Part shown: positions 1 through 63,083 of the stretch, piece after piece | How positions within the stretch are numbered: position 1 is the first letter of the stretch | How the letters are laid out: each line of letters opens with the position of its first letter | NCBI GenBank assembly: GCA_964600255.1 | Contig: CAZRIX010000006.1 | Location: forward strand, 1 to 63,083 | Direction of reading: 5' to 3' | Source of the DNA: an uncultured Candidatus Saccharibacteria bacterium | GTDB taxonomy: Bacteria > Patescibacteriota > Minisyncoccia > Phycocordibacterales > PALSA-1337 | Length of the DNA: 63,083 nt | Position numbers and translations under genes: made by a program | The notes under the pieces: model-generated | Databases searched by the model: none | The model's input: only the letters and a program-made list of their open reading frames with translations | Told to the model about the DNA's origin: nothing

Positions 1-291
1 AACTGCGCCCTTAGTGGTATTTACTCTTTTTCCAACTGTTTGTATTTCCATACCCTCAGTATTTTTCCAAATAGGTAAATCTTTTACAGCGGTGGGATCT
101 TCTCGAACAACACCAATTGAATCATATTTAATATCTCCGGTTTTTATATTCTTTCCTTCGCGTTCAAAATATCCCGTCGGATCATCAAGGAACTCTTGCG
201 GTACAAAAGCTATAAATTCAGGTTCGATCTCCACCTTTGGTTTTGGAGCATTCTCCGGAATATTATTTTGTGGATTTGGAATTATCTCCAT
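1..291 (-). CDS. hypothetical protein, N-terminal part only (gene runs off the left edge)
   Basis: Frame is open from the ATG (complement of 289-291) to position 1, reading MEIIPNPQNNIPENAPKPKVEIEPEF... The listed + ORF 14-298 is S/F-rich and looks like its antisense shadow. Confidence 0.45.
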   Translation of the reverse strand, partial: MEIIPNPQNNIPENAPKPKVEIEPEFIAFVPQEFLDDPTGYFEREGKNIKTGDIKYDSIGVVREDPTAVKDLPIWKNTEGMEIQTVGKRVNTTKGAV

Positions 292-330
292 GTTTTGATA
301 TGTGTAGATCATGCCTACACTTTAATCAAT

Positions 331-420
331 TGGCGGATAGGGTGAGATTCGAACTCACGGCCCACTTGCGCGGGCGACAGTTTTCAAGACTGTTCCATTA
401 GACCACTCTGGCACCTATCC
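331..420 (-). tRNA. tRNA-Ser (anticodon TGA) with long variable arm and encoded CCA
   Basis: Reverse complement is GGATAGGTGCCAGAGTGG...CTTGAAAACTG...GTGAGTTCGAATCTCACCCTATCCGCCA. Cloverleaf, T-loop GTTCGAATC and anticodon loop CT-TGA-AA were read by eye. Confidence 0.85.
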
Positions 421-496
421 ATATTCAGACATATATCCGAATAGAGACATACTCTCATATTTTGATTAGATTTTCAACTTAGAGTACACTGTGGAT

Positions 497-883
497 ATGC
501 GAATACTAGGAATTGACTATGGATCAAAGAGAATTGGACTGGCACTTTCCGATGAGGGAAGGCAGTTTGCTATGCCACTTATTGTTCTAAATTCTACTAA
601 GAATCTACTAGATGAGGTATTAAAAATTGCAAAAGAAAAGGAAACGACAGAGATAGTAATGGGGGAGTCGAAGAATTATAAAGGTGAGGCGAATGTGATA
701 ATGTCTGAAAGTCTAGAATTTAAAAAACAACTAGAGACTAATGGATTGATCGTACATTTAGAACCTGAATTCATGACAAGTGCTAACGCTGAACGTTTCC
801 AAGGCAAACACGACATGTTAGACGCATCAGCCGCTGCACTTATACTGCAAAGCTTTCTTGATAAGGAAAGAGTAAAAGGGTAG
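497..883 (+). CDS. ruvX: Holliday junction resolvase-like nuclease RuvX/YqgF
   Basis: MRILGIDYGSKRIGLALSD N-terminus is typical of the YqgF family. ATG at 497 is preferred over GTG at 491. Confidence 0.8.
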   Translation: MRILGIDYGSKRIGLALSDEGRQFAMPLIVLNSTKNLLDEVLKIAKEKETTEIVMGESKNYKGEANVIMSESLEFKKQLETNGLIVHLEPEFMTSANAERFQGKHDMLDASAAALILQSFLDKERVKG

Positions 884-894
884 TATTTAAATAT

Positions 895-1296
895 ATGAAC
901 GATACACCAATAGAAACAAAGCCAGTTGAGGTCCCAGTATTACCAAAAAAGATTAGCTATGATGATTTTGCTAAGGTAGAGATACGAGCGGGCAAGATTC
1001 TATCAGCTGAGAAAATTCCAGATACGGATAAGCTTTTAAAGCTATCAGTTGATTTTGCAGAAGAGAAACCAAGACAAATAGTTTCTGGTATATCAATGCA
1101 TTTTCCAGATCCTGCAACTTTGACCGGTAAGATTTGCATGTTCGTTACAAATCTTGAACCTAGAATGATAAAGGGGTACGAGAGTAACGGGATGCTTTTT
1201 GCACTTTCAACAAACCCAACTCCAGAAAATCCAACAGGTCACTTCTCACTACTTGAACCAGTATCTTCTATTCCAGCGGGAACAAAGGCAAAATAA
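895..1296 (+). CDS. stand-alone tRNA-binding domain protein (CsaA/Trbp111-like, MetRS C-terminal-domain-like)
   Basis: FAKVEIRAGKILSAEKIPDTDKLLKLSVDF...IVSGI matches the OB-fold tRNA-binding domain pattern. Confidence 0.7.
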   Translation: MNDTPIETKPVEVPVLPKKISYDDFAKVEIRAGKILSAEKIPDTDKLLKLSVDFAEEKPRQIVSGISMHFPDPATLTGKICMFVTNLEPRMIKGYESNGMLFALSTNPTPENPTGHFSLLEPVSSIPAGTKAK

Positions 1297-1896
1297 ATGT
1301 CATTAATTTCACTACTAGATCCGCAGACAATAATTAAGGCACTCGGGTTATTTGGTGTAGTTGCAATAGTATTCACTGAGTCAGGATTATTTTTCGGATT
1401 CTTCTTACCAGGAGACTCACTGCTTTTTACTGCTGGTTTTCTTGCTTCACAAGGGTATATGCCAATCATTTGGCTACTTGTATTGTCGTTTGTTGCAGCT
1501 GTAGCGGGGGATAATGTCGGTTATTATTTTGGTAAAAAAACTGGACCGAAGATTTTTACAAAGGAAGATTCTTTTTTCTTTAGAAAAAGTCATATAGATA
1601 AGGCTAGAGCATTCTATGAGCGATACGGTAAGATGACGATTATACTAGCTCGTTTCGTTCCGGTGGTTAGAACTTTTGTACCTATAGTTGCTGGGGTGGG
1701 GCAGATGGATTACAAAACTTTTTTTAAATTCAATATCATCGGAGGATTCCTATGGACATGGGGAATAGTTTTGATGGGATATCTATTGGGTAACATTATT
1801 CCAAATGCGGAACACTATTTAACACCCATTGTTCTCGTTATTATTGTGGTGTCTTTTGTTCCTGGTATTATCGAACTTATTAGACACAGAAAATAG
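1297..1896 (+). CDS. DedA/SNARE-associated family membrane protein
   Basis: Multi-TM protein with the VVRTFVPIVAGVGQMDYKTFFKFNIIGG motif typical of DedA. Confidence 0.75.
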   Translation: MSLISLLDPQTIIKALGLFGVVAIVFTESGLFFGFFLPGDSLLFTAGFLASQGYMPIIWLLVLSFVAAVAGDNVGYYFGKKTGPKIFTKEDSFFFRKSHIDKARAFYERYGKMTIILARFVPVVRTFVPIVAGVGQMDYKTFFKFNIIGGFLWTWGIVLMGYLLGNIIPNAEHYLTPIVLVIIVVSFVPGIIELIRHRK

Positions 1897-1934
1897 TGCT
1901 ATAATAATTGATAAATATTTGTATATTTATCAAT

Positions 1935-2906
1935 ATGTTTACAAAGACCTTTTTTAAATTATTTCCTCCGCCAAAGTATTTGAATATTCCTTATGCTGGT
2001 CTAGATATTTCTGATGATGCTATCCGCTGTATCGAATATGGAGAAAGTCATCATGGATACGTTCTAAAGCGTTATGGTTTTAGGGTCCTTAAACCGGGAA
2101 TCATAGACTCAGGACATATAAAGGATGAAAAGGCCCTAGTAACTGAATTAACCGCACTAGTTAAGGAATTGAAGATATCTACAATCAAAGCATCTCTACC
2201 AGAAGAGAGAATGTATCTATTCAAAACAGAAGTACCTGATGTCGATGAAGATCAGATTCGTCAGAATATTGAGTTTAAATTGGAAGAAAATGTACCAATA
2301 CCAGCTTCCGATGCTATTTTCTTTTTCGATAAACTTCCAGCTAATCTAAGTAAAGGGAAGACATACGCCAGTGTGTCTGTTGCTCCAAGAGAACTTGTAG
2401 ATAGCTATCTAAAAGCGCTTAAGCAAGCAGGGTTAACAACTGTATCTTTTGAGATTCAAGCAAAGGCTATTGCTCGTGCTGTTGTGGATCATGACTCTAG
2501 TGATACTCAATTAATTGTTCATGTAATGAACAAAAAAACTGGGATATACGTCGTATCAAGTGGAGTGGTGTGTTTTACTACGACAATAAATTGGGGAGGC
2601 GAATTGATTAGAAATAAAAATATAGCAGATGTACCAGATGCCGTTTTTTCTTTGAGACATGAAATAGAAAGAGTATACATTTACTGGTCACAACATGGTG
2701 AGAATCAACCAATCAAGTCGATAATAATATCAGGACATGATGCACCAGCAATCAGCCAGATTTCTCATCTATCACCTGATAATAAACTGCAGCTAGTCGT
2801 AGCTGATGTATGGAAGAATGCTTTTTCTATAAATCACTATGTACCGAAGATTGTTTTTGAAGACTCACTTGATTATGCAATAGCAGCTGGATTAGCTTTA
2901 CCCTAA
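1935..2906 (+). CDS. pilM: PilM-like (actin-like ATPase fold) type IV pilus assembly protein
   Basis: About 320 aa with GLDISDDAIRCIEY near the N-terminus, followed by PilN/PilO-like single-TM genes. ATG 1935 lies downstream of TATAAT at about 1899; the track start 1908 is TTG. Confidence 0.55.
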   Translation: MFTKTFFKLFPPPKYLNIPYAGLDISDDAIRCIEYGESHHGYVLKRYGFRVLKPGIIDSGHIKDEKALVTELTALVKELKISTIKASLPEERMYLFKTEVPDVDEDQIRQNIEFKLEENVPIPASDAIFFFDKLPANLSKGKTYASVSVAPRELVDSYLKALKQAGLTTVSFEIQAKAIARAVVDHDSSDTQLIVHVMNKKTGIYVVSSGVVCFTTTINWGGELIRNKNIADVPDAVFSLRHEIERVYIYWSQHGENQPIKSIIISGHDAPAISQISHLSPDNKLQLVVADVWKNAFSINHYVPKIVFEDSLDYAIAAGLALP

Positions 2907-2910
2907 AAAC

Positions 2911-3474
2911 ATGATTCACTACACACTTCTACCTTCACAAGAACTTAAACTACTCAAGAAAGAGTATAGAATTCGAGTGACTATATACATGATGTTTTTC
3001 CTTTCATTTGTAATTCTTCTAGGTATCTGCGCATTACTGCCAGCTTATATATATTCATTTAGTCAGGAAAGAGCTCTGCTCGCTAGATTGGGGGAGTTGC
3101 AGAAAAGTAGAGCGTCTAGAGGGGCTGATGAAATCAAAAAAGAATTATCTGATAGTACAGAGCTGATTAAAAGATTAAAGAATCACAGATCTCCTATAGT
3201 TTATTCCAGCTTAGTTTCTCAGGTTATAGGTTATAAGACTAGTGGGGTTGGTATAAAGTCGATATCAGTTAAAGTTGAAAATCCACAAGCTACCACCACT
3301 CAAGTTATAATTATTGTTCAGGGTGTAGCTGAATCAAGAGAGGGTCTCATACAGTTTAGGGATAGGTTAGAAGCGGATCCTTTGGTCACAAAGGTTGAAC
3401 TTCCTATTTCGGATCTGGCAAAAAGCAAGAATATATCGTATTCGATTAAGATTGAAACAATTAAAAATATATGA
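2911..3474 (+). CDS. PilN-like single-pass membrane protein
   Basis: Short cytoplasmic N-terminus, one TM helix (MMFFLSFVILLGICALLPAYIY), then a periplasmic domain. Sits directly after the pilM-like gene. Confidence 0.5.
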   Translation: MIHYTLLPSQELKLLKKEYRIRVTIYMMFFLSFVILLGICALLPAYIYSFSQERALLARLGELQKSRASRGADEIKKELSDSTELIKRLKNHRSPIVYSSLVSQVIGYKTSGVGIKSISVKVENPQATTTQVIIIVQGVAESREGLIQFRDRLEADPLVTKVELPISDLAKSKNISYSIKIETIKNI

Positions 3475-3989
3475 AAATGAACCATAGACATTATGTATTG
3501 ATAATATTCGCAATAGCATCTATTGCTGTGGTTTCAATGGCATATTTTTTAATACGCAGACAGACTATTGTACAAGCGATTCATTATGTTAATGCAACTA
3601 AGGAATTAGCCAATGAAGATATAATTAAGCAAAAGGAGCAAGAATTGCAAAAGATTCACGATGATACTGAGGAACAACGCTCAGGTTTGTCTAGTAGATT
3701 AATAAAGGAGGATAAAGCAGTTACTTTTATTGAAATGGTCGAAAAGGTTGGTACAGAGTCAAATACAAAATTAGAATTAGGGTCAATAACGTCATCCACA
3801 GGTCTACTTAAAGCTAATATTAATGTGATCGGTTCGTGGGCAAATGTTATGACTGCACTTACTCTACTTGAAAATTTACCCTTCAGTTCTGTTATATCTG
3901 ATGTAGATCTGGGCACTTCTGCAGTATCAGGGAAGGCGGCTAAAACATGGATTTTGAATTTGAGTATTGAAGCTTTAACCATAAAATAA
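3471..3989 (+). CDS. PilO-like single-pass membrane protein with coiled coil
   Basis: One TM helix followed by a coiled-coil segment. The ATGA overlap with the upstream stop suggests translational coupling. Confidence 0.45.
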   Translation: MKMNHRHYVLIIFAIASIAVVSMAYFLIRRQTIVQAIHYVNATKELANEDIIKQKEQELQKIHDDTEEQRSGLSSRLIKEDKAVTFIEMVEKVGTESNTKLELGSITSSTGLLKANINVIGSWANVMTALTLLENLPFSSVISDVDLGTSAVSGKAAKTWILNLSIEALTIK

Positions 3990-3990
3990 A

Positions 3991-4323
3991 ATGAATAATC
4001 TATTCACAAAAAAATTCATGAAGGTCCCCAAGGTTCCTTTGACACATATGTTTAGGGAGATGGGAAGAAACGCGTTTGTGGATTGGGTACTCATCCTAAT
4101 ATTTAATTTCATTGTTCTCATTGCAGTTCTTGCTTATGGATTCTATTTGTACTGGCAGATTTCTAGTGGAAAATTCGTGGCTGTCGAGCAAGAATCAGCA
4201 AAAGAAGAGAAAATATTTAACAAAAAAGATCTTGATAGTGTGATTAATATGTTCGAATCTAGAGAAGACAGCAGCGAACTAATTAAGAGGGGATATCGCG
4301 GTCCAAGTGATCCATCTCTATAG
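3991..4323 (+). CDS. small single-TM membrane protein, last gene of the pilMNO-like operon
   Basis: One hydrophobic helix (VDWVLILIFNFIVLIAVLAYGFYLYW), with a 1-nt gap to the previous gene. Confidence 0.5.
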   Translation: MNNLFTKKFMKVPKVPLTHMFREMGRNAFVDWVLILIFNFIVLIAVLAYGFYLYWQISSGKFVAVEQESAKEEKIFNKKDLDSVINMFESREDSSELIKRGYRGPSDPSL

Positions 4324-4365
4324 GGGCTTTATATTTTTACTGTTTTCTGCTATCCTCTATTAATC

Positions 4366-4437
4366 GCCCTTGTAGTTCAATGGATAGAACTGCGGACTTC
4401 TAAGCCGTCGATGTTGGTTCGATTCCAACCAAGGGCA
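4366..4437 (+). tRNA. tRNA-Arg (anticodon TCT)
   Basis: GCCCTTGTAGTTCAATGGATAGAAC...CT-TCT-AA...GGTTCGATTCCAACCAAGGGCA. Acceptor stem GCCCTTG/CAAGGGC. Confidence 0.85.
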
Positions 4438-4493
4438 CAACTTGTAAATATTTGGCACTTAGAAACTATTAAAAAATAAGGTATAATTTTCAT

Positions 4494-7274
4494 ATGGAAA
4501 AATTTACACAGTCTAATGGTTCTCTGAATCTTGGTAGTCCAGAAGAGGAAATTGTTTTTCTAAGAAAACAATTGGCTGAAAAAGAAAGGGAAGTAATGCT
4601 TCGATCAGCAGAGCTCAATGTTAAACCTGAGAATGTCTCAGCTCATTCTACTACAGAGATTGTACGTGAATATAAAGAGATTCCGTCAAAGCAAATTCTG
4701 CATAAGGATTTTGCTATACCTACAAAAAATGTTGAGGGAATAGTGTTGGACTTGTCTCCCGAAGAGCACGACGATAAGATGTCAGAAATACTGGGCATTA
4801 TGCAGACACTTGGTATCAAGAATGCTCTAGACGTTGTTGCAAAGTTGAATGATCCACATATTCAAGATGACTTCGAGAGGTTTCTCGTACAATATTTGAA
4901 ATCAGGTCAGATGGTTGTAGGCATCGATAAGAAAGGCCCAGAGTTCAAAGCTCTCAATATGACTTTGTTTGAAATCACTTTGCCTGAGAAAAGTGATGAG
5001 GGTAAAGTAGAATCACTGAAACAAATAATTTCATCAATGGAGCAGTTCTATTCTGGAATGATGTCTGTAGATGATGAGCAGGGTACTGGTTACTATACAT
5101 TAGAACTTGCAGTGGCGAATCATAGTGACGACTTTTCATTTAACATCGCCGTGCATGATTCAAAGAAAAGTCTATTCGAGAAACAAATCCTTTCAGTCTT
5201 TCATAATGCGAAAATCATAGAGAGGAAGGATGATTACAATATTTTTAATGAAAAGGGTTCAACGGTTGCGTCATATGTGACTTTTGCAAAGAATTCAATA
5301 TGGCCTATAAAGACCTATGATCTTTTTGATTATGATCCCTTAAACAGTATTTTAAATAGTTTTTCTAAGATAAAAACAAATGGCGAGGGTGCTGCGATAC
5401 AGTTTGTTATAAAACCTCAAGACTCTTCTCATACAAAAAGATTTAAAAAAACACTAGAGGAAATAATGAAAGGGGAGAAGATTTCTACTGCGATTTCAAA
5501 TAATGCAGAAGGTATCAGTAAATACGTGGAAGGATTTTTTAAGGGAGTTTCATCGTTAGCGAAAAGTAGTGAAGATAAAGAAAAAGATAAGGAGAAGAAA
5601 AAAGAGGCAGCACAAAATGTAGACCAGATCAGTGTAGATCAGATTAAGTTGAAGATGCTGACACCTATTGAAGCTGTAAATATTAGAGTTATTTCTTCTG
5701 CGGAGAATGAAAGTAAGGCAAATGAGATTCTAGATGATATAGAATCAGCTTTTAATCAATTCGAAAATACTCACGGTAATGCACTTGTTTTCAAGAGAGT
5801 AACAAAGAATGATTTGAAGAAACTTCTATATGATTTTTCTTTCAGACTTTTTAATGAGAAGAATAGATTATTGTTGAATCTAACAGAATTAACTTCACTA
5901 ATGCATTTGCCTGCAACGGTTATCAAATCATCTCCTCACCTAAAAGTCGCAAAGGCTGGAAGTGCACCTGCGCCACTTGAGCTATCAAGAGAAGGTATAA
6001 TGCTTGGTGTAAATAGAGACAGGGGAGTAGAAACTAAAGTCCTAATGTCTCCAGAGGATCGATTAAGACATTTCTATGTTATAGGTCAGACTGGAACGGG
6101 TAAGACTACATTGCTGAAGAATATGATTACGCAAGACATCCTTAATGGTGAAGGTGTATGTATGATCGATCCTCATGGTTCAGATATTCAAGATATTTTA
6201 TCTATTATTCCAAAACATCGATATGAAGATGTGATTTATTTCGATCCTTCATATACGGATCGTCCAATGGCGTTGAACATGCTCGAATACGATAGAAGAT
6301 TCCCAGAGCAGAAAACTTTCGTGGTGAATGAATTGCTTTCCATTTTCAATAAACTCTTTGATATGAAGACGGCAGGAGGTCCGATGTTCGAGCAATATTT
6401 CCGTAACGCAGTACTTTTGGTCATGGAAGACCCAGAGTCAGGAAACACACTACTAGATGTTTCTAGAGTCTTGGCCAACAAGGCATTTAGAGAAATGAAA
6501 CTTTCAAAGTGTAATAACCCTATCGTTGTTCAATTCTGGAAGGAGGTTGCCGAGAAGGCAGGAGGTGAGGCTTCATTGGCAAATATTGTACCGTACATCA
6601 CAAGTAAGTTTGACGTCTTTCTATCAAACGACATCATGAGACCTATTATTGCTCAGGAGAATTCTAGTATAAATTTCAGAGAAATAATGGACAGTAAAAA
6701 AATATTACTAGTAAATCTATCAAAGGGTAGACTGGGCGATATCAATGCAAACCTAATCGGTCTGATACTTGTAGGTAAAATATTGATGGCAGCACTGTCA
6801 CGTGTAGATTCACTAGGTCAAAATTTGCCACCATTCTATTTGTATATCGATGAGTTCCAGAACGTAACAACAAATTCTATCTCTACTATTTTGTCAGAGG
6901 CTCGCAAGTATAAGTTATCGCTAACAGTCGCACACCAGTTCATTGCTCAGTTGGAAGAGAAAATAAAAGATTCAGTCTTTGGAAACGTAGGTTCTATCGC
7001 AGCATTTAGGGTTGGTGCAGAAGATGCTGAATATCTAGAAAAACAGTTTGCTCAAGTATTTACAGCAAAGGATATAATGTCTATCGACAACAGAAATGCA
7101 TACTTAAAAATGTTGGCGAATGGTAGACCAGTAAAGCCATTCAATATTGAGACTTTGCCACCACCAAGTGGAAACAAAGACATTGTAGATTCAATCAAGG
7201 AATTATCGTATCTAAAATATGGCAGAAACAAGGATGAAGTAAATACAGAAATAATGTCTAAGTATAGAAAATAG
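4494..7274 (+). CDS. VirD4/TraG/TraD-like P-loop ATPase with a large (about 480 aa) uncharacterised N-terminal region
   Basis: Walker A GQTGTGKTT, Walker B-like LYIDEFQNV, and ARKYKLSLTVAHQFIAQL, which resembles the coupling-protein C-terminal motif. No N-terminal TM helices seen. Confidence 0.6.
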   Translation: MEKFTQSNGSLNLGSPEEEIVFLRKQLAEKEREVMLRSAELNVKPENVSAHSTTEIVREYKEIPSKQILHKDFAIPTKNVEGIVLDLSPEEHDDKMSEILGIMQTLGIKNALDVVAKLNDPHIQDDFERFLVQYLKSGQMVVGIDKKGPEFKALNMTLFEITLPEKSDEGKVESLKQIISSMEQFYSGMMSVDDEQGTGYYTLELAVANHSDDFSFNIAVHDSKKSLFEKQILSVFHNAKIIERKDDYNIFNEKGSTVASYVTFAKNSIWPIKTYDLFDYDPLNSILNSFSKIKTNGEGAAIQFVIKPQDSSHTKRFKKTLEEIMKGEKISTAISNNAEGISKYVEGFFKGVSSLAKSSEDKEKDKEKKKEAAQNVDQISVDQIKLKMLTPIEAVNIRVISSAENESKANEILDDIESAFNQFENTHGNALVFKRVTKNDLKKLLYDFSFRLFNEKNRLLLNLTELTSLMHLPATVIKSSPHLKVAKAGSAPAPLELSREGIMLGVNRDRGVETKVLMSPEDRLRHFYVIGQTGTGKTTLLKNMITQDILNGEGVCMIDPHGSDIQDILSIIPKHRYEDVIYFDPSYTDRPMALNMLEYDRRFPEQKTFVVNELLSIFNKLFDMKTAGGPMFEQYFRNAVLLVMEDPESGNTLLDVSRVLANKAFREMKLSKCNNPIVVQFWKEVAEKAGGEASLANIVPYITSKFDVFLSNDIMRPIIAQENSSINFREIMDSKKILLVNLSKGRLGDINANLIGLILVGKILMAALSRVDSLGQNLPPFYLYIDEFQNVTTNSISTILSEARKYKLSLTVAHQFIAQLEEKIKDSVFGNVGSIAAFRVGAEDAEYLEKQFAQVFTAKDIMSIDNRNAYLKMLANGRPVKPFNIETLPPPSGNKDIVDSIKELSYLKYGRNKDEVNTEIMSKYRK

Positions 7275-7337
7275 CCAATTGACGTAATGGTGAGTCAGGT
7301 CTAAAATTAGCTATATAATTTATCTTTAATATAAAAC

Positions 7338-8588
7338 ATGGCAACAAGAAGCCCAGAAGCAGAGAATGAAAAGTTCGGTGTCGACGCTGCCTTGAATAAA
7401 AAAGGCTTCGCAGAGTTTTTGGCGAAGCATCCTGATGCAGCAATATTCGATGTGGCTGATGAGGGCGAGCTAGAAAAACGTTTTGAGGCGTTTGAAAAAT
7501 CAACCAAATTAGCAGAAGAGTTGAAGGTACTATATCGGGATCAGATCGAGAAGGAAATGGATATAAAGTTAGATCAAAAAGATTTGGCTTCTGTTGATGT
7601 TTATATTGAGGAGCTTGCTATAAGAGATCAGGGTGAGTTAGAACGTCTTTTTAATCGATTGTATTATTTTAAAAAGTTGCCAGAGGAGATTGAGGGTTTA
7701 GAGAAAGAACTAACTGATCTTACTAAGAACGGAGATGCTGATACACTATCAGCCCTAGAGGGCACACTAGAGGGTGACGTGGATAAGTTTAAGGCGGCGA
7801 AGGGCTACTTAGGCGGTATTGGTCAAATCAAACTCTACTATCATACGGTAGCCAGATATCTTACTAAAACGTTATCAGATAAGGATTATGAAGGTGTAAA
7901 GGATCTCGATGTTAAAAAGGAAGCCGCAAGTCATCTTAAGGGTAAATATAAAGACGAACTTGCTAAAGTTGGTGCAAGGGAAGTCGAGAATAATCTTAGG
8001 AGGCAACTCGCAGATATAGATATTACATTAGGAACTATCAGCACTATTGAAAGGAGAAAAACAAGTGCGACCGAAACATTTGATAATCTCAGAATGAAAA
8101 TCTTCGGTGAGATTGGGGAAATTACTGATCTCAAAAAAGCTATAGAAAGAAAAGCCAAGGAAGAGCTGGAAGGTTTGCTTGCAAAGACCGACGTTAAATC
8201 TCTGGAACGCGCAGCACAGAGACATAAAAAGTTGTCAGAAGTAAAAGACAACACTGAGACAGGAGTGGATCCATTGAAAGATCTGAAGCCAAATGACTAT
8301 AAAGATAAAGTAGAAACAAAATTAAGAGAAAAAATATCTGATGACGTTCTGGAAAGAGTAAATAAAGCTAAACTTGGTTCAGATGCTTTAAGAAATCTAG
8401 AGAAGTCACTCGAGGACATGTTAAATAGAACTGAGGTGGGTACAAAGAAGGGCGCAGAAGCAAGAAGTTTTATTATTGATAGACTCGATGAAGTTGCAAT
8501 TAATTTAGGATTGAAGAACGATGCAGAAAGTCATGCCAAAAGACTAATCGTTAATAGAATCATTATTAAGTTACAAAAAGTAAAATAA
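7338..8588 (+). CDS. K/E-rich coiled-coil protein, function unknown
   Basis: Long ORF with heptad-like charged composition, directly downstream of the ATPase. Confidence 0.55.
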   Translation: MATRSPEAENEKFGVDAALNKKGFAEFLAKHPDAAIFDVADEGELEKRFEAFEKSTKLAEELKVLYRDQIEKEMDIKLDQKDLASVDVYIEELAIRDQGELERLFNRLYYFKKLPEEIEGLEKELTDLTKNGDADTLSALEGTLEGDVDKFKAAKGYLGGIGQIKLYYHTVARYLTKTLSDKDYEGVKDLDVKKEAASHLKGKYKDELAKVGAREVENNLRRQLADIDITLGTISTIERRKTSATETFDNLRMKIFGEIGEITDLKKAIERKAKEELEGLLAKTDVKSLERAAQRHKKLSEVKDNTETGVDPLKDLKPNDYKDKVETKLREKISDDVLERVNKAKLGSDALRNLEKSLEDMLNRTEVGTKKGAEARSFIIDRLDEVAINLGLKNDAESHAKRLIVNRIIIKLQKVK

Positions 8589-8589
8589 T

Positions 8590-8883
8590 ATGAATACAAA
8601 AATAGATTCAAAAAACATTGAGGATTTGCTGGCACAAAAAAAGTACGATGAAGTACGTGCGATCATCAGTGCATCAATACATGAAAAATTTACTGATGTA
8701 GAAAGAGGGGAGTCTCTAGTTGCAATTGCTTCAATATACATGGATATTTCCAACTCAATCAATGAGGTCTATAGAGATGCGTTAAAGGAGGCCATAGCAG
8801 GCATTGGCCAGATCAATAAGGCAGAAAGCCAGTTTAAGGATAACGTTAAATTGGAGGAGGTTAGGAGTAAATTGAATAATTAA
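8590..8883 (+). CDS. hypothetical small protein
   Basis: ORF starts 1 nt after the previous stop and has protein-like composition. Confidence 0.45.
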   Translation: MNTKIDSKNIEDLLAQKKYDEVRAIISASIHEKFTDVERGESLVAIASIYMDISNSINEVYRDALKEAIAGIGQINKAESQFKDNVKLEEVRSKLNN

Positions 8884-8953
8884 TCACACTTTGTATATAA
8901 AGGTTTAGGCGGTATAATTATGACAGTACATTATTATTAATTAATAAAAATAT

Positions 8954-9202
8954 ATGAAAGCTTTACACAATGTAGCATTTGTTCTATTGGTAGTCGGAGG
9001 ATTGAACTGGTTATTGGTAGGTCTAGCAAAGTGGGATATCGGTATGCTATTCGGAGGACAAGACAATATTATTTCAAGAATCGTTTATGTACTAGTAGGT
9101 CTATCAGCTATATACCTAGTAGCTACACACAAGAAGAGTTGTAAGGATTGCGGTGCTTGCAAGGATTGCAATACATGCGCTCCAGAAGCTCCAAAGGCTT
9201 AG
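8954..9202 (+). CDS. DUF378-family small membrane protein with Cys-rich C-terminal tail
   Basis: VAFVLLVVGGLNWLLVGLAKWDIGMLFGG matches the DUF378 pattern. The tail is CKDCGACKDCNTC. Confidence 0.6.
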   Translation: MKALHNVAFVLLVVGGLNWLLVGLAKWDIGMLFGGQDNIISRIVYVLVGLSAIYLVATHKKSCKDCGACKDCNTCAPEAPKA

Positions 9203-9219
9203 TAATCTAAAAACAAAAA

Positions 9220-9243
9220 GCACCATCGAAATGGTGTTTTTTG
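9220..9243 (+). terminator. intrinsic terminator
   Basis: CACCAT-CGAA-ATGGTG hairpin followed by a T-run. Confidence 0.6.
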
Positions 9244-9268
9244 TTTTCTATATAATTCAAACAAATTG

Positions 9269-9341
9269 TGGGCGATACAGGACTCGAACCTGTGACCTTC
9301 CCAGTGTAAATGGGTTGCTCTACCAACTGAGCTAATCGCCC
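9269..9341 (-). tRNA. tRNA-Val (anticodon TAC)
   Basis: Reverse complement is GGGCGATTAGCTCAGTTGGTAGAGCAACCCATT-TAC-ACTGGGAAGGTCACAGGTTCGAGTCCTGTATCGCCCA. Confidence 0.85.
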
Positions 9342-9463
9342 GCACGCTTTTTGGTTGTATACCTACCAAGACAGCTAATCGCCTTTATGCACTTTACTAA
9401 CACACCTCGGCACTTGTGCAATACTAGATTATCCTATATTCTCATAATTATCAAGATATACAA

Positions 9464-10222
9464 ATGAAAATACCTATTTTATACGAAGATAAGGACATTT
9501 TAGCTATAAACAAGCCAGCCGGCGTGGTTATTCACCCTGACGGCAAAACCAAAGGCCCATTCCTTACCGACTGGATCGTGAAGAATTACCCCAAGACGAA
9601 GAATGTGGGTGAACCTGTAGAAACTACCGAATTTGGTACTATCGAGCGTCCTGGTATCGTACACAGGCTAGATAGGGATACTACGGGTGTATTGCTAGTT
9701 GCAAAAACAAAAGCTGGTCACAAGGCACTGAAAGAACAGTTTCAAGATCGAACTGTTGTTAAAAAATATGTAACTTTTGTTTATGGAGAAGTAAAAGATC
9801 AATTCGGAATCATCAATAGACCAATAGGGCGTAGTCCAAACAATTTTAGAAGATGGTCAGCGACACGTGGAGCGAGAGGGGAGTTACGCGATGCTGAAAC
9901 TTGGTTTACACTTCTTTCATATCGTACAGGATTCTCACTATTGGAGGTAGAACCAAAGACTGGTCGTACTCACCAGATCCGTGTTCACTTCAAGGCCTTG
10001 AATCACCCAGTCGTCTGTGATTCACTTTATGCTCCTGAAAAAATGGAAGAAAAGCCAAATGCGCTTGGTTTTGAACGTAATGCTCTGCATGCTTTTTCTA
10101 TAGAATTTACCAATTGTTTGGGAAAGAAGATATCTGTAAAAGCCCCACTCCCAAAGGACTTCCTTAATGCTATAGACGAATTGGGTATCAAGGAGGTTGC
10201 CAAAAAGAAGGGTCTATGTTAG
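9464..10222 (+). CDS. RluA-family pseudouridine synthase
   Basis: HRLDRDTTGVLLVAKT catalytic motif plus GRTHQIRVH. Confidence 0.8.
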   Translation: MKIPILYEDKDILAINKPAGVVIHPDGKTKGPFLTDWIVKNYPKTKNVGEPVETTEFGTIERPGIVHRLDRDTTGVLLVAKTKAGHKALKEQFQDRTVVKKYVTFVYGEVKDQFGIINRPIGRSPNNFRRWSATRGARGELRDAETWFTLLSYRTGFSLLEVEPKTGRTHQIRVHFKALNHPVVCDSLYAPEKMEEKPNALGFERNALHAFSIEFTNCLGKKISVKAPLPKDFLNAIDELGIKEVAKKKGLC

Positions 10223-10238
10223 ATTTGTTGTTACTTAT

Positions 10239-10673
10239 ATGGCAAACAATATCATTTCAGCAGTAAATATTGAGGAACGCAAAAATCTAGCAATCAAGCC
10301 AGGAGACACAGTTCGTGTTTGGCAGAAGATTCAGGAAAAGGGAAAGACACGCCTTCAGGCTTTTGAAGGTCTAGTTCTAGCTCGTAAGCACGGTACAGAG
10401 GCGGGAGCAACATTTACAGTTAGAAAGGTTATCGACTCAGTTGGAGTTGAGAAGATTTTCCCACTATACACACCAATGATCGACAAGATCGATTTACTAA
10501 GACGCTCAAAGGTTCGTAGAGCAAAGCTATATTTCGTAAGAGAGAAGGCAGCAAAGGAGATCAGACGTCAGATGAGAAGAATGCTTGCTATCGACAAGGA
10601 TCAGAATACAGATACAAAGCACACAGCATCTATCAAGGCAGAATTGGAAGGAAAGGAAGAAGCAAAAGCATAA
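10239..10673 (+). CDS. rplS: 50S ribosomal protein L19 with charged C-terminal extension
   Basis: IKPGDTVRVWQKIQEKGKTRLQAFEGLVLARKH...FTVRK. ATG 10239 chosen because the track start 10197 overlaps the upstream gene. Confidence 0.85.
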   Translation: MANNIISAVNIEERKNLAIKPGDTVRVWQKIQEKGKTRLQAFEGLVLARKHGTEAGATFTVRKVIDSVGVEKIFPLYTPMIDKIDLLRRSKVRRAKLYFVREKAAKEIRRQMRRMLAIDKDQNTDTKHTASIKAELEGKEEAKA

Positions 10674-10679
10674 AGAAAA

Positions 10680-10701
10680 GCCCCGGAACGGGGGCTTTTT
10701 T
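10680..10701 (+). terminator. intrinsic terminator after rplS
   Basis: GCCCC-GGAACG-GGGGC followed by TTTTTT. Confidence 0.75.
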
Positions 10702-10756
10702 GTTGAAGAGTATTAAATAATTATGATATAGTTTTGTAATTTACTATAATGACCGA

Positions 10757-11422
10757 ATGGGTATAAGAGGTCCAAAACCGAAGGCTAAAGTAAAGATCAA
10801 ATGGTCTGCAAGTTTTGCTTATGCAATCGGACTGATCGTGACAGACGGAAATCTATCACAGAAAGGAAGTAGTATTACCTTTGTATCTAAGGATATTGAA
10901 CAGATTCATAATTTTAACAAATGTCTGGATATAAATATTAAAATCGGTATACACCATTCAGGGTCTACTACTAACAAGGCACACAGAGTCCAATTTAAGG
11001 ATGTTCTTTTCTTTAAATTTTTAAATGGTATTGGTATACATCCAGCCAAGTCAAAGACTATTAGGGAAGTCAGGATCCCAGAAAAGTATTTTTTTGATTT
11101 TCTCAGAGGGTGTTTTGATGGTGATGGCACAGTCTACTCTTATTGGGATAAAAGATGGAAATCAAGTTTTATGTTTTATGTTAGCTTTATATCTGCTAGT
11201 GAATACTATGTACTCTGGTTACAGAATGAGATATATAAATTACTAAATATTAAAGGTCATATTACTAGTAACGGTAAAAAGATATGTCGTCAATTAAAGT
11301 ATGCAAAATCAGATTCCCTGATAATAATCAGGAAGATGTATGAGAATAAGAATTGCGTCCATCTGGGTAGAAAAAAGTTGAAAATCGATAAGATTTTGGC
11401 TATAGTGGGTGAGTGTGTATAA
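10757..11422 (+). CDS. free-standing double-motif LAGLIDADG homing endonuclease
   Basis: Two LAGLIDADG-type motifs, FAYAIGLIVTDGNL and FLRGCFDGDGTV, about 100 aa apart. The stop codon ends 1 nt before tRNA-Leu. Confidence 0.7.
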   Translation: MGIRGPKPKAKVKIKWSASFAYAIGLIVTDGNLSQKGSSITFVSKDIEQIHNFNKCLDINIKIGIHHSGSTTNKAHRVQFKDVLFFKFLNGIGIHPAKSKTIREVRIPEKYFFDFLRGCFDGDGTVYSYWDKRWKSSFMFYVSFISASEYYVLWLQNEIYKLLNIKGHITSNGKKICRQLKYAKSDSLIIIRKMYENKNCVHLGRKKLKIDKILAIVGECV

Positions 11423-11423
11423 T

Positions 11424-11505
11424 GCACGGGTGATGTAATTGGTAAACATGTACGATTGAGGTTCGTATGCCGTAAGGCGTGGAGGTTCAAGTCCTCTTCC
11501 GTGCA
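11424..11505 (+). tRNA. tRNA-Leu (anticodon GAG) with long variable arm
   Basis: GCACGGG-TG-ATGTAATTGGTAAACAT-G-TACGA-TT-GAG-GT-TCGTA-TGCCGTAAGGCGT-GGAGGTTCAAGTCCTCT-TCCGTGC-A. Confidence 0.8.
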
Positions 11506-11574
11506 CAAGAAGAAAAATCCAAGATGTGGCGCAGATTAAATAAATCTGGTATAAAGTAGAGACGTCAACTGACG

Positions 11575-11603
11575 TATATGGTGGCTATGGTGTAGCGGTA
11601 GCA
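11575..11603 (+). pseudogene. truncated, decayed copy of the tRNA-His 5' half (29-nt perfect repeat of 11643-11671)
   Basis: TATATGGTGGCTATGGTGTAGCGGTAGCA is identical in both copies. The sequence after copy 1 keeps a diverged anticodon-arm-like hairpin (ATGCT-TGTTATG-AGCAT) but has no T-arm or acceptor 3' strand. Confidence 0.6.
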
Positions 11604-11647
11604 GTTATGCTTGTTATGAGCATGGGGGTTTTGAAAGTAAAATATAT

Positions 11648-11722
11648 GGTGGCTATGGTGTAGCGGTAGCACAGAAGCTTGTGGAGCTTTTAGTCTGGGT
11701 TCAACTCCCAGTAGTCACCCCA
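11648..11722 (+). tRNA. tRNA-His (anticodon GTG) with encoded G-1 and CCA
   Basis: G-GTGGCTA...GAAGC-TT-GTG-GA-GCTTT...CTGGGTTCAACTCCCAG-TAGTCAC-C-CCA. Confidence 0.8.
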
Positions 11723-12002
11723 ATTAGAAAATAAATAAATTAAAATCTCTCTAATTATATTATGGTTAGTTAATTTTAATTTCAACAAATGACCTCGAAG
11801 GAGCATTTGGTAATTGGTTTTATAAAAATATCAGCGACAGTTTCAGATTTAATAGATAAAGTTACTATATAGTATTGTATAGTTTTCAAAACCATATCTA
11901 TCACGCGACTCAAAGTTGAATTGATTGAATTTAATTTAATTTAATTAAGCATGCGTTTATTGCTTATCAAATATGTGTTACTATCGTGTTAGAAAGGAGG
12001 TG

Positions 12003-12191
12003 ATGGATATGTTTATTGATCCTTTAGAAAGGCAAGGGTACGAGAGAACTGTTCTTGCCAGAAGATACCCTGAGGCTTATAACATCTTGATCGAGCAAGA
12101 GCAACAGCGTCGACGAGACGAGGTCAGGAATCCGGACGCTCTGGATTACCTGATAGGCAGGATCAAGAATTGTTTTCGTCTGAAGTGGTAA
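12003..12191 (+). CDS. orphan small protein (about 60 aa) in a G+C-richer cassette (P1)
   Basis: Strong SD AAAGGAGG upstream; start is ATG 12003 or 12009. Ends before a 10-bp terminator. Composition is visibly richer in G+C than the neighbours. Confidence 0.5.
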   Translation: MDMFIDPLERQGYERTVLARRYPEAYNILIEQEQQRRRDEVRNPDALDYLIGRIKNCFRLKW

Positions 12192-12217
12192 CATAGGCGG
12201 AGAGATTAGATTCAGTT

Positions 12218-12250
12218 AGGGGTACGAGTAAAATCGTACCCCTAATTTTG
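12218..12250 (+). terminator. intrinsic terminator of the P1 cassette
   Basis: AGGGGTACGA-GTAAAA-TCGTACCCCT followed by AATTTTG. Confidence 0.7.
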
Positions 12251-12314
12251 TTTGAAGGCGTCAAGTATTGGCAGTCCTTTGATATCTATTGAGATTGGTC
12301 TATTATTAATGTTA

Positions 12315-12923
12315 ATGAATACAGGCAAATTAATTTTAACTTCAACCGGTTTATCATCTGAAAATATCGCCAAGAAATTTATGAGCTTTTTTACCGATCA
12401 AACTAGAGAGTCTGTTGTGATAGTAACAACCGCAGCAGAGGGGAAGGAGCAAAATAAATATTCTCAATTAGCAAAAAAACAGTTTGAGGAAATGGGATTT
12501 ACCAAGATCGATTTTATTGATCTTGAGACAGAGCCCTCTAAGGATTTTTCATCATATGGAGTTATTTATGTTTGTGGTGGAAACACTTTTAAACTTCTCA
12601 AGTTTGCACGAGAGGCTAATTTTCAGTCCTCAGTTGATGATCTCCTAAAGCGTAACGGGGTATATGTTGGTGTTAGTGCTGGAAGTATTATCGTCGGTCC
12701 ATCCATCAGTATAGCTAATGAAGTTGAGTCGGACCCAAATGATATTGGTCTAGAAGATCTTACTGGTTTTAACATTACGAACCTTATTATTCTTCCGCAT
12801 TATTCTCCTGAGATTGAGGGTGAGACAAAAGCTTTTGAGAAAAAATATGGAGTTATTGTGGAGAGGTTGAATAACTCCCAGGCTGCTCTTTTGGAAAACG
12901 GAGAAAAGACTATTATTGAATAA
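12315..12923 (+). CDS. peptidase E-like (S51 family) dipeptidase
   Basis: KLILTSTG..., IYVCGGNTFKLL, VYVGVSAGSII (Ser nucleophile context). Start is ATG 12309 or 12315. Confidence 0.65.
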   Translation: MNTGKLILTSTGLSSENIAKKFMSFFTDQTRESVVIVTTAAEGKEQNKYSQLAKKQFEEMGFTKIDFIDLETEPSKDFSSYGVIYVCGGNTFKLLKFAREANFQSSVDDLLKRNGVYVGVSAGSIIVGPSISIANEVESDPNDIGLEDLTGFNITNLIILPHYSPEIEGETKAFEKKYGVIVERLNNSQAALLENGEKTIIE

Positions 12924-12925
12924 AA

Positions 12926-12962
12926 TGACACCCTCCCCGCAGGGACTGCGGGGAGGGTGTCA
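12926..12962. repeat. perfect 17-bp G+C-rich inverted repeat with 3-nt loop (terminator-like hairpin)
   Basis: TGACACCCTCCCCGCAG-GGA-CTGCGGGGAGGGTGTCA directly after the pepE-like stop. The flanking T-run is weak. Confidence 0.7.
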
Positions 12963-13005
12963 TTAATTCATACTCATATTTAGGGACCAATGTTATAATT
13001 CAATC

Positions 13006-13287
13006 ATGAAAATATTGAAATACTTTTTTCTAGTCGTCTTTGTGCTTATATATTGCGCGGGAATTCTTCTCGATATGACTGTGACTTTATATGGTGGTCT
13101 GGGTGGCCCTTATCAGTATTTATGGATTATCCCATTGCATTTCATTCTATCAACTGTATTTTTTGCTGTATACCTTGTAAGTCTTAGGCCAGGGGTACTA
13201 AATGCAAATATTAAATCGCTATTGTCCGGCATTCTATTTATTCTGGTCTCACCCGCACCATATTTTTTCTTGGTGAATAATCAATAG
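13006..13287 (+). CDS. small multi-TM membrane protein
   Basis: Three hydrophobic helices. TATAAT lies 6 nt upstream of the ATG. Confidence 0.5.
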   Translation: MKILKYFFLVVFVLIYCAGILLDMTVTLYGGLGGPYQYLWIIPLHFILSTVFFAVYLVSLRPGVLNANIKSLLSGILFILVSPAPYFFLVNNQ

Positions 13288-13365
13288 TAATTTAATAATG
13301 ATCAGGTCGGTATAATAGAATCTCACTCCCTAGTCTTTAAACTAAAACTTGGTATTATATATACT

Positions 13366-13698
13366 ATGAACAACAACATAATCGTAACAACAACACCAAC
13401 TGTAGAAGGTAAAAATATAGTGTCATATGTAGGAATAGTTCACGCTGATGTCATAATCGGTGTAAACATTATTAGTGACATTCTCGCCGGCATTAGAGAT
13501 ATTGTAGGCGGTCGTTCTGCTTCATATGAACAAAAACTTATCGAAGGTAAGGATCTAGCTATGAAAGAAATTGTAGATGAGGCATTAAAACTAGGTGCTG
13601 ATGCGGTTGTTGGAATTGATTTTGACTATGAGACGGTCGGGGCAAAGGGATCTATGCTTATGATCAATGTTTCTGGAACTGCAGTAAAGTTTGGGTAG
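13366..13698 (+). CDS. YbjQ/UPF0145 family protein
   Basis: [20 protein letters not shown]...GGRSASYE...[13 protein letters not shown] matches the YbjQ family pattern. Confidence 0.75.
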
Positions 13699-13794
13699 AA
13701 AATATTACTGTCCAGCGCTTAACCAAGAAGTAGATAAGCTTTACAAAGTAAAGTGATAGTATATAATTACTTTATTAAAATTAAATTTAAAACA

Positions 13795-14343
13795 ATGTCT
13801 ATAAAAATTGTAGCTATTTCAGGCAGCTTAAGAGCAGATTCATACAATACCAAGTTACTTAGAGCTTTCAAAAATCTTGCTTCTAGTGATGTAGATATAG
13901 ATATTCTAAACATCTCGAACCTACCGTTATTCAATGAAGATTTGGAAGCTAACTTTCCACAGGTCGCTTGGGATCTTAAGAAAAAGATAGAAGAGGCCGA
14001 CGCTGTTATTTTTGCTTCACCTGAGTATAACCGTGGTATTACGAGTGCACTAAAGAATGCTGTTGATTGGGCTTCAAGACCTTGGGGCAAGAATTCATTC
14101 GAAGGGAAGGTGGTGGCTGTAACCGGTGCTTCTTCTGGCGCTATTGGTACCGCAGTGTCTCAGCAGGATCTAAAGAAGATAATGTTATATCTAGACTCAT
14201 ATGTTATAGGTCAGCCAGAATTTTTCCTCGGTATTGCTCAGAATAAGTTTGATGAAACTGGTAACGTGATCGATGAAAAAACAAAAGAACATATAACTGG
14301 TTTGCTAGAAGTTATTATCTCAAGGGTAAAGCAAGTAAAATAA
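13795..14343 (+). CDS. NAD(P)H-dependent FMN reductase family protein
   Basis: MSIKIVAISGSLRADSYNTKLL... and SPEYNRGITSALKNAVDW are typical of this family. Confidence 0.7.
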   Translation: MSIKIVAISGSLRADSYNTKLLRAFKNLASSDVDIDILNISNLPLFNEDLEANFPQVAWDLKKKIEEADAVIFASPEYNRGITSALKNAVDWASRPWGKNSFEGKVVAVTGASSGAIGTAVSQQDLKKIMLYLDSYVIGQPEFFLGIAQNKFDETGNVIDEKTKEHITGLLEVIISRVKQVK

Positions 14344-14389
14344 GTCAGATAGCATAGCGTTCAATTCCATTTTCGAATATAATTGATAC

Positions 14390-15730
14390 ATGGTTTTATC
14401 TTTTGACTTTGCAAGAAAGCGTAGCTGGATATTCCCAGTACTAATCTATACTGTATTAATTGTCGGCATCATCACTTCTGTCTACACAGCCATTACGGTT
14501 CACAGTATAAATAAAAAAGATTTGATAGACAGAGTAAATACTATCGCACAATCTATCAAAGCTAATGAGATTGAAAGTCTAAGTGCTAGCTCTTTAGATT
14601 TGGAAAACCCAATATATATTGAGATCAAGGATTTAATCACGAAGGTGCGTGGTGTAAACAGTGATATAAGATTTATATATCTAAATGGATTGAATGAGCA
14701 AGGAATGTTTTTCTATATGGATTCTGAAAGTCCTGACTCGGATTTCTACTCACCGCCAGGCGAACCATATCCAGAAGCTACTCCATTGATGCGTCAATTA
14801 TTTCAAACAAAGGAAAGTGGGTTTGAGATAGCTACCGATAGATGGGGTCTATGGGCTTCGGTATATGTTCCAATAATCAGTCAGGATACAAACAGGGTTG
14901 TTGCGTTATTGGGGATGGATGTTATGGGTCTGATCTATATCCTAAATTTTTTAACATATAGTATTTTGCCATCACTACTCACACTTATGATCATAGCTAT
15001 GTTGGTTATCCTAAAGAAAAGGTTTGATAGGGAACAATACTACATAGATCAAAAGGCAGAGTTTCTATCAATAGCATCTCATGAGATTCGAACACCTCTT
15101 ACTGGTATAAGGTGGGCTACCGAGACAATTATCAACAATAATTCAGATATTCTAGATTCTGACAGAAAGCGCACACTAATGCTCATTCATGAGAACTGTG
15201 TCGGTCTTATCAATAGAATCAACAACTTACTCAGTGTTACTGTGCTTGAGGGTCGTAAGTCTCAGGAAGTCTTTAGGGAACCTGTATATATCAAATCTCT
15301 GGTAGATGAGATCAATCAAAGCCTAAAGTTGTCTGCATATGCCAGAGGTGTTACCTTGGTTGTTACTGATTTTCCAAGTGACATTGTGATCAAGTGTGAT
15401 CAAGAAAAAATAAGACAAGTTTTGACCAATTTAATCTCCAATGCAATAAAGTACACCAAGCATAACACCTCAGTAGAGGTAAGCTACAAGTTGGTTGATG
15501 ATAAACATGAGATATCAGTTGTTGATCATGGAAATGGTATAGACGTACATCAACAAAAGAAGATCTTCGCAGGATTCTATAGAACTGATGAAGCAAGGAA
15601 AAGTGAGCAATATGGTAGTGGTTTGGGATTGTATTTGGTTGATAGGATACTAAAGCTTCACGGTGGCGAAATAAAGGTAGAATCAACTGTAGGTGAGGGT
15701 AGTAAGTTTACTCTAAGTCTAAAAGATTAG
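14390..15730 (+). CDS. membrane sensor histidine kinase
   Basis: H-box SIASHEIRTPLTGI, N-box NLISNAIKYT and G-box GSGLGLYLV, with two TM segments flanking a sensor domain. Confidence 0.85.
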   Translation: MVLSFDFARKRSWIFPVLIYTVLIVGIITSVYTAITVHSINKKDLIDRVNTIAQSIKANEIESLSASSLDLENPIYIEIKDLITKVRGVNSDIRFIYLNGLNEQGMFFYMDSESPDSDFYSPPGEPYPEATPLMRQLFQTKESGFEIATDRWGLWASVYVPIISQDTNRVVALLGMDVMGLIYILNFLTYSILPSLLTLMIIAMLVILKKRFDREQYYIDQKAEFLSIASHEIRTPLTGIRWATETIINNNSDILDSDRKRTLMLIHENCVGLINRINNLLSVTVLEGRKSQEVFREPVYIKSLVDEINQSLKLSAYARGVTLVVTDFPSDIVIKCDQEKIRQVLTNLISNAIKYTKHNTSVEVSYKLVDDKHEISVVDHGNGIDVHQQKKIFAGFYRTDEARKSEQYGSGLGLYLVDRILKLHGGEIKVESTVGEGSKFTLSLKD

Positions 15731-16108
15731 TTACATACCCAGCTTTTTGTGTAAAATATCAAGAATATTTTGTAGGCTTTGATCTGATTTTACCAAATAC
15801 GCTATAGCATTATTGTTTATGGCTTTTTCTATGTGTTCAATATCGTTTAGGTTTGTTAGAACTATGATTGGTATTTTGATATGTGGGTCCGTCCTTCTCA
15901 ATTCCTCAAGCATCTTCACTCCGTCCATAACTGGCAACATAATATCCACGATAATAGCATCAGGCTTATCATTCTTGATTTTTACCAATCCCTCCAGACC
16001 ATTTGACGCAACGAGAGTTTCAAAACCACTGGATAATAGTTGTTTGGATAGTAATTCAGATAGTGTCGCGTCGTCCTCGATAATTAGTATTTTCTTTGTT
16101 GTATTCAT
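15731..16108 (-). CDS. stand-alone receiver-domain response regulator (CheY-like)
   Basis: KKILIIEDD...DAIIVDIMLPVMDG...PIIVLT...K. No output domain. Start at MNTTKK. Confidence 0.8.
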   Translation of the reverse strand: MNTTKKILIIEDDATLSELLSKQLLSSGFETLVASNGLEGLVKIKNDKPDAIIVDIMLPVMDGVKMLEELRRTDPHIKIPIIVLTNLNDIEHIEKAINNNAIAYLVKSDQSLQNILDILHKKLGM

Positions 16109-16184
16109 TTTTATATTATGCCATAAAAATCCATCTGCACATAACACATATTACATGAGTACGATAGCCTGATATAATATACCT

Positions 16185-17072
16185 ATGATAATTTCTATAA
16201 TAGACGTGGGAACTCAAAGTATAAAGCATTACATTTTTGACGTGAACGATAGTGGTAAAAACCTAATACACTACAAGCGATATTCTGATGCCAATCTAGG
16301 AGAATCGGAAATAATTAGTAAGGCTACAATAGCGCGAAATATAAATATTCTAAAAGAATGTTTGCTGATAAACGCTGAAAAGAAAGTAGAAAAAATGGAA
16401 ATACTGGGTACGGATATTTTGAGAAGGGCAGAGAATGCTAGTTCATTTATTTTTGAAGTGAGAAAGCTTACTGGAAAAGAGATTAAGGTTGTTTCGCATG
16501 AAGATGAAGCAAGGTACTTGTATCAGGGTTTTGTTGGGATTGTTCCTAGTGATTTCTCTTTCGGTGCTATGAATATCGGAGGTGGTAGTACTGAGGTGGT
16601 AATTGGAGATAAAGATAAAATGATAATTTCACACAAAATTCCTTTTGGTGTGAAGGCTATTCGAAATATGTTCTCTGAAGGAGGTGTATTGAACTGGTCA
16701 GCAATGGACAAATATCTGGACGATGAGATCTCGGCAACAAATAATGCTGATCATGTATTTGTTACCGGGGTACTGGATTTCATAACTACAGTTGGTCCGC
16801 ATCTTGGCTTTTCATTTGAAACAAGTGAGATTCCTAACCATCCAATAAAGTTCGGTTTTGATAAATACAAGGAATTTCTTGGTGTCATACGAAATACTGA
16901 TATTGAGGCGCTGAGAAAGATTTATAAGAAGGATCCAGGTTTTGCCGACAATTTTGCTATCGGTCAGACGGTGTATTTTAAAATTGCGAGCAAGCTTGGA
17001 GCCAAGACCATTATCCCTAGCAACAATGATATGACAGACGGGGTACTGTTCGATTTAGTAAAGACAAATTAG
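16185..17072 (+). CDS. Ppx/GppA-family (ASKHA fold) phosphatase-like protein
   Basis: IISIIDVGTQSIKHYIF and GAMNIGGGSTEVVIG motifs. Confidence 0.6.
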   Translation: MIISIIDVGTQSIKHYIFDVNDSGKNLIHYKRYSDANLGESEIISKATIARNINILKECLLINAEKKVEKMEILGTDILRRAENASSFIFEVRKLTGKEIKVVSHEDEARYLYQGFVGIVPSDFSFGAMNIGGGSTEVVIGDKDKMIISHKIPFGVKAIRNMFSEGGVLNWSAMDKYLDDEISATNNADHVFVTGVLDFITTVGPHLGFSFETSEIPNHPIKFGFDKYKEFLGVIRNTDIEALRKIYKKDPGFADNFAIGQTVYFKIASKLGAKTIIPSNNDMTDGVLFDLVKTN

Positions 17073-17089
17073 TGTAGTATAATCATAGA

Positions 17090-17626
17090 ATGAACAGGTT
17101 TATTTTGTGGTTATCGATTACTCTGGTTCTTATAATAGTTACGGTGACATTGGTTTATCAAGTAGACATCAAACGTGGTATAGATAATAACTTTCAAAAT
17201 ACAAATACAACCATGAATACTTCAAATATAAAGATTGTGGGGGATAAGTTAACAGACAAACAGTGGAAAATGGGCTCAACTCATACTATTGCTTGGAGTG
17301 TTGATAATGTGCCAGAAGGTCAGTACGTGACAGAAATAGATTTCGTAGATGTCAGTACAAAACTTTCTGTTGGTAGTATTCCTCATGGAGTAAACGAAAC
17401 TAAGAATGGCATGTATAAGACAGAATATAAGGTCTCAACGATCCTCTTGGGAGGTGACGCTATTCAACCGTTGAACCCTGGAAGATACCAATTACTATTT
17501 AAAATATTGAAACTTGAAGCTGATAACGGTACAAGCCAAGATCCATATAGACCAAAGTATTCTCCAGAGTATTTTTATGAAGTAGTAGCGGAGTCATACG
17601 GTGATATTGTGGATGTTACATCGTGA
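17090..17626 (+). CDS. membrane-anchored or secreted hypothetical protein
   Basis: N-terminal TM/signal helix. TATAAT lies 6 nt upstream of the ATG. Confidence 0.5.
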   Translation: MNRFILWLSITLVLIIVTVTLVYQVDIKRGIDNNFQNTNTTMNTSNIKIVGDKLTDKQWKMGSTHTIAWSVDNVPEGQYVTEIDFVDVSTKLSVGSIPHGVNETKNGMYKTEYKVSTILLGGDAIQPLNPGRYQLLFKILKLEADNGTSQDPYRPKYSPEYFYEVVAESYGDIVDVTS

Positions 17627-17638
17627 TAAAATATAGTC

Positions 17639-18637
17639 ATGAAAAAGATATTTGCTCTACTCATAACTTTTCTCACTCTACCACTAGCGGCATCAGCCCA
17701 TGTTAAATGGTTTGTAGACGGTGAGAGTGTTATACAGTCTACTCACGGCACAATACCATTCTATTCTATAAGTAGTGTTGAAGTTCTAATATGGGCTGGT
17801 ATCACACTACTCATTGTTCTCTTGTTTAGTATTGCAGATAAATATATTCCGGAGTCTCGCAAGTTAGTCGACTTTGCCTCAAAGCATGATAGACAAATTA
17901 CTAGGGCAGTGGAGGTACTTATAGGTATTTTCTTGATATCTATTACTTTCTTGTGGAATATCATCCTTGTACCGGAATTCGAAATCGTATCTATCTACAC
18001 ACTTCTTCTGGGAGTTCTACAGTTGTTTGTTGGAGTTTTTCTGATATTCGGGTTGATTCCTAGGGTCAATGCAGTATTGATACTATTTCTTTATATTAAT
18101 ATTTTATTTTTTGGTGGATGGTTATCGTTTGTTGAAAACATAATCATAGTTTCTTTGGCTGCTTACATCTACTTAAAGAATACACCAAATGGTAGCTTTG
18201 CGGCTGGTTATAAAGTCTATGCTGTTGAAATAGTTAGAATTGGAACTGCCTTGTCTTTGATTACTCTGGCATTCACAGAGAAACTTATGTATCCAGAATT
18301 GAGTCTGGCATTCCTCGGTGAGCATAACTGGAATTTTATGCAGCTCGTTGGTATACATTGGTTTTCAAATAATCTATTTGTGTTGAGCGCAGGTTTTTCT
18401 GAACTTATATTTGGAATAGTTTATATACTTGGTTACATGACTAGAATAAATACAATCATACTATCAACATTTTTTGCCAGTTCAGTTGTTACGATGTTTA
18501 TCCAGTTTGGTAAATGGGAAATGGAAGATCTTGTTGTCTATGCCGCTGCTGTGATTCTTATATTCTATGGATATGGCAAGACAAAGTTTTTTCACCGAGT
18601 ACACGATCAATCTATTTGGAAAAAGAATTTAATATAA
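17639..18637 (+). CDS. polytopic membrane protein with signal peptide, function unknown
   Basis: Signal-like MKKIFALLITFLTLPLAASA followed by about 8 hydrophobic helices. Confidence 0.55.
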   Translation: MKKIFALLITFLTLPLAASAHVKWFVDGESVIQSTHGTIPFYSISSVEVLIWAGITLLIVLLFSIADKYIPESRKLVDFASKHDRQITRAVEVLIGIFLISITFLWNIILVPEFEIVSIYTLLLGVLQLFVGVFLIFGLIPRVNAVLILFLYINILFFGGWLSFVENIIIVSLAAYIYLKNTPNGSFAAGYKVYAVEIVRIGTALSLITLAFTEKLMYPELSLAFLGEHNWNFMQLVGIHWFSNNLFVLSAGFSELIFGIVYILGYMTRINTIILSTFFASSVVTMFIQFGKWEMEDLVVYAAAVILIFYGYGKTKFFHRVHDQSIWKKNLI

Positions 18638-18638
18638 T

Positions 18639-19439
18639 ATGAACTTATATCTATTTATTGTATCTATCGTCGAAGGATTAACTGAGTTTATACCAGTGTC
18701 TTCGACTGCACATATAATAATCTTTTCAAAGATATTCAATATTGATACAACAAGTGAATATATAAAGTTTTATTCATTATTCATTCAGTCTGGAGCGCTG
18801 CTAGCGGGTATTGTTTTATTTTCAAAGAAAATATTTTCTGATAAGAGAATGTTGACCAACATCATTTTAAGTTTCATCCCAACTTCTGTGATAGGTTTTT
18901 TGCTTTATAAATTATTCAAATCTCTCCTTGCGGGAAACATGGTGCTTATAGTAGTCACACTCGTAGTTGGGGGAGTAGTGCTAATTTTCTTGGAAAAGTT
19001 TTTTTTGAAGAGAATCGCCGATACTAGAGGGCCGGCAGATATAAACGATGTTGGAAGAGATAATATAACTTCAAAAGATGCTGTGTTTATTGGTATTGCA
19101 CAGGCGCTAGCTATTGTCCCAGGTGTCTCTCGATCAGGTTCTACGATCGCTGCTGGAATATTTATGGGAATAAAAAAGTCGGTGATTATCGAATATACAT
19201 TCATTCTTGCTATACCAACTATAGCAGCAGCTGTGGCTTTTGATACATACAAATCATTTGATGTTATATATTCTCTAAATAGCTACAGTGAATTGGTAAT
19301 TGGATTTCTCGTATCTTTTGTGTCGGCATTTATACTATTGAATTTTTTCAAAAACCGCTTAGGTCGTATATCACTAACCATGTTTGGATGGTACAGGATT
19401 ATTGTCGCTATTTTAATATTTCTAATCTTTGTATACTAA
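18639..19439 (+). CDS. uppP: undecaprenyl-diphosphate phosphatase
   Basis: LTEFIPVSSTAHIII and PGVSRSGSTI motifs. Confidence 0.85.
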   Translation: MNLYLFIVSIVEGLTEFIPVSSTAHIIIFSKIFNIDTTSEYIKFYSLFIQSGALLAGIVLFSKKIFSDKRMLTNIILSFIPTSVIGFLLYKLFKSLLAGNMVLIVVTLVVGGVVLIFLEKFFLKRIADTRGPADINDVGRDNITSKDAVFIGIAQALAIVPGVSRSGSTIAAGIFMGIKKSVIIEYTFILAIPTIAAAVAFDTYKSFDVIYSLNSYSELVIGFLVSFVSAFILLNFFKNRLGRISLTMFGWYRIIVAILIFLIFVY

Positions 19440-20356
19440 TGACTTCAAAACGTAAGAAAATAATCTCTCTCAATACAGTTTTTAGATATTTTTTACTAAT
19501 ACTTTTCTTCTTCCTGTTTGGGTCAATTCTCAGACAGAACGAGAAAGATAAGTTGGCAGCGCTAGAAAATACTCCAGTGATAGTTGTGTCACCAGAAGTT
19601 ATTTCCCCTGGAGATCCTGTTATGGTCACCATAACCTCTAGTAGTACAGTTAAAGAAGTAAGTATAAATGGTAAGAAGTATGGCACAGTAATATATGATA
19701 AAAAGCCACGTGCTTTTGTTGCAATACCATTTGAAGAGAAAAGAGAAAAGTATAAGGTGGTCGCAAGGTTCAATAATGGTTCAGTATATGAAAAGGAATT
19801 TGGTATCAAGATGAGGGAGAAACTTGAAAAGCCACTCGGTATACCAGAAAAACTTGGAGGTAATACACAGACAGCCGGCAAGTCACTAGTGAACAATCTC
19901 TCTACTGAAAATTCATTGATCAATAAAATACAATCTACAACAACACCGCTGTGGTCAGAGTCATTTGTTGGACCGCTCAAGACTTTGTATATCACTGATG
20001 AATACGGCTATAGTAGGAATACGGTAGGGTATAACATTTTACATAAAGGTACAGATTTCCGTGCGCCAGTTGGCACTGAAGTATTTGCTATTAATCGTGG
20101 TCGCGTAGTTCTCGCTCGAGATTTTACTGTGTATGGAAATACAATAATAGTTGATCATGGAAACGGACTGATATCTTTGTATATGCATTTGTCGAGAATC
20201 AATGTTAAAGAAGGGGATAGTGTGAAAGCCGGCGAGGTAATAGGTTTGAGTGGTAAGACTGGTTATGCTGAAGCTCCTCACCTGCATATTAGTATAAAGC
20301 TTGATGGTGAATCTATCGATCCTGCTACATTCTTTGAATTTTTTGGTGTGCTATAA
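19439..20356 (+). CDS. M23-family metallopeptidase with N-terminal TM anchor
   Basis: HKGTDFRAPVGTEV..., DHGNGLISLYMHLS, APHLHISI. ATG 19439 overlaps the uppP stop by 1 nt. Confidence 0.8.
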   Translation: MTSKRKKIISLNTVFRYFLLILFFFLFGSILRQNEKDKLAALENTPVIVVSPEVISPGDPVMVTITSSSTVKEVSINGKKYGTVIYDKKPRAFVAIPFEEKREKYKVVARFNNGSVYEKEFGIKMREKLEKPLGIPEKLGGNTQTAGKSLVNNLSTENSLINKIQSTTTPLWSESFVGPLKTLYITDEYGYSRNTVGYNILHKGTDFRAPVGTEVFAINRGRVVLARDFTVYGNTIIVDHGNGLISLYMHLSRINVKEGDSVKAGEVIGLSGKTGYAEAPHLHISIKLDGESIDPATFFEFFGVL

Positions 20357-20364
20357 TTATATAA

Positions 20365-20940
20365 ATGGCAAGAACGAGTTCTAAAATAAAAAAGAGAAGC
20401 GAGTTTGCACTACTAGAGGATTTTTTGATGATAGCAATCGGTATCGTGATCGCTATCGCACTTTCTCGAATGGGTTTTATTGATTCGGTTATAAACCTAA
20501 CCAGAGAATACTACCAAATACCAAGTTTTATTGCTGGAATATTTTTTACATCTGCATTTACTATCGCTCCATCCTCAGTAACACTAGTAAATATATCTCA
20601 GGCGGCACCAATGTCTGGAGTTGTCGTTTGGGGTGGAATCGGTGCTATGTTTGGCGACCTGGTATTGTTTTTATTTATCAGAGATAGATTTGCAGATGAT
20701 ATAAAACAAGCATTTAGACCAAAGCATTTTAGAATGTTGATGAAGTCGCTACACTTTGGTTTTATGAAGTGGCTAGCCCCTATAATAGGTGCACTAATCA
20801 TCGCGTCTCCATTGCCAGATGAGTTCGGCATCACTTTACTAGGATTATCAAGACTTAAAATAGCTGTACTGCTGCCTGTGGCTCTAGTTATGAATATGTT
20901 AGGTATATACCTTTTGATTACATTTTCTCATTTTTTGTAA
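20365..20940 (+). CDS. polytopic membrane protein (possibly VTT/YqaA-like)
   Basis: Four to five hydrophobic helices, plus GDLVLFLFIRDRF and SPLPDE motifs. Confidence 0.5.
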   Translation: MARTSSKIKKRSEFALLEDFLMIAIGIVIAIALSRMGFIDSVINLTREYYQIPSFIAGIFFTSAFTIAPSSVTLVNISQAAPMSGVVVWGGIGAMFGDLVLFLFIRDRFADDIKQAFRPKHFRMLMKSLHFGFMKWLAPIIGALIIASPLPDEFGITLLGLSRLKIAVLLPVALVMNMLGIYLLITFSHFL

Positions 20941-20960
20941 TAGTGCTATAATCTCAAAAT

Positions 20961-21614
20961 ATGAATACAATACGAATAATCAAATGGGCGGCATTTGTTG
21001 CGGTTTTGGGATTAATAGTCTGGGGTCTGGTAGCGGCATCACAGAAGGCTGACAAGGAGTCTGCGTCATTGCCAAAGGCAGATCAGATTGTTTCTGGTGA
21101 TTGGACACGTGGTAATGCATCATCAAGTGTTACTCTCATCGAGTACAGTGACTTTGAATGTCCAGCATGTGCAGCTTTCTATCCACTAGTAGAAGAGGTA
21201 AATGAAAAGTTGGGAAATAAGATTAACTTTGCTTATAGACATTTTCCTCTAACTCAACATCCAAACGCTATACCTGCAGCAAAAGCAGCTGAAGCGGCTG
21301 GACTACAAGGAAAGTTCTGGGAAATGTATACTGAAATATTCATGAATCAAAGTGAGTGGGCTGGTACTACTACTGCACATGTTGTGTTCAATAAATATGC
21401 AGTGAAGATCGGTCTAGATATCGAAAAGTACAATGCTGACTATAATCTACCCGAAATCAAGGAAAAAATAGATAAAAGTATTATGGGTGGGATAAAGGCA
21501 GGGGTAAATTCTACACCAAGCTTTTTCCTAAACGGTAAAAAAATAACTCCACAATCATATGAACAATTTGAAAAACTTATTGACGAAGCAATTGCAAGTT
21601 CACAGAATTCCTAA
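20961..21614 (+). CDS. DsbA-like thiol:disulfide oxidoreductase, membrane anchored
   Basis: Thioredoxin-fold CPAC active site (YSDFECPACAAFYP) and an N-terminal TM helix. Confidence 0.8.
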   Translation: MNTIRIIKWAAFVAVLGLIVWGLVAASQKADKESASLPKADQIVSGDWTRGNASSSVTLIEYSDFECPACAAFYPLVEEVNEKLGNKINFAYRHFPLTQHPNAIPAAKAAEAAGLQGKFWEMYTEIFMNQSEWAGTTTAHVVFNKYAVKIGLDIEKYNADYNLPEIKEKIDKSIMGGIKAGVNSTPSFFLNGKKITPQSYEQFEKLIDEAIASSQNS

Positions 21615-22056
21615 ATGGGTTTTTGTTTCTGTAACTATCCTATCTATTGTTGGATTTTCTGTTGCTACATATTTAACGGTTGAGCATTTCAGAAATGTAA
21701 CACCACCATGTGCTATTGGGGGATGCGAAACTGTTCTTACCAGTGAATACTCTGAAGTATTCGGTTTACCTGTATCACTTTTAGGATCACTATACTATCT
21801 ACTAATGCTCGCTTCAATTCTAGTATATTTTGACGTAAAGAATGAAAGAGTAAAGGATGGAAGTGTAAAGTTCATGGCTCTACTGTCTTTGATTGCGGCT
21901 ATCGTATCATTGTTCTATATTGCACTTATGCTGTTTGTTATCAAAGCAATCTGTATTTACTGCATGGTTTCCGATATCTCATCAATAGTTATTCTAATAA
22001 TTCTATGCAGAGCACTTTATACTGCATACGATAAAGGACTTCCAACATATGAATAA
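21559..22056 (+). CDS. vitamin K epoxide reductase (VKOR) family protein
   Basis: Conserved Cys pair CAIGGC, loop SEYSEVFGLPVS and CIYC active-site motif in a 4-TM protein. The ATG start overlaps dsbA-like by 56 nt; the true start may be TTG 21592. Confidence 0.7.
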   Translation: MNNLKNLLTKQLQVHRIPKWVFVSVTILSIVGFSVATYLTVEHFRNVTPPCAIGGCETVLTSEYSEVFGLPVSLLGSLYYLLMLASILVYFDVKNERVKDGSVKFMALLSLIAAIVSLFYIALMLFVIKAICIYCMVSDISSIVILIILCRALYTAYDKGLPTYE

Positions 22057-22909
22057 AGATTATGAATTATTAGACTCAGGAGACGGAGAAAAATTGGAAA
22101 GATTCGGCCAAGTAGTTTTGTCTCGTCCAGATCCACAAGCTTTGTGGAGAAAACATTTGGATGAAAAAGATTGGAAAAAAGCAGATGCAAGTTTCTCACG
22201 CTCTGAAGCTTCAGCTGAGTGGACATATAAAAAGGGGAAGCTAGAAAAGTGGTCTATAGACTATTCAGGATTAAAATTCTGGATTAAGCCAACAGCATTC
22301 AAACATACAGGAATTTTCCCTGAGCAGGCAGCAAACTGGGATTGGATGAGGGAGAAGATTTCTCAAGATCTGCTGTCGCCGAGAGCGGACGGAATCGAAG
22401 TCCTCAATCTCTTCGGCTACACAGGTGGAGCATCACTCGCTTGCGCACAAGCTGGAGCAAAAGTGGTACATGTCGACGGATCAAAATCTGCAATAACATG
22501 GGCTCGCGAGAATGCAGAACTATCAGGACTAGTAGATAAGCCAATCCGTTGGATATTAGAGGACGCACGTGTGTTTGTTGGAAGAGAAGTAAAAAGAGGC
22601 AACAAATACGATGCAATATTGATGGACCCACCAGCTTTCGGACATGGAGCAAACAAAGAAATTTGGAAGATAGAAGAAGATTTCTTGCCACTAGTTGAAG
22701 AGTGTATAAAACTTCTGAAAGACAAGCCACTATTTTTTATAATAAACGGATATTCAGCAGGATATTCAGCTATAGCATATAAAAATGTTTTGTCGGTTCT
22801 AACAGAAAAGTTCGGAGGCAAGGTAGAAATAGGGGAGTTAACATTACCAGAGACAGGTACTGATAGACTATTACCGTGTGGAATATTTGCTAGATGGAGT
22901 AGTAAATAA
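22049..22909 (+). CDS. class I SAM-dependent (RlmI/RlmK-like) methyltransferase
   Basis: LLDSGDGEKLERFG N-terminus, VLNLFGYTGGASL SAM motif and ILMDPPAF. Confidence 0.7.
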   Translation: MNKDYELLDSGDGEKLERFGQVVLSRPDPQALWRKHLDEKDWKKADASFSRSEASAEWTYKKGKLEKWSIDYSGLKFWIKPTAFKHTGIFPEQAANWDWMREKISQDLLSPRADGIEVLNLFGYTGGASLACAQAGAKVVHVDGSKSAITWARENAELSGLVDKPIRWILEDARVFVGREVKRGNKYDAILMDPPAFGHGANKEIWKIEEDFLPLVEECIKLLKDKPLFFIINGYSAGYSAIAYKNVLSVLTEKFGGKVEIGELTLPETGTDRLLPCGIFARWSSK

Positions 22910-22910
22910 T

Positions 22911-23597
22911 ATGAACCCTTTCCCTGAACTCAAAGTCCTCTATGAAGACAATCACCTGATCGCTGTCTACAAACCCGCTGGTACCTTGGTACAGGGGGAC
23001 AAGAGTGGTGACATATCCATGATGGAAGAGGTGAAGTCGTATCTTAAAAATAAATACAATAAACCCGGCAATGTATTCCTAGGTTTGATACATCGTCTCG
23101 ATCGAAATGTGGATGGTATTGTTCTTTTTGCTAAAACTTCAAAGGGAGCGAGTCGTCTATCGGAGCAGTGGAGGGAACATACAGTCGAGAAAGTCTACCA
23201 TGCTTGGGTGACTGGTGAGGTAAAAGATAAGACGAAGGTTTTGGTAAATTATATAAAGCATGATGAGCATCAAAACTTTGCCGAAGTCTTCGATGTTGAA
23301 ACTAGAGGAGCTGATAGGGCCGAGCTTTCTTTTGAGTTGATAAAAATAGAAAAGGGACTTACTGTTGCTGGTGATTTTTCACTATTGAAAGTAAAACTAA
23401 AGACAGGTCGACATCATCAGATCCGTTCGCAACTCTCTCATTACGGTCACGCGATAGTCGGGGATAGTAAGTATGGCTCTACTGTTCGTTTGCCTGATCA
23501 GAAGATTGCTTTGACTGAAACTTCTCTTAGTTTCAATACTGCAACCACGGATGAGCGTAAAATAATAACTCTAGAAGTTCCCACAAAAACGTGGTAA
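22911..23597 (+). CDS. RluA-family pseudouridine synthase (second copy)
   Basis: HRLDRNVDGIVLFAKT and GRHHQIRSQL. Confidence 0.8.
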   Translation: MNPFPELKVLYEDNHLIAVYKPAGTLVQGDKSGDISMMEEVKSYLKNKYNKPGNVFLGLIHRLDRNVDGIVLFAKTSKGASRLSEQWREHTVEKVYHAWVTGEVKDKTKVLVNYIKHDEHQNFAEVFDVETRGADRAELSFELIKIEKGLTVAGDFSLLKVKLKTGRHHQIRSQLSHYGHAIVGDSKYGSTVRLPDQKIALTETSLSFNTATTDERKIITLEVPTKTW

Positions 23598-23606
23598 TGT
23601 TTATTT

Positions 23607-24404
23607 ATGATTTTGATTGATGGTCGTAAGGCTAGGGAATACTATCTACCAATACTTCAGGAAAAGATAAAAGCCAGAGGCGAACTGACTCTATTGATTA
23701 TTCAGGTTGGTAATCGTTCTGATTCAAATGCATATATTAATGCCAAGAAAGCTTTTGCTATAAAGATCGGTGTAAAAGTCCGTCATATAAATTTCCCAGA
23801 AACTATTTCGCAGGAGGAAATAGTGGATTTAATATCAAAAAGTAATGCTGATAAAGATATAAATGGAATCATAGTCCAACTTCCTCTTCCTGCTCATATA
23901 AATTCTGATGAAGTTATAGATACTATAGATTCAAAAAAAGATGTCGATGGTCTGACTAACAATACCAAGTTTATGCCAGCAACTGCGCGAGGCATATCTC
24001 TTCTTTTGGATTTTTATAAAATAGAAATTTTAAATAAAAATATAGTGGTGATGGGTCGCTCAAAGCTTGTCGGAACACCTATTGCCAATATGTGCAGAGC
24101 GCGCAGAGCTGTGGTCACAGTGTTGCATAGTGGTAGTACAAATGTTACTAACCATACGAAGAAGGCAGATATCTTGATTGTTGCTATAGGTAAAGCGAAT
24201 TTTGTGACTGATGAGCATGTTTCTCCTGGTCAAATAGTGATAGATGTCGGAATTACTCGCATAGGCGACGGTGATGGAGTGCTAGTTGGCGACGTAGACT
24301 TTGAAAAGGTAAAAAATATCGTCGAAATGATCACACCTGTTCCAGGAGGAGTTGGTCAGATGACCGTTCTTTCTCTCTTTGAAAACCTTGCTGATGCATG
24401 CTAA
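23607..24404 (+). CDS. folD: bifunctional methylenetetrahydrofolate dehydrogenase/cyclohydrolase
   Basis: GIIVQLPLP, VVMGRSKLVGTPIA, PVPGGVGQMT. Confidence 0.85.
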   Translation: MILIDGRKAREYYLPILQEKIKARGELTLLIIQVGNRSDSNAYINAKKAFAIKIGVKVRHINFPETISQEEIVDLISKSNADKDINGIIVQLPLPAHINSDEVIDTIDSKKDVDGLTNNTKFMPATARGISLLLDFYKIEILNKNIVVMGRSKLVGTPIANMCRARRAVVTVLHSGSTNVTNHTKKADILIVAIGKANFVTDEHVSPGQIVIDVGITRIGDGDGVLVGDVDFEKVKNIVEMITPVPGGVGQMTVLSLFENLADAC

Positions 24405-24434
24405 TATAGTCTTCTATTAGCTAATTAACTTAAT

Positions 24435-25226
24435 ATGAATAATCAAGAACAAGTATGGACAATAGGTAAGTGGGTTGGTGTTGCTCTAGTGGTATTTCTA
24501 GCCGTTATTTCACTAAAGCAGCTAGTATCTATTTCATATGTTGGAAAGCAATTTCCAGCTATGAACTCTATTGCAGTTTCAGGCAAGGGAGAAGCTATTT
24601 CAATTCCTGATATAGCAACTTTCTCATTTACAGTTAATGAAACAGCTAAGACTGTAAAGGAAGCACAAGACAAGGCAAGTACAAAGACAAATAAGGCATT
24701 GGACGAAGTAAGAGCAAAGGGTATTGAAAACAAGGATATAAAGACTCTTTCATACTCTATCAATCCAAAGTATGAATACTCACAAGGTATTTGTAATCAA
24801 TTCGGATGTCCAAATGGAAAGTCAGTATTGGTTGGATATGATGTATCACAGACAATACAAGTAAAGGTTCGTGAGATTGCAAAGGCTGGAGAAGTTTTTG
24901 ACACTCTAGGAACTGTAGGAATCGATAATGTAAATGGACTAACATTTTCTACAGATAATATCGATACTGTAAAGGCTGTCGCTAGAGCAGAAGCTATCAA
25001 GAATGCAGAGGAAAAGGCAGAGAAGATAGCAAAGGAGCTTGGAGTGAAGCTTGTTAGAGTAATAAGTTTCTACGACTCAAGTGATGATCAGAATCCAATG
25101 TATGCACGTGAGATTATGGGTGTAGATATGATGTCTGCAAAGGCCGCATCAGCACCTTCAGTATCTATCCCAACAGGTGAGCAAAAGGTTACAGCAACAG
25201 TCTCAGTTACTTACGAGATAAGATAG
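24435..25226 (+). CDS. SIMPL (DUF541) domain protein, membrane anchored
   Basis: ISVSGKGEAISIPDIATFSF... pattern with an N-terminal TM helix. Confidence 0.7.
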   Translation: MNNQEQVWTIGKWVGVALVVFLAVISLKQLVSISYVGKQFPAMNSIAVSGKGEAISIPDIATFSFTVNETAKTVKEAQDKASTKTNKALDEVRAKGIENKDIKTLSYSINPKYEYSQGICNQFGCPNGKSVLVGYDVSQTIQVKVREIAKAGEVFDTLGTVGIDNVNGLTFSTDNIDTVKAVARAEAIKNAEEKAEKIAKELGVKLVRVISFYDSSDDQNPMYAREIMGVDMMSAKAASAPSVSIPTGEQKVTATVSVTYEIR

Positions 25227-25246
25227 TTTGAAGTTCGTAACAAAAG

Positions 25247-25270
25247 ACCCGGAATATACCGGGTTTTTTG
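25247..25270 (+). terminator. intrinsic terminator
   Basis: ACCCGG-AATATA-CCGGGT followed by TTTTTT. Confidence 0.7.
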
Positions 25271-25368
25271 TTTGTTTAAATAGATTGACATTGAACTTAA
25301 AAAAGGGTAGTATTTAACCACTACCTCCCTCGGGGGTTTTTTAATAACAGTAAGAAGAATTCAAAATT

Positions 25369-25545
25369 ATGAAAATAACAGAATATATCAAAGAAACTCG
25401 TGGTGAAATGGCTCATGTAACATGGCCTTCAAGACAGCAGGCTATATTGTACTCAGTAGCGGTTATCGTTGTTTCTGTTGCTGTAGCGGTATTTCTAGGG
25501 CTATCTGATTATGTTTTTGCAAGACTTCTTACTTTGTTATTCTAA
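25369..25545 (+). CDS. secE: preprotein translocase subunit SecE (58 aa, below the ORF-track cutoff)
   Basis: My translation is MKITEYIKETRGEMAHVTWPSRQQAILYSVAVIVVSVAVAVFLGLSDYVFARLLTLLF. It sits immediately upstream of nusG. Confidence 0.8.
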   Translation: MKITEYIKETRGEMAHVTWPSRQQAILYSVAVIVVSVAVAVFLGLSDYVFARLLTLLF

Positions 25546-25564
25546 TTAATTTAAAAACAAAACT

Positions 25565-26110
25565 ATGTCAAAACAACAAATTGGTGGAGAGAGAAGTTGG
25601 TATGCAATCCACACATATGCTGGATACGAGAATGCCGTTGCTCGTAATCTAAAGCAGAGAATCGAATCTCTAGGAATGGAAGATAGAATTTTTAATGTTA
25701 TCGTTCCAACCGAGAAGAAGATCAAGATCAAGGGAGGAAAGAGAGTAGAAGAGGAAGAGAAGATCTATCCTGGATACGTACTTGTAGATATGATCGTAAC
25801 TGATGATTCTTGGTATGTGGTTCGTAATACTCCTCGCGTTACTGGCTTCGTCGGTTCTGGAGTTTTTCCAGTTCCACTAGAGAAGAAGGAAGTTGATAAC
25901 CTATTTGGCAGAATGAATAAAGAAGAGGTAAAACACACAATAGATCTAGTAAAAGATGAGAATGTTAAGATTGTTGATGGTCCATTCAAGGATCTAGAGG
26001 GTAAGGTCTCTGAAGTTGATGATAGTAGAGGTAAGGTAAAGGTTCTTGTTTCAATGTTCGGTCGAGAAACACCAGTAGAACTAGACTTCTTGCAAGTTAG
26101 TAAGATTTAA
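25565..26110 (+). CDS. nusG: transcription termination/antitermination factor NusG
   Basis: [15 protein letters not shown]-terminal domain and KOW motif [15 protein letters not shown]. Confidence 0.9.
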
Positions 26111-26163
26111 TATAGTATCTTATTACCTCATGCTTCTAGAGGCATTACCTATAAAACAAACAA

Positions 26164-26586
26164 ATGGCTAAAAAAGTAATTAAAAAAGTAAAAGTTATCG
26201 CACCAGCAGGAAAGGCGACTCCAGCTCCACCACTTGGACCTACACTAGGACAGGCCGGAGTTAACATTGGTGACTTCACAAAGAAGTTCAACGATGCTAC
26301 AAAGGGAATGATGGGCGATATGATCCCTGTTGTCATCACAGTTTACGATGACCGAACATATGATTTCGTCCTAAAGACTCCACCAGCAAGTTCACTTATC
26401 CTAAAGGCTATCGGAGCAGAGAGTGGATCAGGCAAGCATGCTGTAAAGCGCGCTGGAACTATCACAAAGGCTCAGGTAAGAGCAATTGCTGAGAGAAAGA
26501 TGCCAGACCTAAATGCAAGTACAATCGAGGCAGCTATGAAGATTATCGAGGGTTCATGCAGATCGATGGGTGTGGATGTTAAGTAA
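26164..26586 (+). CDS. rplK: 50S ribosomal protein L11
   Basis: PAGKATPAPPLGPTLGQAGVNIGDFTKKFN. Confidence 0.9.
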   Translation: MAKKVIKKVKVIAPAGKATPAPPLGPTLGQAGVNIGDFTKKFNDATKGMMGDMIPVVITVYDDRTYDFVLKTPPASSLILKAIGAESGSGKHAVKRAGTITKAQVRAIAERKMPDLNASTIEAAMKIIEGSCRSMGVDVK

Positions 26587-26610
26587 TTAAGGGCTTAATA
26601 TTAAAGAAAA

Positions 26611-26636
26611 GACTGGTAGAAATGCCAGTTTTTTCT
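26611..26636 (+). terminator. intrinsic terminator after rplK
   Basis: ACTGG-TAGAAATG-CCAGT followed by TTTTTT. Confidence 0.6.
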
Positions 26637-26812
26637 TTGTAATTATGGCTATTTACAAATAGGTTTTAATATGGTATCGTTGTACTCAGAACAGCTGCCG
26701 AACTGTTCTGAATGTATGAAGGATTCCACGGCTCGAAAAGCCACAGGGATGGGTGACGAACACCCCATATATTCCTCACAAGGCAATTTGACAAGTGAAA
26801 GAGAAACAAGAG

Positions 26813-27469
26813 ATGGACCTGTTTCGACGGGTCCCACAGGAGTTGGTGAAGATCTGGGAGGAGAAGAGTCTCCAGGGTCTGAAGCAACAGAGTATGGAAG
26901 AAGTTTACGCTGAGTGGCGTGGACTAAAGTTCAGAATATTGGTCGCAAGAACTTATTTCTGGACCCTCATCTTCCTTACTGTCGTGTTGATCATCGTTAG
27001 CGCTGTCGCTGACATGACAACATTCATCACATTCAATCCAAAGGTATTTCTTACAACACTGTTGTTGTTGGCGTTAGCCATGGGCTGTGCCGGCCATCTG
27101 TACTATGGAAGCTCACGTTGGATTGACATGAAGCTATCCGAAAAACGGTACTCCAGGCTAATCATCGACTTCAACCTTAGGATTGGAATACTGATGGTCT
27201 TGGGTGAGAATTCATTTCAGCAACAAATGGTCGTTGTTCATCTACGTGAACTTGCAAGAAAGCTCGCTTATGCACAGGCGAACTATGCAGTTGTTACTGC
27301 AGACACGTGCGATAAAGTGAGGGACGAATTCACCACTGCACTCTCTACTGCAACTGAAGAATTTGAACCATACTTTGAGAACCTGCGGTACTTTAATCGG
27401 TACTTCGGTGTTCCAAATCGCAAGAGACTTTTTGATGAAGCCGACCGTCATCTCAAAGGCTACGCATAA
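26813..27469 (+). CDS. orphan 2-TM membrane protein with helical cytoplasmic C-terminal domain (P2, G+C-richer cassette)
   Basis: Two hydrophobic helices (FWTLIFLTVVLIIVSAVA and FLTTLLLLALAMGCAG). Start is ATG 26813 or GTG 26795. Preceded by a structured leader of about 125 nt and followed by its own terminator. Confidence 0.55.
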   Translation: MDLFRRVPQELVKIWEEKSLQGLKQQSMEEVYAEWRGLKFRILVARTYFWTLIFLTVVLIIVSAVADMTTFITFNPKVFLTTLLLLALAMGCAGHLYYGSSRWIDMKLSEKRYSRLIIDFNLRIGILMVLGENSFQQQMVVVHLRELARKLAYAQANYAVVTADTCDKVRDEFTTALSTATEEFEPYFENLRYFNRYFGVPNRKRLFDEADRHLKGYA

Positions 27470-27493
27470 CGATTTCGAGGTTAACTAACCTCG

Positions 27494-27524
27494 GCCCCTA
27501 CGGAAACGTGGGGGCTAGTTTTTT
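27494..27524 (+). terminator. intrinsic terminator of P2
   Basis: GCCCCTACG-GAAA-CGTGGGGGC, then CTAGTTTTTT. Confidence 0.75.
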
Positions 27525-27530
27525 ATATAG

Positions 27531-27562
27531 GAAAAAGCGCGGCACGGTAAACGTGCACGCGC
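27531..27562 (-). terminator. intrinsic terminator of P3 (minus strand)
   Basis: On the minus strand: GCGCGTGCACG-TTTAC-CGTGCCGCGC followed by TTTTT. Confidence 0.75.
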
Positions 27563-27580
27563 CTCCTGAAATATTCTGGT

Positions 27581-28237
27581 TTAACCGAATTTAAGATCAA
27601 GCTGGCAGGGTCCTGATCGAACTTTCGGTGTATCACTCGAACCGTTCCAGCTGATACCCCGTACTGTGCGCCCGAGGTCTTCGATGGAACTGACTTCTAA
27701 AAGCTTGGGTCTGGCAAAGTTTGGATGTAAGCCGTTACCCGCCTCGACACCGAAAACCAGTTGACTCGGTCTCCAGTGAAGACGAATATGAAAAGGTGGT
27801 GAATCATGACTCGATTGAATTTCACCGCAGATTTCTCCGCGAAATCCGGGGTCAATAGGAACTCCCCAGAAGAAATCATGATGATTGCCACGAATGCACA
27901 AGTGCATATTTGCAGTGCTGCTTCTAGGGCAGGTACATGCAAAAATGTGATTCGGCATGCCGAGAATGATCCCGAAGCCGAGCTTGACGCTCGCGCCGGG
28001 GTTCAGAGTGTATCCATAGCCATTATCACCAGGACAAACCAAGTCCGTGATTGACTCATGAGGTTTCCCCCTGAAATCCCATAATACTTCTCGGCGTCCT
28101 GTCTCTGGATCAATCTGGTCGGTTACGACGCTATTAACGAACAAGTCGTACCCGACATCCTCTCCCGGCCTACCTTGAACTGGTAATCTCCCACCAGGGA
28201 GTACTAGAACAGGTATCTGATTTTTTTCGTATTTCAC
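27581..28237 (-). CDS. divergent dUTPase/dCTP-deaminase-superfamily protein (P3, G+C-rich cassette)
   Basis: All five trimeric-dUTPase-type motifs are recognisable: DVGYDL, LNPGASVKLGFGI, CPRSS, PIDPGFRGEI and RGISWNGSS. GTG start with AAGGG SD. Own TTGACA promoter (minus strand, about 28286-28291). Confidence 0.65.
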   Translation of the reverse strand: MKYEKNQIPVLVLPGGRLPVQGRPGEDVGYDLFVNSVVTDQIDPETGRREVLWDFRGKPHESITDLVCPGDNGYGYTLNPGASVKLGFGIILGMPNHIFACTCPRSSTANMHLCIRGNHHDFFWGVPIDPGFRGEICGEIQSSHDSPPFHIRLHWRPSQLVFGVEAGNGLHPNFARPKLLEVSSIEDLGRTVRGISWNGSSDTPKVRSGPCQLDLKFG

Positions 28238-28310
28238 GCGACCCTTTGGTTAAGGTTCATATTTACTGCATCTCTAACCATCCTAGCGAGTTATTAATAT
28301 ATGTCAATTA

Positions 28311-28835
28311 TCAATCCTTCATCTTCGGTGTCCCGCTATAGTCCACCTTGTATTCAGTCAGCAATGTTCCAGTAGAATCTGAGATCTGAGAATTTTGTAA
28401 AACTAACTTGTAATGTAAGTCATCATTGAAAATAGAAATACCTTTTCCGAAAAGAATTGGTTCAACTGTAATATATAGAGTATCCACAACACCAGCTTTC
28501 ATAAACATAGTATAGATCTGAGAGCCACCGCAGATTGCAACCTCTTTGAAACCACGAGCTTCAAGGTCGCTGATGAGTTCGATAGGGGGCTTTTGAGTAA
28601 CCTCAATACCTTCAAAACTGTGATTTTTTGAGTACACTATATTAACACGCTCTTTGAGAGGTTGGCCTATTGTCTTGTAAGTAGAAGAACCCATGACCAC
28701 TACACCAGCTCTTTTCGTAAGCTCTACGAATCTTTTCTTGTCGGCCTTGCTACTCCAATACATAGGACTATGTTGAGTATCCTTTGCTATGAAACCATCA
28801 GCAGAAACAGCGGCGATTATGAAGACTTTGATCAT
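28311..28835 (-). CDS. dihydrofolate reductase family protein
   Basis: IIAAVSADGFIAKD...W.SKADKKRFVELTKRAGVVVMGSSTYKTIG.PL..R.NIVYS follows the DHFR/RibD_C pattern. Confidence 0.7.
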   Translation of the reverse strand: MIKVFIIAAVSADGFIAKDTQHSPMYWSSKADKKRFVELTKRAGVVVMGSSTYKTIGQPLKERVNIVYSKNHSFEGIEVTQKPPIELISDLEARGFKEVAICGGSQIYTMFMKAGVVDTLYITVEPILFGKGISIFNDDLHYKLVLQNSQISDSTGTLLTEYKVDYSGTPKMKD

Positions 28836-28926
28836 TTTTATAATAACGAATTAGTTTTAATGTTTTGTCATCTTACATTTTAACAAGTATGCGATATACT
28901 ACAAGTATTAATTTAACTTTAATTCT

Positions 28927-29616
28927 ATGTCACATATTTATGAAGTAGAAATAAAAAGTTTACTAGGATCAAAAGAAAATGCTGATCTATTGATTTCTAA
29001 GTTAGTAAAACACGACAAACACTTTAAACTATCAACAGAAGGGAAGCAACTCAACCACTATTTTAATGTCCCAGCCGGTGTAGATCTCAAGACAGCTTTG
29101 TCTGACCTCATCCCAACAGACAAGAAAGATGCGTTTGAACAAGTAGTCACTTTGGGTAGAAAACTCTCAGTACGCACACGTCAGTCGATAGATCAAAAAG
29201 GGCAGAAAGTGATATTTGTTATCAAAGCTTCGGTGGGAGATGATTCAAGTTCAAACGGTGTAAAGAGAATAGAGTTTGAATCTCAAGTAAGTATCACGCT
29301 CGATGAATTGGACCAGATTCTTCTCAAGGCAGGACTTACATATCAAGCAAAATGGTCCAGAGAAAGAAAGGAGTATGTGAGCGGTGATCTACATGTGTGT
29401 TTGGACAAGAATGCGGGGTACGGTTATCTAGCTGAATTTGAAAAGGTAACATCAAACGAAGGAGATTTGGAGAGAGTAAAGTCAGAGTTATTAGAATTGA
29501 TGAATAAGGTTGGAGTGAGTGAACTCCCTCAGGATCGACTTGAGAGAATGTTTGCCCACTACAATGCAAATTGGGAGAAATATTATGGGACAGAGAATAC
29601 TTTTAATATAGAATAA
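28927..29616 (+). CDS. CYTH-domain protein (triphosphate tunnel metalloenzyme / class IV adenylate cyclase-like)
   Basis: N-terminal YEVEIK (ExExK) signature; about 230 aa. Confidence 0.6.
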   Translation: MSHIYEVEIKSLLGSKENADLLISKLVKHDKHFKLSTEGKQLNHYFNVPAGVDLKTALSDLIPTDKKDAFEQVVTLGRKLSVRTRQSIDQKGQKVIFVIKASVGDDSSSNGVKRIEFESQVSITLDELDQILLKAGLTYQAKWSRERKEYVSGDLHVCLDKNAGYGYLAEFEKVTSNEGDLERVKSELLELMNKVGVSELPQDRLERMFAHYNANWEKYYGTENTFNIE

Positions 29617-29628
29617 CAATATAAATAT

Positions 29629-30210
29629 ATGTATCTTTCAGATGTGGATATAAAGAAGGCAATAAAGGATGGAAAAATTATCATAAAAGATTTTGAAGAA
29701 TCTCGTCTTCAACCTGCTAGTTACGATATCTTGCTAGGTAATAAATTTATTGTTCACAATACTGAGGCGACAATGGCTATTGATCCAGTCAAGAAAATTT
29801 TTCCAGTAACAAAAGAGATCACAATCGCAGATGACGGCATCTTTGTACTTCATCCTGGTGTTAGTGTTCTAGGTACTTCGGTAGACTATTTTGGATCAGA
29901 TGAATTCCTAGTACACCTTTCTGGCAAGAGTAGCCTGGCTCGACTCGGTCTCATTATTCACAACACAGCGGGGATTATTAATCCAGGACATTTTCTAAAT
30001 ATTACTTTTGAGCTTTGTAACCTCAACCACATGCCTATCATTCTGAGACCAAATATGCGAATAGGGCAGATACTATTCTCTCAGTTGACTAGTCCTCCAA
30101 AGAAGGATTACAAGTCTACTGGTAGATACCATGGTCGCGATTGGCAACACTTTGTTGATCCAAAGGAGGAGCAAAAAGTAAAGTCAAAAATTACTAAAAA
30201 AAATAAATAA
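29629..30210 (+). CDS. dcd: dCTP deaminase
   Basis: SGKSSLARLGLIIHNTAGIINPGH.LNITFEL and QPASYDILLG. Has a K-rich tail. Confidence 0.8.
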   Translation: MYLSDVDIKKAIKDGKIIIKDFEESRLQPASYDILLGNKFIVHNTEATMAIDPVKKIFPVTKEITIADDGIFVLHPGVSVLGTSVDYFGSDEFLVHLSGKSSLARLGLIIHNTAGIINPGHFLNITFELCNLNHMPIILRPNMRIGQILFSQLTSPPKKDYKSTGRYHGRDWQHFVDPKEEQKVKSKITKKNK

Positions 30211-30215
30211 AAAAC

Positions 30216-31295
30216 ATGCCATCAATCAAAAGAAAAAATGTTAAAAAAGGTCTTCATCCGGAGTATCAATATTTGAATCTTTTGAAAGATATCATGAAGA
30301 ATGGCTTTGAGAAGAAGGAGTTTAATTCTGGTATAGCTGTACGTAGTGTTTTTGGTAGACAGATGCGTTTTGATTTGTCACAAGGTTTTCCTCTACTTAC
30401 AACAAAGAAAGTTTTTATGAGGGGAATAATCCACGAACTTATCTGGTTCTTGAAAGGGGATACAAATGTAAAATATTTGGTTGATAATGATGTACATATC
30501 TGGGATGAATGGCCATACAAGGAATACAAGAAAAAAATGGAAGCAGGTGAGGTCCCAGTTATGACTCAGGATGAATTCATTGCTCGTATCAAATCAGAAA
30601 AAGCTGACAGTGAGTTTGTTAAGAAGTGGGGTGGTCTCGGTCCGGTATATGGTAGACAATGGAGGCGTTGGCCAGCTGCTGACGGAAGAGAGATAGACCA
30701 GTTGGCTTGGGCTATTGAGAAAAGTAAAAAATATCCAGATCGTAAGCATGTGATAATCTCCGCATGGAATCCAGAATATGTATATGAGATGGCAAAGCCA
30801 GGTACATCAATGGCTATTCCACCTTGTCATACAATGTTTAATATCAATGTAACCAACGGTAAACTATCTCTAGCACTGTATCAAAGAAGTGCTGATACTT
30901 TCCTTGGCGTTCCATTTAACATTGCTTCATATTCACTACTTACAATGATTCTCGCACAGGTTTGTGGATATGAGGTCGGAGAATTTGTTCATTTCCTTGG
31001 AGATACACATATATACGGAAATCACTACGAACAGGTAAAAGAACAAATGAAAAGGAAGCCTCGTTCATTCCCAACAGTTAAAATAAATCCTAACATCAAA
31101 AATATTGATGACTTCAAGTTCGAAGATTTTACTTTAGAAGATTATGATCCACACCCACCTATCAAGGGTGAAATAACGGTTGTCGGTGGTTTTAATGAGA
31201 AAGATAGAAAAGACTTTAGTTTTATAAAAGAAAAAAAGACAGTAAAGACTACAAAAGCAAAGTCAAAAGTTAAGAAAGGTAAAAATAAAAAATAA
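30216..31295 (+). CDS. thyA: thymidylate synthase (ThyA type) with internal insertion and about 35-aa K-rich C-terminal tail
   Basis: GPVYGRQWR, PPCHTMFNINV (catalytic Cys), YQRSADTFLGVPFNIASY. Confidence 0.85.
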   Translation: MPSIKRKNVKKGLHPEYQYLNLLKDIMKNGFEKKEFNSGIAVRSVFGRQMRFDLSQGFPLLTTKKVFMRGIIHELIWFLKGDTNVKYLVDNDVHIWDEWPYKEYKKKMEAGEVPVMTQDEFIARIKSEKADSEFVKKWGGLGPVYGRQWRRWPAADGREIDQLAWAIEKSKKYPDRKHVIISAWNPEYVYEMAKPGTSMAIPPCHTMFNINVTNGKLSLALYQRSADTFLGVPFNIASYSLLTMILAQVCGYEVGEFVHFLGDTHIYGNHYEQVKEQMKRKPRSFPTVKINPNIKNIDDFKFEDFTLEDYDPHPPIKGEITVVGGFNEKDRKDFSFIKEKKTVKTTKAKSKVKKGKNKK

Positions 31296-31296
31296 T

Positions 31297-32508
31297 ATGA
31301 AAGACACACAAATCAAAAAACTAATCGATGCAGAGAAGAAGCGTCAGAAAAAGGTTGTGAATCTTATTGCTTCTGAGAACTACGTTTCAAAAGATGTTCT
31401 GACTGCACTTGGTTCAGAGTTTGTTAACAAGTATTCTGAAGGATATCCCGGCAAACGTTACTATGGAGGTAATGAGATAGTGGATGTTGTTGAGAATCTT
31501 TGTAAGGAGCGCGCTCTGAAGCTTTTTGATTTGAAGGAAAAAGATTGGGCGGTGAATGTACAAGCTCTTTCTGGCTCTCCTGCGAACTTGGCAGTGTACG
31601 TTGCTCTGGTACCTCAAGGTGGGAAAATAATGGGCATGTCTTTGGATCAGGGAGGTCACCTAACTCACGGTCACAAAGTTTCTGCTACTGGTAAGTTTTG
31701 GCAACAGATACCTTATGGTGTAGACAAAGCTACTGAGCTTCTGGACTACGCTAGTCTAAAGGAAATCGCCATGAGAGAAAAGCCAGCTGTCATTGTTGGT
31801 GGATATACTGCATACCCTAGAACTGTAGACTTCAAGAAGCTTCGCGAAATAGCTGATGCTTGCGGAGCAATATTTATGGTAGATATGTCACACATTGCAG
31901 GACTCGTTGCTGGCAAGGCGTATCCATCTCCATTCCTTTACGCTGATGTTGTAACAACAACAGTTCACAAGACTCTGAGGGGTCCAAGAAGCGCTCTAAT
32001 CTTTTCTAGAACAGACAGAAAGATTTCAAAGACAAATGCTGAAGGTAAAGTTACCGAGCAAAGTTTTGGTGATTTGATAGACAAGGCAGTTTTCCCAGGA
32101 CTGCAGGGTGGACCACATGACAACCAAATAGCGGCGGTTGCTGTAGCACTAAAAGAAGCTTCAACACCTGCGTTTAGAAAATATGCAGAGCAGATCAAGA
32201 AGAATGCGAAAGTTCTATCAGAAGAGTTGAACAAAAAAGGTTGGAGAATAATATCTGGCGGAACAGATAGTCATCTGATCTTGGTAGATACTTGGATGGA
32301 TGGAAAAGGAATTTCAGGAAAAAGTGCGAGCGACAGGTTGGAGAAGGAGGGGATAATTGTAAACAAGAATGCCATCCCATTTGATACTAGACCACCAGCA
32401 GATCCATCTGGTATCCGACTTGGAACAGCTGCAGAGACAACTCGTGGCAAGAAAGAAAAGGATATGAAAAAGATTGCTGAGAGAATCGACAAGATTTTGA
32501 GAAAATAG
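31297..32508 (+). CDS. glyA: serine hydroxymethyltransferase
   Basis: NLIASENY, VVTTTVHKTLRGPR (PLP Lys), GGPHDNQIAA. Confidence 0.9.
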   Translation: MKDTQIKKLIDAEKKRQKKVVNLIASENYVSKDVLTALGSEFVNKYSEGYPGKRYYGGNEIVDVVENLCKERALKLFDLKEKDWAVNVQALSGSPANLAVYVALVPQGGKIMGMSLDQGGHLTHGHKVSATGKFWQQIPYGVDKATELLDYASLKEIAMREKPAVIVGGYTAYPRTVDFKKLREIADACGAIFMVDMSHIAGLVAGKAYPSPFLYADVVTTTVHKTLRGPRSALIFSRTDRKISKTNAEGKVTEQSFGDLIDKAVFPGLQGGPHDNQIAAVAVALKEASTPAFRKYAEQIKKNAKVLSEELNKKGWRIISGGTDSHLILVDTWMDGKGISGKSASDRLEKEGIIVNKNAIPFDTRPPADPSGIRLGTAAETTRGKKEKDMKKIAERIDKILRK

Positions 32509-32509
32509 A

Positions 32510-32623
32510 TACAAAGAAGTCGCGCCCACTCAGGCGCGACCGAGAATTGCTTCTCTGGGCTGTACCAACCCCAATGTCCGTCCACCGTGCGTTCAATACG
32601 CCAATGGAGTTGATCCATTCCTA
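32510..32623 (-). ncRNA. candidate small transcription unit B (about 115 nt, no convincing ORF)
   Basis: Minus-strand extended -10 TATGTATAATAC (comp. 32628-32639). Internal hairpins AATGGA/TCCATT, GCGT/ACGC and GAGAA/TTCTC. Ends with GTCGCGCC-TGAGTG-GGCGCGAC (32519-32540) followed by TTCTTTGT. Confidence 0.4.
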
Positions 32624-32651
32624 TTTCGTATTATACATATAAAATTTTTAA

Positions 32652-32764
32652 GGTAAAGAGAAACGCCGCCTACATTCGCAGGCGGCGCGCCAAGGATAAC
32701 CCATTCATCCTTGTGAGATATTCCAGGTGCCATGTGACTGTAGCAGAGTACTTTCCTGGGTCTC
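32652..32764 (-). ncRNA. candidate small transcription unit A (about 113 nt, no convincing ORF)
   Basis: The same 12-mer TATGTATAATAC (comp. 32771-32782). Hairpins CCAGG...CCTGG and AAGGAT-GAATGGGTT-ATCCTT. Terminator CGCCGCCT-GCGAATGT-AGGCGGCG (32664-32687) followed by TTTCTCTTT. Confidence 0.4.
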
Positions 32765-32870
32765 TGGTCAGTATTATACATAACGCGCCTTCTAAGTAAA
32801 GAAATGAGGCGCAAATTATTATTCTCAGCACTCTTTTTACAAACCTCCAACTTTAATATAGAATTGACCC

Positions 32871-34550
32871 ATGAACGAAGTCATTATAAAAGCCCTAGAG
32901 AAAGCCTCAATAAAGGCCGGAATTGCCGAGCCAAAAGTCAAAATAGAACACCCTGAGGATGTTAGTCATGGGGATTTTTCTAGTAATGTGGCCATGGTTT
33001 ATGCTAGGGAGTTGAAGATCTCTCCGAAGGTTTTAGCTGAGAAGATAGTTACAGAATTAAACGCCGATTTACCAGATATCGTTGATTCCGTTTCAATTGC
33101 AGGTTCAGGCTTTATAAATTTTAAAATAAAGGATAAGTTTTTTGTAAAAGAGATTCTGGAGATTTCAAAGGACTTGGAGAATTTTGGAAAAATAAAACGA
33201 GATGCAGGCAAGCAAGTGATGGTGGAATACACAGACCCGAACCCATTTAAAGTTTTCCATATTGGACACTTGATGGCCAATACAATAGGGGAGTCTATCT
33301 CAAGGATTGTTGAATTTTCTGGTGCACAGGTGGTGCGTGCTTGCTATCAGGGTGATGTAGGACTTCATGTTGCAAAGACAATTTGGGCTATCCAAAAAGA
33401 CGGTAACTACAAGAATGATATAGGATATCTCGGTGCTATGTATGTCGTCGGTTCAAATGAATATGATACAAACGAAGTATCAAAGAAAGAAATAGTCGAC
33501 ATAAACAAAAAGATTTTTGAAAAGTCAGATCCAGAATTAAATAAAATCTACGATGCTGGACGCAAATTGAGTCTAGAATATTTTGATACTATTTATGCAA
33601 AACTTGGAACAAAGTTTAATAATTTCTTTTTTGAAAGTGAAGTGGCGAATGATGGAGTGAGAATTGTAAATGAATTTCTAAAGCTAGGTATTTTTGAAAA
33701 AAGTGAAGGTGCTATTGTTTTCCCTGGAGAGAAGTATGGGGAACATACTCGTGTATTCATCAACTCTCAAGGACTTCCAACTTATGAAGCTAAAGAGTTA
33801 GGACTTACAAAGAAAAAGTTTGAGCTATATCCAAATCAGTCTGAATCAATAGTTGTAACAGCCAATGAACAGAGTGCATATTTTAAAGTTTTGTTAGCAA
33901 GTATAAGAGCTATCTATCCTGAAATTGGATCAAAGATGAAGCATCTAAGTCACGGCCTGCTTCGCCCAAGTTCAGGTAAAATGTCATCTCGAAAGGGTAA
34001 TGTAGTTTCTGCTGATGATTTGATTGTTGAATTTGAATCTTTAGTTATTGAAAAAACAAAGGATCGAGATTTTGACGATAGTAAGAAAAATGAAATCAAT
34101 AACCAAGTAGCCATCGCAGGTTTGAAATATACAATACTACGCCAAGCTATAGGTGGTGACATAATCTACGATCCAAACAAAGCGATATCTTTTGAAGGAG
34201 ATTCTGGACCGTATTTGCAGTATGCGACTGTGCGCGCACAAGCTATCCTTACAAAAGCGGGGGAGGTTAGAGAGCCAAAGACTCTACCAGAGAAAGTAGA
34301 TATGCTAGAAAAAATGCTAGTACGTTTCCCAGAGACTATCGAGCGTGCTCGCAATGAGTACGCTCCACACCACATAATCACATATTTAACGGAGCTTTCA
34401 TCTGCATTCAATTCATACTATGCACACAATCAAATAATTGATGATAAGGATCCAATCTCTGACTATAGAGTAAAACTAACACAGGTTTTCGTTCAGACTA
34501 TGAAGAATGGTTTGTGGGTGTTGGGCATAAAGGTTCCAAAGAGAATGTAG
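32871..34550 (+). CDS. argS: arginine--tRNA ligase
   Basis: FKVFHIGHLMANTIGESI (HIGH) and GKMSSRKG (KMSK). TAGAAT lies 6 nt upstream of the ATG and there is no SD. Confidence 0.9.
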   Translation: MNEVIIKALEKASIKAGIAEPKVKIEHPEDVSHGDFSSNVAMVYARELKISPKVLAEKIVTELNADLPDIVDSVSIAGSGFINFKIKDKFFVKEILEISKDLENFGKIKRDAGKQVMVEYTDPNPFKVFHIGHLMANTIGESISRIVEFSGAQVVRACYQGDVGLHVAKTIWAIQKDGNYKNDIGYLGAMYVVGSNEYDTNEVSKKEIVDINKKIFEKSDPELNKIYDAGRKLSLEYFDTIYAKLGTKFNNFFFESEVANDGVRIVNEFLKLGIFEKSEGAIVFPGEKYGEHTRVFINSQGLPTYEAKELGLTKKKFELYPNQSESIVVTANEQSAYFKVLLASIRAIYPEIGSKMKHLSHGLLRPSSGKMSSRKGNVVSADDLIVEFESLVIEKTKDRDFDDSKKNEINNQVAIAGLKYTILRQAIGGDIIYDPNKAISFEGDSGPYLQYATVRAQAILTKAGEVREPKTLPEKVDMLEKMLVRFPETIERARNEYAPHHIITYLTELSSAFNSYYAHNQIIDDKDPISDYRVKLTQVFVQTMKNGLWVLGIKVPKRM

Positions 34551-34554
34551 GTAT

Positions 34555-34583
34555 TTGACAAATCACTCTCAATAAAGTACTAT
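34555..34583 (+). promoter_or_regulatory. near-consensus sigma70-type promoter of the P4 cassette
   Basis: TTGACA (34555-34560), a 17-nt spacer, then TACTAT (34578-34583). Confidence 0.55.
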
Positions 34584-34619
34584 TTTTCCATAAAGTTCTT
34601 CTAATCTTGAGGAAAGGTT

Positions 34620-35048
34620 GTGGCCAATAGAAACTATATTCTGGTTTTTGTCGGCCGCAACCTTTACCGGTTGTTGCTGTGTATGACCAATTCACAATTG
34701 ACTATCACTACCCCCATTCCCTGGAGTGATGGTTATGACGAAGGGGAATTCACAATCACACCAAGGACCTCCTCAGGCTTCAGTGGTGATGATTTGTTGG
34801 CGACTCTTCAGTCGCCAGGAACCCTGCAGAGCGAGGACACACACGGGGACCTTGAGGTCACGATGAGTGTCTACAGCGTCCGCGCTGCACATCAACCCGC
34901 AGACCAGGCGGTCCGGGTCCTGCAAGTGCCGAAACCGGAAATCAGCAACTTGGTGTATCATGCTGTCCCCGAGGCCAACGCCACACACATTGCCCTGATT
35001 GGAGCGGTGTTCCTATCCCTTGCTTGGCGTCGCTTTCGACGCCGGTAA
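34620..35048 (+). CDS. orphan protein with PEP-CTERM-like C-terminal sorting signal (P4, G+C-rich cassette)
   Basis: C-terminus is VPEANATHIALIGAVFLSLAWRRFRRR: a PE(P)-like motif, a 17-residue hydrophobic helix and an Arg cluster. GTG 34620 has GAGG 7 nt upstream but lies inside a 13-bp leader hairpin; the alternative start is ATG 34683. Confidence 0.5.
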   Translation: MANRNYILVFVGRNLYRLLLCMTNSQLTITTPIPWSDGYDEGEFTITPRTSSGFSGDDLLATLQSPGTLQSEDTHGDLEVTMSVYSVRAAHQPADQAVRVLQVPKPEISNLVYHAVPEANATHIALIGAVFLSLAWRRFRRR

Positions 35049-35058
35049 CCCCCCCCAG

Positions 35059-35096
35059 GACCCTGGTGCGCTTGCGCATCAGGGTCTCTTCTTTTG
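35059..35096 (+). terminator. intrinsic terminator of P4
   Basis: GACCCTGGTGCG-CTTG-CGCATCAGGGTC followed by TCTTCTTTTG. Confidence 0.75.
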
Positions 35097-35133
35097 AAAT
35101 AGTTTTTTTTCTTAAAAATGTTAGAATGGTTCC

Positions 35134-38100
35134 ATGAACGAAAAAGATCTAAAGCAGAACCCAATAGATAACACTAGTCAACCAATCAAGTCAAAAGTCT
35201 CTGAGACCGAGGAGAAGATTCTGGAATATTGGAATAAGAATAATATTTTTAAAAAGAGCCTAGAAAAGCCTTCAAATAAAGGCGAGTTCGTATTCTATGA
35301 TGGACCTCCTTTTGCAACAGGGGAACCACACTACGGCCACGTTGTTCCTGGAACTGTCAAAGATATTATCCCTCGATACAAAACTATGCGAGGATACCAT
35401 GTCCGACGCCGTTGGGGGTGGGATTGTCACGGTCTTCCAGTTGAAAACTTGATAGAGAAGGAGCTAAAACTCGCTTCGAAGAAAGACATAATAGACTATG
35501 GTATAGGTAAGTTCAATGCCGCAGCACAGAATAGTGTGATGCGTTACGCAGATGATTGGAGAAGAATAATTCCTAGACTTGGTCGTTGGGTAGATATGGA
35601 AGATGACTATCGTACGATGGATGCAAGTTACACTGAATCAGTTTGGTGGGCATTTTCAGAATTGTATAAAAAAGGTTTAGTTTATGAAGGATTCAAGTCT
35701 ATGAATCTTTGTCCTCGTTGTGAGACAACACTTTCAAACTTTGAAGTGAGTCAGGGATACAAGGACATAACTGATATTTCAGTTTATGTAAAATTTAAAA
35801 TGGCTGGAGAGCTAAATACATTTTTCTTGGCTTGGACGACAACACCTTGGACATTACCAGGTAACGTTGCTTTGGCGGTGAATCCAAATTTTGAATATAT
35901 AGAAATCGCTAAAGACGGTAGCAAGTATATTTTAGCAAAAGATCTAGCTGCAAAAGTTTTAAAATTTGAAGGAGACGAGTGGATGTCTGGTAAAAAGATT
36001 TATAAAGGCTCTGAACTCGTAGGTAAATCTTATGAACCGGTTTTTGACTATTATGTAAATGATAAGAAATTAAAGAATAGAGAAAATGGTTGGAAGATCT
36101 ATAGTGCGGATTTCGTAACAACCGATAGTGGTACAGGTATAGTACATATAGCACCAGCATTCGGTGCAGATGACTATGATTTGAGTATAAAGAACAATCT
36201 ACCATTTATTCAACATGTAAGTACTGCTGGAGTATTCAAATCTGAAGTTACTGATTTCGCTGGTCAACACGTTAAGCCAAAGGATACAGCGGAGGAAAAG
36301 GATGCTCATCAGAAGGCTGATGTTGAAGTGATAAAGTATTTGGCAAAAAAGGAAGCTCTATTTGCTAAAGAAAAAATTATTCACTCATATCCTCATTGTT
36401 GGAGATGCGATACACCGCTTTTGAATTACGCTACTTCATCATGGTTCGTAAAAGTTACTTCATTCAAAGATAAACTTGTTAAAGAGAATAAGAAAATAAA
36501 ATGGACTCCGACCGAAGTGGGTGAAGGCAGGTTTGGAAACTGGCTAGAAGGTGCGCGTGATTGGGCAATCTCAAGATCTCGTTTCTGGGGAGCGCCTTTG
36601 CCCGTGTGGAAGAATGATAAGACTGGCGAGTGTAAGGTTATAAGTTCAGTTGATGATTTGAGAAAACTAAGTAAATCAAAAAATACATATTACGTATGTA
36701 GACATGGTGAGGCAGACAATAATATAAATGGAATAATAAGTTCCAAGTCTGACAATCCAGATCGTCTAACTGCCAACGGTAAAAAACAAGCTCTAGATGC
36801 TTCAAAGTGGCTCAAGGATAAAAAGATCGATCTAATACTCGTTTCGCCTTTTATCAGAACAAAAGAAACTGCAGAAATAATATCAAAACAAATTGGATTG
36901 AGTGGTGAAAAAGTTCTTGTAGAGGAAAGACTTCATGAACTAAATGGAGGAGTTTGGAATGGAAAACCATTCAAGGATTACGCTGCTCATTTTTCAGGAT
37001 TAAATAGATTTATCGACACTCCTGCCGGTGGAGAAAACTATGTAGATATAAAGAAGAGAGTAGGGGATTTGATCTATGATTTGGAGAAAAAGTATGTCGG
37101 TAAAAATATACTTCTAATATCACACGATACACCTATTTTCTTGTTGGAAGCTGTGGCCAAGGGTTTAGATCGCAAGCAAGCTATAAAGCTCAGAGGAACA
37201 GGTGATCACTATATCCAAAACGGACAACCAAAGGAATTAGAATTTAATCCACTTCCACACAATGCGGAATACGAACTAGATCTTCACCGACCATTTATAG
37301 ATGATGTAGAGTTAACTGATGATAAGGGGGAGAAATTGACTAGAATACCAGAAGTTTTTGATTGCTGGTTTGAGTCAGGTTCTATGCCTTTTGGTGAGGC
37401 TCACTATCCGTTCAACAAAGATGAATTCAATCCAAAGCCAGGTCCGTTCAGTAAAATACTCGGCAAAACAAAAGGTTATCCAGCAGATTTCATCGCTGAA
37501 GGTCTAGATCAGACTAGAGGATGGTTTTATTCCATGCTTGTTCTGGGTGTGGCATTGTTTGGTAAAACTCCATACAAGAGTGTCGTAGTTAATGGGTTGG
37601 TGTTGGCAGAGGATGGACAGAAGATGGCAAAATCAAAGAAGAATTATCCTGACCTAATGTTGGTTGTAAACAAGTTCGGTGCTGATGCTCTACGTTACGT
37701 ACTAATGTCTTCACCTGTCGTTCATGCACAAGACTTTTTGTTCTCAGAAAGACTGGTTGATGAAGTTGTAAAGAAGCACATAGGACGTTTGAATAATGTA
37801 GTTTCATTCTACGAAATGTACGCGACACCTGAGAAGGGAGGAAAGACAGAGATCAAGAGCTCAAATCCTCTAGATATCTGGGTAAAGAATCGCCTAGCCG
37901 AACTGACTTCTGATATAACTAGTGCTCTAGAGAAATACGAAGTTGATAAAGCCGCTCGTCCAATCGCTGATTTCATCGATGATCTCTCAACTTGGTACAT
38001 CAGACGTTCAAGAGATAGGTTCAAGGCTGAAGGTGACAAAGAAGCTGAACTAGATAAAGCTATGGCTTTGGCAACGACTCGTAATGTTTTGCTGGATTTT

Positions 38101-38694
38101 GCAAAACTGATTGCGCCATTTATGCCATTCTTGGCTGAGGATGTTTACCTGAGATTAAAAGGCCCGCTAGAAAGTGTACATCTTGAATCATGGCCAGAGA
38201 ATACTAAAGTCGATACAAAAATAAACGAAGCTATGCAGGATGCGAGAAAACTTACATCTATGGCTATGGAGGCACGTATGAAAGCAAAAATAAATGTTCG
38301 CCAACCACTCGCAAAATTAATAGTTAAAACCAAGTTCCCAGAATCTCTAGTTGAGATAATCAAAGACGAGGTTAATGTTAAAGAGGTGGTAACAGATACT
38401 ACTCTAACTGTAGATGTTTCTCTTGATACAAATATAACTCCAGAATTAAAAGAAGAAGGATTGGTTCGCGAACTGATACGTTCTATACAAGATTTAAGAA
38501 AGGGTAAAGGTCTAACTATCAAGGATAGGGTAGTGCTTGTTGTAGATACTGATAGTTCGGTGGCTGAATTGATTAAAAAGAATACTGCTGTCATCTCAAG
38601 CACAACTCTATTGAAGGATATCGTATTTAAATCTCTGTCTGTAGAATCAGTAAGTGTCGGAGAATATACTATAAAGATTGATATAGAAAAATAG
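35134..38694 (+). CDS. ileS: isoleucine--tRNA ligase carrying an inserted histidine-phosphatase (PGAM-like) domain
   Basis: HYGH (HIGH), KMAKS (KMSKS), WAISRSRFWGAPLPVW, CWFESGSMP. An insert of about 185 aa with RHGEADNN and LISHDTPI lies between the last two core motifs. Confidence 0.9.
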   Translation: MNEKDLKQNPIDNTSQPIKSKVSETEEKILEYWNKNNIFKKSLEKPSNKGEFVFYDGPPFATGEPHYGHVVPGTVKDIIPRYKTMRGYHVRRRWGWDCHGLPVENLIEKELKLASKKDIIDYGIGKFNAAAQNSVMRYADDWRRIIPRLGRWVDMEDDYRTMDASYTESVWWAFSELYKKGLVYEGFKSMNLCPRCETTLSNFEVSQGYKDITDISVYVKFKMAGELNTFFLAWTTTPWTLPGNVALAVNPNFEYIEIAKDGSKYILAKDLAAKVLKFEGDEWMSGKKIYKGSELVGKSYEPVFDYYVNDKKLKNRENGWKIYSADFVTTDSGTGIVHIAPAFGADDYDLSIKNNLPFIQHVSTAGVFKSEVTDFAGQHVKPKDTAEEKDAHQKADVEVIKYLAKKEALFAKEKIIHSYPHCWRCDTPLLNYATSSWFVKVTSFKDKLVKENKKIKWTPTEVGEGRFGNWLEGARDWAISRSRFWGAPLPVWKNDKTGECKVISSVDDLRKLSKSKNTYYVCRHGEADNNINGIISSKSDNPDRLTANGKKQALDASKWLKDKKIDLILVSPFIRTKETAEIISKQIGLSGEKVLVEERLHELNGGVWNGKPFKDYAAHFSGLNRFIDTPAGGENYVDIKKRVGDLIYDLEKKYVGKNILLISHDTPIFLLEAVAKGLDRKQAIKLRGTGDHYIQNGQPKELEFNPLPHNAEYELDLHRPFIDDVELTDDKGEKLTRIPEVFDCWFESGSMPFGEAHYPFNKDEFNPKPGPFSKILGKTKGYPADFIAEGLDQTRGWFYSMLVLGVALFGKTPYKSVVVNGLVLAEDGQKMAKSKKNYPDLMLVVNKFGADALRYVLMSSPVVHAQDFLFSERLVDEVVKKHIGRLNNVVSFYEMYATPEKGGKTEIKSSNPLDIWVKNRLAELTSDITSALEKYEVDKAARPIADFIDDLSTWYIRRSRDRFKAEGDKEAELDKAMALATTRNVLLDFAKLIAPFMPFLAEDVYLRLKGPLESVHLESWPENTKVDTKINEAMQDARKLTSMAMEARMKAKINVRQPLAKLIVKTKFPESLVEIIKDEVNVKEVVTDTTLTVDVSLDTNITPELKEEGLVRELIRSIQDLRKGKGLTIKDRVVLVVDTDSSVAELIKKNTAVISSTTLLKDIVFKSLSVESVSVGEYTIKIDIEK

Positions 38695-38723
38695 TTATTG
38701 GTTTTATTGGATCGAAAAATACA

Positions 38724-38965
38724 AAAGAAAAAGGATGCGTACCTTGCGATACGCACCCCATCGGACCGAGTCCCTTCGACCCTACGGTCCGGAATCGACG
38801 GGCCGCGCACCCGAGACGGTGCGCGGCTTTCGGGTCGTCCCTTGCACCCTCCGACCCGAAAAAGACCTAGACCTCGCACCCCTATGACTTGTTGAGGTGA
38901 CTTCAACTCCCCCTTTCCCCAAGGGTGCGAGGCCGGATCATTGCTGCCAAGCGTCAACTGATCCG
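38724..38965 (-). ncRNA. candidate structured non-coding RNA (about 240 nt, very G+C-rich), family not recognised
   Basis: Minus-strand TTGACA, 17-nt spacer, TAACTT promoter (38971-38999). Five perfect 7-10 bp stems plus a terminal hairpin with a T-run. No credible ORF. Two loops share AGGGT(GC/CG)AAGGGA. Confidence 0.55.
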
Positions 38966-39087
38966 ATAATAAGTTACCACTATATATCTATAGTGTCAAC
39001 TATTTTTAGCTATTCTAAATAGCATATAATAAGCGTGTCATTAAATCCTTAAATACAGCCATTTATTGGCGATTATATTTAATCAAA

Positions 39088-39642
39088 ATGCATCATGTCT
39101 ATACAACGAAAGCTTTTGTGATTCACAGCAGCCCACATGGAGAGTCTGGTAAATTTTTGCTACTTTTTACAAAAGATTTTGGGATGATAGGTGCTACAGC
39201 ACAGGGAATACGTTTGATTCAGTCAAAACTCAGATATCATATACAGGATTCTAGCTACTCTAGTGTGTCTGTCGTCCGGGGTAAGGAAGTGTGGAGACTT
39301 ACGGGAGCACAGGAGTTATCAGGAAAGAAAAGTAATCTCCTGTATCTGCGGGTTCTAAAGGTTTTGCGCAGATTGATTCCTGGAGAAGATAAGAATGAAA
39401 ATATATTTTCGATTATCGAAGAATTGTATTCGACGGATATTGTCGAGGGTGATTACGATACAGTAGAGGGTATTACAGTTCTTAGAATTTTGTACTATCT
39501 AGGTTACATAAGAGATAGTGAAGATGTCTCGGTTTTTCTAGGTGGTAACTCTATCAACTCGGATCTGATTTCTACCTTTAATGAACGCAAGACTAGACTG
39601 ATTAAAATCATAAATGAAAGTCTAAAGCAGACTCAACTATAG
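39088..39642 (+). CDS. recO: DNA repair protein RecO (short form)
   Basis: The N-terminal OB-fold pattern TKAFVIHSSPHGESGKFLLLFTKDFGMIGATAQGIR resembles RecO. Confidence 0.6.
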   Translation: MHHVYTTKAFVIHSSPHGESGKFLLLFTKDFGMIGATAQGIRLIQSKLRYHIQDSSYSSVSVVRGKEVWRLTGAQELSGKKSNLLYLRVLKVLRRLIPGEDKNENIFSIIEELYSTDIVEGDYDTVEGITVLRILYYLGYIRDSEDVSVFLGGNSINSDLISTFNERKTRLIKIINESLKQTQL

Positions 39643-39669
39643 ATAATATCGTGTTATAATGTTCTCATT

Positions 39670-41604
39670 ATGAATCCAGACGATAAGAGTAAGATCGATG
39701 AACTCAATAGGGGATTGTATTCAAGAAACACTCCAGATATCAGAACAAAAAGACGACTGAGGTTTCAGGAAGATAATACTGATGTTGAGTCTGATTGGAA
39801 ACATCCAGTAGAGGAGAGTGTTACAAGTAATACAACCGAGGAATATAAAGATAGTGGTATGTCATTTTTAACAAAAATTCTAATTTCATCAATAATTTTC
39901 TTTATACTAGCGCTAGGTGTCGGTGCTCTACTTGTATTTCATGGTAACAATGTCGTTTCAGCGAACAACGTAGATATAAATATAAATGGCCCGGTTTCGG
40001 TTGCAGCAGGTGAAAAAGTTTCCTTTGAAATACAAGTTGCCAATCATAACAACATAACACTTCAAACAGTAGACTTGTCTGTTGATTTTCCAACAGGAAC
40101 TATTGATGTTGTAGATAAGAATAAGTCACTATCAAATACCAGAGAACTAATACCAGATATTGTGGGTGGTGGTGTGGGGCAAAAGACTGTGAATGTAATA
40201 ATGTACGGACAAGAGAATACAACGAAACAAATAAAGGTTTTGGTTGAGTACAGAGTCCAAGGATCAAATGCAGTATTCCAGAAGGAAAAAGTTTTTGATG
40301 TTCTCATTGCATCTTCGCCACTAAACTTAACCGTCTCAGCGTTTAAAGAAGTAAATGCAGGACAAGAATTTGAACTATCTGTGAATCTAGTATCGAATTC
40401 AAAAGAGGTAATCAACAATCTGATATTACACGCTATATATCCCTTTGGATTTACTTTTATTTCATCTGATATAAAGCCAGGATCAAACAATAATGTATGG
40501 AGAATAGGTGACATCCCTCCAGGAGGTAAAAGGGTGGTCAAAATAAAGGGTAAGCTTGATGCACAAAATGACGAAGTCAGGGTGTTTAGATTTAGTTTGG
40601 GTGCTGGAAAGACAAACAATGATAACCAGATCGCAACTGAGTTCGTTTCAAGTTCACAAGAAGTATCTATAACCAAGCCATTCATGACTATAGGCGTTTC
40701 CATAAACGGCGATGAGAATTCAAAGGAATTCGCTGGTCAGTTCGACTCGCCAGTTAAAGTTGATATTGGGTATTTTAACAACCTGCAGACACCAGTAATA
40801 GATGGTGAGATACGTGTGAAGCTGTCAGGATCTGCTTTTGATAAAGTGCAAGTTGAGCCACAAGATGGATTGTATCAGTCCGCAACCAATGAAATAGTTT
40901 GGAATAGTGTCACATCTCGAGAATTAAATACAATCGAAGCTGGTGGTAACGGCCGAGTTACTTTCAGTGTAACTCCAAGAGATTTGAGTAACTCAGCAAA
41001 GCTCATCACAAACCCTGACTTGAATATCAATGTTAATATAAAAGGAAAGAGAAACTCAGAATCGAATGTTCCAGAAAGTATAGTATCTACAGCATCAAGA
41101 AGGGTAAAGATATCATCTGGATTAGCACTTGGCGGTCAGATACTGAGAGCTTCTGGTCCTATACAGAACTCTGGTCCAATCCCACCAAAAGCAGAGCAAA
41201 CAACTACATACACCGTAGTCTGGACCGTTGATAATACAGTAAATACTTTGAGTAATGTTGTTGTACAATCATCATTACCACCAAATGTTAAATGGGTCGG
41301 CACGGTTTCTCCAACGAATGAAGACGTAAGATATGATCCAATTACTGGAGGTCTTGAATGGAGTGTCGGTAGTATACAAACCTATACAGCCGGGACAGCA
41401 AAGAGGCGACAAGTTGCATTCCAAGTATCAATAACACCAGCAATAAACCAAGTAGGGTCAATACTAAACTTGGTCAATGCAACTACACTAACAGCGGTAG
41501 ATGACTTTACAGGTCAAACATTAAAGAGTAATCTAGGAGTACTGACAACCAGATTTAGTACAGATCCAGGATTTAAGGAGGGAGATGAAAAGGTAAATAG
41601 ATAA
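39670..41604 (+). CDS. large membrane-anchored extracellular protein with Ig-like/CARDB-like repeats
   Basis: One N-terminal TM helix (ILISSIIFFILALGVGALLVF), followed by beta-rich repeated segments. Confidence 0.55.
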   Translation: MNPDDKSKIDELNRGLYSRNTPDIRTKRRLRFQEDNTDVESDWKHPVEESVTSNTTEEYKDSGMSFLTKILISSIIFFILALGVGALLVFHGNNVVSANNVDININGPVSVAAGEKVSFEIQVANHNNITLQTVDLSVDFPTGTIDVVDKNKSLSNTRELIPDIVGGGVGQKTVNVIMYGQENTTKQIKVLVEYRVQGSNAVFQKEKVFDVLIASSPLNLTVSAFKEVNAGQEFELSVNLVSNSKEVINNLILHAIYPFGFTFISSDIKPGSNNNVWRIGDIPPGGKRVVKIKGKLDAQNDEVRVFRFSLGAGKTNNDNQIATEFVSSSQEVSITKPFMTIGVSINGDENSKEFAGQFDSPVKVDIGYFNNLQTPVIDGEIRVKLSGSAFDKVQVEPQDGLYQSATNEIVWNSVTSRELNTIEAGGNGRVTFSVTPRDLSNSAKLITNPDLNINVNIKGKRNSESNVPESIVSTASRRVKISSGLALGGQILRASGPIQNSGPIPPKAEQTTTYTVVWTVDNTVNTLSNVVVQSSLPPNVKWVGTVSPTNEDVRYDPITGGLEWSVGSIQTYTAGTAKRRQVAFQVSITPAINQVGSILNLVNATTLTAVDDFTGQTLKSNLGVLTTRFSTDPGFKEGDEKVNR

Positions 41605-41611
41605 TAAATAT

Positions 41612-42982
41612 ATGGCAAAAGAAGAGACAAAAATGGAGAAAATAATATCACTCTGCAAAAGACGCGGCTTTGTTTTTCAAGGATCTGAGATATACGGAGG
41701 ACTTGCTGGAACTTGGGATTACGGACCTTACGGAGTTACTCTAAAGAACAACATTACATCTCTATGGTGGAATAGATTCGTCGATACTCGGGATGATATG
41801 TATGGTGTAGATGCGGCTATACTTATGCATCAGAATGTATGGAAGGCTAGTGGTCATGTTGGTGGATTCTCTGATCCATTGGTTACAGATGTTAAAACAA
41901 ATAAAAGATTCAGAGCAGATCATTTGCTAGAAGAGATGGGTGTAGATCCAAAGGGAATGACTCTAGAGCAGATGAATGCTGTGTTTAAAGAAAAGAAAAT
42001 TAAGAGTCCAGATGGTAACGATGTAAGTGATGTAAAGCAATTCAACATGATGTTTAAGACTAATGTTGGAGCACTACAGGATGATTCTTCTATTTCATAT
42101 CTTAGACCTGAAACCGCACAAGGACTTTTTGTTAATTTTAAAAACATCATAGACACTTTCCATCCAAAGCTTCCTTTTGGTTTGGCTCAAATAGGTAAAG
42201 CTTTCAGGAATGAGATTGCTCCAAGAGATTTCATTTTCCGTGTACGTGAACTTGAACAAATGGAGATCGAATATTTTGTTAAGCCTGAAGACTATAAAAA
42301 AACTTTCGATAAGTTTTTGCAAGAACAGAAAGATTTTTTGATAAATGATCTTGGACTAGATGCTAGTCATATACATGAAGTGGAGATACCAGATGCGGAT
42401 AGGGCACACTATTCAAAGAGAAGTGTGGATCATGAATTCGATTTTCCATTTGGCCAAAAGGAATTGCTAGGACTCGCATATCGAACAGATTTTGATCTAA
42501 AGCAGCATACTGAACATAGTGGTACAGATTTGTCATACTATGATGAGGAGACAAAAGAGAGATTCATACCCCACTGTATCGAACCAACTTTCGGCGTAGG
42601 AAGATTGATGTTAGCTGTGCTTTCAGATGCCTATACAGAAGATATTATAGATGGAGAGACACGAGTGTATTTGAAATTGTCTCCAAAAGTAGCTCCAGTT
42701 AAGGTTGCTGTTTTCCCGCTACTAAAGAACAAGCCAATGTTGATTGAAAAAGCACAGGAAGTTTATAAAATGCTAAAGAAAGATATAAAGGGTGTAGCTT
42801 TTGACGATAACGGAAACATAGGTAAGAGATATAGAAGACAAGATGAGATAGGAACACCATACTGTGTGACTATAGATTTCGATACAGTAGAAAAAGATGC
42901 AGGAGTTACAGTACGTAATCGTGACACAGGTAAGCAGGAGAGGGTGAAGATAGAAGAGTTGACAAGTTATCTAAAAATCTAG
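41612..42982 (+). CDS. glyQS: glycine--tRNA ligase (dimeric class II type)
   Basis: RRGFVFQGSEIYGGLAGTWDYGPYG, FRNEIAPRDFIFRVRELEQMEIEYF. Confidence 0.9.
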   Translation: MAKEETKMEKIISLCKRRGFVFQGSEIYGGLAGTWDYGPYGVTLKNNITSLWWNRFVDTRDDMYGVDAAILMHQNVWKASGHVGGFSDPLVTDVKTNKRFRADHLLEEMGVDPKGMTLEQMNAVFKEKKIKSPDGNDVSDVKQFNMMFKTNVGALQDDSSISYLRPETAQGLFVNFKNIIDTFHPKLPFGLAQIGKAFRNEIAPRDFIFRVRELEQMEIEYFVKPEDYKKTFDKFLQEQKDFLINDLGLDASHIHEVEIPDADRAHYSKRSVDHEFDFPFGQKELLGLAYRTDFDLKQHTEHSGTDLSYYDEETKERFIPHCIEPTFGVGRLMLAVLSDAYTEDIIDGETRVYLKLSPKVAPVKVAVFPLLKNKPMLIEKAQEVYKMLKKDIKGVAFDDNGNIGKRYRRQDEIGTPYCVTIDFDTVEKDAGVTVRNRDTGKQERVKIEELTSYLKI

Positions 42983-43125
42983 TATTGTTTGAAAAGATAG
43001 ATCTTTGATTACTTTCGCTATAGCAGAGAGTGGCCAATTCTGGCTATTTTCTGCTGTGGCGAAGGGTGAAAGATTCCCGAGCTTCAGTATGTATCAAAAT
43101 AACCCTTGAGGGGAAAGATTGGTTC

Positions 43126-43830
43126 ATGTCAGATGACACGGTCAAATCCATTATTCGAGCCTTACAAGATGTTCCACCGAAAAGATTGAAATCGGTATTG
43201 AAATATGTTAGTCGTCAACAGATCGGCACTAGCGATGGCCGCTTTAGATTTGGTGGATTCTATGCACCCGATGATCCATGTGATGAGGTAGAAAAAGCCG
43301 AAGCCAGACGAAAAATTGCTCCTTACCAAACAGTAACGGTTGGAGGTGTGACTGTGACAGAATTACTCGATACTGCTATTCACAGTAAAGAAAGTGCTAA
43401 ACGGTGTGTTATTGGCGATGCACGTGATATCATCACCTCTCCTAAGTTTCAAGTATCGTCTTCTTGCAGTAGCGTGTCGTTTGTAGAGTTAACACCAGGA
43501 GAACTCGGCTTTAAGCGGTGTCCAAGTATGGATATGGTTATGACGAAAGAGTTTTGCGCTAGATGGTCGCAAGCCAAACTTGATAGTTGCGCCATAGATT
43601 TATGTGAGCCGGAGGACGCTATACAACTCCTTATTCAGTATAGAGGAGCACCGAAAGGTGCCGTAGCGCTTTTTTCAATGCCAAGTCAGGTCGATCCGCA
43701 CGGCTTCAAATGCATATTTCGTGTTAGCGGAAGGGATGAATCTCTGATCATCCTAGATACGGTATGCTGTCACCCAAAACGTACTTTTGGTCTAGATGAC
43801 TACTTAGTTTTTCGTCTCGTCCAAAGGTAG
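43126..43830 (+). CDS. orphan Cys-rich protein (P5, G+C-richer cassette)
   Basis: 234 aa counted from ATG 43126; the track ORF starts at GTG 43030. About 10 Cys, no recognisable motif, own terminator. Confidence 0.5.
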   Translation: MSDDTVKSIIRALQDVPPKRLKSVLKYVSRQQIGTSDGRFRFGGFYAPDDPCDEVEKAEARRKIAPYQTVTVGGVTVTELLDTAIHSKESAKRCVIGDARDIITSPKFQVSSSCSSVSFVELTPGELGFKRCPSMDMVMTKEFCARWSQAKLDSCAIDLCEPEDAIQLLIQYRGAPKGAVALFSMPSQVDPHGFKCIFRVSGRDESLIILDTVCCHPKRTFGLDDYLVFRLVQR

Positions 43831-43843
43831 GTCCTTATATTGA

Positions 43844-43880
43844 CCCCAGTCTGCATCAACAGACCTGGGGTTGATTTTTT
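43844..43880 (+). terminator. intrinsic terminator of P5
   Basis: CCCCAGTCTG-CATCAA-CAGACCTGGGG, then TTGATTTTTTT. Confidence 0.75.
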
Positions 43881-43926
43881 TATGTAAAAACTAGTATCTT
43901 ATCTAAATATCTAGTAGTATTTAGTG

Positions 43927-45204
43927 ATGCATTTCAATCAAACTACACTAAGTAATGGTTTACGAGTGGTAACTGTCCCTATGGCAGACAATCCTGCTGT
44001 AACGGTTCTTGTTATGGTTGAAACTGGTTCTAAATACGAGAAAAAGGAATGGAACGGCCTATCGCATTTCCTAGAGCATATGGTTTTCAAGGGAACTCCA
44101 AAACGCCCAACCGCAATGGATATTTCCAAGGAATTGGAGTCTCTAGGCGCACACTACAATGCATTCACATCTCAGGAATTTACAGGATACTATGCAAAGG
44201 TTAGTAAGCAACACACGGATATTGCTTTGGATGTGGTATCAGATATATATCTAAATCCACTACTAGACGGAAAGGAAATCGAAAAGGAGAAGGGTGTGAT
44301 TGTCGAGGAAATCAGAATGTATAAAGATATGCCACATCGTCATATTCATGATTTGTATATGAAGTTGGTCTACGGCGATCAACCAGCAGGATGGAAAATA
44401 TCCGGCGATGAGGACAATGTGAAAAGTTTTAAAAGAGAAGATTTTATAAAATATCGTAGTGAACACTATGTTGCGGAACGCACCATTGTTGTTGTTTCTG
44501 GTGCAATAAGTGAAAAAGAAATACTAGAGAAGGTAGAGGAGGCCTTTTCAAGTATTCCACAAACGAAGAGTTTGGATAAGGTTAGAGTAAATGACGAGCA
44601 ATCAAAGCCAAATTTACTTTTGCAATATAAAGAAACAGATCAAGCACATTTAATCCTAGGGGTTAGAACTTTTGATTCAAAGAGTAAGCATAGCGAAACA
44701 CTGAGCGTTCTATCGACACTCCTAGGTGGGGGAATGAGTTCAAGACTGTTCCATAAGCTACGCGATGAAATGGGTGTTGGATACTACATACATGCAAGTA
44801 ATGATACATACACTGATCATGGGCTATTCAATATATCTGCTGGCGTTGATACAAAGAGAATAGAAGAAGTTGTTGGGGTTTTGATTGCTGAATGTAAGAA
44901 AATAATTGACGAAGATATAACTGAAGAAGAATTGAAAAAAGTTAAAGACTGCATCTCAGGTTCATTTGTTCTTGGGTTGGAAACATCTGATTCTAGAGCA
45001 GAATATTGTGCATCCGGTCTGATTATGAAAGGTAAAATAGAATCGCCAGATGAAGAAATAGCAAAGATAAACAAAGTAACAGTTTCAGATATAAAAGAAT
45101 TAGCAAAAATGATCTTTGTTGATGAAAAGCTAAATCTAGCTATAATTGGTCCATACAAGGATGAGGACAGAGCTAAGTTTGAGAAGCTGCTAACTTTCAA
45201 ATAA
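43927..45204 (+). CDS. M16-family (pitrilysin/insulinase-like) zinc peptidase
   Basis: HFLEHMVFKGT (HxxEH). TAGTAT lies 6 nt upstream of the ATG. Confidence 0.85.
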   Translation: MHFNQTTLSNGLRVVTVPMADNPAVTVLVMVETGSKYEKKEWNGLSHFLEHMVFKGTPKRPTAMDISKELESLGAHYNAFTSQEFTGYYAKVSKQHTDIALDVVSDIYLNPLLDGKEIEKEKGVIVEEIRMYKDMPHRHIHDLYMKLVYGDQPAGWKISGDEDNVKSFKREDFIKYRSEHYVAERTIVVVSGAISEKEILEKVEEAFSSIPQTKSLDKVRVNDEQSKPNLLLQYKETDQAHLILGVRTFDSKSKHSETLSVLSTLLGGGMSSRLFHKLRDEMGVGYYIHASNDTYTDHGLFNISAGVDTKRIEEVVGVLIAECKKIIDEDITEEELKKVKDCISGSFVLGLETSDSRAEYCASGLIMKGKIESPDEEIAKINKVTVSDIKELAKMIFVDEKLNLAIIGPYKDEDRAKFEKLLTFK

Positions 45205-46647
45205 ATGAAGAAAACCTATTACATTACAACAACATTACCGTATTTGAATGCCGAGCTTCATCTTGGCCATGCTATTGAATTTATCCGTGCAGATGTAATA
45301 GCAAGAGTAAAGCGAGCGCAAGGATTCGATGTTTTTTTCAATACAGGAACTGATGAGCATGGGATAAAAATATATCGCAATGCACAAGCTGTAGGACAAG
45401 CTCCGCAGGATTATGTTGACGGTCTTTTTACAAAGTTTAAAGAACTTCTACCACTACTCGGATTGTCATCTGATATCAATATCATCCGTACAACGGACGC
45501 ACATCACAAAGCCGCAGCTCAGGCATTTTGGAAAAAGTGTAAAGAGAATGGATTTATCTATAAAAAGAATTACAAAATAAAGTATTGTGTTGGTTGTGAA
45601 TTAGAAAAAACAGAAAGCGAACTCGTCGATGGCAAATGCCCAATACATCCTTTGATGAATATAGAAGAGATTGATGAAGAGAATTATTTCTTTAAATTTT
45701 CTGAACTAGATAAAGCTCTTTTGAATTTGTATAAAGAGAATCCAAAACTAGTTGTACCAGATTTCCGTTTCAATGAGATAAAGGCCTTTGTAGAAAGGGG
45801 ATTGCAGGATTTCAGTATTTCTCGCGTGAAAGCCAAAATGCCTTGGGGTGTAGAAGTTCCTGACGATTCTACTCAAGTAATGTATGTTTGGTTTGATGCT
45901 TTGGTTAGTTATATCTCTGCAATTGGTTGGTCAGATGACATGGCTCGTTTTGAAAAATATTGGATTGAGTCTGACAATGTCGTTCAGTATTGTGGAAAGG
46001 ATAACCTACGTCAGCAAAGTGCAATGTGGCAAGCAATGCTTTTGGCCGCTAAGATTCCGAACTCCCGTGCGATCGTTATCGATGGATTCGTAACCGGTGA
46101 AGGTGGAATCAAAATGAGTAAGTCTCTAGGTAATGTTGTTAGTCCACTCGATGTAATCAAAGAATATGGAACAGATGCTCTACGCTTTTTCCTACTAAAA
46201 GAAGTGAGTCCATTTGAAGATAGTCCTTTTACTATTGAAAGATTCAAGGAAGCATACAATGCACATTTGGCCAACGGCCTCGGCAATCTAGTAAGTCGTG
46301 TGATGAAAATGGCTGAGAGCAATGGAGTCACTCTGGATCTTAAATCTGCGCCAGAATTGGATCTGCATAAACATGAACAGTACTATAATTCATTTGAAAT
46401 AAATAAAGTTTGCGATGATATCTGGGTGTATATTCAATCAGTCGATAAGTTCATACAGGAATTCCAGCCATTCAAAACTGTTAAGACAGACATGGAGAAG
46501 GGTAAGCAGCAAATATCATTCTGTCTCACTTCAGTTTGGTATATAGCAAAAGCTCTAGAGCCGATTCTTCCGGAGACATCAGTTCTAATCCAAGATGGAA
46601 TCAAGGCAGGCAAGATGCCAGAGAAGCCTTTGTTTATGAGGAAGTAG
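45205..46647 (+). CDS. metG: methionine--tRNA ligase, short form without C-terminal tRNA-binding domain
   Basis: LPYLNAELHLGHA (HIGH), KMSKSLGN and a CxxC...CP knuckle. Confidence 0.9.
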   Translation: MKKTYYITTTLPYLNAELHLGHAIEFIRADVIARVKRAQGFDVFFNTGTDEHGIKIYRNAQAVGQAPQDYVDGLFTKFKELLPLLGLSSDINIIRTTDAHHKAAAQAFWKKCKENGFIYKKNYKIKYCVGCELEKTESELVDGKCPIHPLMNIEEIDEENYFFKFSELDKALLNLYKENPKLVVPDFRFNEIKAFVERGLQDFSISRVKAKMPWGVEVPDDSTQVMYVWFDALVSYISAIGWSDDMARFEKYWIESDNVVQYCGKDNLRQQSAMWQAMLLAAKIPNSRAIVIDGFVTGEGGIKMSKSLGNVVSPLDVIKEYGTDALRFFLLKEVSPFEDSPFTIERFKEAYNAHLANGLGNLVSRVMKMAESNGVTLDLKSAPELDLHKHEQYYNSFEINKVCDDIWVYIQSVDKFIQEFQPFKTVKTDMEKGKQQISFCLTSVWYIAKALEPILPETSVLIQDGIKAGKMPEKPLFMRK

Positions 46648-46656
46648 TATATATAA

Positions 46657-47430
46657 ATGAAATACATCGACGTTCACTGCCATCTAAATCTAGACGAATT
46701 CAATCTCGATATTAGAGAGGTTATTGAACGTGCAAAGGCTCAAGAAGTCGGAATGATTGTCGTCGGTGTCGACAAGGAATCTTCAGCGAAGGCTGTGAAA
46801 ATAGCTGAAGAAAACGATCGCGTATGGGCTGTGATAGGTCTGCATCCGGTTGATAATGTAACTGAAGAATTCGATTTAGAATTTTATAAAAAGTTGGCAT
46901 CACATCCAAAGGTGGTGGCCATAGGGGAATGCGGCCTGGACTATTATCATGCAAAGATAGAGGATAAGGCACGTCAGCAAGATATTTTTGAAAAGCAGAT
47001 TGCTATAGCAAATGAATTAAAAAAGCCACTAATGCTCCATATTCGTAACGGCATGACCGATACGCACAGTGCATACAAAGATGCTATTGAGATTCTCAAG
47101 AAGCATGCGAGAGTACATGGGAATGTTCATTTCTTCGCTGGTAATGTAGAGGAGGCTCATGAATTTATTAAACTCGGTTTCAAACTATCTTTTACTGGAG
47201 TTATAACTTTTGCGAGAAACTATGATGAGGTTATAAAAAATATACCTTTGAATATGATAATGACTGAGACTGACGCGCCTTTTGTAGCACCGATTCCATA
47301 TAGAGGGCAGAGAAATGAACCAATCTACGTTATCGAAGTTGCAAAGAAGATTGCTGAGATACGTGGAGAGTCTATTGAAGTGGTTCTGCCACATTTAGTG
47401 GAGAATGCGAGAGTGACGTTTGGGATATAG
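46657..47430 (+). CDS. TatD-family metal-dependent hydrolase
   Basis: YIDVHCHLN, IGECGLDY, LHIR, METDAPF. Confidence 0.85.
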   Translation: MKYIDVHCHLNLDEFNLDIREVIERAKAQEVGMIVVGVDKESSAKAVKIAEENDRVWAVIGLHPVDNVTEEFDLEFYKKLASHPKVVAIGECGLDYYHAKIEDKARQQDIFEKQIAIANELKKPLMLHIRNGMTDTHSAYKDAIEILKKHARVHGNVHFFAGNVEEAHEFIKLGFKLSFTGVITFARNYDEVIKNIPLNMIMTETDAPFVAPIPYRGQRNEPIYVIEVAKKIAEIRGESIEVVLPHLVENARVTFGI

Positions 47431-47496
47431 TTTTTAAAAAATAAATATGATATGTTAAGTTAGAATTCAGTACAACCCCAATACGGAAGGTTCTTT

Positions 47497-47883
47497 ATGA
47501 CTATTCATGAAATTATCAGGGCCGTGGCGTATGCCCACGTCCCTAACGGGGCTCTTATCATGGAAAAGGATAGTCCTTGTCAAGATGAGTCCATAATCCA
47601 TGTTTTGAATGCTGGAGGTGCAATACTCATTCAAGCCCAACGGTTTGAGATTTTTCTTCAGGGAGAAATGGAGGATAGCGATGGGGTTTCAGTGACCTTT
47701 TTCGAACATCTTCATTACGCAATCCGAATACATTTTTTTATGATGTTGGAAGCAGGGCTTGAGCATGATGAAGCTAGAGTTGTGTGTTGGAATAAACAAA
47801 TCATATCTCGGTTGAGAGAGGTTGCGCTCAGATTAGGGATTGAATATACTGTCGTTGATCCGCCGGACCCTCTAGAGGATTGA
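47497..47883 (+). CDS. orphan acidic protein (P6, G+C-richer cassette)
   Basis: SD GGAAGG lies 6 nt upstream of the ATG. Own terminator. No recognisable motif. Confidence 0.5.
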   Translation: MTIHEIIRAVAYAHVPNGALIMEKDSPCQDESIIHVLNAGGAILIQAQRFEIFLQGEMEDSDGVSVTFFEHLHYAIRIHFFMMLEAGLEHDEARVVCWNKQIISRLREVALRLGIEYTVVDPPDPLED

Positions 47884-47898
47884 TCGCGGAAAAGCAGA

Positions 47899-47929
47899 GA
47901 AGGCCAGTCGTGAACTGGCCTTTCTTTTT
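47899..47929 (+). terminator. intrinsic terminator of P6
   Basis: AAGGCCAGT-CGTGA-ACTGGCCTT followed by TCTTTTT. Confidence 0.75.
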
Positions 47930-48198
47930 ATTAATTTTCTTAAAAACCCATGAAAATTTCATAAAGAATTTATAATTTTTTTCATATTCCATTAACACAT
48001 TTTGCTACTCTGTATTTGCCATAGCAATGGCATCGAAACCTTGAATTTACGCCTATATTGTGATAATCTGCATTTACGTGCAATTTATCAACTAAATATG
48101 TGAATAGTCCTGACTCGCACGGGTCACGCTTTACCGGCCATTTAATTGGATTAAAAAGGGTAAATTACTATCACTATTGCCGAAAAGGCATAAAAAAT

Positions 48199-48684
48199 AT
48201 GGACAAAAATATCAAGGAAGATCGACAGCAGGTATATGAAATAGGATACTTGTTGGTATCTTCAATCCCTGAAGAGAAAGTCGAAGGGGAAGTAGAAGCT
48301 CTAAAAGCAATCCTTTCAAAGAAAGGTGCAGAATTTATCGGTGAAGAGGCTCCAGAACTTAGAACTCTAGCTTACACTATGGTTAAGAAGATTGGTCCTA
48401 CAAATCATAGATTTGATAAGGGTTATTTCGGTTGGTTCAAGTTTGAGCTTCCAGCAAAGGAGATCGAAGGTATAAAGAAGACTTTTGACCTAAATCCAAA
48501 TATGTTAAGAATGCTAGTGATCAACACTATCAAGGAAAATACATATCTTGGCAAGAAATCTCCAGTACCTATGCCAGAAGTTGCAGACATTACTACTGAA
48601 GTAGCTGTAGAAGCAAATGGAGAAACTCCAGTTGTTGCTGAAGAGGTGGATAAAGGTATCGATGCTGTTGTGAAAGAGGCTTAG
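48199..48684 (+). CDS. rpsF: 30S ribosomal protein S6 with acidic C-terminal extension
   Basis: YEIGYLLVSSIPEE...LAYTM.K...GYFGWFKFE. ATG 48199 preferred over the longer track ORF. Confidence 0.8.
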   Translation: MDKNIKEDRQQVYEIGYLLVSSIPEEKVEGEVEALKAILSKKGAEFIGEEAPELRTLAYTMVKKIGPTNHRFDKGYFGWFKFELPAKEIEGIKKTFDLNPNMLRMLVINTIKENTYLGKKSPVPMPEVADITTEVAVEANGETPVVAEEVDKGIDAVVKEA

Positions 48685-48720
48685 ATTACAAATTAATCCA
48701 TGCGTTAATTCGCAAAAAAT

Positions 48721-49188
48721 ATGTACTTAAACAAAGCGTATGTCATCGGTAATCTCACAAGAGATCCAGAGCTAAAAGCTCTACCATCAGGTGGAAAGGT
48801 TTGTTCATTCTCTGTTGCTACAAATAGAATTTGGAAAGACAAGAATGGTGCAAAGCAAGAAGCTGTAGATTATCACAATGTTGTAGTGTTTGGGCGTGCA
48901 GCTGAGACTGCAGGACAATACCTAAAGAAAGGTTCAAGTGTCCTCATCGAAGGAAGAATGCAAACACGTTCATGGGCAGCAGCGGATGGACAGAAGAAGT
49001 ACCGCACTGAGATCATTGCAGATCGAGTTCAGTTCGGTGGCAGAGCAAGCGGTGCTCCATCAGCTGGAGGTGCGACAGGTTCATCAAAAGATATCGGGGC
49101 AGGTGATCCAACAGCAAAGGATGTACCACCAGTAGATACAATAGACTATCCAGAGGAGGAGATTAACCCAGATGATATACCATTTTAA
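48721..49188 (+). CDS. ssb: single-stranded DNA-binding protein
   Basis: LNKAYVIGNLTRDPELK OB fold, Gly-rich linker and C-terminal DDIPF tip. Confidence 0.9.
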   Translation: MYLNKAYVIGNLTRDPELKALPSGGKVCSFSVATNRIWKDKNGAKQEAVDYHNVVVFGRAAETAGQYLKKGSSVLIEGRMQTRSWAAADGQKKYRTEIIADRVQFGGRASGAPSAGGATGSSKDIGAGDPTAKDVPPVDTIDYPEEEINPDDIPF

Positions 49189-49207
49189 TTATTAACTATA
49201 AAAATAT

Positions 49208-49411
49208 ATGAATAAACAGTGTTATTTCCTACAGAACAATATTAGACATATCGACTATAAGGATACAGAAATTCTAAAGAAATTCCTTAATCCTCATGCT
49301 CGTATGATTAGTCGCAAGAAGTCAGGAGTTAGTGCAAAAGCACAGCGCCAGCTTTCAGTTGCGGTAAAGCGTGCAAGATTCATGGGTCTACTACCTTACG
49401 TAGCTAGATAA
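49208..49411 (+). CDS. rpsR: 30S ribosomal protein S18
   Basis: IDYKDTEILKKFLNPHARMISRKKSGVSAKAQRQLSVAVKRARFMGLLPY. Confidence 0.9.
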   Translation: MNKQCYFLQNNIRHIDYKDTEILKKFLNPHARMISRKKSGVSAKAQRQLSVAVKRARFMGLLPYVAR

Positions 49412-49445
49412 TTGATTCGAAAGTAGGTGAGAATAGATAAAAGAA

Positions 49446-49475
49446 AAGCCCGGGCTAAAACCGGGTTTTTCTTTT
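49446..49475. terminator. bidirectional intrinsic terminator between rpsR and efp
   Basis: A-run, then CCCGG-GCTAAAA-CCGGG, then T-run. Confidence 0.7.
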
Positions 49476-49498
49476 TCTAAAAATATTCTAAAACCTTT

Positions 49499-50077
49499 TT
49501 ACTTACTAACTCTATCCTTATACTCCTCAGTCTCAGTGTTTATTCTGATAACATCTCCTTCGTTTACGAATAGGGGAACGTTCACCGTTGCTCCTGTTTC
49601 CAGTGTTACTAGCTTGTTTCCTCCAACTGCACTGTCTCCTTTGATATTTGGTGGAGCTTCTGTAACTTTGAGTTCTACCATAGCAGGGAATTTAAATCCT
49701 GTAGTCTTTTCTCCAAACATTAGCTGGTTGATTATTGTGTTTGGTTTTATAAGCTTTACACGAGAACCTATCTCGTCAAAAGTAAAACTAAATCTCTTGC
49801 TTGGATCGGTAGGTAGACAGAACCAATATTCTTTTTTACCTTCGTTTGCATATAGATATTTGATCTCTCTTTGATCGATCTCCGCCTCCTCTACCTTTTC
49901 AGATACATGGAAAGAGTACTCAGTAACCTTACCAGTAATTAGATTCTTCAACTTGGTGGCATTAACAGGCTTTCTTTGTTGTTTGCGGAAAACATGTGAA
50001 CTTACCACTTCGTATGGCTGGCCTTCTAAAACGATATACTTTCTTTCTACAATTTCATTATATTCTAACATTGACAT
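49499..50077 (-). CDS. efp: elongation factor P
   Basis: Three-domain EF-P pattern: GQPYEVVSSHV..., KLVTLETGATVNVPLFVNEGDVIRINT. Confidence 0.85.
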   Translation of the reverse strand: MSMLEYNEIVERKYIVLEGQPYEVVSSHVFRKQQRKPVNATKLKNLITGKVTEYSFHVSEKVEEAEIDQREIKYLYANEGKKEYWFCLPTDPSKRFSFTFDEIGSRVKLIKPNTIINQLMFGEKTTGFKFPAMVELKVTEAPPNIKGDSAVGGNKLVTLETGATVNVPLFVNEGDVIRINTETEEYKDRVSK

Positions 50078-50097
50078 AGTAGTCTCATCTTACACAA

Positions 50098-51225
50098 TTA
50101 TTTTACTTCTGCAAGCTTGGCGCGGATCTTGCCTAGGATCTCAGCGCGGATAGGCTGGTTCTCCTTTAGGAATTGGCGTGTAGCGTCATAACCACGACCT
50201 AGCTTTGTCTCTCCATATGAATATGAAGTACCAGACTTTGTAACGATTCCCATGTTTTCTCCTAGGGCTATGATTTCGCCTTCTTGAGAAATACCTTCGT
50301 TGTACATTAGATCGAACTCGGTCTGACGGAATGGGGCAGCGACCTTGTTCTTAACAACTTTTACGCGTACACGTCCTCCCATTACCTCTTCACCCTTCTT
50401 AATTTGAGCTATACGACGAATATCTAGACGAACCGAGGTGTAGAACTTCAAAGCCTTTCCACCTGGTGTAGTCTCTGGATTACCAAACATAACACCAATC
50501 TGCATACGGATCTGGTTTATGAAAATAACTATAGTCTTTGACTTAGCTACGATACTTGTAAGTTTGCGTAGAGCTTGTGACATTAGACGAGCTTGTTTAC
50601 CAACATGATGCGCACCCATATCACCTTCGATTTCATCTTTTGGTGTAAGTGCAGCAACTGAGTCGATAACGATCACATCCATTTTACCTGAATGAACCAA
50701 ACTTTCTACGATTCCTAGTGCCTGCTCTCCTGACTCTGGCTGTGATATCAAAAGTTCTTCAGTTTTCACACCAAGACGTTTCGCATATTCTGGATCAAGT
50801 GCATGTTCGGCATCGATAAAAGCACAGATACCACCGATCTTTTGTGCTTCAGCTATTACGTGCAGAGAAAGGGTAGTCTTACCAGATGACTCCGGTCCGA
50901 ATATCTCAATGATTCTACCGCGTGGCATACCGCCGATACCTAGAGCAGCGTCCAAACCTATTGATCCTGTTGGAATTGCGTTCACATTTACTTTTGGTTT
51001 GTCACCAAGTTTCATGATCGATTCATCACCAAATTTTGAACGAATTGCATCCAAAGTAGATCCAATACTTTGAGTTGGATCAACGTTTTTTGTTTCTTTC
51101 ACAGGTTTCTTGTTTTTTACTACACCTTCATCATCAACTTCTTCTATTTTTGCTTCAACCTCCATTTCTTCTAAACCTTCATCCTTTGAGATCTTGTCTT
51201 TTGTGTTTTTGATTTTCTTTATCAT
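50098..51225 (-). CDS. recA: recombinase RecA with about 50-aa K/E-rich N-terminal extension
   Basis: [17 protein letters not shown] (Walker A), [35 protein letters not shown] at MIKKIK preferred over the upstream TTG. Confidence 0.9.
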
Positions 51226-51279
51226 AAAAGTATTTTCTTGAATTAATAATAGTGGGTACTGCAAGAATTATATCACCAA

Positions 51280-51651
51280 TTAATTCTTGTCTTGATAGAC
51301 AAGTTCTAATTTATATTCAGTAATTCTTTTGAAACGGTCTTTTGCTGAAATAACAGCAACATTGTAGCCAGGGAATAGAAGTAGAGGCTCTGAAAAGTTA
51401 CCACTAGTATCAATCTGTATAGGACGTCCATTGATAGATACATCCTGAATGTGGAGAACCTGACCCTTTACGGTTACTGTAGACGTAGATATCATGCTGC
51501 CATTTTCTGGGTAGGTGATATTTACTATAGGTCCTTTGATGTAGTCCCTAGATGCAGAATATATATAAAGTAAAACGACCAGTATTACTACAGCAAATAG
51601 GGAGGTCTTTAGTAGTTTCCTAGTACCATCGCGGTTGATTGTCTTATACAT
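51280..51651 (-). CDS. small membrane-anchored protein with beta-rich extracytoplasmic domain
   Basis: One TM helix (LFAVVILVVLLYIY). Overlaps the ftsK stop by 8 nt, so probably in the same operon. Confidence 0.5.
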   Translation of the reverse strand: MYKTINRDGTRKLLKTSLFAVVILVVLLYIYSASRDYIKGPIVNITYPENGSMISTSTVTVKGQVLHIQDVSINGRPIQIDTSGNFSEPLLLFPGYNVAVISAKDRFKRITEYKLELVYQDKN

Positions 51652-53875
51652 GTTCGGTGTCTGAAGAAGCGCCTACTGAATCTGTTGTCTCTGCTGCTCC
51701 ACCTTGTCCTGCAACTCCATAAACTTCGCGAGCCTTTGAACCATTTGCAGGCCCTACGATACCTTTTTCCTCTAGCAAGTCTATAAGCTTTGCAGCTCTT
51801 GAATATCCAATGCCAAGTTTGCGCTGAAGCCATGAAGTACTAGCTTTACCACTTTCAATTACTATATCCCGAGCTTGTCCAAGTAATTCATCCTCGTCTC
51901 CTAGATCTGCATCATCTGAATCAAAACTTGCTTCAAAAATAGAATCCTTACCAGCTTCAGGTTGGTTTGTCAGGTTGATTTCTCCCATAACTTCATCTTT
52001 ATACGTATCAGCAAGATATTGAACAACTCTTTTTACTTCAGCTTCTGTGATGTAAGCTGACTGAAGTCTTTGTGGTTTTGACATTTCTCCACCAAGGTAA
52101 AGCATGTCTCCGGCACCTAGAAGTTTCTCTGCACCTCCAGTATCTAGAATAGTTCTTGAGTCTATTTGAGATGCTACCTGTAGAGCAATACGTGATGGAA
52201 CGTTAGCTTTGATAAGACCGGTAATAACATTCACACTTGGACGCTGAGTTGAAAGAATAAGGTGAATACCGACAGCACGACTCATCTGAGCTAGACGGAC
52301 AATAGCAGATTCAAGTTCACGTGGATATGTCTGCATAATATCTGCCAACTCGTCTAGAACTATAACTATGTATGGCATGCTCTCTGGCATTTTCTCATCC
52401 TTGTTCTTTTTCTGTCTTTCAACTGCTGGTGACAATACTGTCTTGTGGTATGAATCAATGTCACGGACGGTGCATTTTTCAAGGGTATCGTATCTTCGAC
52501 TCATCTCTTTTGCTGCCCATTTCAAAGCCAATATCGCTTTCTTGGCATCGGTAATAACTGGTGTTAGTAGGTGAGGGATCTTGTTGTACAGAGTAAGTTC
52601 TACTCGCTTTGGGTCGATCATGATGAACTTTAGGTTCTCTGGAGAGTTACGGAAAAGAAGAGAGGCGATAATTGCGTGGATAGTAACAGATTTACCAGAA
52701 CCAGTAGCTCCGGCGATAAGCATGTGAGGTGCTTTTGCCAGGTTACTAAATGAAGATTTACCAGAAATACCTTTTCCAAGTGAAATCAAAAGAGGTTTTT
52801 CAGATTCCTGATATTCTTCAGATGCCAAAAGGGTAGCAAGACCAACGGTAGTCTTGGTTGTGTTTGGAATCTCGATACCCACAAGAGACTTACCTGGTAT
52901 TGGGGCTTCTATACGTATAGGGTGAGCTGCAAGAGCCAAAGCTAGGTCATTGTTTAGACCAACAATCTTTGAGAGCTTCACTCCTTCTGCTGGCTTCAAT
53001 GAATAACGTGTAACAGATGGCCCGATAGAGATCTCGTCCATTTCTACGTCGATACCGAAGTTGGCCAAGGTTCTTTTGATTATGTTTGCATTTGCCTTTA
53101 TGTCACCAGTTTCTGGTTTACCCTTATCTTTTTCCAAAAGTGAAAGTGGTGGTGGAACAAAAGGTACCAAACTATATGCAGAGACAAGCTTTATATCTCC
53201 AACCTCATCTTTATTTATCCTGTCGCCTTTGCCCTTATTTTGATTCTGCTCAGCTATGCGCAATTGCTCCTTTTGAAGCTTATTCTCCACATCATGTACA
53301 GCTTTATCTATATTCTCCTCAGACTGACCGCTATCTTCAGCATCTTCACCCTCACCAATCTCAACCTCAATGTGTTTGAACCAATTCCAAAACTTCAAAC
53401 TCTCTAACGTAAAGTGAATATCAAAGGTAACCATTATCGAAATAATTGTTACTGCTGCTAGTATAAAAAAAGTACCGAACCCTCCAATAACCTGGACAAT
53501 AGGATAGGTAATCCAGCGACCCACAGCACCACCCTCATCAGCCAGTTGCATCAAGATTCCTAGACCTGAAATAAAGAATAAGAATACACCAATGAATTTT
53601 GATTTTTTAAACTCAGCTTGAATACCCTTTAGAAATGCAGCACCAATCATTACGAAAGAAATAGGTATCAAATAGTACCCCAACCCAAACCACTTCTTTA
53701 AGAAGTTAAAAACGTGTGCACCTAGTGGATCCACGAGATGAAACGGAGCTAACATAAACAGTAAGGCAAATAGAAAGAAGATAATCGCAAACACTGCTTG
53801 CATCGTCTCCTTACCAACCTCCTCTACATCTTTCTGACCACGCACGTCACCTTTAATTTGCTTTTTACTTGCCAT
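51644..53875 (-). CDS. ftsK: DNA translocase FtsK/SpoIIIE
   Basis: N-terminal TM helices, LIAGATGSGKSV Walker A, IVIVLDELADIM Walker B and a C-terminal gamma-domain-like winged helix. Confidence 0.9.
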   Translation of the reverse strand: MASKKQIKGDVRGQKDVEEVGKETMQAVFAIIFFLFALLFMLAPFHLVDPLGAHVFNFLKKWFGLGYYLIPISFVMIGAAFLKGIQAEFKKSKFIGVFLFFISGLGILMQLADEGGAVGRWITYPIVQVIGGFGTFFILAAVTIISIMVTFDIHFTLESLKFWNWFKHIEVEIGEGEDAEDSGQSEENIDKAVHDVENKLQKEQLRIAEQNQNKGKGDRINKDEVGDIKLVSAYSLVPFVPPPLSLLEKDKGKPETGDIKANANIIKRTLANFGIDVEMDEISIGPSVTRYSLKPAEGVKLSKIVGLNNDLALALAAHPIRIEAPIPGKSLVGIEIPNTTKTTVGLATLLASEEYQESEKPLLISLGKGISGKSSFSNLAKAPHMLIAGATGSGKSVTIHAIIASLLFRNSPENLKFIMIDPKRVELTLYNKIPHLLTPVITDAKKAILALKWAAKEMSRRYDTLEKCTVRDIDSYHKTVLSPAVERQKKNKDEKMPESMPYIVIVLDELADIMQTYPRELESAIVRLAQMSRAVGIHLILSTQRPSVNVITGLIKANVPSRIALQVASQIDSRTILDTGGAEKLLGAGDMLYLGGEMSKPQRLQSAYITEAEVKRVVQYLADTYKDEVMGEINLTNQPEAGKDSIFEASFDSDDADLGDEDELLGQARDIVIESGKASTSWLQRKLGIGYSRAAKLIDLLEEKGIVGPANGSKAREVYGVAGQGGAAETTDSVGASSDTEHV

Positions 53876-54064
53876 ATATTTTTAAGAAATTAATACATTA
53901 ATCATATCACACTATTACTTATAAAATATATGTGTCATAACGACGAAATTGCCTTTACAATTAGCCATTGTCCTTTATATAATGGACATAAGAATTTTAT
54001 TTAAAAGACAGGTAAAAGACTTGTAAATTTTATATAAAAGACGTATAAAAGACGTAAAAAATAA

Positions 54065-54763
54065 ATGGAGAAGTATATAATTCAAAAAACTCAGAAAATC
54101 GTTTCAGCTCTTTATCTTATTACAGATTTGATAAAGGACAGTGATGCGATAAAGTGGGAGATCCGCGAAGAAGGAATCTCACTTGTTTCTAGTGCACTAA
54201 TGATTGATACTTTACATCCGATAGATAAAGAACATTCGCGTGACTTGTATGTATTATCTGCAAATAAAATCATTTCATACATAAACATTGGTCTAGTTTC
54301 TTCTCTGATCTCATCTATGAATGCAGGAATAGTGATAAGAGAGATCGACTCGGTCTTAAGTTTTGTTAAGAAGAATGACAAGGACATACACCCACCTGGC
54401 TACATACTATCAGACAGTTTCTTTGCCTCAGATTTCTCTGCCACTGATTCAAAAGGACAGACTTTGGCGGTGAATGCTGACAATGTCCCTGATAGTGCGT
54501 CTTCAGCTGTGTCTGAAAAAAGTACTTATTCTAAGGACTATACTTCGGCAAAACTTAAGCAGAGTGATAGAAAGGAGATCATAATTAATATTCTTAAAAA
54601 GGACTCAAACCTGACCATAAAGGACTTTACTAGTGTCATAAAGGACTGTAGTGAAAAGACAATACAGAGGGAACTTGCTTCGCTTGTAGAACAAGGACGA
54701 GTATTGAAGGCTGGTGAGCGTCGATGGAGTACATATTCTTTGCCTGATTTTGACAATAAGTAG
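54065..54763 (+). CDS. putative transcriptional regulator with C-terminal DeoR-type winged-helix HTH
   Basis: RKEIIINILKKDSNLTIKDFTSVIKDCSEKTIQRELASLVEQGRV. Confidence 0.55.
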   Translation: MEKYIIQKTQKIVSALYLITDLIKDSDAIKWEIREEGISLVSSALMIDTLHPIDKEHSRDLYVLSANKIISYINIGLVSSLISSMNAGIVIREIDSVLSFVKKNDKDIHPPGYILSDSFFASDFSATDSKGQTLAVNADNVPDSASSAVSEKSTYSKDYTSAKLKQSDRKEIIINILKKDSNLTIKDFTSVIKDCSEKTIQRELASLVEQGRVLKAGERRWSTYSLPDFDNK

Positions 54764-55234
54764 GTTCAGAATACATACAGAATCTCGCTGTCTGAGTTGC
54801 CTATATTAATCACTTTTTTCTAGTAATTTCAGTATACTTTAGGGTAGTCCCCTTCGCTTGCTATTTTCGGCTGTTTTTATTGACTTTTGACCCTATTTGG
54901 TATAGTATACCTGTATGGGTCCTGGTCCTATTTTAGGGCTAGTTATCCACATATAGTTTGCAGTATTATTGGTATACGATATATAATAGTACGCAACGGT
55001 CTTTGACAATATAAATATGTGCATAAATTCCCGAATTTCTTTTTCAGTTACGGTTAGTTAATGGTAGAAATTCAGACTCGAGTCCTTATAGCCTAATCTC
55101 TCTATCTACGTCGATATGTAGGTGGAGGGAAATGGTGAAAGTTTATTAGTAAGTTTATCAGAGTTCGTATAAATATTTTTTTCTCAAATTTATTATTAAC
55201 CGAGAAGAAAATATTTAAAATTATAAATATTATT

Positions 55235-56989
55235 ATGAAAATATCTTTAAAGATAGCAGTCATTGCATTAGCATTGGCAGCTACAGTTTCAACAGCATCA
55301 GCTGCATTCAATACTAACCTAACAGTTGGTAGTACAGGTGCAGATGTTTCTGCTCTACAGACATGGTTGATCAGTAAGGGATTCAGTATTCCTTCAATTA
55401 GTTCAGGTGCAGCTTCAACAGGTTACTTTGGATCACAAACAAAGGCAGCAGTTGTTGCTTACCAGAAGAGTATCAACCTTCCTTCAACAGGATTCGTTGG
55501 ACCTCTTACACGCGCAGCTCTTAATGGAACATCAGCAACAGTAGTTACACCAGTAGGAACAGTAGTTCCAGCAGTTGTAAACGCTTCAGTTAATGATGGA
55601 AAGGATGGATCAGTTACAATCTCATCATCTTCATATGTTTCTTCAAACCAAACATTGAAGAAGGGAGACTTGGACAAGCCAATCCTATCAGTAAAGGCTA
55701 GAGCAACAGCAGGAAACGTTGCAATAACTCGTTTCGATGTTACTTTCAACTCACGTCCTTGGCTATTGTTCGGAAGTCTAACATTGAAGAATGCTGAAAC
55801 AGGAGCAGTTCTTGCTACAAAGACTCTTTCAGGACCAGCAGATGTTACAGAAGTTACTGTAGGATCTAGTTACCTAGTAAGATTCGATGGAGTAAACTCA
55901 GTTGTTACACCTTCAGCAGATGTAACATATGTAGTTACAGCAAATGTTCTATCAGCTAGTGATAAGATCACAGGCCAGACAGTTACTGTTTCAACAGATA
56001 CAAACTCTCTTAGAACAACAAATGGTCTAGGATACACTGACTCAGTTGGATTTCCAACTTCATTCAACGTCACTCTATCTTCAACAGGATCAATTGCTGA
56101 TCTATACACAAGAGTAGGTATCAATACACCTGATACAAGAACAGTAAACATTTCAACAACAAATGTTACTGAGTCACAGATTCTAGGAGTATTCGACGTT
56201 AAGGTTCAGAACCAGGGTGGAACAATCAATACACTTACATTCAACATCAACAATAGTAAGGCTTTCTCAGCTTCATCATTGTTCCAGAATGTAAGACTAT
56301 ACGATGGAAGTACACTTCTAGGAGGAGCTTCAACATTGTCAGCTACACAAGCATCATTCACAAACCTTACAATTCCTCTAACTATGGACACATGGAAGAG
56401 TTTGACATTGAAGGCTGATGTTGTTGCTTCATCAACTGCATACTCAGCATCATCAACAATTGTTGCTTCAAGTGTAGTTGGTACAGATTCAGGTTACAAC
56501 ACAATTACCCTAACAAATGCTGCAAATAGAACATCAAACGATGTTACATTTGTTCCAAATGCAGGTATCACAGTTTCAAACTGGGCTATCTCAAAGGGTA
56601 ATGTTACAACACCTACATCAGGTACATGGTTAGCAGCATACCCAACAGTATCATTCACAATTACAAACACAGGTAATAATCCTATCTACATCAGTAAGAA
56701 TGCTAACGTTGCTCTTGCTACAACTACTTCATCAGGAGTAGCAGCATCAACAACTGTTTCATCAGTTACTGCTTCAGGATCAACAAGTGGAGATACTTCA
56801 ACTTCATACATTGTCAACGGTACAAGAACATTTACTTACAACTTCACAGTTGATAACACAAATGGTACAACTGCTTCAAAGAAGATCAGTATTACACAGA
56901 TCAACTACGGAACAGCTGGAGGTCTTGGTACAGACAACACATTGAACGTAAACTACGGTCTAGAGAACGCATACGTACAAGTACCATAA
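55235..56989 (+). CDS. secreted S/T/V/N-rich surface protein with N-terminal peptidoglycan-binding (PG_binding_1-like) domain
   Basis: Signal peptide MKISLKIAVIALALAATVSTASA. GSTGADVSALQTWLISKGF...GYFGSQTKAAVVAYQ. The rest is a low-charge, beta-rich region. Confidence 0.65.
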   Translation: MKISLKIAVIALALAATVSTASAAFNTNLTVGSTGADVSALQTWLISKGFSIPSISSGAASTGYFGSQTKAAVVAYQKSINLPSTGFVGPLTRAALNGTSATVVTPVGTVVPAVVNASVNDGKDGSVTISSSSYVSSNQTLKKGDLDKPILSVKARATAGNVAITRFDVTFNSRPWLLFGSLTLKNAETGAVLATKTLSGPADVTEVTVGSSYLVRFDGVNSVVTPSADVTYVVTANVLSASDKITGQTVTVSTDTNSLRTTNGLGYTDSVGFPTSFNVTLSSTGSIADLYTRVGINTPDTRTVNISTTNVTESQILGVFDVKVQNQGGTINTLTFNINNSKAFSASSLFQNVRLYDGSTLLGGASTLSATQASFTNLTIPLTMDTWKSLTLKADVVASSTAYSASSTIVASSVVGTDSGYNTITLTNAANRTSNDVTFVPNAGITVSNWAISKGNVTTPTSGTWLAAYPTVSFTITNTGNNPIYISKNANVALATTTSSGVAASTTVSSVTASGSTSGDTSTSYIVNGTRTFTYNFTVDNTNGTTASKKISITQINYGTAGGLGTDNTLNVNYGLENAYVQVP

Positions 56990-57037
56990 CCTTAATTGGT
57001 TAGGTATACTCCTCACATCGGGTTAAGATGATGTACA

Positions 57038-57066
57038 AAAAGCCACCTTAACGGGTGGTTTTTTGT
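57038..57066 (+). terminator. intrinsic terminator
   Basis: CCACC-TTAACG-GGTGG followed by TTTTTTG. Confidence 0.7.
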
Positions 57067-57108
57067 TTTGATTAGATTTGCTATAATATCATTGAAATAT
57101 TTTGATGT

Positions 57109-57264
57109 ATGACAAATCCATTTGATAAAACATTCTTCAAACTTCTCCTTGGTTTTAGTTTTATATTACTTGCTAGTTTTGCCCTTATGTTTTTTGTTGG
57201 AAAATATAGTTCAATCACGAACGCAGAAGAAAGAGCACTCTCTATTTACATAACAAATAAATAG
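57109..57264 (+). CDS. small single-TM protein (51 aa, below the ORF-track cutoff)
   Basis: My translation is MTNPFDKTFFKLLLGFSFILLASFALMFFVGKYSSITNAEERALSIYITNK. Confidence 0.35.
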   Translation: MTNPFDKTFFKLLLGFSFILLASFALMFFVGKYSSITNAEERALSIYITNK

Positions 57265-57362
57265 TGTTTGAGTAGTAGAATTAATCTTTTTATTAGTTAG
57301 ATTTTAAAGAGATTTAATAACTTTTTTGTAGACTAAACATATTATTAATTAATATAAATAAT

Positions 57363-60164
57363 ATGTTTAAAGAAAAAATAAAATCATTTCTATTCGTCTA
57401 TTCGGTTTTTCTACTAGCTCCTTCGGTTATATTGGCAAGTACACATGTATATCCTGAAGATATACAAGAGAATTGGACTTGGGATAAAGCCGGCAGTCCA
57501 TATATATTAGAAGATTCGATATATATACCTAGTGGATACAAGCTCAATATTGAGAAGGGTGTTGAGGTGCATTCTGCGACAAACACTAGCTCAGAGCCAT
57601 TTAATATGAGTTTGAATGGAGACTTGAGTATAAGAGGCACAAAAGACGATCCAGTAAAGATATCAAATGTATATTCGCTTAACTTAGAGCACAACAATTC
57701 ACATATAGAATTCCTAGAGTTAGATGGACTAGGTCTCGATATTTCAAAAGGTACATCTACAATGGAGTTTGTGACTATAAGAAATAGCTTTACTGCTATA
57801 ACAGCAAAGGGAAGTAATATTGATATATCAAGTAGTACCTTGGAAAATAACTCATATGGGATAATGTCGAATTTCCAAAAGACTATGTTCTTGGCAAGTC
57901 TGCCGAGTTTTATGCCACATATAAAAAGGCACAATTCTGTAGAAAATATATTGAGTGGTGTATTCAGCATTCCTACGGACACTGATCAGAACATAATCAG
58001 AATCAATAACTCTAGAATAGTAAACAACAGTATCAATGGAATAATCAACCAAACAGACAACTCAATAGATGCCAGAAACAACTGGTGGGGCAAAAGTATC
58101 GGACCCAATGCGGTCGATATTGTGGGAGATGTGTACGCTGATCCATGGCTCAAGAGTGATCCAAACATTGCTGTAGAGACTAAATGTTGTTCAAACGTTA
58201 TCTTTATCCCAGGACTCGAGGCTAGTAGGTTGTACAAAGACCAGAGAGGTCTAATGGGGTTAGGTACTAGTACAAATACACTATGGGAGCCAAATAGAAA
58301 TGCAGATGTAGAGAAGTTGTATCTAGACTCTGACGGTAGAAGTATCGATAAAACTATATATACAAAAGATGTATTAGATAAAATTCCTGGTATTAAAAAG
58401 ATATACCAGTCATTCATAGAGACTATGGATGCTCTAGTGAAAGATGGAAGTATCAATGAATGGCTACCAATACCATATGATTGGAGAATGGATGTGAATA
58501 GTGTCGTAGACAGTACTTTTGTTAATAGGATTATAGCTTCAGCTCAAACATCCAAGACTGGTAAGGTGATAATTGTGGCACATAGTAATGGTGGTCTCGT
58601 CACTAAACAGTTGATGAAAAAGTTGGAGGCTGCTGGTAAGTCAAATATTGTAGAAAAGATAATAAACATCGCGGTACCAGAACTCGGTACACCACAGGCT
58701 ATACTCGCAATGTTGAACGGTTACGATCAGGGAATAATGTTAGGCGCTATCTTGAGTGAGAACAATGCAAGAACATTGTCACAGAATATGCCAGGAGCGT
58801 ATGGACTACTACCAAATGAAAGCTACTTCAAAAAGAATACAGATAGTGTTATATCAGACTCGTATTCTTCTAATATTGGTAATGGCTCTATGGTTAAACA
58901 GTACATAAATAGAATCACTAGTTTTGATGGACTAAAGGAATTTGTATTAAATGGACCGTTCTCGAAACTATCAACAAGTAATACTAAAGTGCCACTGAAG
59001 TTGAATAAAGAGTTATTTTCTAATGCAAATACTATACATCGAGATATTGATAATTGGATGCCGGCTAGTTCAACTAGAGTGATAACGATACTTGGGTCTG
59101 GCTTGAAAACGCCATCAGGTATTCATTATAAAAAGGATCCTCATTGTGATCCCTCAAACAAAAAATGTGACGTAGAGTATTCTGCGGAGTTTAAATTAAA
59201 TGGTGATGGGACAGTGCTGACCAAAAGCAAATCTGAAAATAGTAGCAAAACCCTATTCTTTGACTTGAAGAAACATATGGAAGATCTGAAAACAAATATC
59301 AGTCACGCAAATATTCTAGAGTCAGCTGCGATACTTGGTAAAATATCAAACACTGTAAAGAATATAGATTCTAATGAGAAGGATTACGATAAGTATTTTT
59401 CAGAGACGGAGCCGGTGTATGATGACAAATACTTAACTGTAACTGTATATTCGCCTGTAAATGTGCACGTATATGATGAGAACGGACTGCATTCAGGACC
59501 AACCAGAGAAACGCCTTTAGAGGAAGGTCAAGTTTTGCCTAGGGAGAACAATATTCCAGACGTAACATATGCTACGTTTGGAGATAATACACAAGTCATT
59601 GTTCCATATGGAAATGGTTCAAAGTATAGAATCGTAATGAACGGAAATGATTCGGGTGTGTTTATCGTCGAATCAAATATCTCTGTCGGAGACACGGTTA
59701 TAGCAACAACGACATTCTCTGAGTTACCAGTTTTTAAGGAAACAAACATGGAGTTTATCGTTAGTGATACGCCAGAATCCTTTGCTACCGGTACCATACT
59801 TAATATCGATGTGGACGGTGATGATAATATTGATGTTGTTGGGCACACAGACAGATACCTAAACTCTACAAGTACTGAGCTAATAAAAGATCCTGCCACA
59901 TTTGCTGAGATATTGTATAAGGCCAAAGCATCACTTAAGGTGAATAAGAAAGTTGAGCGTGAAATGGATAATAAGCTTGAGCGCGTGAAAAAGAATCTAG
60001 ATAAACACGGTAAGAATAAAATACATAGAGTAAATAAGAAACTAGTCGGGAAATGGTTTAAGAAACGAAAATTGCTAGATAGAGAGGAAGTGCGTAAGGC
60101 TAATGAAATTCAAACTCAAATCGATAGATTATTGGAAACTATAGAACGCGATGGTCGAAATTGA
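57363..60164 (+). CDS. large secreted protein: right-handed beta-helix repeats plus alpha/beta-hydrolase (lipase/LCAT/PGAP1-like) domain plus K-rich coiled-coil tail
   Basis: Signal/TM FLFVYSVFLLAPSVILAS. Beta-helix-type NSRIVNNSINGIINQTDNSIDARNNWWG. Nucleophile elbow VIIVAHSNGGLV (GxSxG-like). Confidence 0.6.
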   Translation: MFKEKIKSFLFVYSVFLLAPSVILASTHVYPEDIQENWTWDKAGSPYILEDSIYIPSGYKLNIEKGVEVHSATNTSSEPFNMSLNGDLSIRGTKDDPVKISNVYSLNLEHNNSHIEFLELDGLGLDISKGTSTMEFVTIRNSFTAITAKGSNIDISSSTLENNSYGIMSNFQKTMFLASLPSFMPHIKRHNSVENILSGVFSIPTDTDQNIIRINNSRIVNNSINGIINQTDNSIDARNNWWGKSIGPNAVDIVGDVYADPWLKSDPNIAVETKCCSNVIFIPGLEASRLYKDQRGLMGLGTSTNTLWEPNRNADVEKLYLDSDGRSIDKTIYTKDVLDKIPGIKKIYQSFIETMDALVKDGSINEWLPIPYDWRMDVNSVVDSTFVNRIIASAQTSKTGKVIIVAHSNGGLVTKQLMKKLEAAGKSNIVEKIINIAVPELGTPQAILAMLNGYDQGIMLGAILSENNARTLSQNMPGAYGLLPNESYFKKNTDSVISDSYSSNIGNGSMVKQYINRITSFDGLKEFVLNGPFSKLSTSNTKVPLKLNKELFSNANTIHRDIDNWMPASSTRVITILGSGLKTPSGIHYKKDPHCDPSNKKCDVEYSAEFKLNGDGTVLTKSKSENSSKTLFFDLKKHMEDLKTNISHANILESAAILGKISNTVKNIDSNEKDYDKYFSETEPVYDDKYLTVTVYSPVNVHVYDENGLHSGPTRETPLEEGQVLPRENNIPDVTYATFGDNTQVIVPYGNGSKYRIVMNGNDSGVFIVESNISVGDTVIATTTFSELPVFKETNMEFIVSDTPESFATGTILNIDVDGDDNIDVVGHTDRYLNSTSTELIKDPATFAEILYKAKASLKVNKKVEREMDNKLERVKKNLDKHGKNKIHRVNKKLVGKWFKKRKLLDREEVRKANEIQTQIDRLLETIERDGRN

Positions 60165-60179
60165 CTCTAACAAAGAAAT

Positions 60180-60314
60180 CTGTTAATGTATTGTCACTAA
60201 GGTCAGAGACAGAAGGCAAGCTTAAAAGCAGGGATTTATCCCAATAAGACCTTCCGAGGCACTCTAAAACCTTAAAAGGTCGCACATTAATAGTTCATTT
60301 AATTAGTTTCCAAA
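60180..60314 (+). promoter_or_regulatory. structured leader upstream of rplJ (possible L10-leader-type autoregulatory element)
   Basis: AAGGTC...GACCTT stem enclosing a GGGAT-TT-ATCCC hairpin, in the position where L10 leaders occur. Not verified against a model. Confidence 0.3.
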
Positions 60315-60806
60315 ATGGCAAGAACAAAAGTAGAGAAAAAGGAGATCTTGGAAAAACTAGAAGGTATTGTGAAGGACGCTAAGTCAATGGTCTTCGTAAA
60401 CTTTCATGGTTTGAATGTAGGTGATACTACACAAGTTCGTCGAAAGCTTAAGAACGAAAAGGTTGGATTCTTTGTTTCAAAGAAATCTCTTACACGTAAA
60501 GTGCTAGAGGCAAACAAGATTCAGGGAACTCTACCTTCACTAGACGGAGAGGTAGGTTTGGCATACGGAGCTGACCTAATAGCACCAGCAAGAGAGGTAT
60601 ATGAATTCCAGAAGAAATATAAGGGTCATGTAACAATCTTAGGAGGTGTTTTTGAAGGAAAGTTTATGTCAAAAGAAGAGATGATGGGTATTGCCTTGAT
60701 TCCTTCTCAAGATACTCTTCGCGCAATGTTCGTCAATGTTATCAATTCACCTATTGCAGGTCTAGCGGTAGCACTTGATCAGATTGCAAAGAAAAAGACA
60801 GCGTAA
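60315..60806 (+). CDS. rplJ: 50S ribosomal protein L10
   Basis: KKEILEKLEGIVKDAKSMVFVNFHGLNVGDTTQVRRKLK. Confidence 0.9.
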   Translation: MARTKVEKKEILEKLEGIVKDAKSMVFVNFHGLNVGDTTQVRRKLKNEKVGFFVSKKSLTRKVLEANKIQGTLPSLDGEVGLAYGADLIAPAREVYEFQKKYKGHVTILGGVFEGKFMSKEEMMGIALIPSQDTLRAMFVNVINSPIAGLAVALDQIAKKKTA

Positions 60807-60869
60807 TAAAAGTTACGGAGGTCTATAGAAAAAGTAAATTAACAATTATCATTTAATAAAATTAATAAT

Positions 60870-61250
60870 ATGGAAGCAGTAGAAATCCCAGCAAAGTTTA
60901 AGTCAATTGTTGAATCAATTGAAACAATGTCAGTTTTGGATCTTAATGAATTAGTAAAACTTCTTGAAAAGAAATTTGGAGTTTCAGCAGCAGCAGTTGC
61001 TTCAGCAGCTCCAGTTGCAGCTGCAGCTACAGAAGAGAAGAGTACAGTAGCTCTACACCTAGCATCAGCTGGTGATCAGAAGATCGCAGTTATCAAGGTT
61101 GTTAAGGAAGCTCTAGCTCTAGGTCTAAAGGAAGCTAAGGACATGGTAGACGGAGCTCCAATCCTAGTCAAGGATGGAATGAAGAAGGAAGACGCAGATG
61201 CTCTAAAGAAGAAGATTGAGGAAGCAGGAGGTAAGGTAGAATATAAATAA
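60870..61250 (+). CDS. rplL: 50S ribosomal protein L7/L12
   Basis: Ala-rich hinge, then [44 protein letters not shown]. Confidence 0.9.
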
Positions 61251-61265
61251 ATATTTTAACAAAAA

Positions 61266-61297
61266 GTCGCCATATCTATGATATTAGGCGATTTTTT
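61266..61297 (+). terminator. intrinsic terminator after rplL
   Basis: GTCGCC...GGCGAT hairpin followed by TTTTTT. Confidence 0.65.
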
Positions 61298-61313
61298 GCT
61301 ATCATATAAAATT

Positions 61314-61949
61314 ATGGAAATATTAGCCAAACTTTTTGGAAGCGAAGCAAGGGTTCGAATGATTCGATTATTCCTGTTTAATATGGACAGTGTTTTTACG
61401 GCGTACGACGTAGCTGAGAAGACTAAGTCAAATAGTAAGGTAGTTAAGAAAGAGTTACTATCCTTGTTGAGTATTGGGATAATAAAAAAGAAGGTGTTTA
61501 CTCGTGATGTAAGTGTAAAGAAGGGTAAAAAGGTACTGACAAAGAAGGTTCAGGAGAATGGCTATGTCTTGGATCAAAAATTCCCATACCTACATTCATT
61601 GAAGAATCTTCTGATTATGGTTAGCCTCCATGCAAACGATAGTCTGGTTAAGAGATTTTCTAGTGTGGGCAGAGTAAAGTTCTTTGTTGCGTCTGGTGTA
61701 TTTATTCAAGAATGGGATACTCGCGTAGATTTACTGATTGTAGGGGACGACTTGAATCTAGCTAAACTTGATTTGGTTATAAAGTCTATAGAGGCTGAGA
61801 TTGGTAAAGAGCTTAGATACTCAGTATTTGAAACCGAGGACTTTGAATACAGATATGGAATGCATGACAGATTGATAAGAGATATCATGGACTCACCTCG
61901 TACAACTCTTGTGGATAAGCTTGGAATCGATAGTGATAAGATGGTATAA
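61314..61949 (+). CDS. hypothetical protein with N-terminal winged-helix-like region
   Basis: MEILAKLFGSEARVRMIRLFLFN... The upstream ATG 61278 lies inside the rplL terminator loop. Confidence 0.5.
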   Translation: MEILAKLFGSEARVRMIRLFLFNMDSVFTAYDVAEKTKSNSKVVKKELLSLLSIGIIKKKVFTRDVSVKKGKKVLTKKVQENGYVLDQKFPYLHSLKNLLIMVSLHANDSLVKRFSSVGRVKFFVASGVFIQEWDTRVDLLIVGDDLNLAKLDLVIKSIEAEIGKELRYSVFETEDFEYRYGMHDRLIRDIMDSPRTTLVDKLGIDSDKMV

Positions 61950-61989
61950 TAAATGCATTAGTAATATTAATAACTTAATCAATTTAATT

Positions 61990-62682
61990 ATGATTTTTGT
62001 AGAAAACTGGGGTGCAGTATTCGCCCAATCATTGCAGGGTGTGTGGTATGGAGTAGTTTCATATGTTCCAAATATTATTATCGCCATCATTGTATTCGCT
62101 GTTGGGTGGTTCCTTGCTTCACTAGTTGAGAAACTAATTGAGGGTATATTCAAGAGTTTTAAGGTTGATGTTCTTCTAAAGAATGCAGGACTAGAGGATG
62201 TTGTTGAGAGAGCCGGACACAAGCTTAACTCAGGAAGATTCGTAGGATCTCTTGTTAAGTGGTTTGTGATCGTAGTATTCCTAGTTGCAGCATTTGATAT
62301 TCTTGAACTATCAGAAGTAAATCTATTCTTGAAGGATGTTGTTCTATCATACCTTCCACAAGTAATAATTTCAGTTCTAGTTCTTCTAGTATCAGTAGTT
62401 ATTGCAAGTGCAGTTGAAAAGTTAGTTGTTGCATCAGCACGTGCTGCTCATGTTAAATCAGCAACATTTCTAGGTGCAGTAGCAAAGTGGGCAATCTGGA
62501 TCTTCGCTATCCTTACAGCTCTGATTCATCTAGGAATCGCACCAGCACTTATCCAGACACTATTCATGGGAGTTGTTGTTGCGGCTGCTCTAGCTTCAGG
62601 TATTGCATTCGGTCTTGGAGGAAAAGAAGTAGCAGGAAGAATCTTGGAAAAAACAGTTCACACAATTTCAGACAAGGAGTAG
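61990..62682 (+). CDS. membrane protein with conserved-TM-helix repeats (mechanosensitive-channel-associated type)
   Basis: Repeated 'VP..I.AI.V...G...A' style helices. ATG 61990 avoids overlap with the upstream gene. Confidence 0.55.
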   Translation: MIFVENWGAVFAQSLQGVWYGVVSYVPNIIIAIIVFAVGWFLASLVEKLIEGIFKSFKVDVLLKNAGLEDVVERAGHKLNSGRFVGSLVKWFVIVVFLVAAFDILELSEVNLFLKDVVLSYLPQVIISVLVLLVSVVIASAVEKLVVASARAAHVKSATFLGAVAKWAIWIFAILTALIHLGIAPALIQTLFMGVVVAAALASGIAFGLGGKEVAGRILEKTVHTISDKE

Positions 62683-62704
62683 TATTTACTACAAGTTGAA
62701 ACAA

Positions 62705-62731
62705 AAGCATCTCCGAAAGGAGGTGTTTTTG
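62705..62731 (+). terminator. intrinsic terminator
   Basis: CATCTCC-GAAA-GGAGGTG followed by TTTTTG. Confidence 0.7.
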
Positions 62732-63083
62732 TATATTTTGTTGCATACCTATTGACTTATTTTCACGCTTCGTATAGACTATTCCTTACACAGAAATATG
62801 TTAAGAAATCACACTAAACGGCCATAACTTTCATTGCTTATTAAGTAGTGTTAGAACGGCCGCCAAAAGCGGTTTTTTGTAACAACAGAACGACTGATTC
62901 ATTGACAATTAAATACCAGAACAATCTCAACAATCAGGAGGTTGTTCTGGGAAAAGGTAATACTGCGAAATGTATATATGTAAGAGGGTTTTTTCGAATA
63001 TATACACGTAACAGTATGTTGTAATTGTAGACAAATAATTGTGGTTTTTAGATTTCCTAATGGGAAATTTAAGAGTATATGGT

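Follow-up and report, generated by a model that had tools for sequence, protein, structure and literature searches.

We analyzed a stretch of DNA of 63,083 nucleotides (the 63-kb window) from a bacterium of the Patescibacteria (CPR), similar to Paceibacteria/Taylorbacteria, in which ileS (35134–38694) and recO (39088–39642) are separated by a gap of 393 nt. The genes around this gap are, in order, argS, a small G+C-rich ORF, ileS, recO, a gene for a DUF11 protein, and proS; the genes from argS to proS and most other genes of the window lie on the plus strand. A block within the gap has a G+C content of 0.65–0.70 when calculated over 100 nt, compared with ~0.38 for the window, as expected from a preliminary description of this DNA in which the block stood out as far richer in G+C than its surroundings. 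The sole non-coding G+C island of the 63 kb lies in this gap. The closest ileS loci were found in MAGs labelled Candidatus Taylorbacteria, Paceibacterota, or "Saccharibacteria."

On the recO side, sequence reading revealed a candidate −10 element, TATATT (39074–39079, plus strand), 8 nt upstream of the recO ATG. It likely serves as the −10 element for a recO mRNA without a leader and points away from the RNA promoter described below. Elements of this kind, in the form TGnTATAAT, recur 6–9 nt ahead of the ATG of many window genes, which suggests that leaderless mRNAs may be common here, and the window genes scarcely use Shine–Dalgarno (SD) sequences (mean upstream duplex energy of −1.3 vs. −2.5 for the background). 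In addition, a shared AT-rich hairpin upstream of recO (AAATGGCTnTATTTA...) also occurs at locus L007, where there is no RNA gene, indicating that the hairpin belongs to recO and not to the RNA.

The gap contains signals for a predicted RNA of ~245 nt on the minus strand (38721–38965), with the 5′ end placed from the −10 element and the 3′ end from the U-run of the terminator. The preliminary description had proposed a minus-strand promoter, all parts of which were confirmed by direct reading: the consensus −35 hexamer TTGACA (38999–38994), a spacer of 17 nt ending in TGG, and TAACTT (38976–38971), which forms part of an extended −10 element, TGgTAACTT (38971–38979). The string AGTTGACA at the −35 hexamer is invariant in the three lineages that carry the RNA (W, the window's own, B, and C), and in B and C the −10 element reads TGaTAGCTT at the same 17-nt spacing as in the window. 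This promoter was missed by a simple promoter scan, whose −10 rule excludes TAACTT; the call is based on direct reading and on conservation in relatives. A palindrome, CACTATA-gata-TATAGTG (38978–38995, read directly), overlaps the promoter spacer, and its equivalent in B and C is CATTAT-caatat-ATAATG, with one arm pair changed on both sides; this palindrome is possibly an operator.

At the other end of the unit, where a minus-strand intrinsic terminator had been suspected, the terminator scan placed one (38721–38759) with a 12-pair stem at 38759–38732 followed by TTTTTCTTTTG (UUUUUCUUUUG). It ends 27 nt from the ileS stop codon and was the only terminator found between 38400 and 39400, an interval in which no plus-strand terminator of ileS itself was predicted.

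When folded, as the preliminary description had suggested, the minus-strand RNA reaches −124.9 kcal/mol and is far more stable than dinucleotide shuffles (−93.8 ± 4.6 kcal/mol; z = −6.7). The predicted and conserved structure is a row of separate hairpins, and pairing of the 5′ and 3′ ends of the window RNA was possible in folding only via the lineage-specific extension described below. Five stems proposed earlier were re-derived pair by pair at the same positions. P1 (38934–38965; arms 38934–40 and 38959–65) pairs CGGAUCA with UGAUCCG around an 18-nt loop. The P2 domain (38870–38933) has a stem of 12–14 bp, whose 10-bp arms (38872–81 and 38923–32) are CCUCGCACCC and GGGUGCGAGG; it encloses the G-rich strand GGGGAAAGGGGG, the mini-hairpin GUUGAAGUCAC (GUUG/CAAC), and a CA-rich return strand containing CAACAA. 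P3 (38829–38860; arms 38829–37 and 38852–60) carries the loop GAGGGUGCAAGGGA and is followed by P4 (38802–38827; arms 38802–11 and 38818–27), with 10 bp, and by P5 (38762–38791; arms 38762–68 and 38785–91), which has the loop UAGGGUCGAAGGGACU and is confined to the window's lineage.

The G-rich 13-mers previously noticed as a repeat are present, AGGGTGCAAGGGA at 38850–38838 and AGGGTCGAAGGGA at 38783–38771, each in a hairpin loop. As a bare pattern, two matches in 63 kb are not rare (22 of 100 shuffles); what is notable about the repeat is that each copy sits in a hairpin loop. P5 has the look of a P3 copy that has diverged: the core stems differ at two pairs, both compensated, and the loop keeps GGG-N5-GGG. 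In total, the window RNA has two AGGGA-containing loops and one G-rich internal loop, and the frequency of GGA-type motifs is close to the expectation from composition by a rough hand estimate.

Relatives were found using recO as a handle, and the contigs of close relatives were compared at the ileS–recO junction. In two independent assemblies of lineage W (L109 and L110), the RNA is identical to that of the window except for one A/G SNP in the P1 loop. Lineages B (L111 and L113–115) and C (L112), whose recO is 79% identical, have a clear homologue of the RNA in a gap of 310–335 nt, and W, B, and C have in common AGTTGACA, the 17-nt spacer, TGnTAnCTT, and P1, P2, P3, and P4. In both B and C, P4 is directly followed by UUCUUUU, which indicates that P4 serves as the terminator and that the RNA is ~175 nt long there. 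The window's lineage has ~70 nt more, consisting of P5 and a new terminator, and P5 is absent from B and C; on this alignment, the 3′ third of the RNA (P5 and terminator) is a lineage-specific addition.

The hairpins differ in what they conserve. In B, P1 is GGACCAC/GUGGUUC, in which the stem is kept with one double change and two G·U pairs; P1 of C has one C·A mismatch, and the P1 loop sequence is unconserved across lineages. The P2 domain is 89% identical in the alignment of W, B, and C, with stem changes only to G·U, except for one U·G to A–U change at the inner end; the consensus of its G-rich strand is GGG(G/A)(A/G)AAGGGGG, and GUUGAAGUCAC is invariant. The P3 stems have three different sequences in W, B, and C, all fully paired, and the P3 loop is GAGGGUGCAAGGGA in W, UAGGGUUACAGGG in C (GGG-N5-GGG kept), and the unrelated GUGAAGUGAAAAUGGG in B; from W to C, loop and stem have changed at similar rates. 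By these comparisons, the conserved core of the RNA is the P2 domain, not the repeated loops.

Three pairs of P4 are changed on both sides between W and B (counted by hand), and RNAalifold found both sides changed in 8 of 49 pairs across W, B, and C, although the small number of known lineages (three, of which two are closely related) makes the covariation statistics weak. The preliminary description had held that stems unconserved in relatives would argue against a functional RNA; in B and C, the stems are kept with compensatory changes, and the RNAs of these lineages are also more stable than shuffles (z = −5.1 and −4.7). Furthermore, the stems contain G·U pairs when read on the minus strand: P1 of B has two, P2 has one in B and one in C, and a further one is common to all three lineages. 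On the plus strand, these would be A·C mismatches, and the sole mismatch pointing in the opposite direction is the C·A in P1 of C. Together with the promoter and the terminator, whose signals lie on the minus strand only, these pairs fix the strand of the RNA as minus; the conservation of these signals in relatives, like the G·U pairs there, supports the orientation first proposed.

The distribution of the RNA appears narrow. A covariance model of P2, run on the window and 35 loci (252 kb), matched only W, L111, and L112, and nhmmer with the RNA against 80 ileS loci returned nothing. The core pattern GGGNNAAGGGGG-N1-2-GUUGAAGUCAC had 0 matches in metagenome contigs. The loop-motif pattern was found at 28 loci in viral contigs, all tandem repeats or chance occurrences and none in paired hairpins, and blastn against phage and plasmid collections gave no match to the RNA.

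We compared the locus with known RNA families. Rfam 15 at gathering scores detected five tRNAs only in the whole window, and the search of 38650–39090 at E ≤ 10 gave chance-level matches only, of which the best was ctRNA_p42d (19.6 bits, cut-off 50) on the terminator hairpin and the others were below 17 bits; the Rfam comparison suggested in the preliminary description thus found no family at gathering score or at E ≤ 10. ARAGORN detected no tRNA or tmRNA at the locus, and no tmRNA elsewhere in the window or in L003, L111, L112, L120, and L121. These negative results from Rfam and ARAGORN accord with the earlier remark that the RNA bears no signatures of RNase P RNA, tmRNA, or SRP RNA. A tmRNA was rejected since the Rfam model and ARAGORN are silent on this RNA, and the same model does detect the tmRNA in L073. 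SRP RNA was rejected for lack of a covariance-model match and of a GGAA...AGCA arrangement in the sequence, and 6S RNA because there is no Rfam match and the hairpins are separate, not a single rod closed by the 5′ and 3′ ends.

A protein gene or small peptide was also rejected. No reading frame is conserved among W, B, and C, in agreement with the initial impression that the block has no credible ORF. The spacing between the conserved GUCAC and GGGUG is 15, 16, and 12 nt (indels of 1 and 4 nt), and the AUG/GUG frame crossing P2 is 12 codons long in W, 21 in C, and 38 in B, with differences that change amino acids. The long minus-strand ORF (38957–38145) and the short plus-strand ORFs are unconserved in the homologues. 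Taken together, the signals, stems, and homologues make it very probable that the gap harbors a real minus-strand structured RNA gene. Judged by sequence comparison, the RNA is a new, narrowly distributed family and, in kind, a bacterial sRNA gene.

The ileS–recO junction of the wider group was also surveyed. At ~50 of ~70 related loci, ileS and recO are directly adjacent or overlapping (gap of −41 to +26 nt); this includes the sister group of W, B, and C (recO 71–73% identical), in which the RNA gene is absent from the junction. A plain terminator hairpin separates the two genes in L045, L049, and L031. Other relatives have minus-strand transcription units at the junction, namely L003/L122/L123, L120, and L121 (~250–410 nt), L124, L126 (~490 nt), L129 (~370 nt), and L137 (~340 nt), as well as L139 (~250 nt) and L135/L136 and L132 (~110–130 nt). 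Except for those of L135/L136, which are devoid of TTGAC and have only the extended −10-like TGCTAGCAT, these units have TTGAC(A/T) and an extended −10 element, TGnTAnnnT. Their bodies are G+C-rich, and the terminator adjoins the ileS stop codon. Blocks of the body are common within subgroups, and the alignment identity overall is 40%. The presence of such RNAs is patchy on the recO tree: L124 has one, and its close sister L125 has a gap of 17 nt. At L007, a minus-strand protein gene lies at the junction.

No Rfam family matched these other junction RNAs (E ≤ 10 on L003 and L126; E ≤ 1–5 on ten other loci). Two matches below the cut-off, RAGATH-34 on L111 of lineage B (33 bits, cut-off 60.7) and sodF sRNA on L126 (27.6 bits, cut-off 46), lay on terminator hairpins. 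BLAST found no significant similarity between the window-type RNA and the other junction RNAs. The P1-loop string AGUUGACGCUUGG matches the 5′ region of L124 at 13 of 16 positions and resembles a string in L139, which is about the level of chance, and homology is not claimed. In the consensus fold of the L003 group, 12 of 49 pairs are doubly changed. From the signals and folds of these units, we conclude that the junction is a recurrent home of structured RNAs that look unrelated and are predicted to be strongly expressed. A further-reaching proposal, which we consider unlikely, is that the junction of Paceibacteria encodes one fast-evolving class of abundant, G+C-rich structured RNAs of 100–500 nt, a new functional RNA specific to CPR, of which the window RNA would be a compact member. 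Its members would have in common the strong extended −10 promoter design and their absence from Rfam. If such a class were real, it could, for example, contribute to a ribonucleoprotein yet to be described or be a catalytic or housekeeping RNA in extremely reduced form.

The patchy distribution and the sister lineages without the RNA would also be expected of a non-functional or selfish insert, that is, G+C-rich foreign or remnant DNA with promoter-like and terminator-like signals that arose by chance. Protein genes, too, occupy this insertion hot spot in other relatives, and the composition of the block is unlike that of the host genome. However, the high G+C content is held in an A+T-rich genome across lineages whose recO is only 79% identical, the stems show compensatory changes, the promoter is invariant, and P2 is nearly so. 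Additionally, no second copy was found in the 63-kb window, nor among related loci totaling 250 kb, and the phage and plasmid collections contained no match. We therefore regard an idle insert as improbable.

Another candidate is a housekeeping RNA that has become strongly reduced or has degenerated, in particular a divergent RNase P RNA. The 5′ and 3′ ends of RNase P RNA are paired (P1), and the molecule is ~300–400 nt long, with the smallest known forms of at least ~200 nt. In the window, the RNase P models (RF00010 and RF00011) matched nothing at gathering score, nor did they match 38650–39090 at E ≤ 10. The only string resembling CR-I is GGGGAAAGGGGG (cf. GAGGAAAGUCC), and the RNA contains no CCCCCUU-type complement that would form the P4 pseudoknot. 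The B and C RNAs, at ~175 nt, end in the P4 terminator hairpin and have no helix closing the 5′ and 3′ ends. We know of no bacterial RNase P RNA as small as these. When RNase P RNA was sought near ileS with Rfam in the loci of 11 relatives with G+C islands, only one tmRNA and one tRNA were detected.

A diverged form may nevertheless be missed by such models. Lui et al. (2021; PMC8172020) detected no RNase P RNA in 10 of 35 complete CPR genomes at default cut-offs, and recovered diverged CPR forms, which are missing several helices, only at very low scores, down to 5 bits; our search, which extended to E ≤ 10, was less permissive. The promoter of the window RNA is of the strong type expected for stable RNAs. 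Some of the larger junction RNAs show CR-I-like strings by eye (CGAAAGUCA in L124 and GGAGAAAGUCC in L003) together with distal complements (AAGCCA/UGGCUU in L126 and AGUCCCCC/GGGGGAUU in L003), and GGGGAAAGGGGG of the window RNA lies at a comparable distance from the 5′ end.

The details, however, speak against RNase P. The window RNA has no complement to AAAGGGGG able to form P4; in L126, the CR-IV-like string is directly next to the CR-V-like one, so that P2′ and J2/4 would not fit; and the consensus fold of the L003 group closes the 3′ domain internally, not by a P1 of the 5′ and 3′ ends. For the larger junction RNAs, the RNase P reading was rejected because, suggestive as the strings are by eye, the helix order is inconsistent and no model matches. 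More generally, no RNase P, SRP, 6S, or tmRNA match was obtained at E ≤ 10 for the window RNA, L003, and L126, or at E ≤ 1–5 for ten other loci, ARAGORN was negative, the 3′ end in B and C is merely a terminator hairpin, and the sister lineages do not have the gene at the junction. We thus consider a reduced housekeeping RNA very unlikely.

A different reading places the function in cis. The strong convergent promoter would make an RNA complementary to ileS read-through and thereby uncouple recO, which has its own −10 element; pairing through loop–loop contacts of the mirrored hairpins, or polymerase collision, would end or cleave the ileS message. Since ileS has no plus-strand terminator of its own in 38400–39400, transcripts reading through from it would be complementary to the RNA over its full length, and overlap of the two is likely. 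The abutting or overlapping genes of ~50 relatives imply that the separation of ileS and recO is due to the insert. In other clades, the junction RNAs keep the orientation, promoter design, and terminator position, and their bodies are almost unalignable (40%); drifting bodies behind a retained promoter are expected if the RNA has no target other than its complementary strand, since any change in one is automatically a change in the other. The block also folds well when read on the plus strand (z = −5.3).

Several features do not fit this scheme. Simple terminator hairpins uncouple the genes in other relatives, and a G+C-rich structure of 175–500 nt exceeds that need. No functional part of ileS or recO is covered by the RNA, the G·U pairs favor folding of the minus strand only, and the P2 sequence is conserved well beyond its neighbors, a conservation that a self-complementary system does not need. 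A cis-antisense or insulator role is, in our judgment, less probable than not, but it is the leading alternative to the reading preferred below.

We also considered a leader that responds to a ligand or factor, similar to a riboswitch, in which P2 would be the sensor controlling read-through of the terminator and hence antisense transcription into ileS. Other bacteria are known to have antisense RNAs under riboswitch control. Here, the unit is directed toward ileS, and the conserved P2, with its large internal loops, lies upstream of P3 and P4, the latter being the predicted terminator in B and C. Yet no riboswitch or T-box model matched, an alternative anti-terminator pairing with P4 is not evident, and the window terminator is strong, with the extra P5 hairpin between it and P4. 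Such a leader is highly improbable.

The reading that we prefer is that of an RNA acting in trans. Because a plain terminator suffices to separate ileS from recO elsewhere, a structured product of 175–245 nt with a strong promoter suggests a function of the RNA itself. The RNA would be abundant and stable, transcribed from its own minus-strand promoter, and would act through exposed G-rich single strands, namely GGGGAAAGGGGG in the internal loop of P2 and the two hairpin loops with GGG-N5-GGG (P3 and P5). These strands may bind an RNA-binding protein or a pyrimidine-rich RNA in a modular manner, as in decoy or sponge RNAs, and hairpin modules would be duplicated or lost, as with P5, gained in the window, and P3, degenerate in lineage B. 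Taken together, a real RNA gene and a stable trans-acting mechanism via the exposed G-rich strands and P2 have, in our estimate, a probability of roughly 0.35. Among the observations that count against this mechanism, the G-rich loop motif is kept in C but lost in B, and an RNA gene that always lies between ileS and recO in one orientation would also fit a role in cis.

Candidate partners were sought within the window. A scan of 20 small proteins encoded in the window revealed neither CsrA nor Hfq, and 10-mers complementary to the RNA showed no excess elsewhere in the window (10 found vs. ~27 expected). The preliminary description had speculated on CsrB/RsmZ-style titration, for which the likeness is one of modular architecture, and on a mimic of the ribosome or the anti-SD sequence. 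The mimic was not borne out: the best duplex (−11 kcal/mol) is close to the shuffle mean (−10.2 kcal/mol) and is equaled by 29% of shuffles, with a generic anti-SD sequence assumed that may not be that of the host. The number of strong anti-SD windows in the RNA equals the shuffle mean, the duplexes of the G-rich strands with the generic 16S tail (−11 to −12 kcal/mol) are matched by shuffles of the same composition, and no anti-SD enrichment was found in the other junction RNAs.

To our knowledge, almost no regulatory or structural RNAs have been described in CPR/Patescibacteria beyond rRNA, tRNA, tmRNA, SRP RNA, and an often diverged RNase P RNA, and our literature search for further RNAs of this group found nothing else relevant. 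The genomes of these bacteria are tiny and have very little non-coding DNA, which makes it unlikely that a G+C-rich gene of 175–245 nt kept with compensatory changes is idle. The RNA offers a concrete object, with defined predicted ends, a strand, the conserved core P2, and variable modules, and the junction is a genomic site where several clades keep different RNAs that are absent from Rfam. Whether the RNA is a decoy, an ileS/recO antisense uncoupler, or a reduced housekeeping RNA, each outcome would inform gene control in organisms that seemingly rely on leaderless, SD-free mRNAs.

Compared with known systems, the window RNA resembles CopA, RNAI, and chromosomal convergent antisense RNAs in being convergent and complementary to a read-through transcript, and it shares with the CopA/RNAI type the stem-loops kept by compensatory change and the fast sequence drift. 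Unlike that type, it lies outside the coding and ribosome-binding regions of the sense genes, is much longer and more G+C-rich than needed, and has a sequence-conserved P2. The plus-strand reading of the loops is C-rich (UCCCUUGCACCCU and UCCCUUCGACCCU), as in the 6C RNA of Actinobacteria, but the promoter, terminator, and G·U pairs indicate the minus strand, the 6C model gave no match, and 6C RNA belongs to another phylum. In common with the CPR RNase P RNAs (PMC8172020), the window RNA has a promoter of the stable-RNA type, is G+C-rich and invisible to Rfam at normal thresholds, and contains a purine-rich GGGGAAAG string near the 5′ third; it differs from them in the absence of a P4 complement, in its size of only 175–245 nt, and in giving no match at E ≤ 10. 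With respect to CsrB, RsmY, and RsmZ, the loops of the window RNA are GGG-N5-GGG instead of a single A(N)GGA, only 2–3 sites are present, the loop motif is not kept in lineage B, and no Csr/Rsm model of Rfam matches; yet, like these RNAs, it has its own predicted promoter and terminator and a chain of hairpins with purine-rich loop motifs, the number of modules differing between close lineages (P5 in the window's lineage only).

Shine–Dalgarno (SD) sequences were nearly absent at gene starts in the window when all predicted starts (for example, those at 4494, 13006, 14390, 16185, 17090, 20365, 20961, and 39670) were scored, and the anti-SD duplex energy upstream of these starts was weaker than background. 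At many window genes, an extended −10 element (TGnTATAAT) lies only 6–9 nt before the ATG, which suggests that leaderless mRNAs are widespread in the window.

SD-like sequences are few in the window; one of them, GAGGAAAGG, is found at a 142-aa ORF (34620–35048) in a second G+C-rich island (34553–35095). This ORF has its own promoter (TTGACA-17-TACTAT) and a strong terminator; its C-terminus gave a weak PEP-CTERM-like match that, at 17.6 bits, stayed below the 20.7-bit cut-off, and no homologue was found in any fetched relative locus. The neighboring ileS (35134–38694) encodes an IleRS of 1186 aa in which a histidine-phosphatase domain (PF00300; residues 520–686, E = 2e-30) is inserted within the class I catalytic core, and PF00300 was also listed in the IleRS of the relatives L109, L118, and L120.

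The promoter spacer of the minus-strand RNA between ileS and recO is a 7-4-7 palindrome (38978–38995), and lineages B (L111 and L113–115) and C (L112) have a 6-6-6 palindrome at the corresponding spacer, with a compensated arm change. The palindrome may be a repressor operator.

The ileS/recO junction of other Paceibacteria also holds unannotated G+C-rich RNAs of about 110–490 nt, all on the minus strand, with strong promoters and terminators and no Rfam match (in coordinates local to each locus, L003 3459–3715, L120 1098–1404, L121 988–1404, L123 1115–1404, L124 1–382, L126 915–1412, L129 1028–1405, L137 1069–1408, L139 1155–1410, L135 1323–1462, and L132 1–130). Some blocks recur within subgroups of these RNAs: CCGCCGAAAGGCAAUGGAGA is one, and another is a CGGCGC..GCGCCGA hairpin with AAAUGG after it. 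At the junction in another related locus, L007, the place of the RNA is taken by a minus-strand gene (9505–11226) for a 574-aa protein with a Kre9/KNH Ig-like domain.

In L073, a distant relative, a canonical tmRNA was detected a few kb upstream of ileS (3318–3686, minus strand; 109 bits), which shows that standard RNA models do work on this bacterial group.
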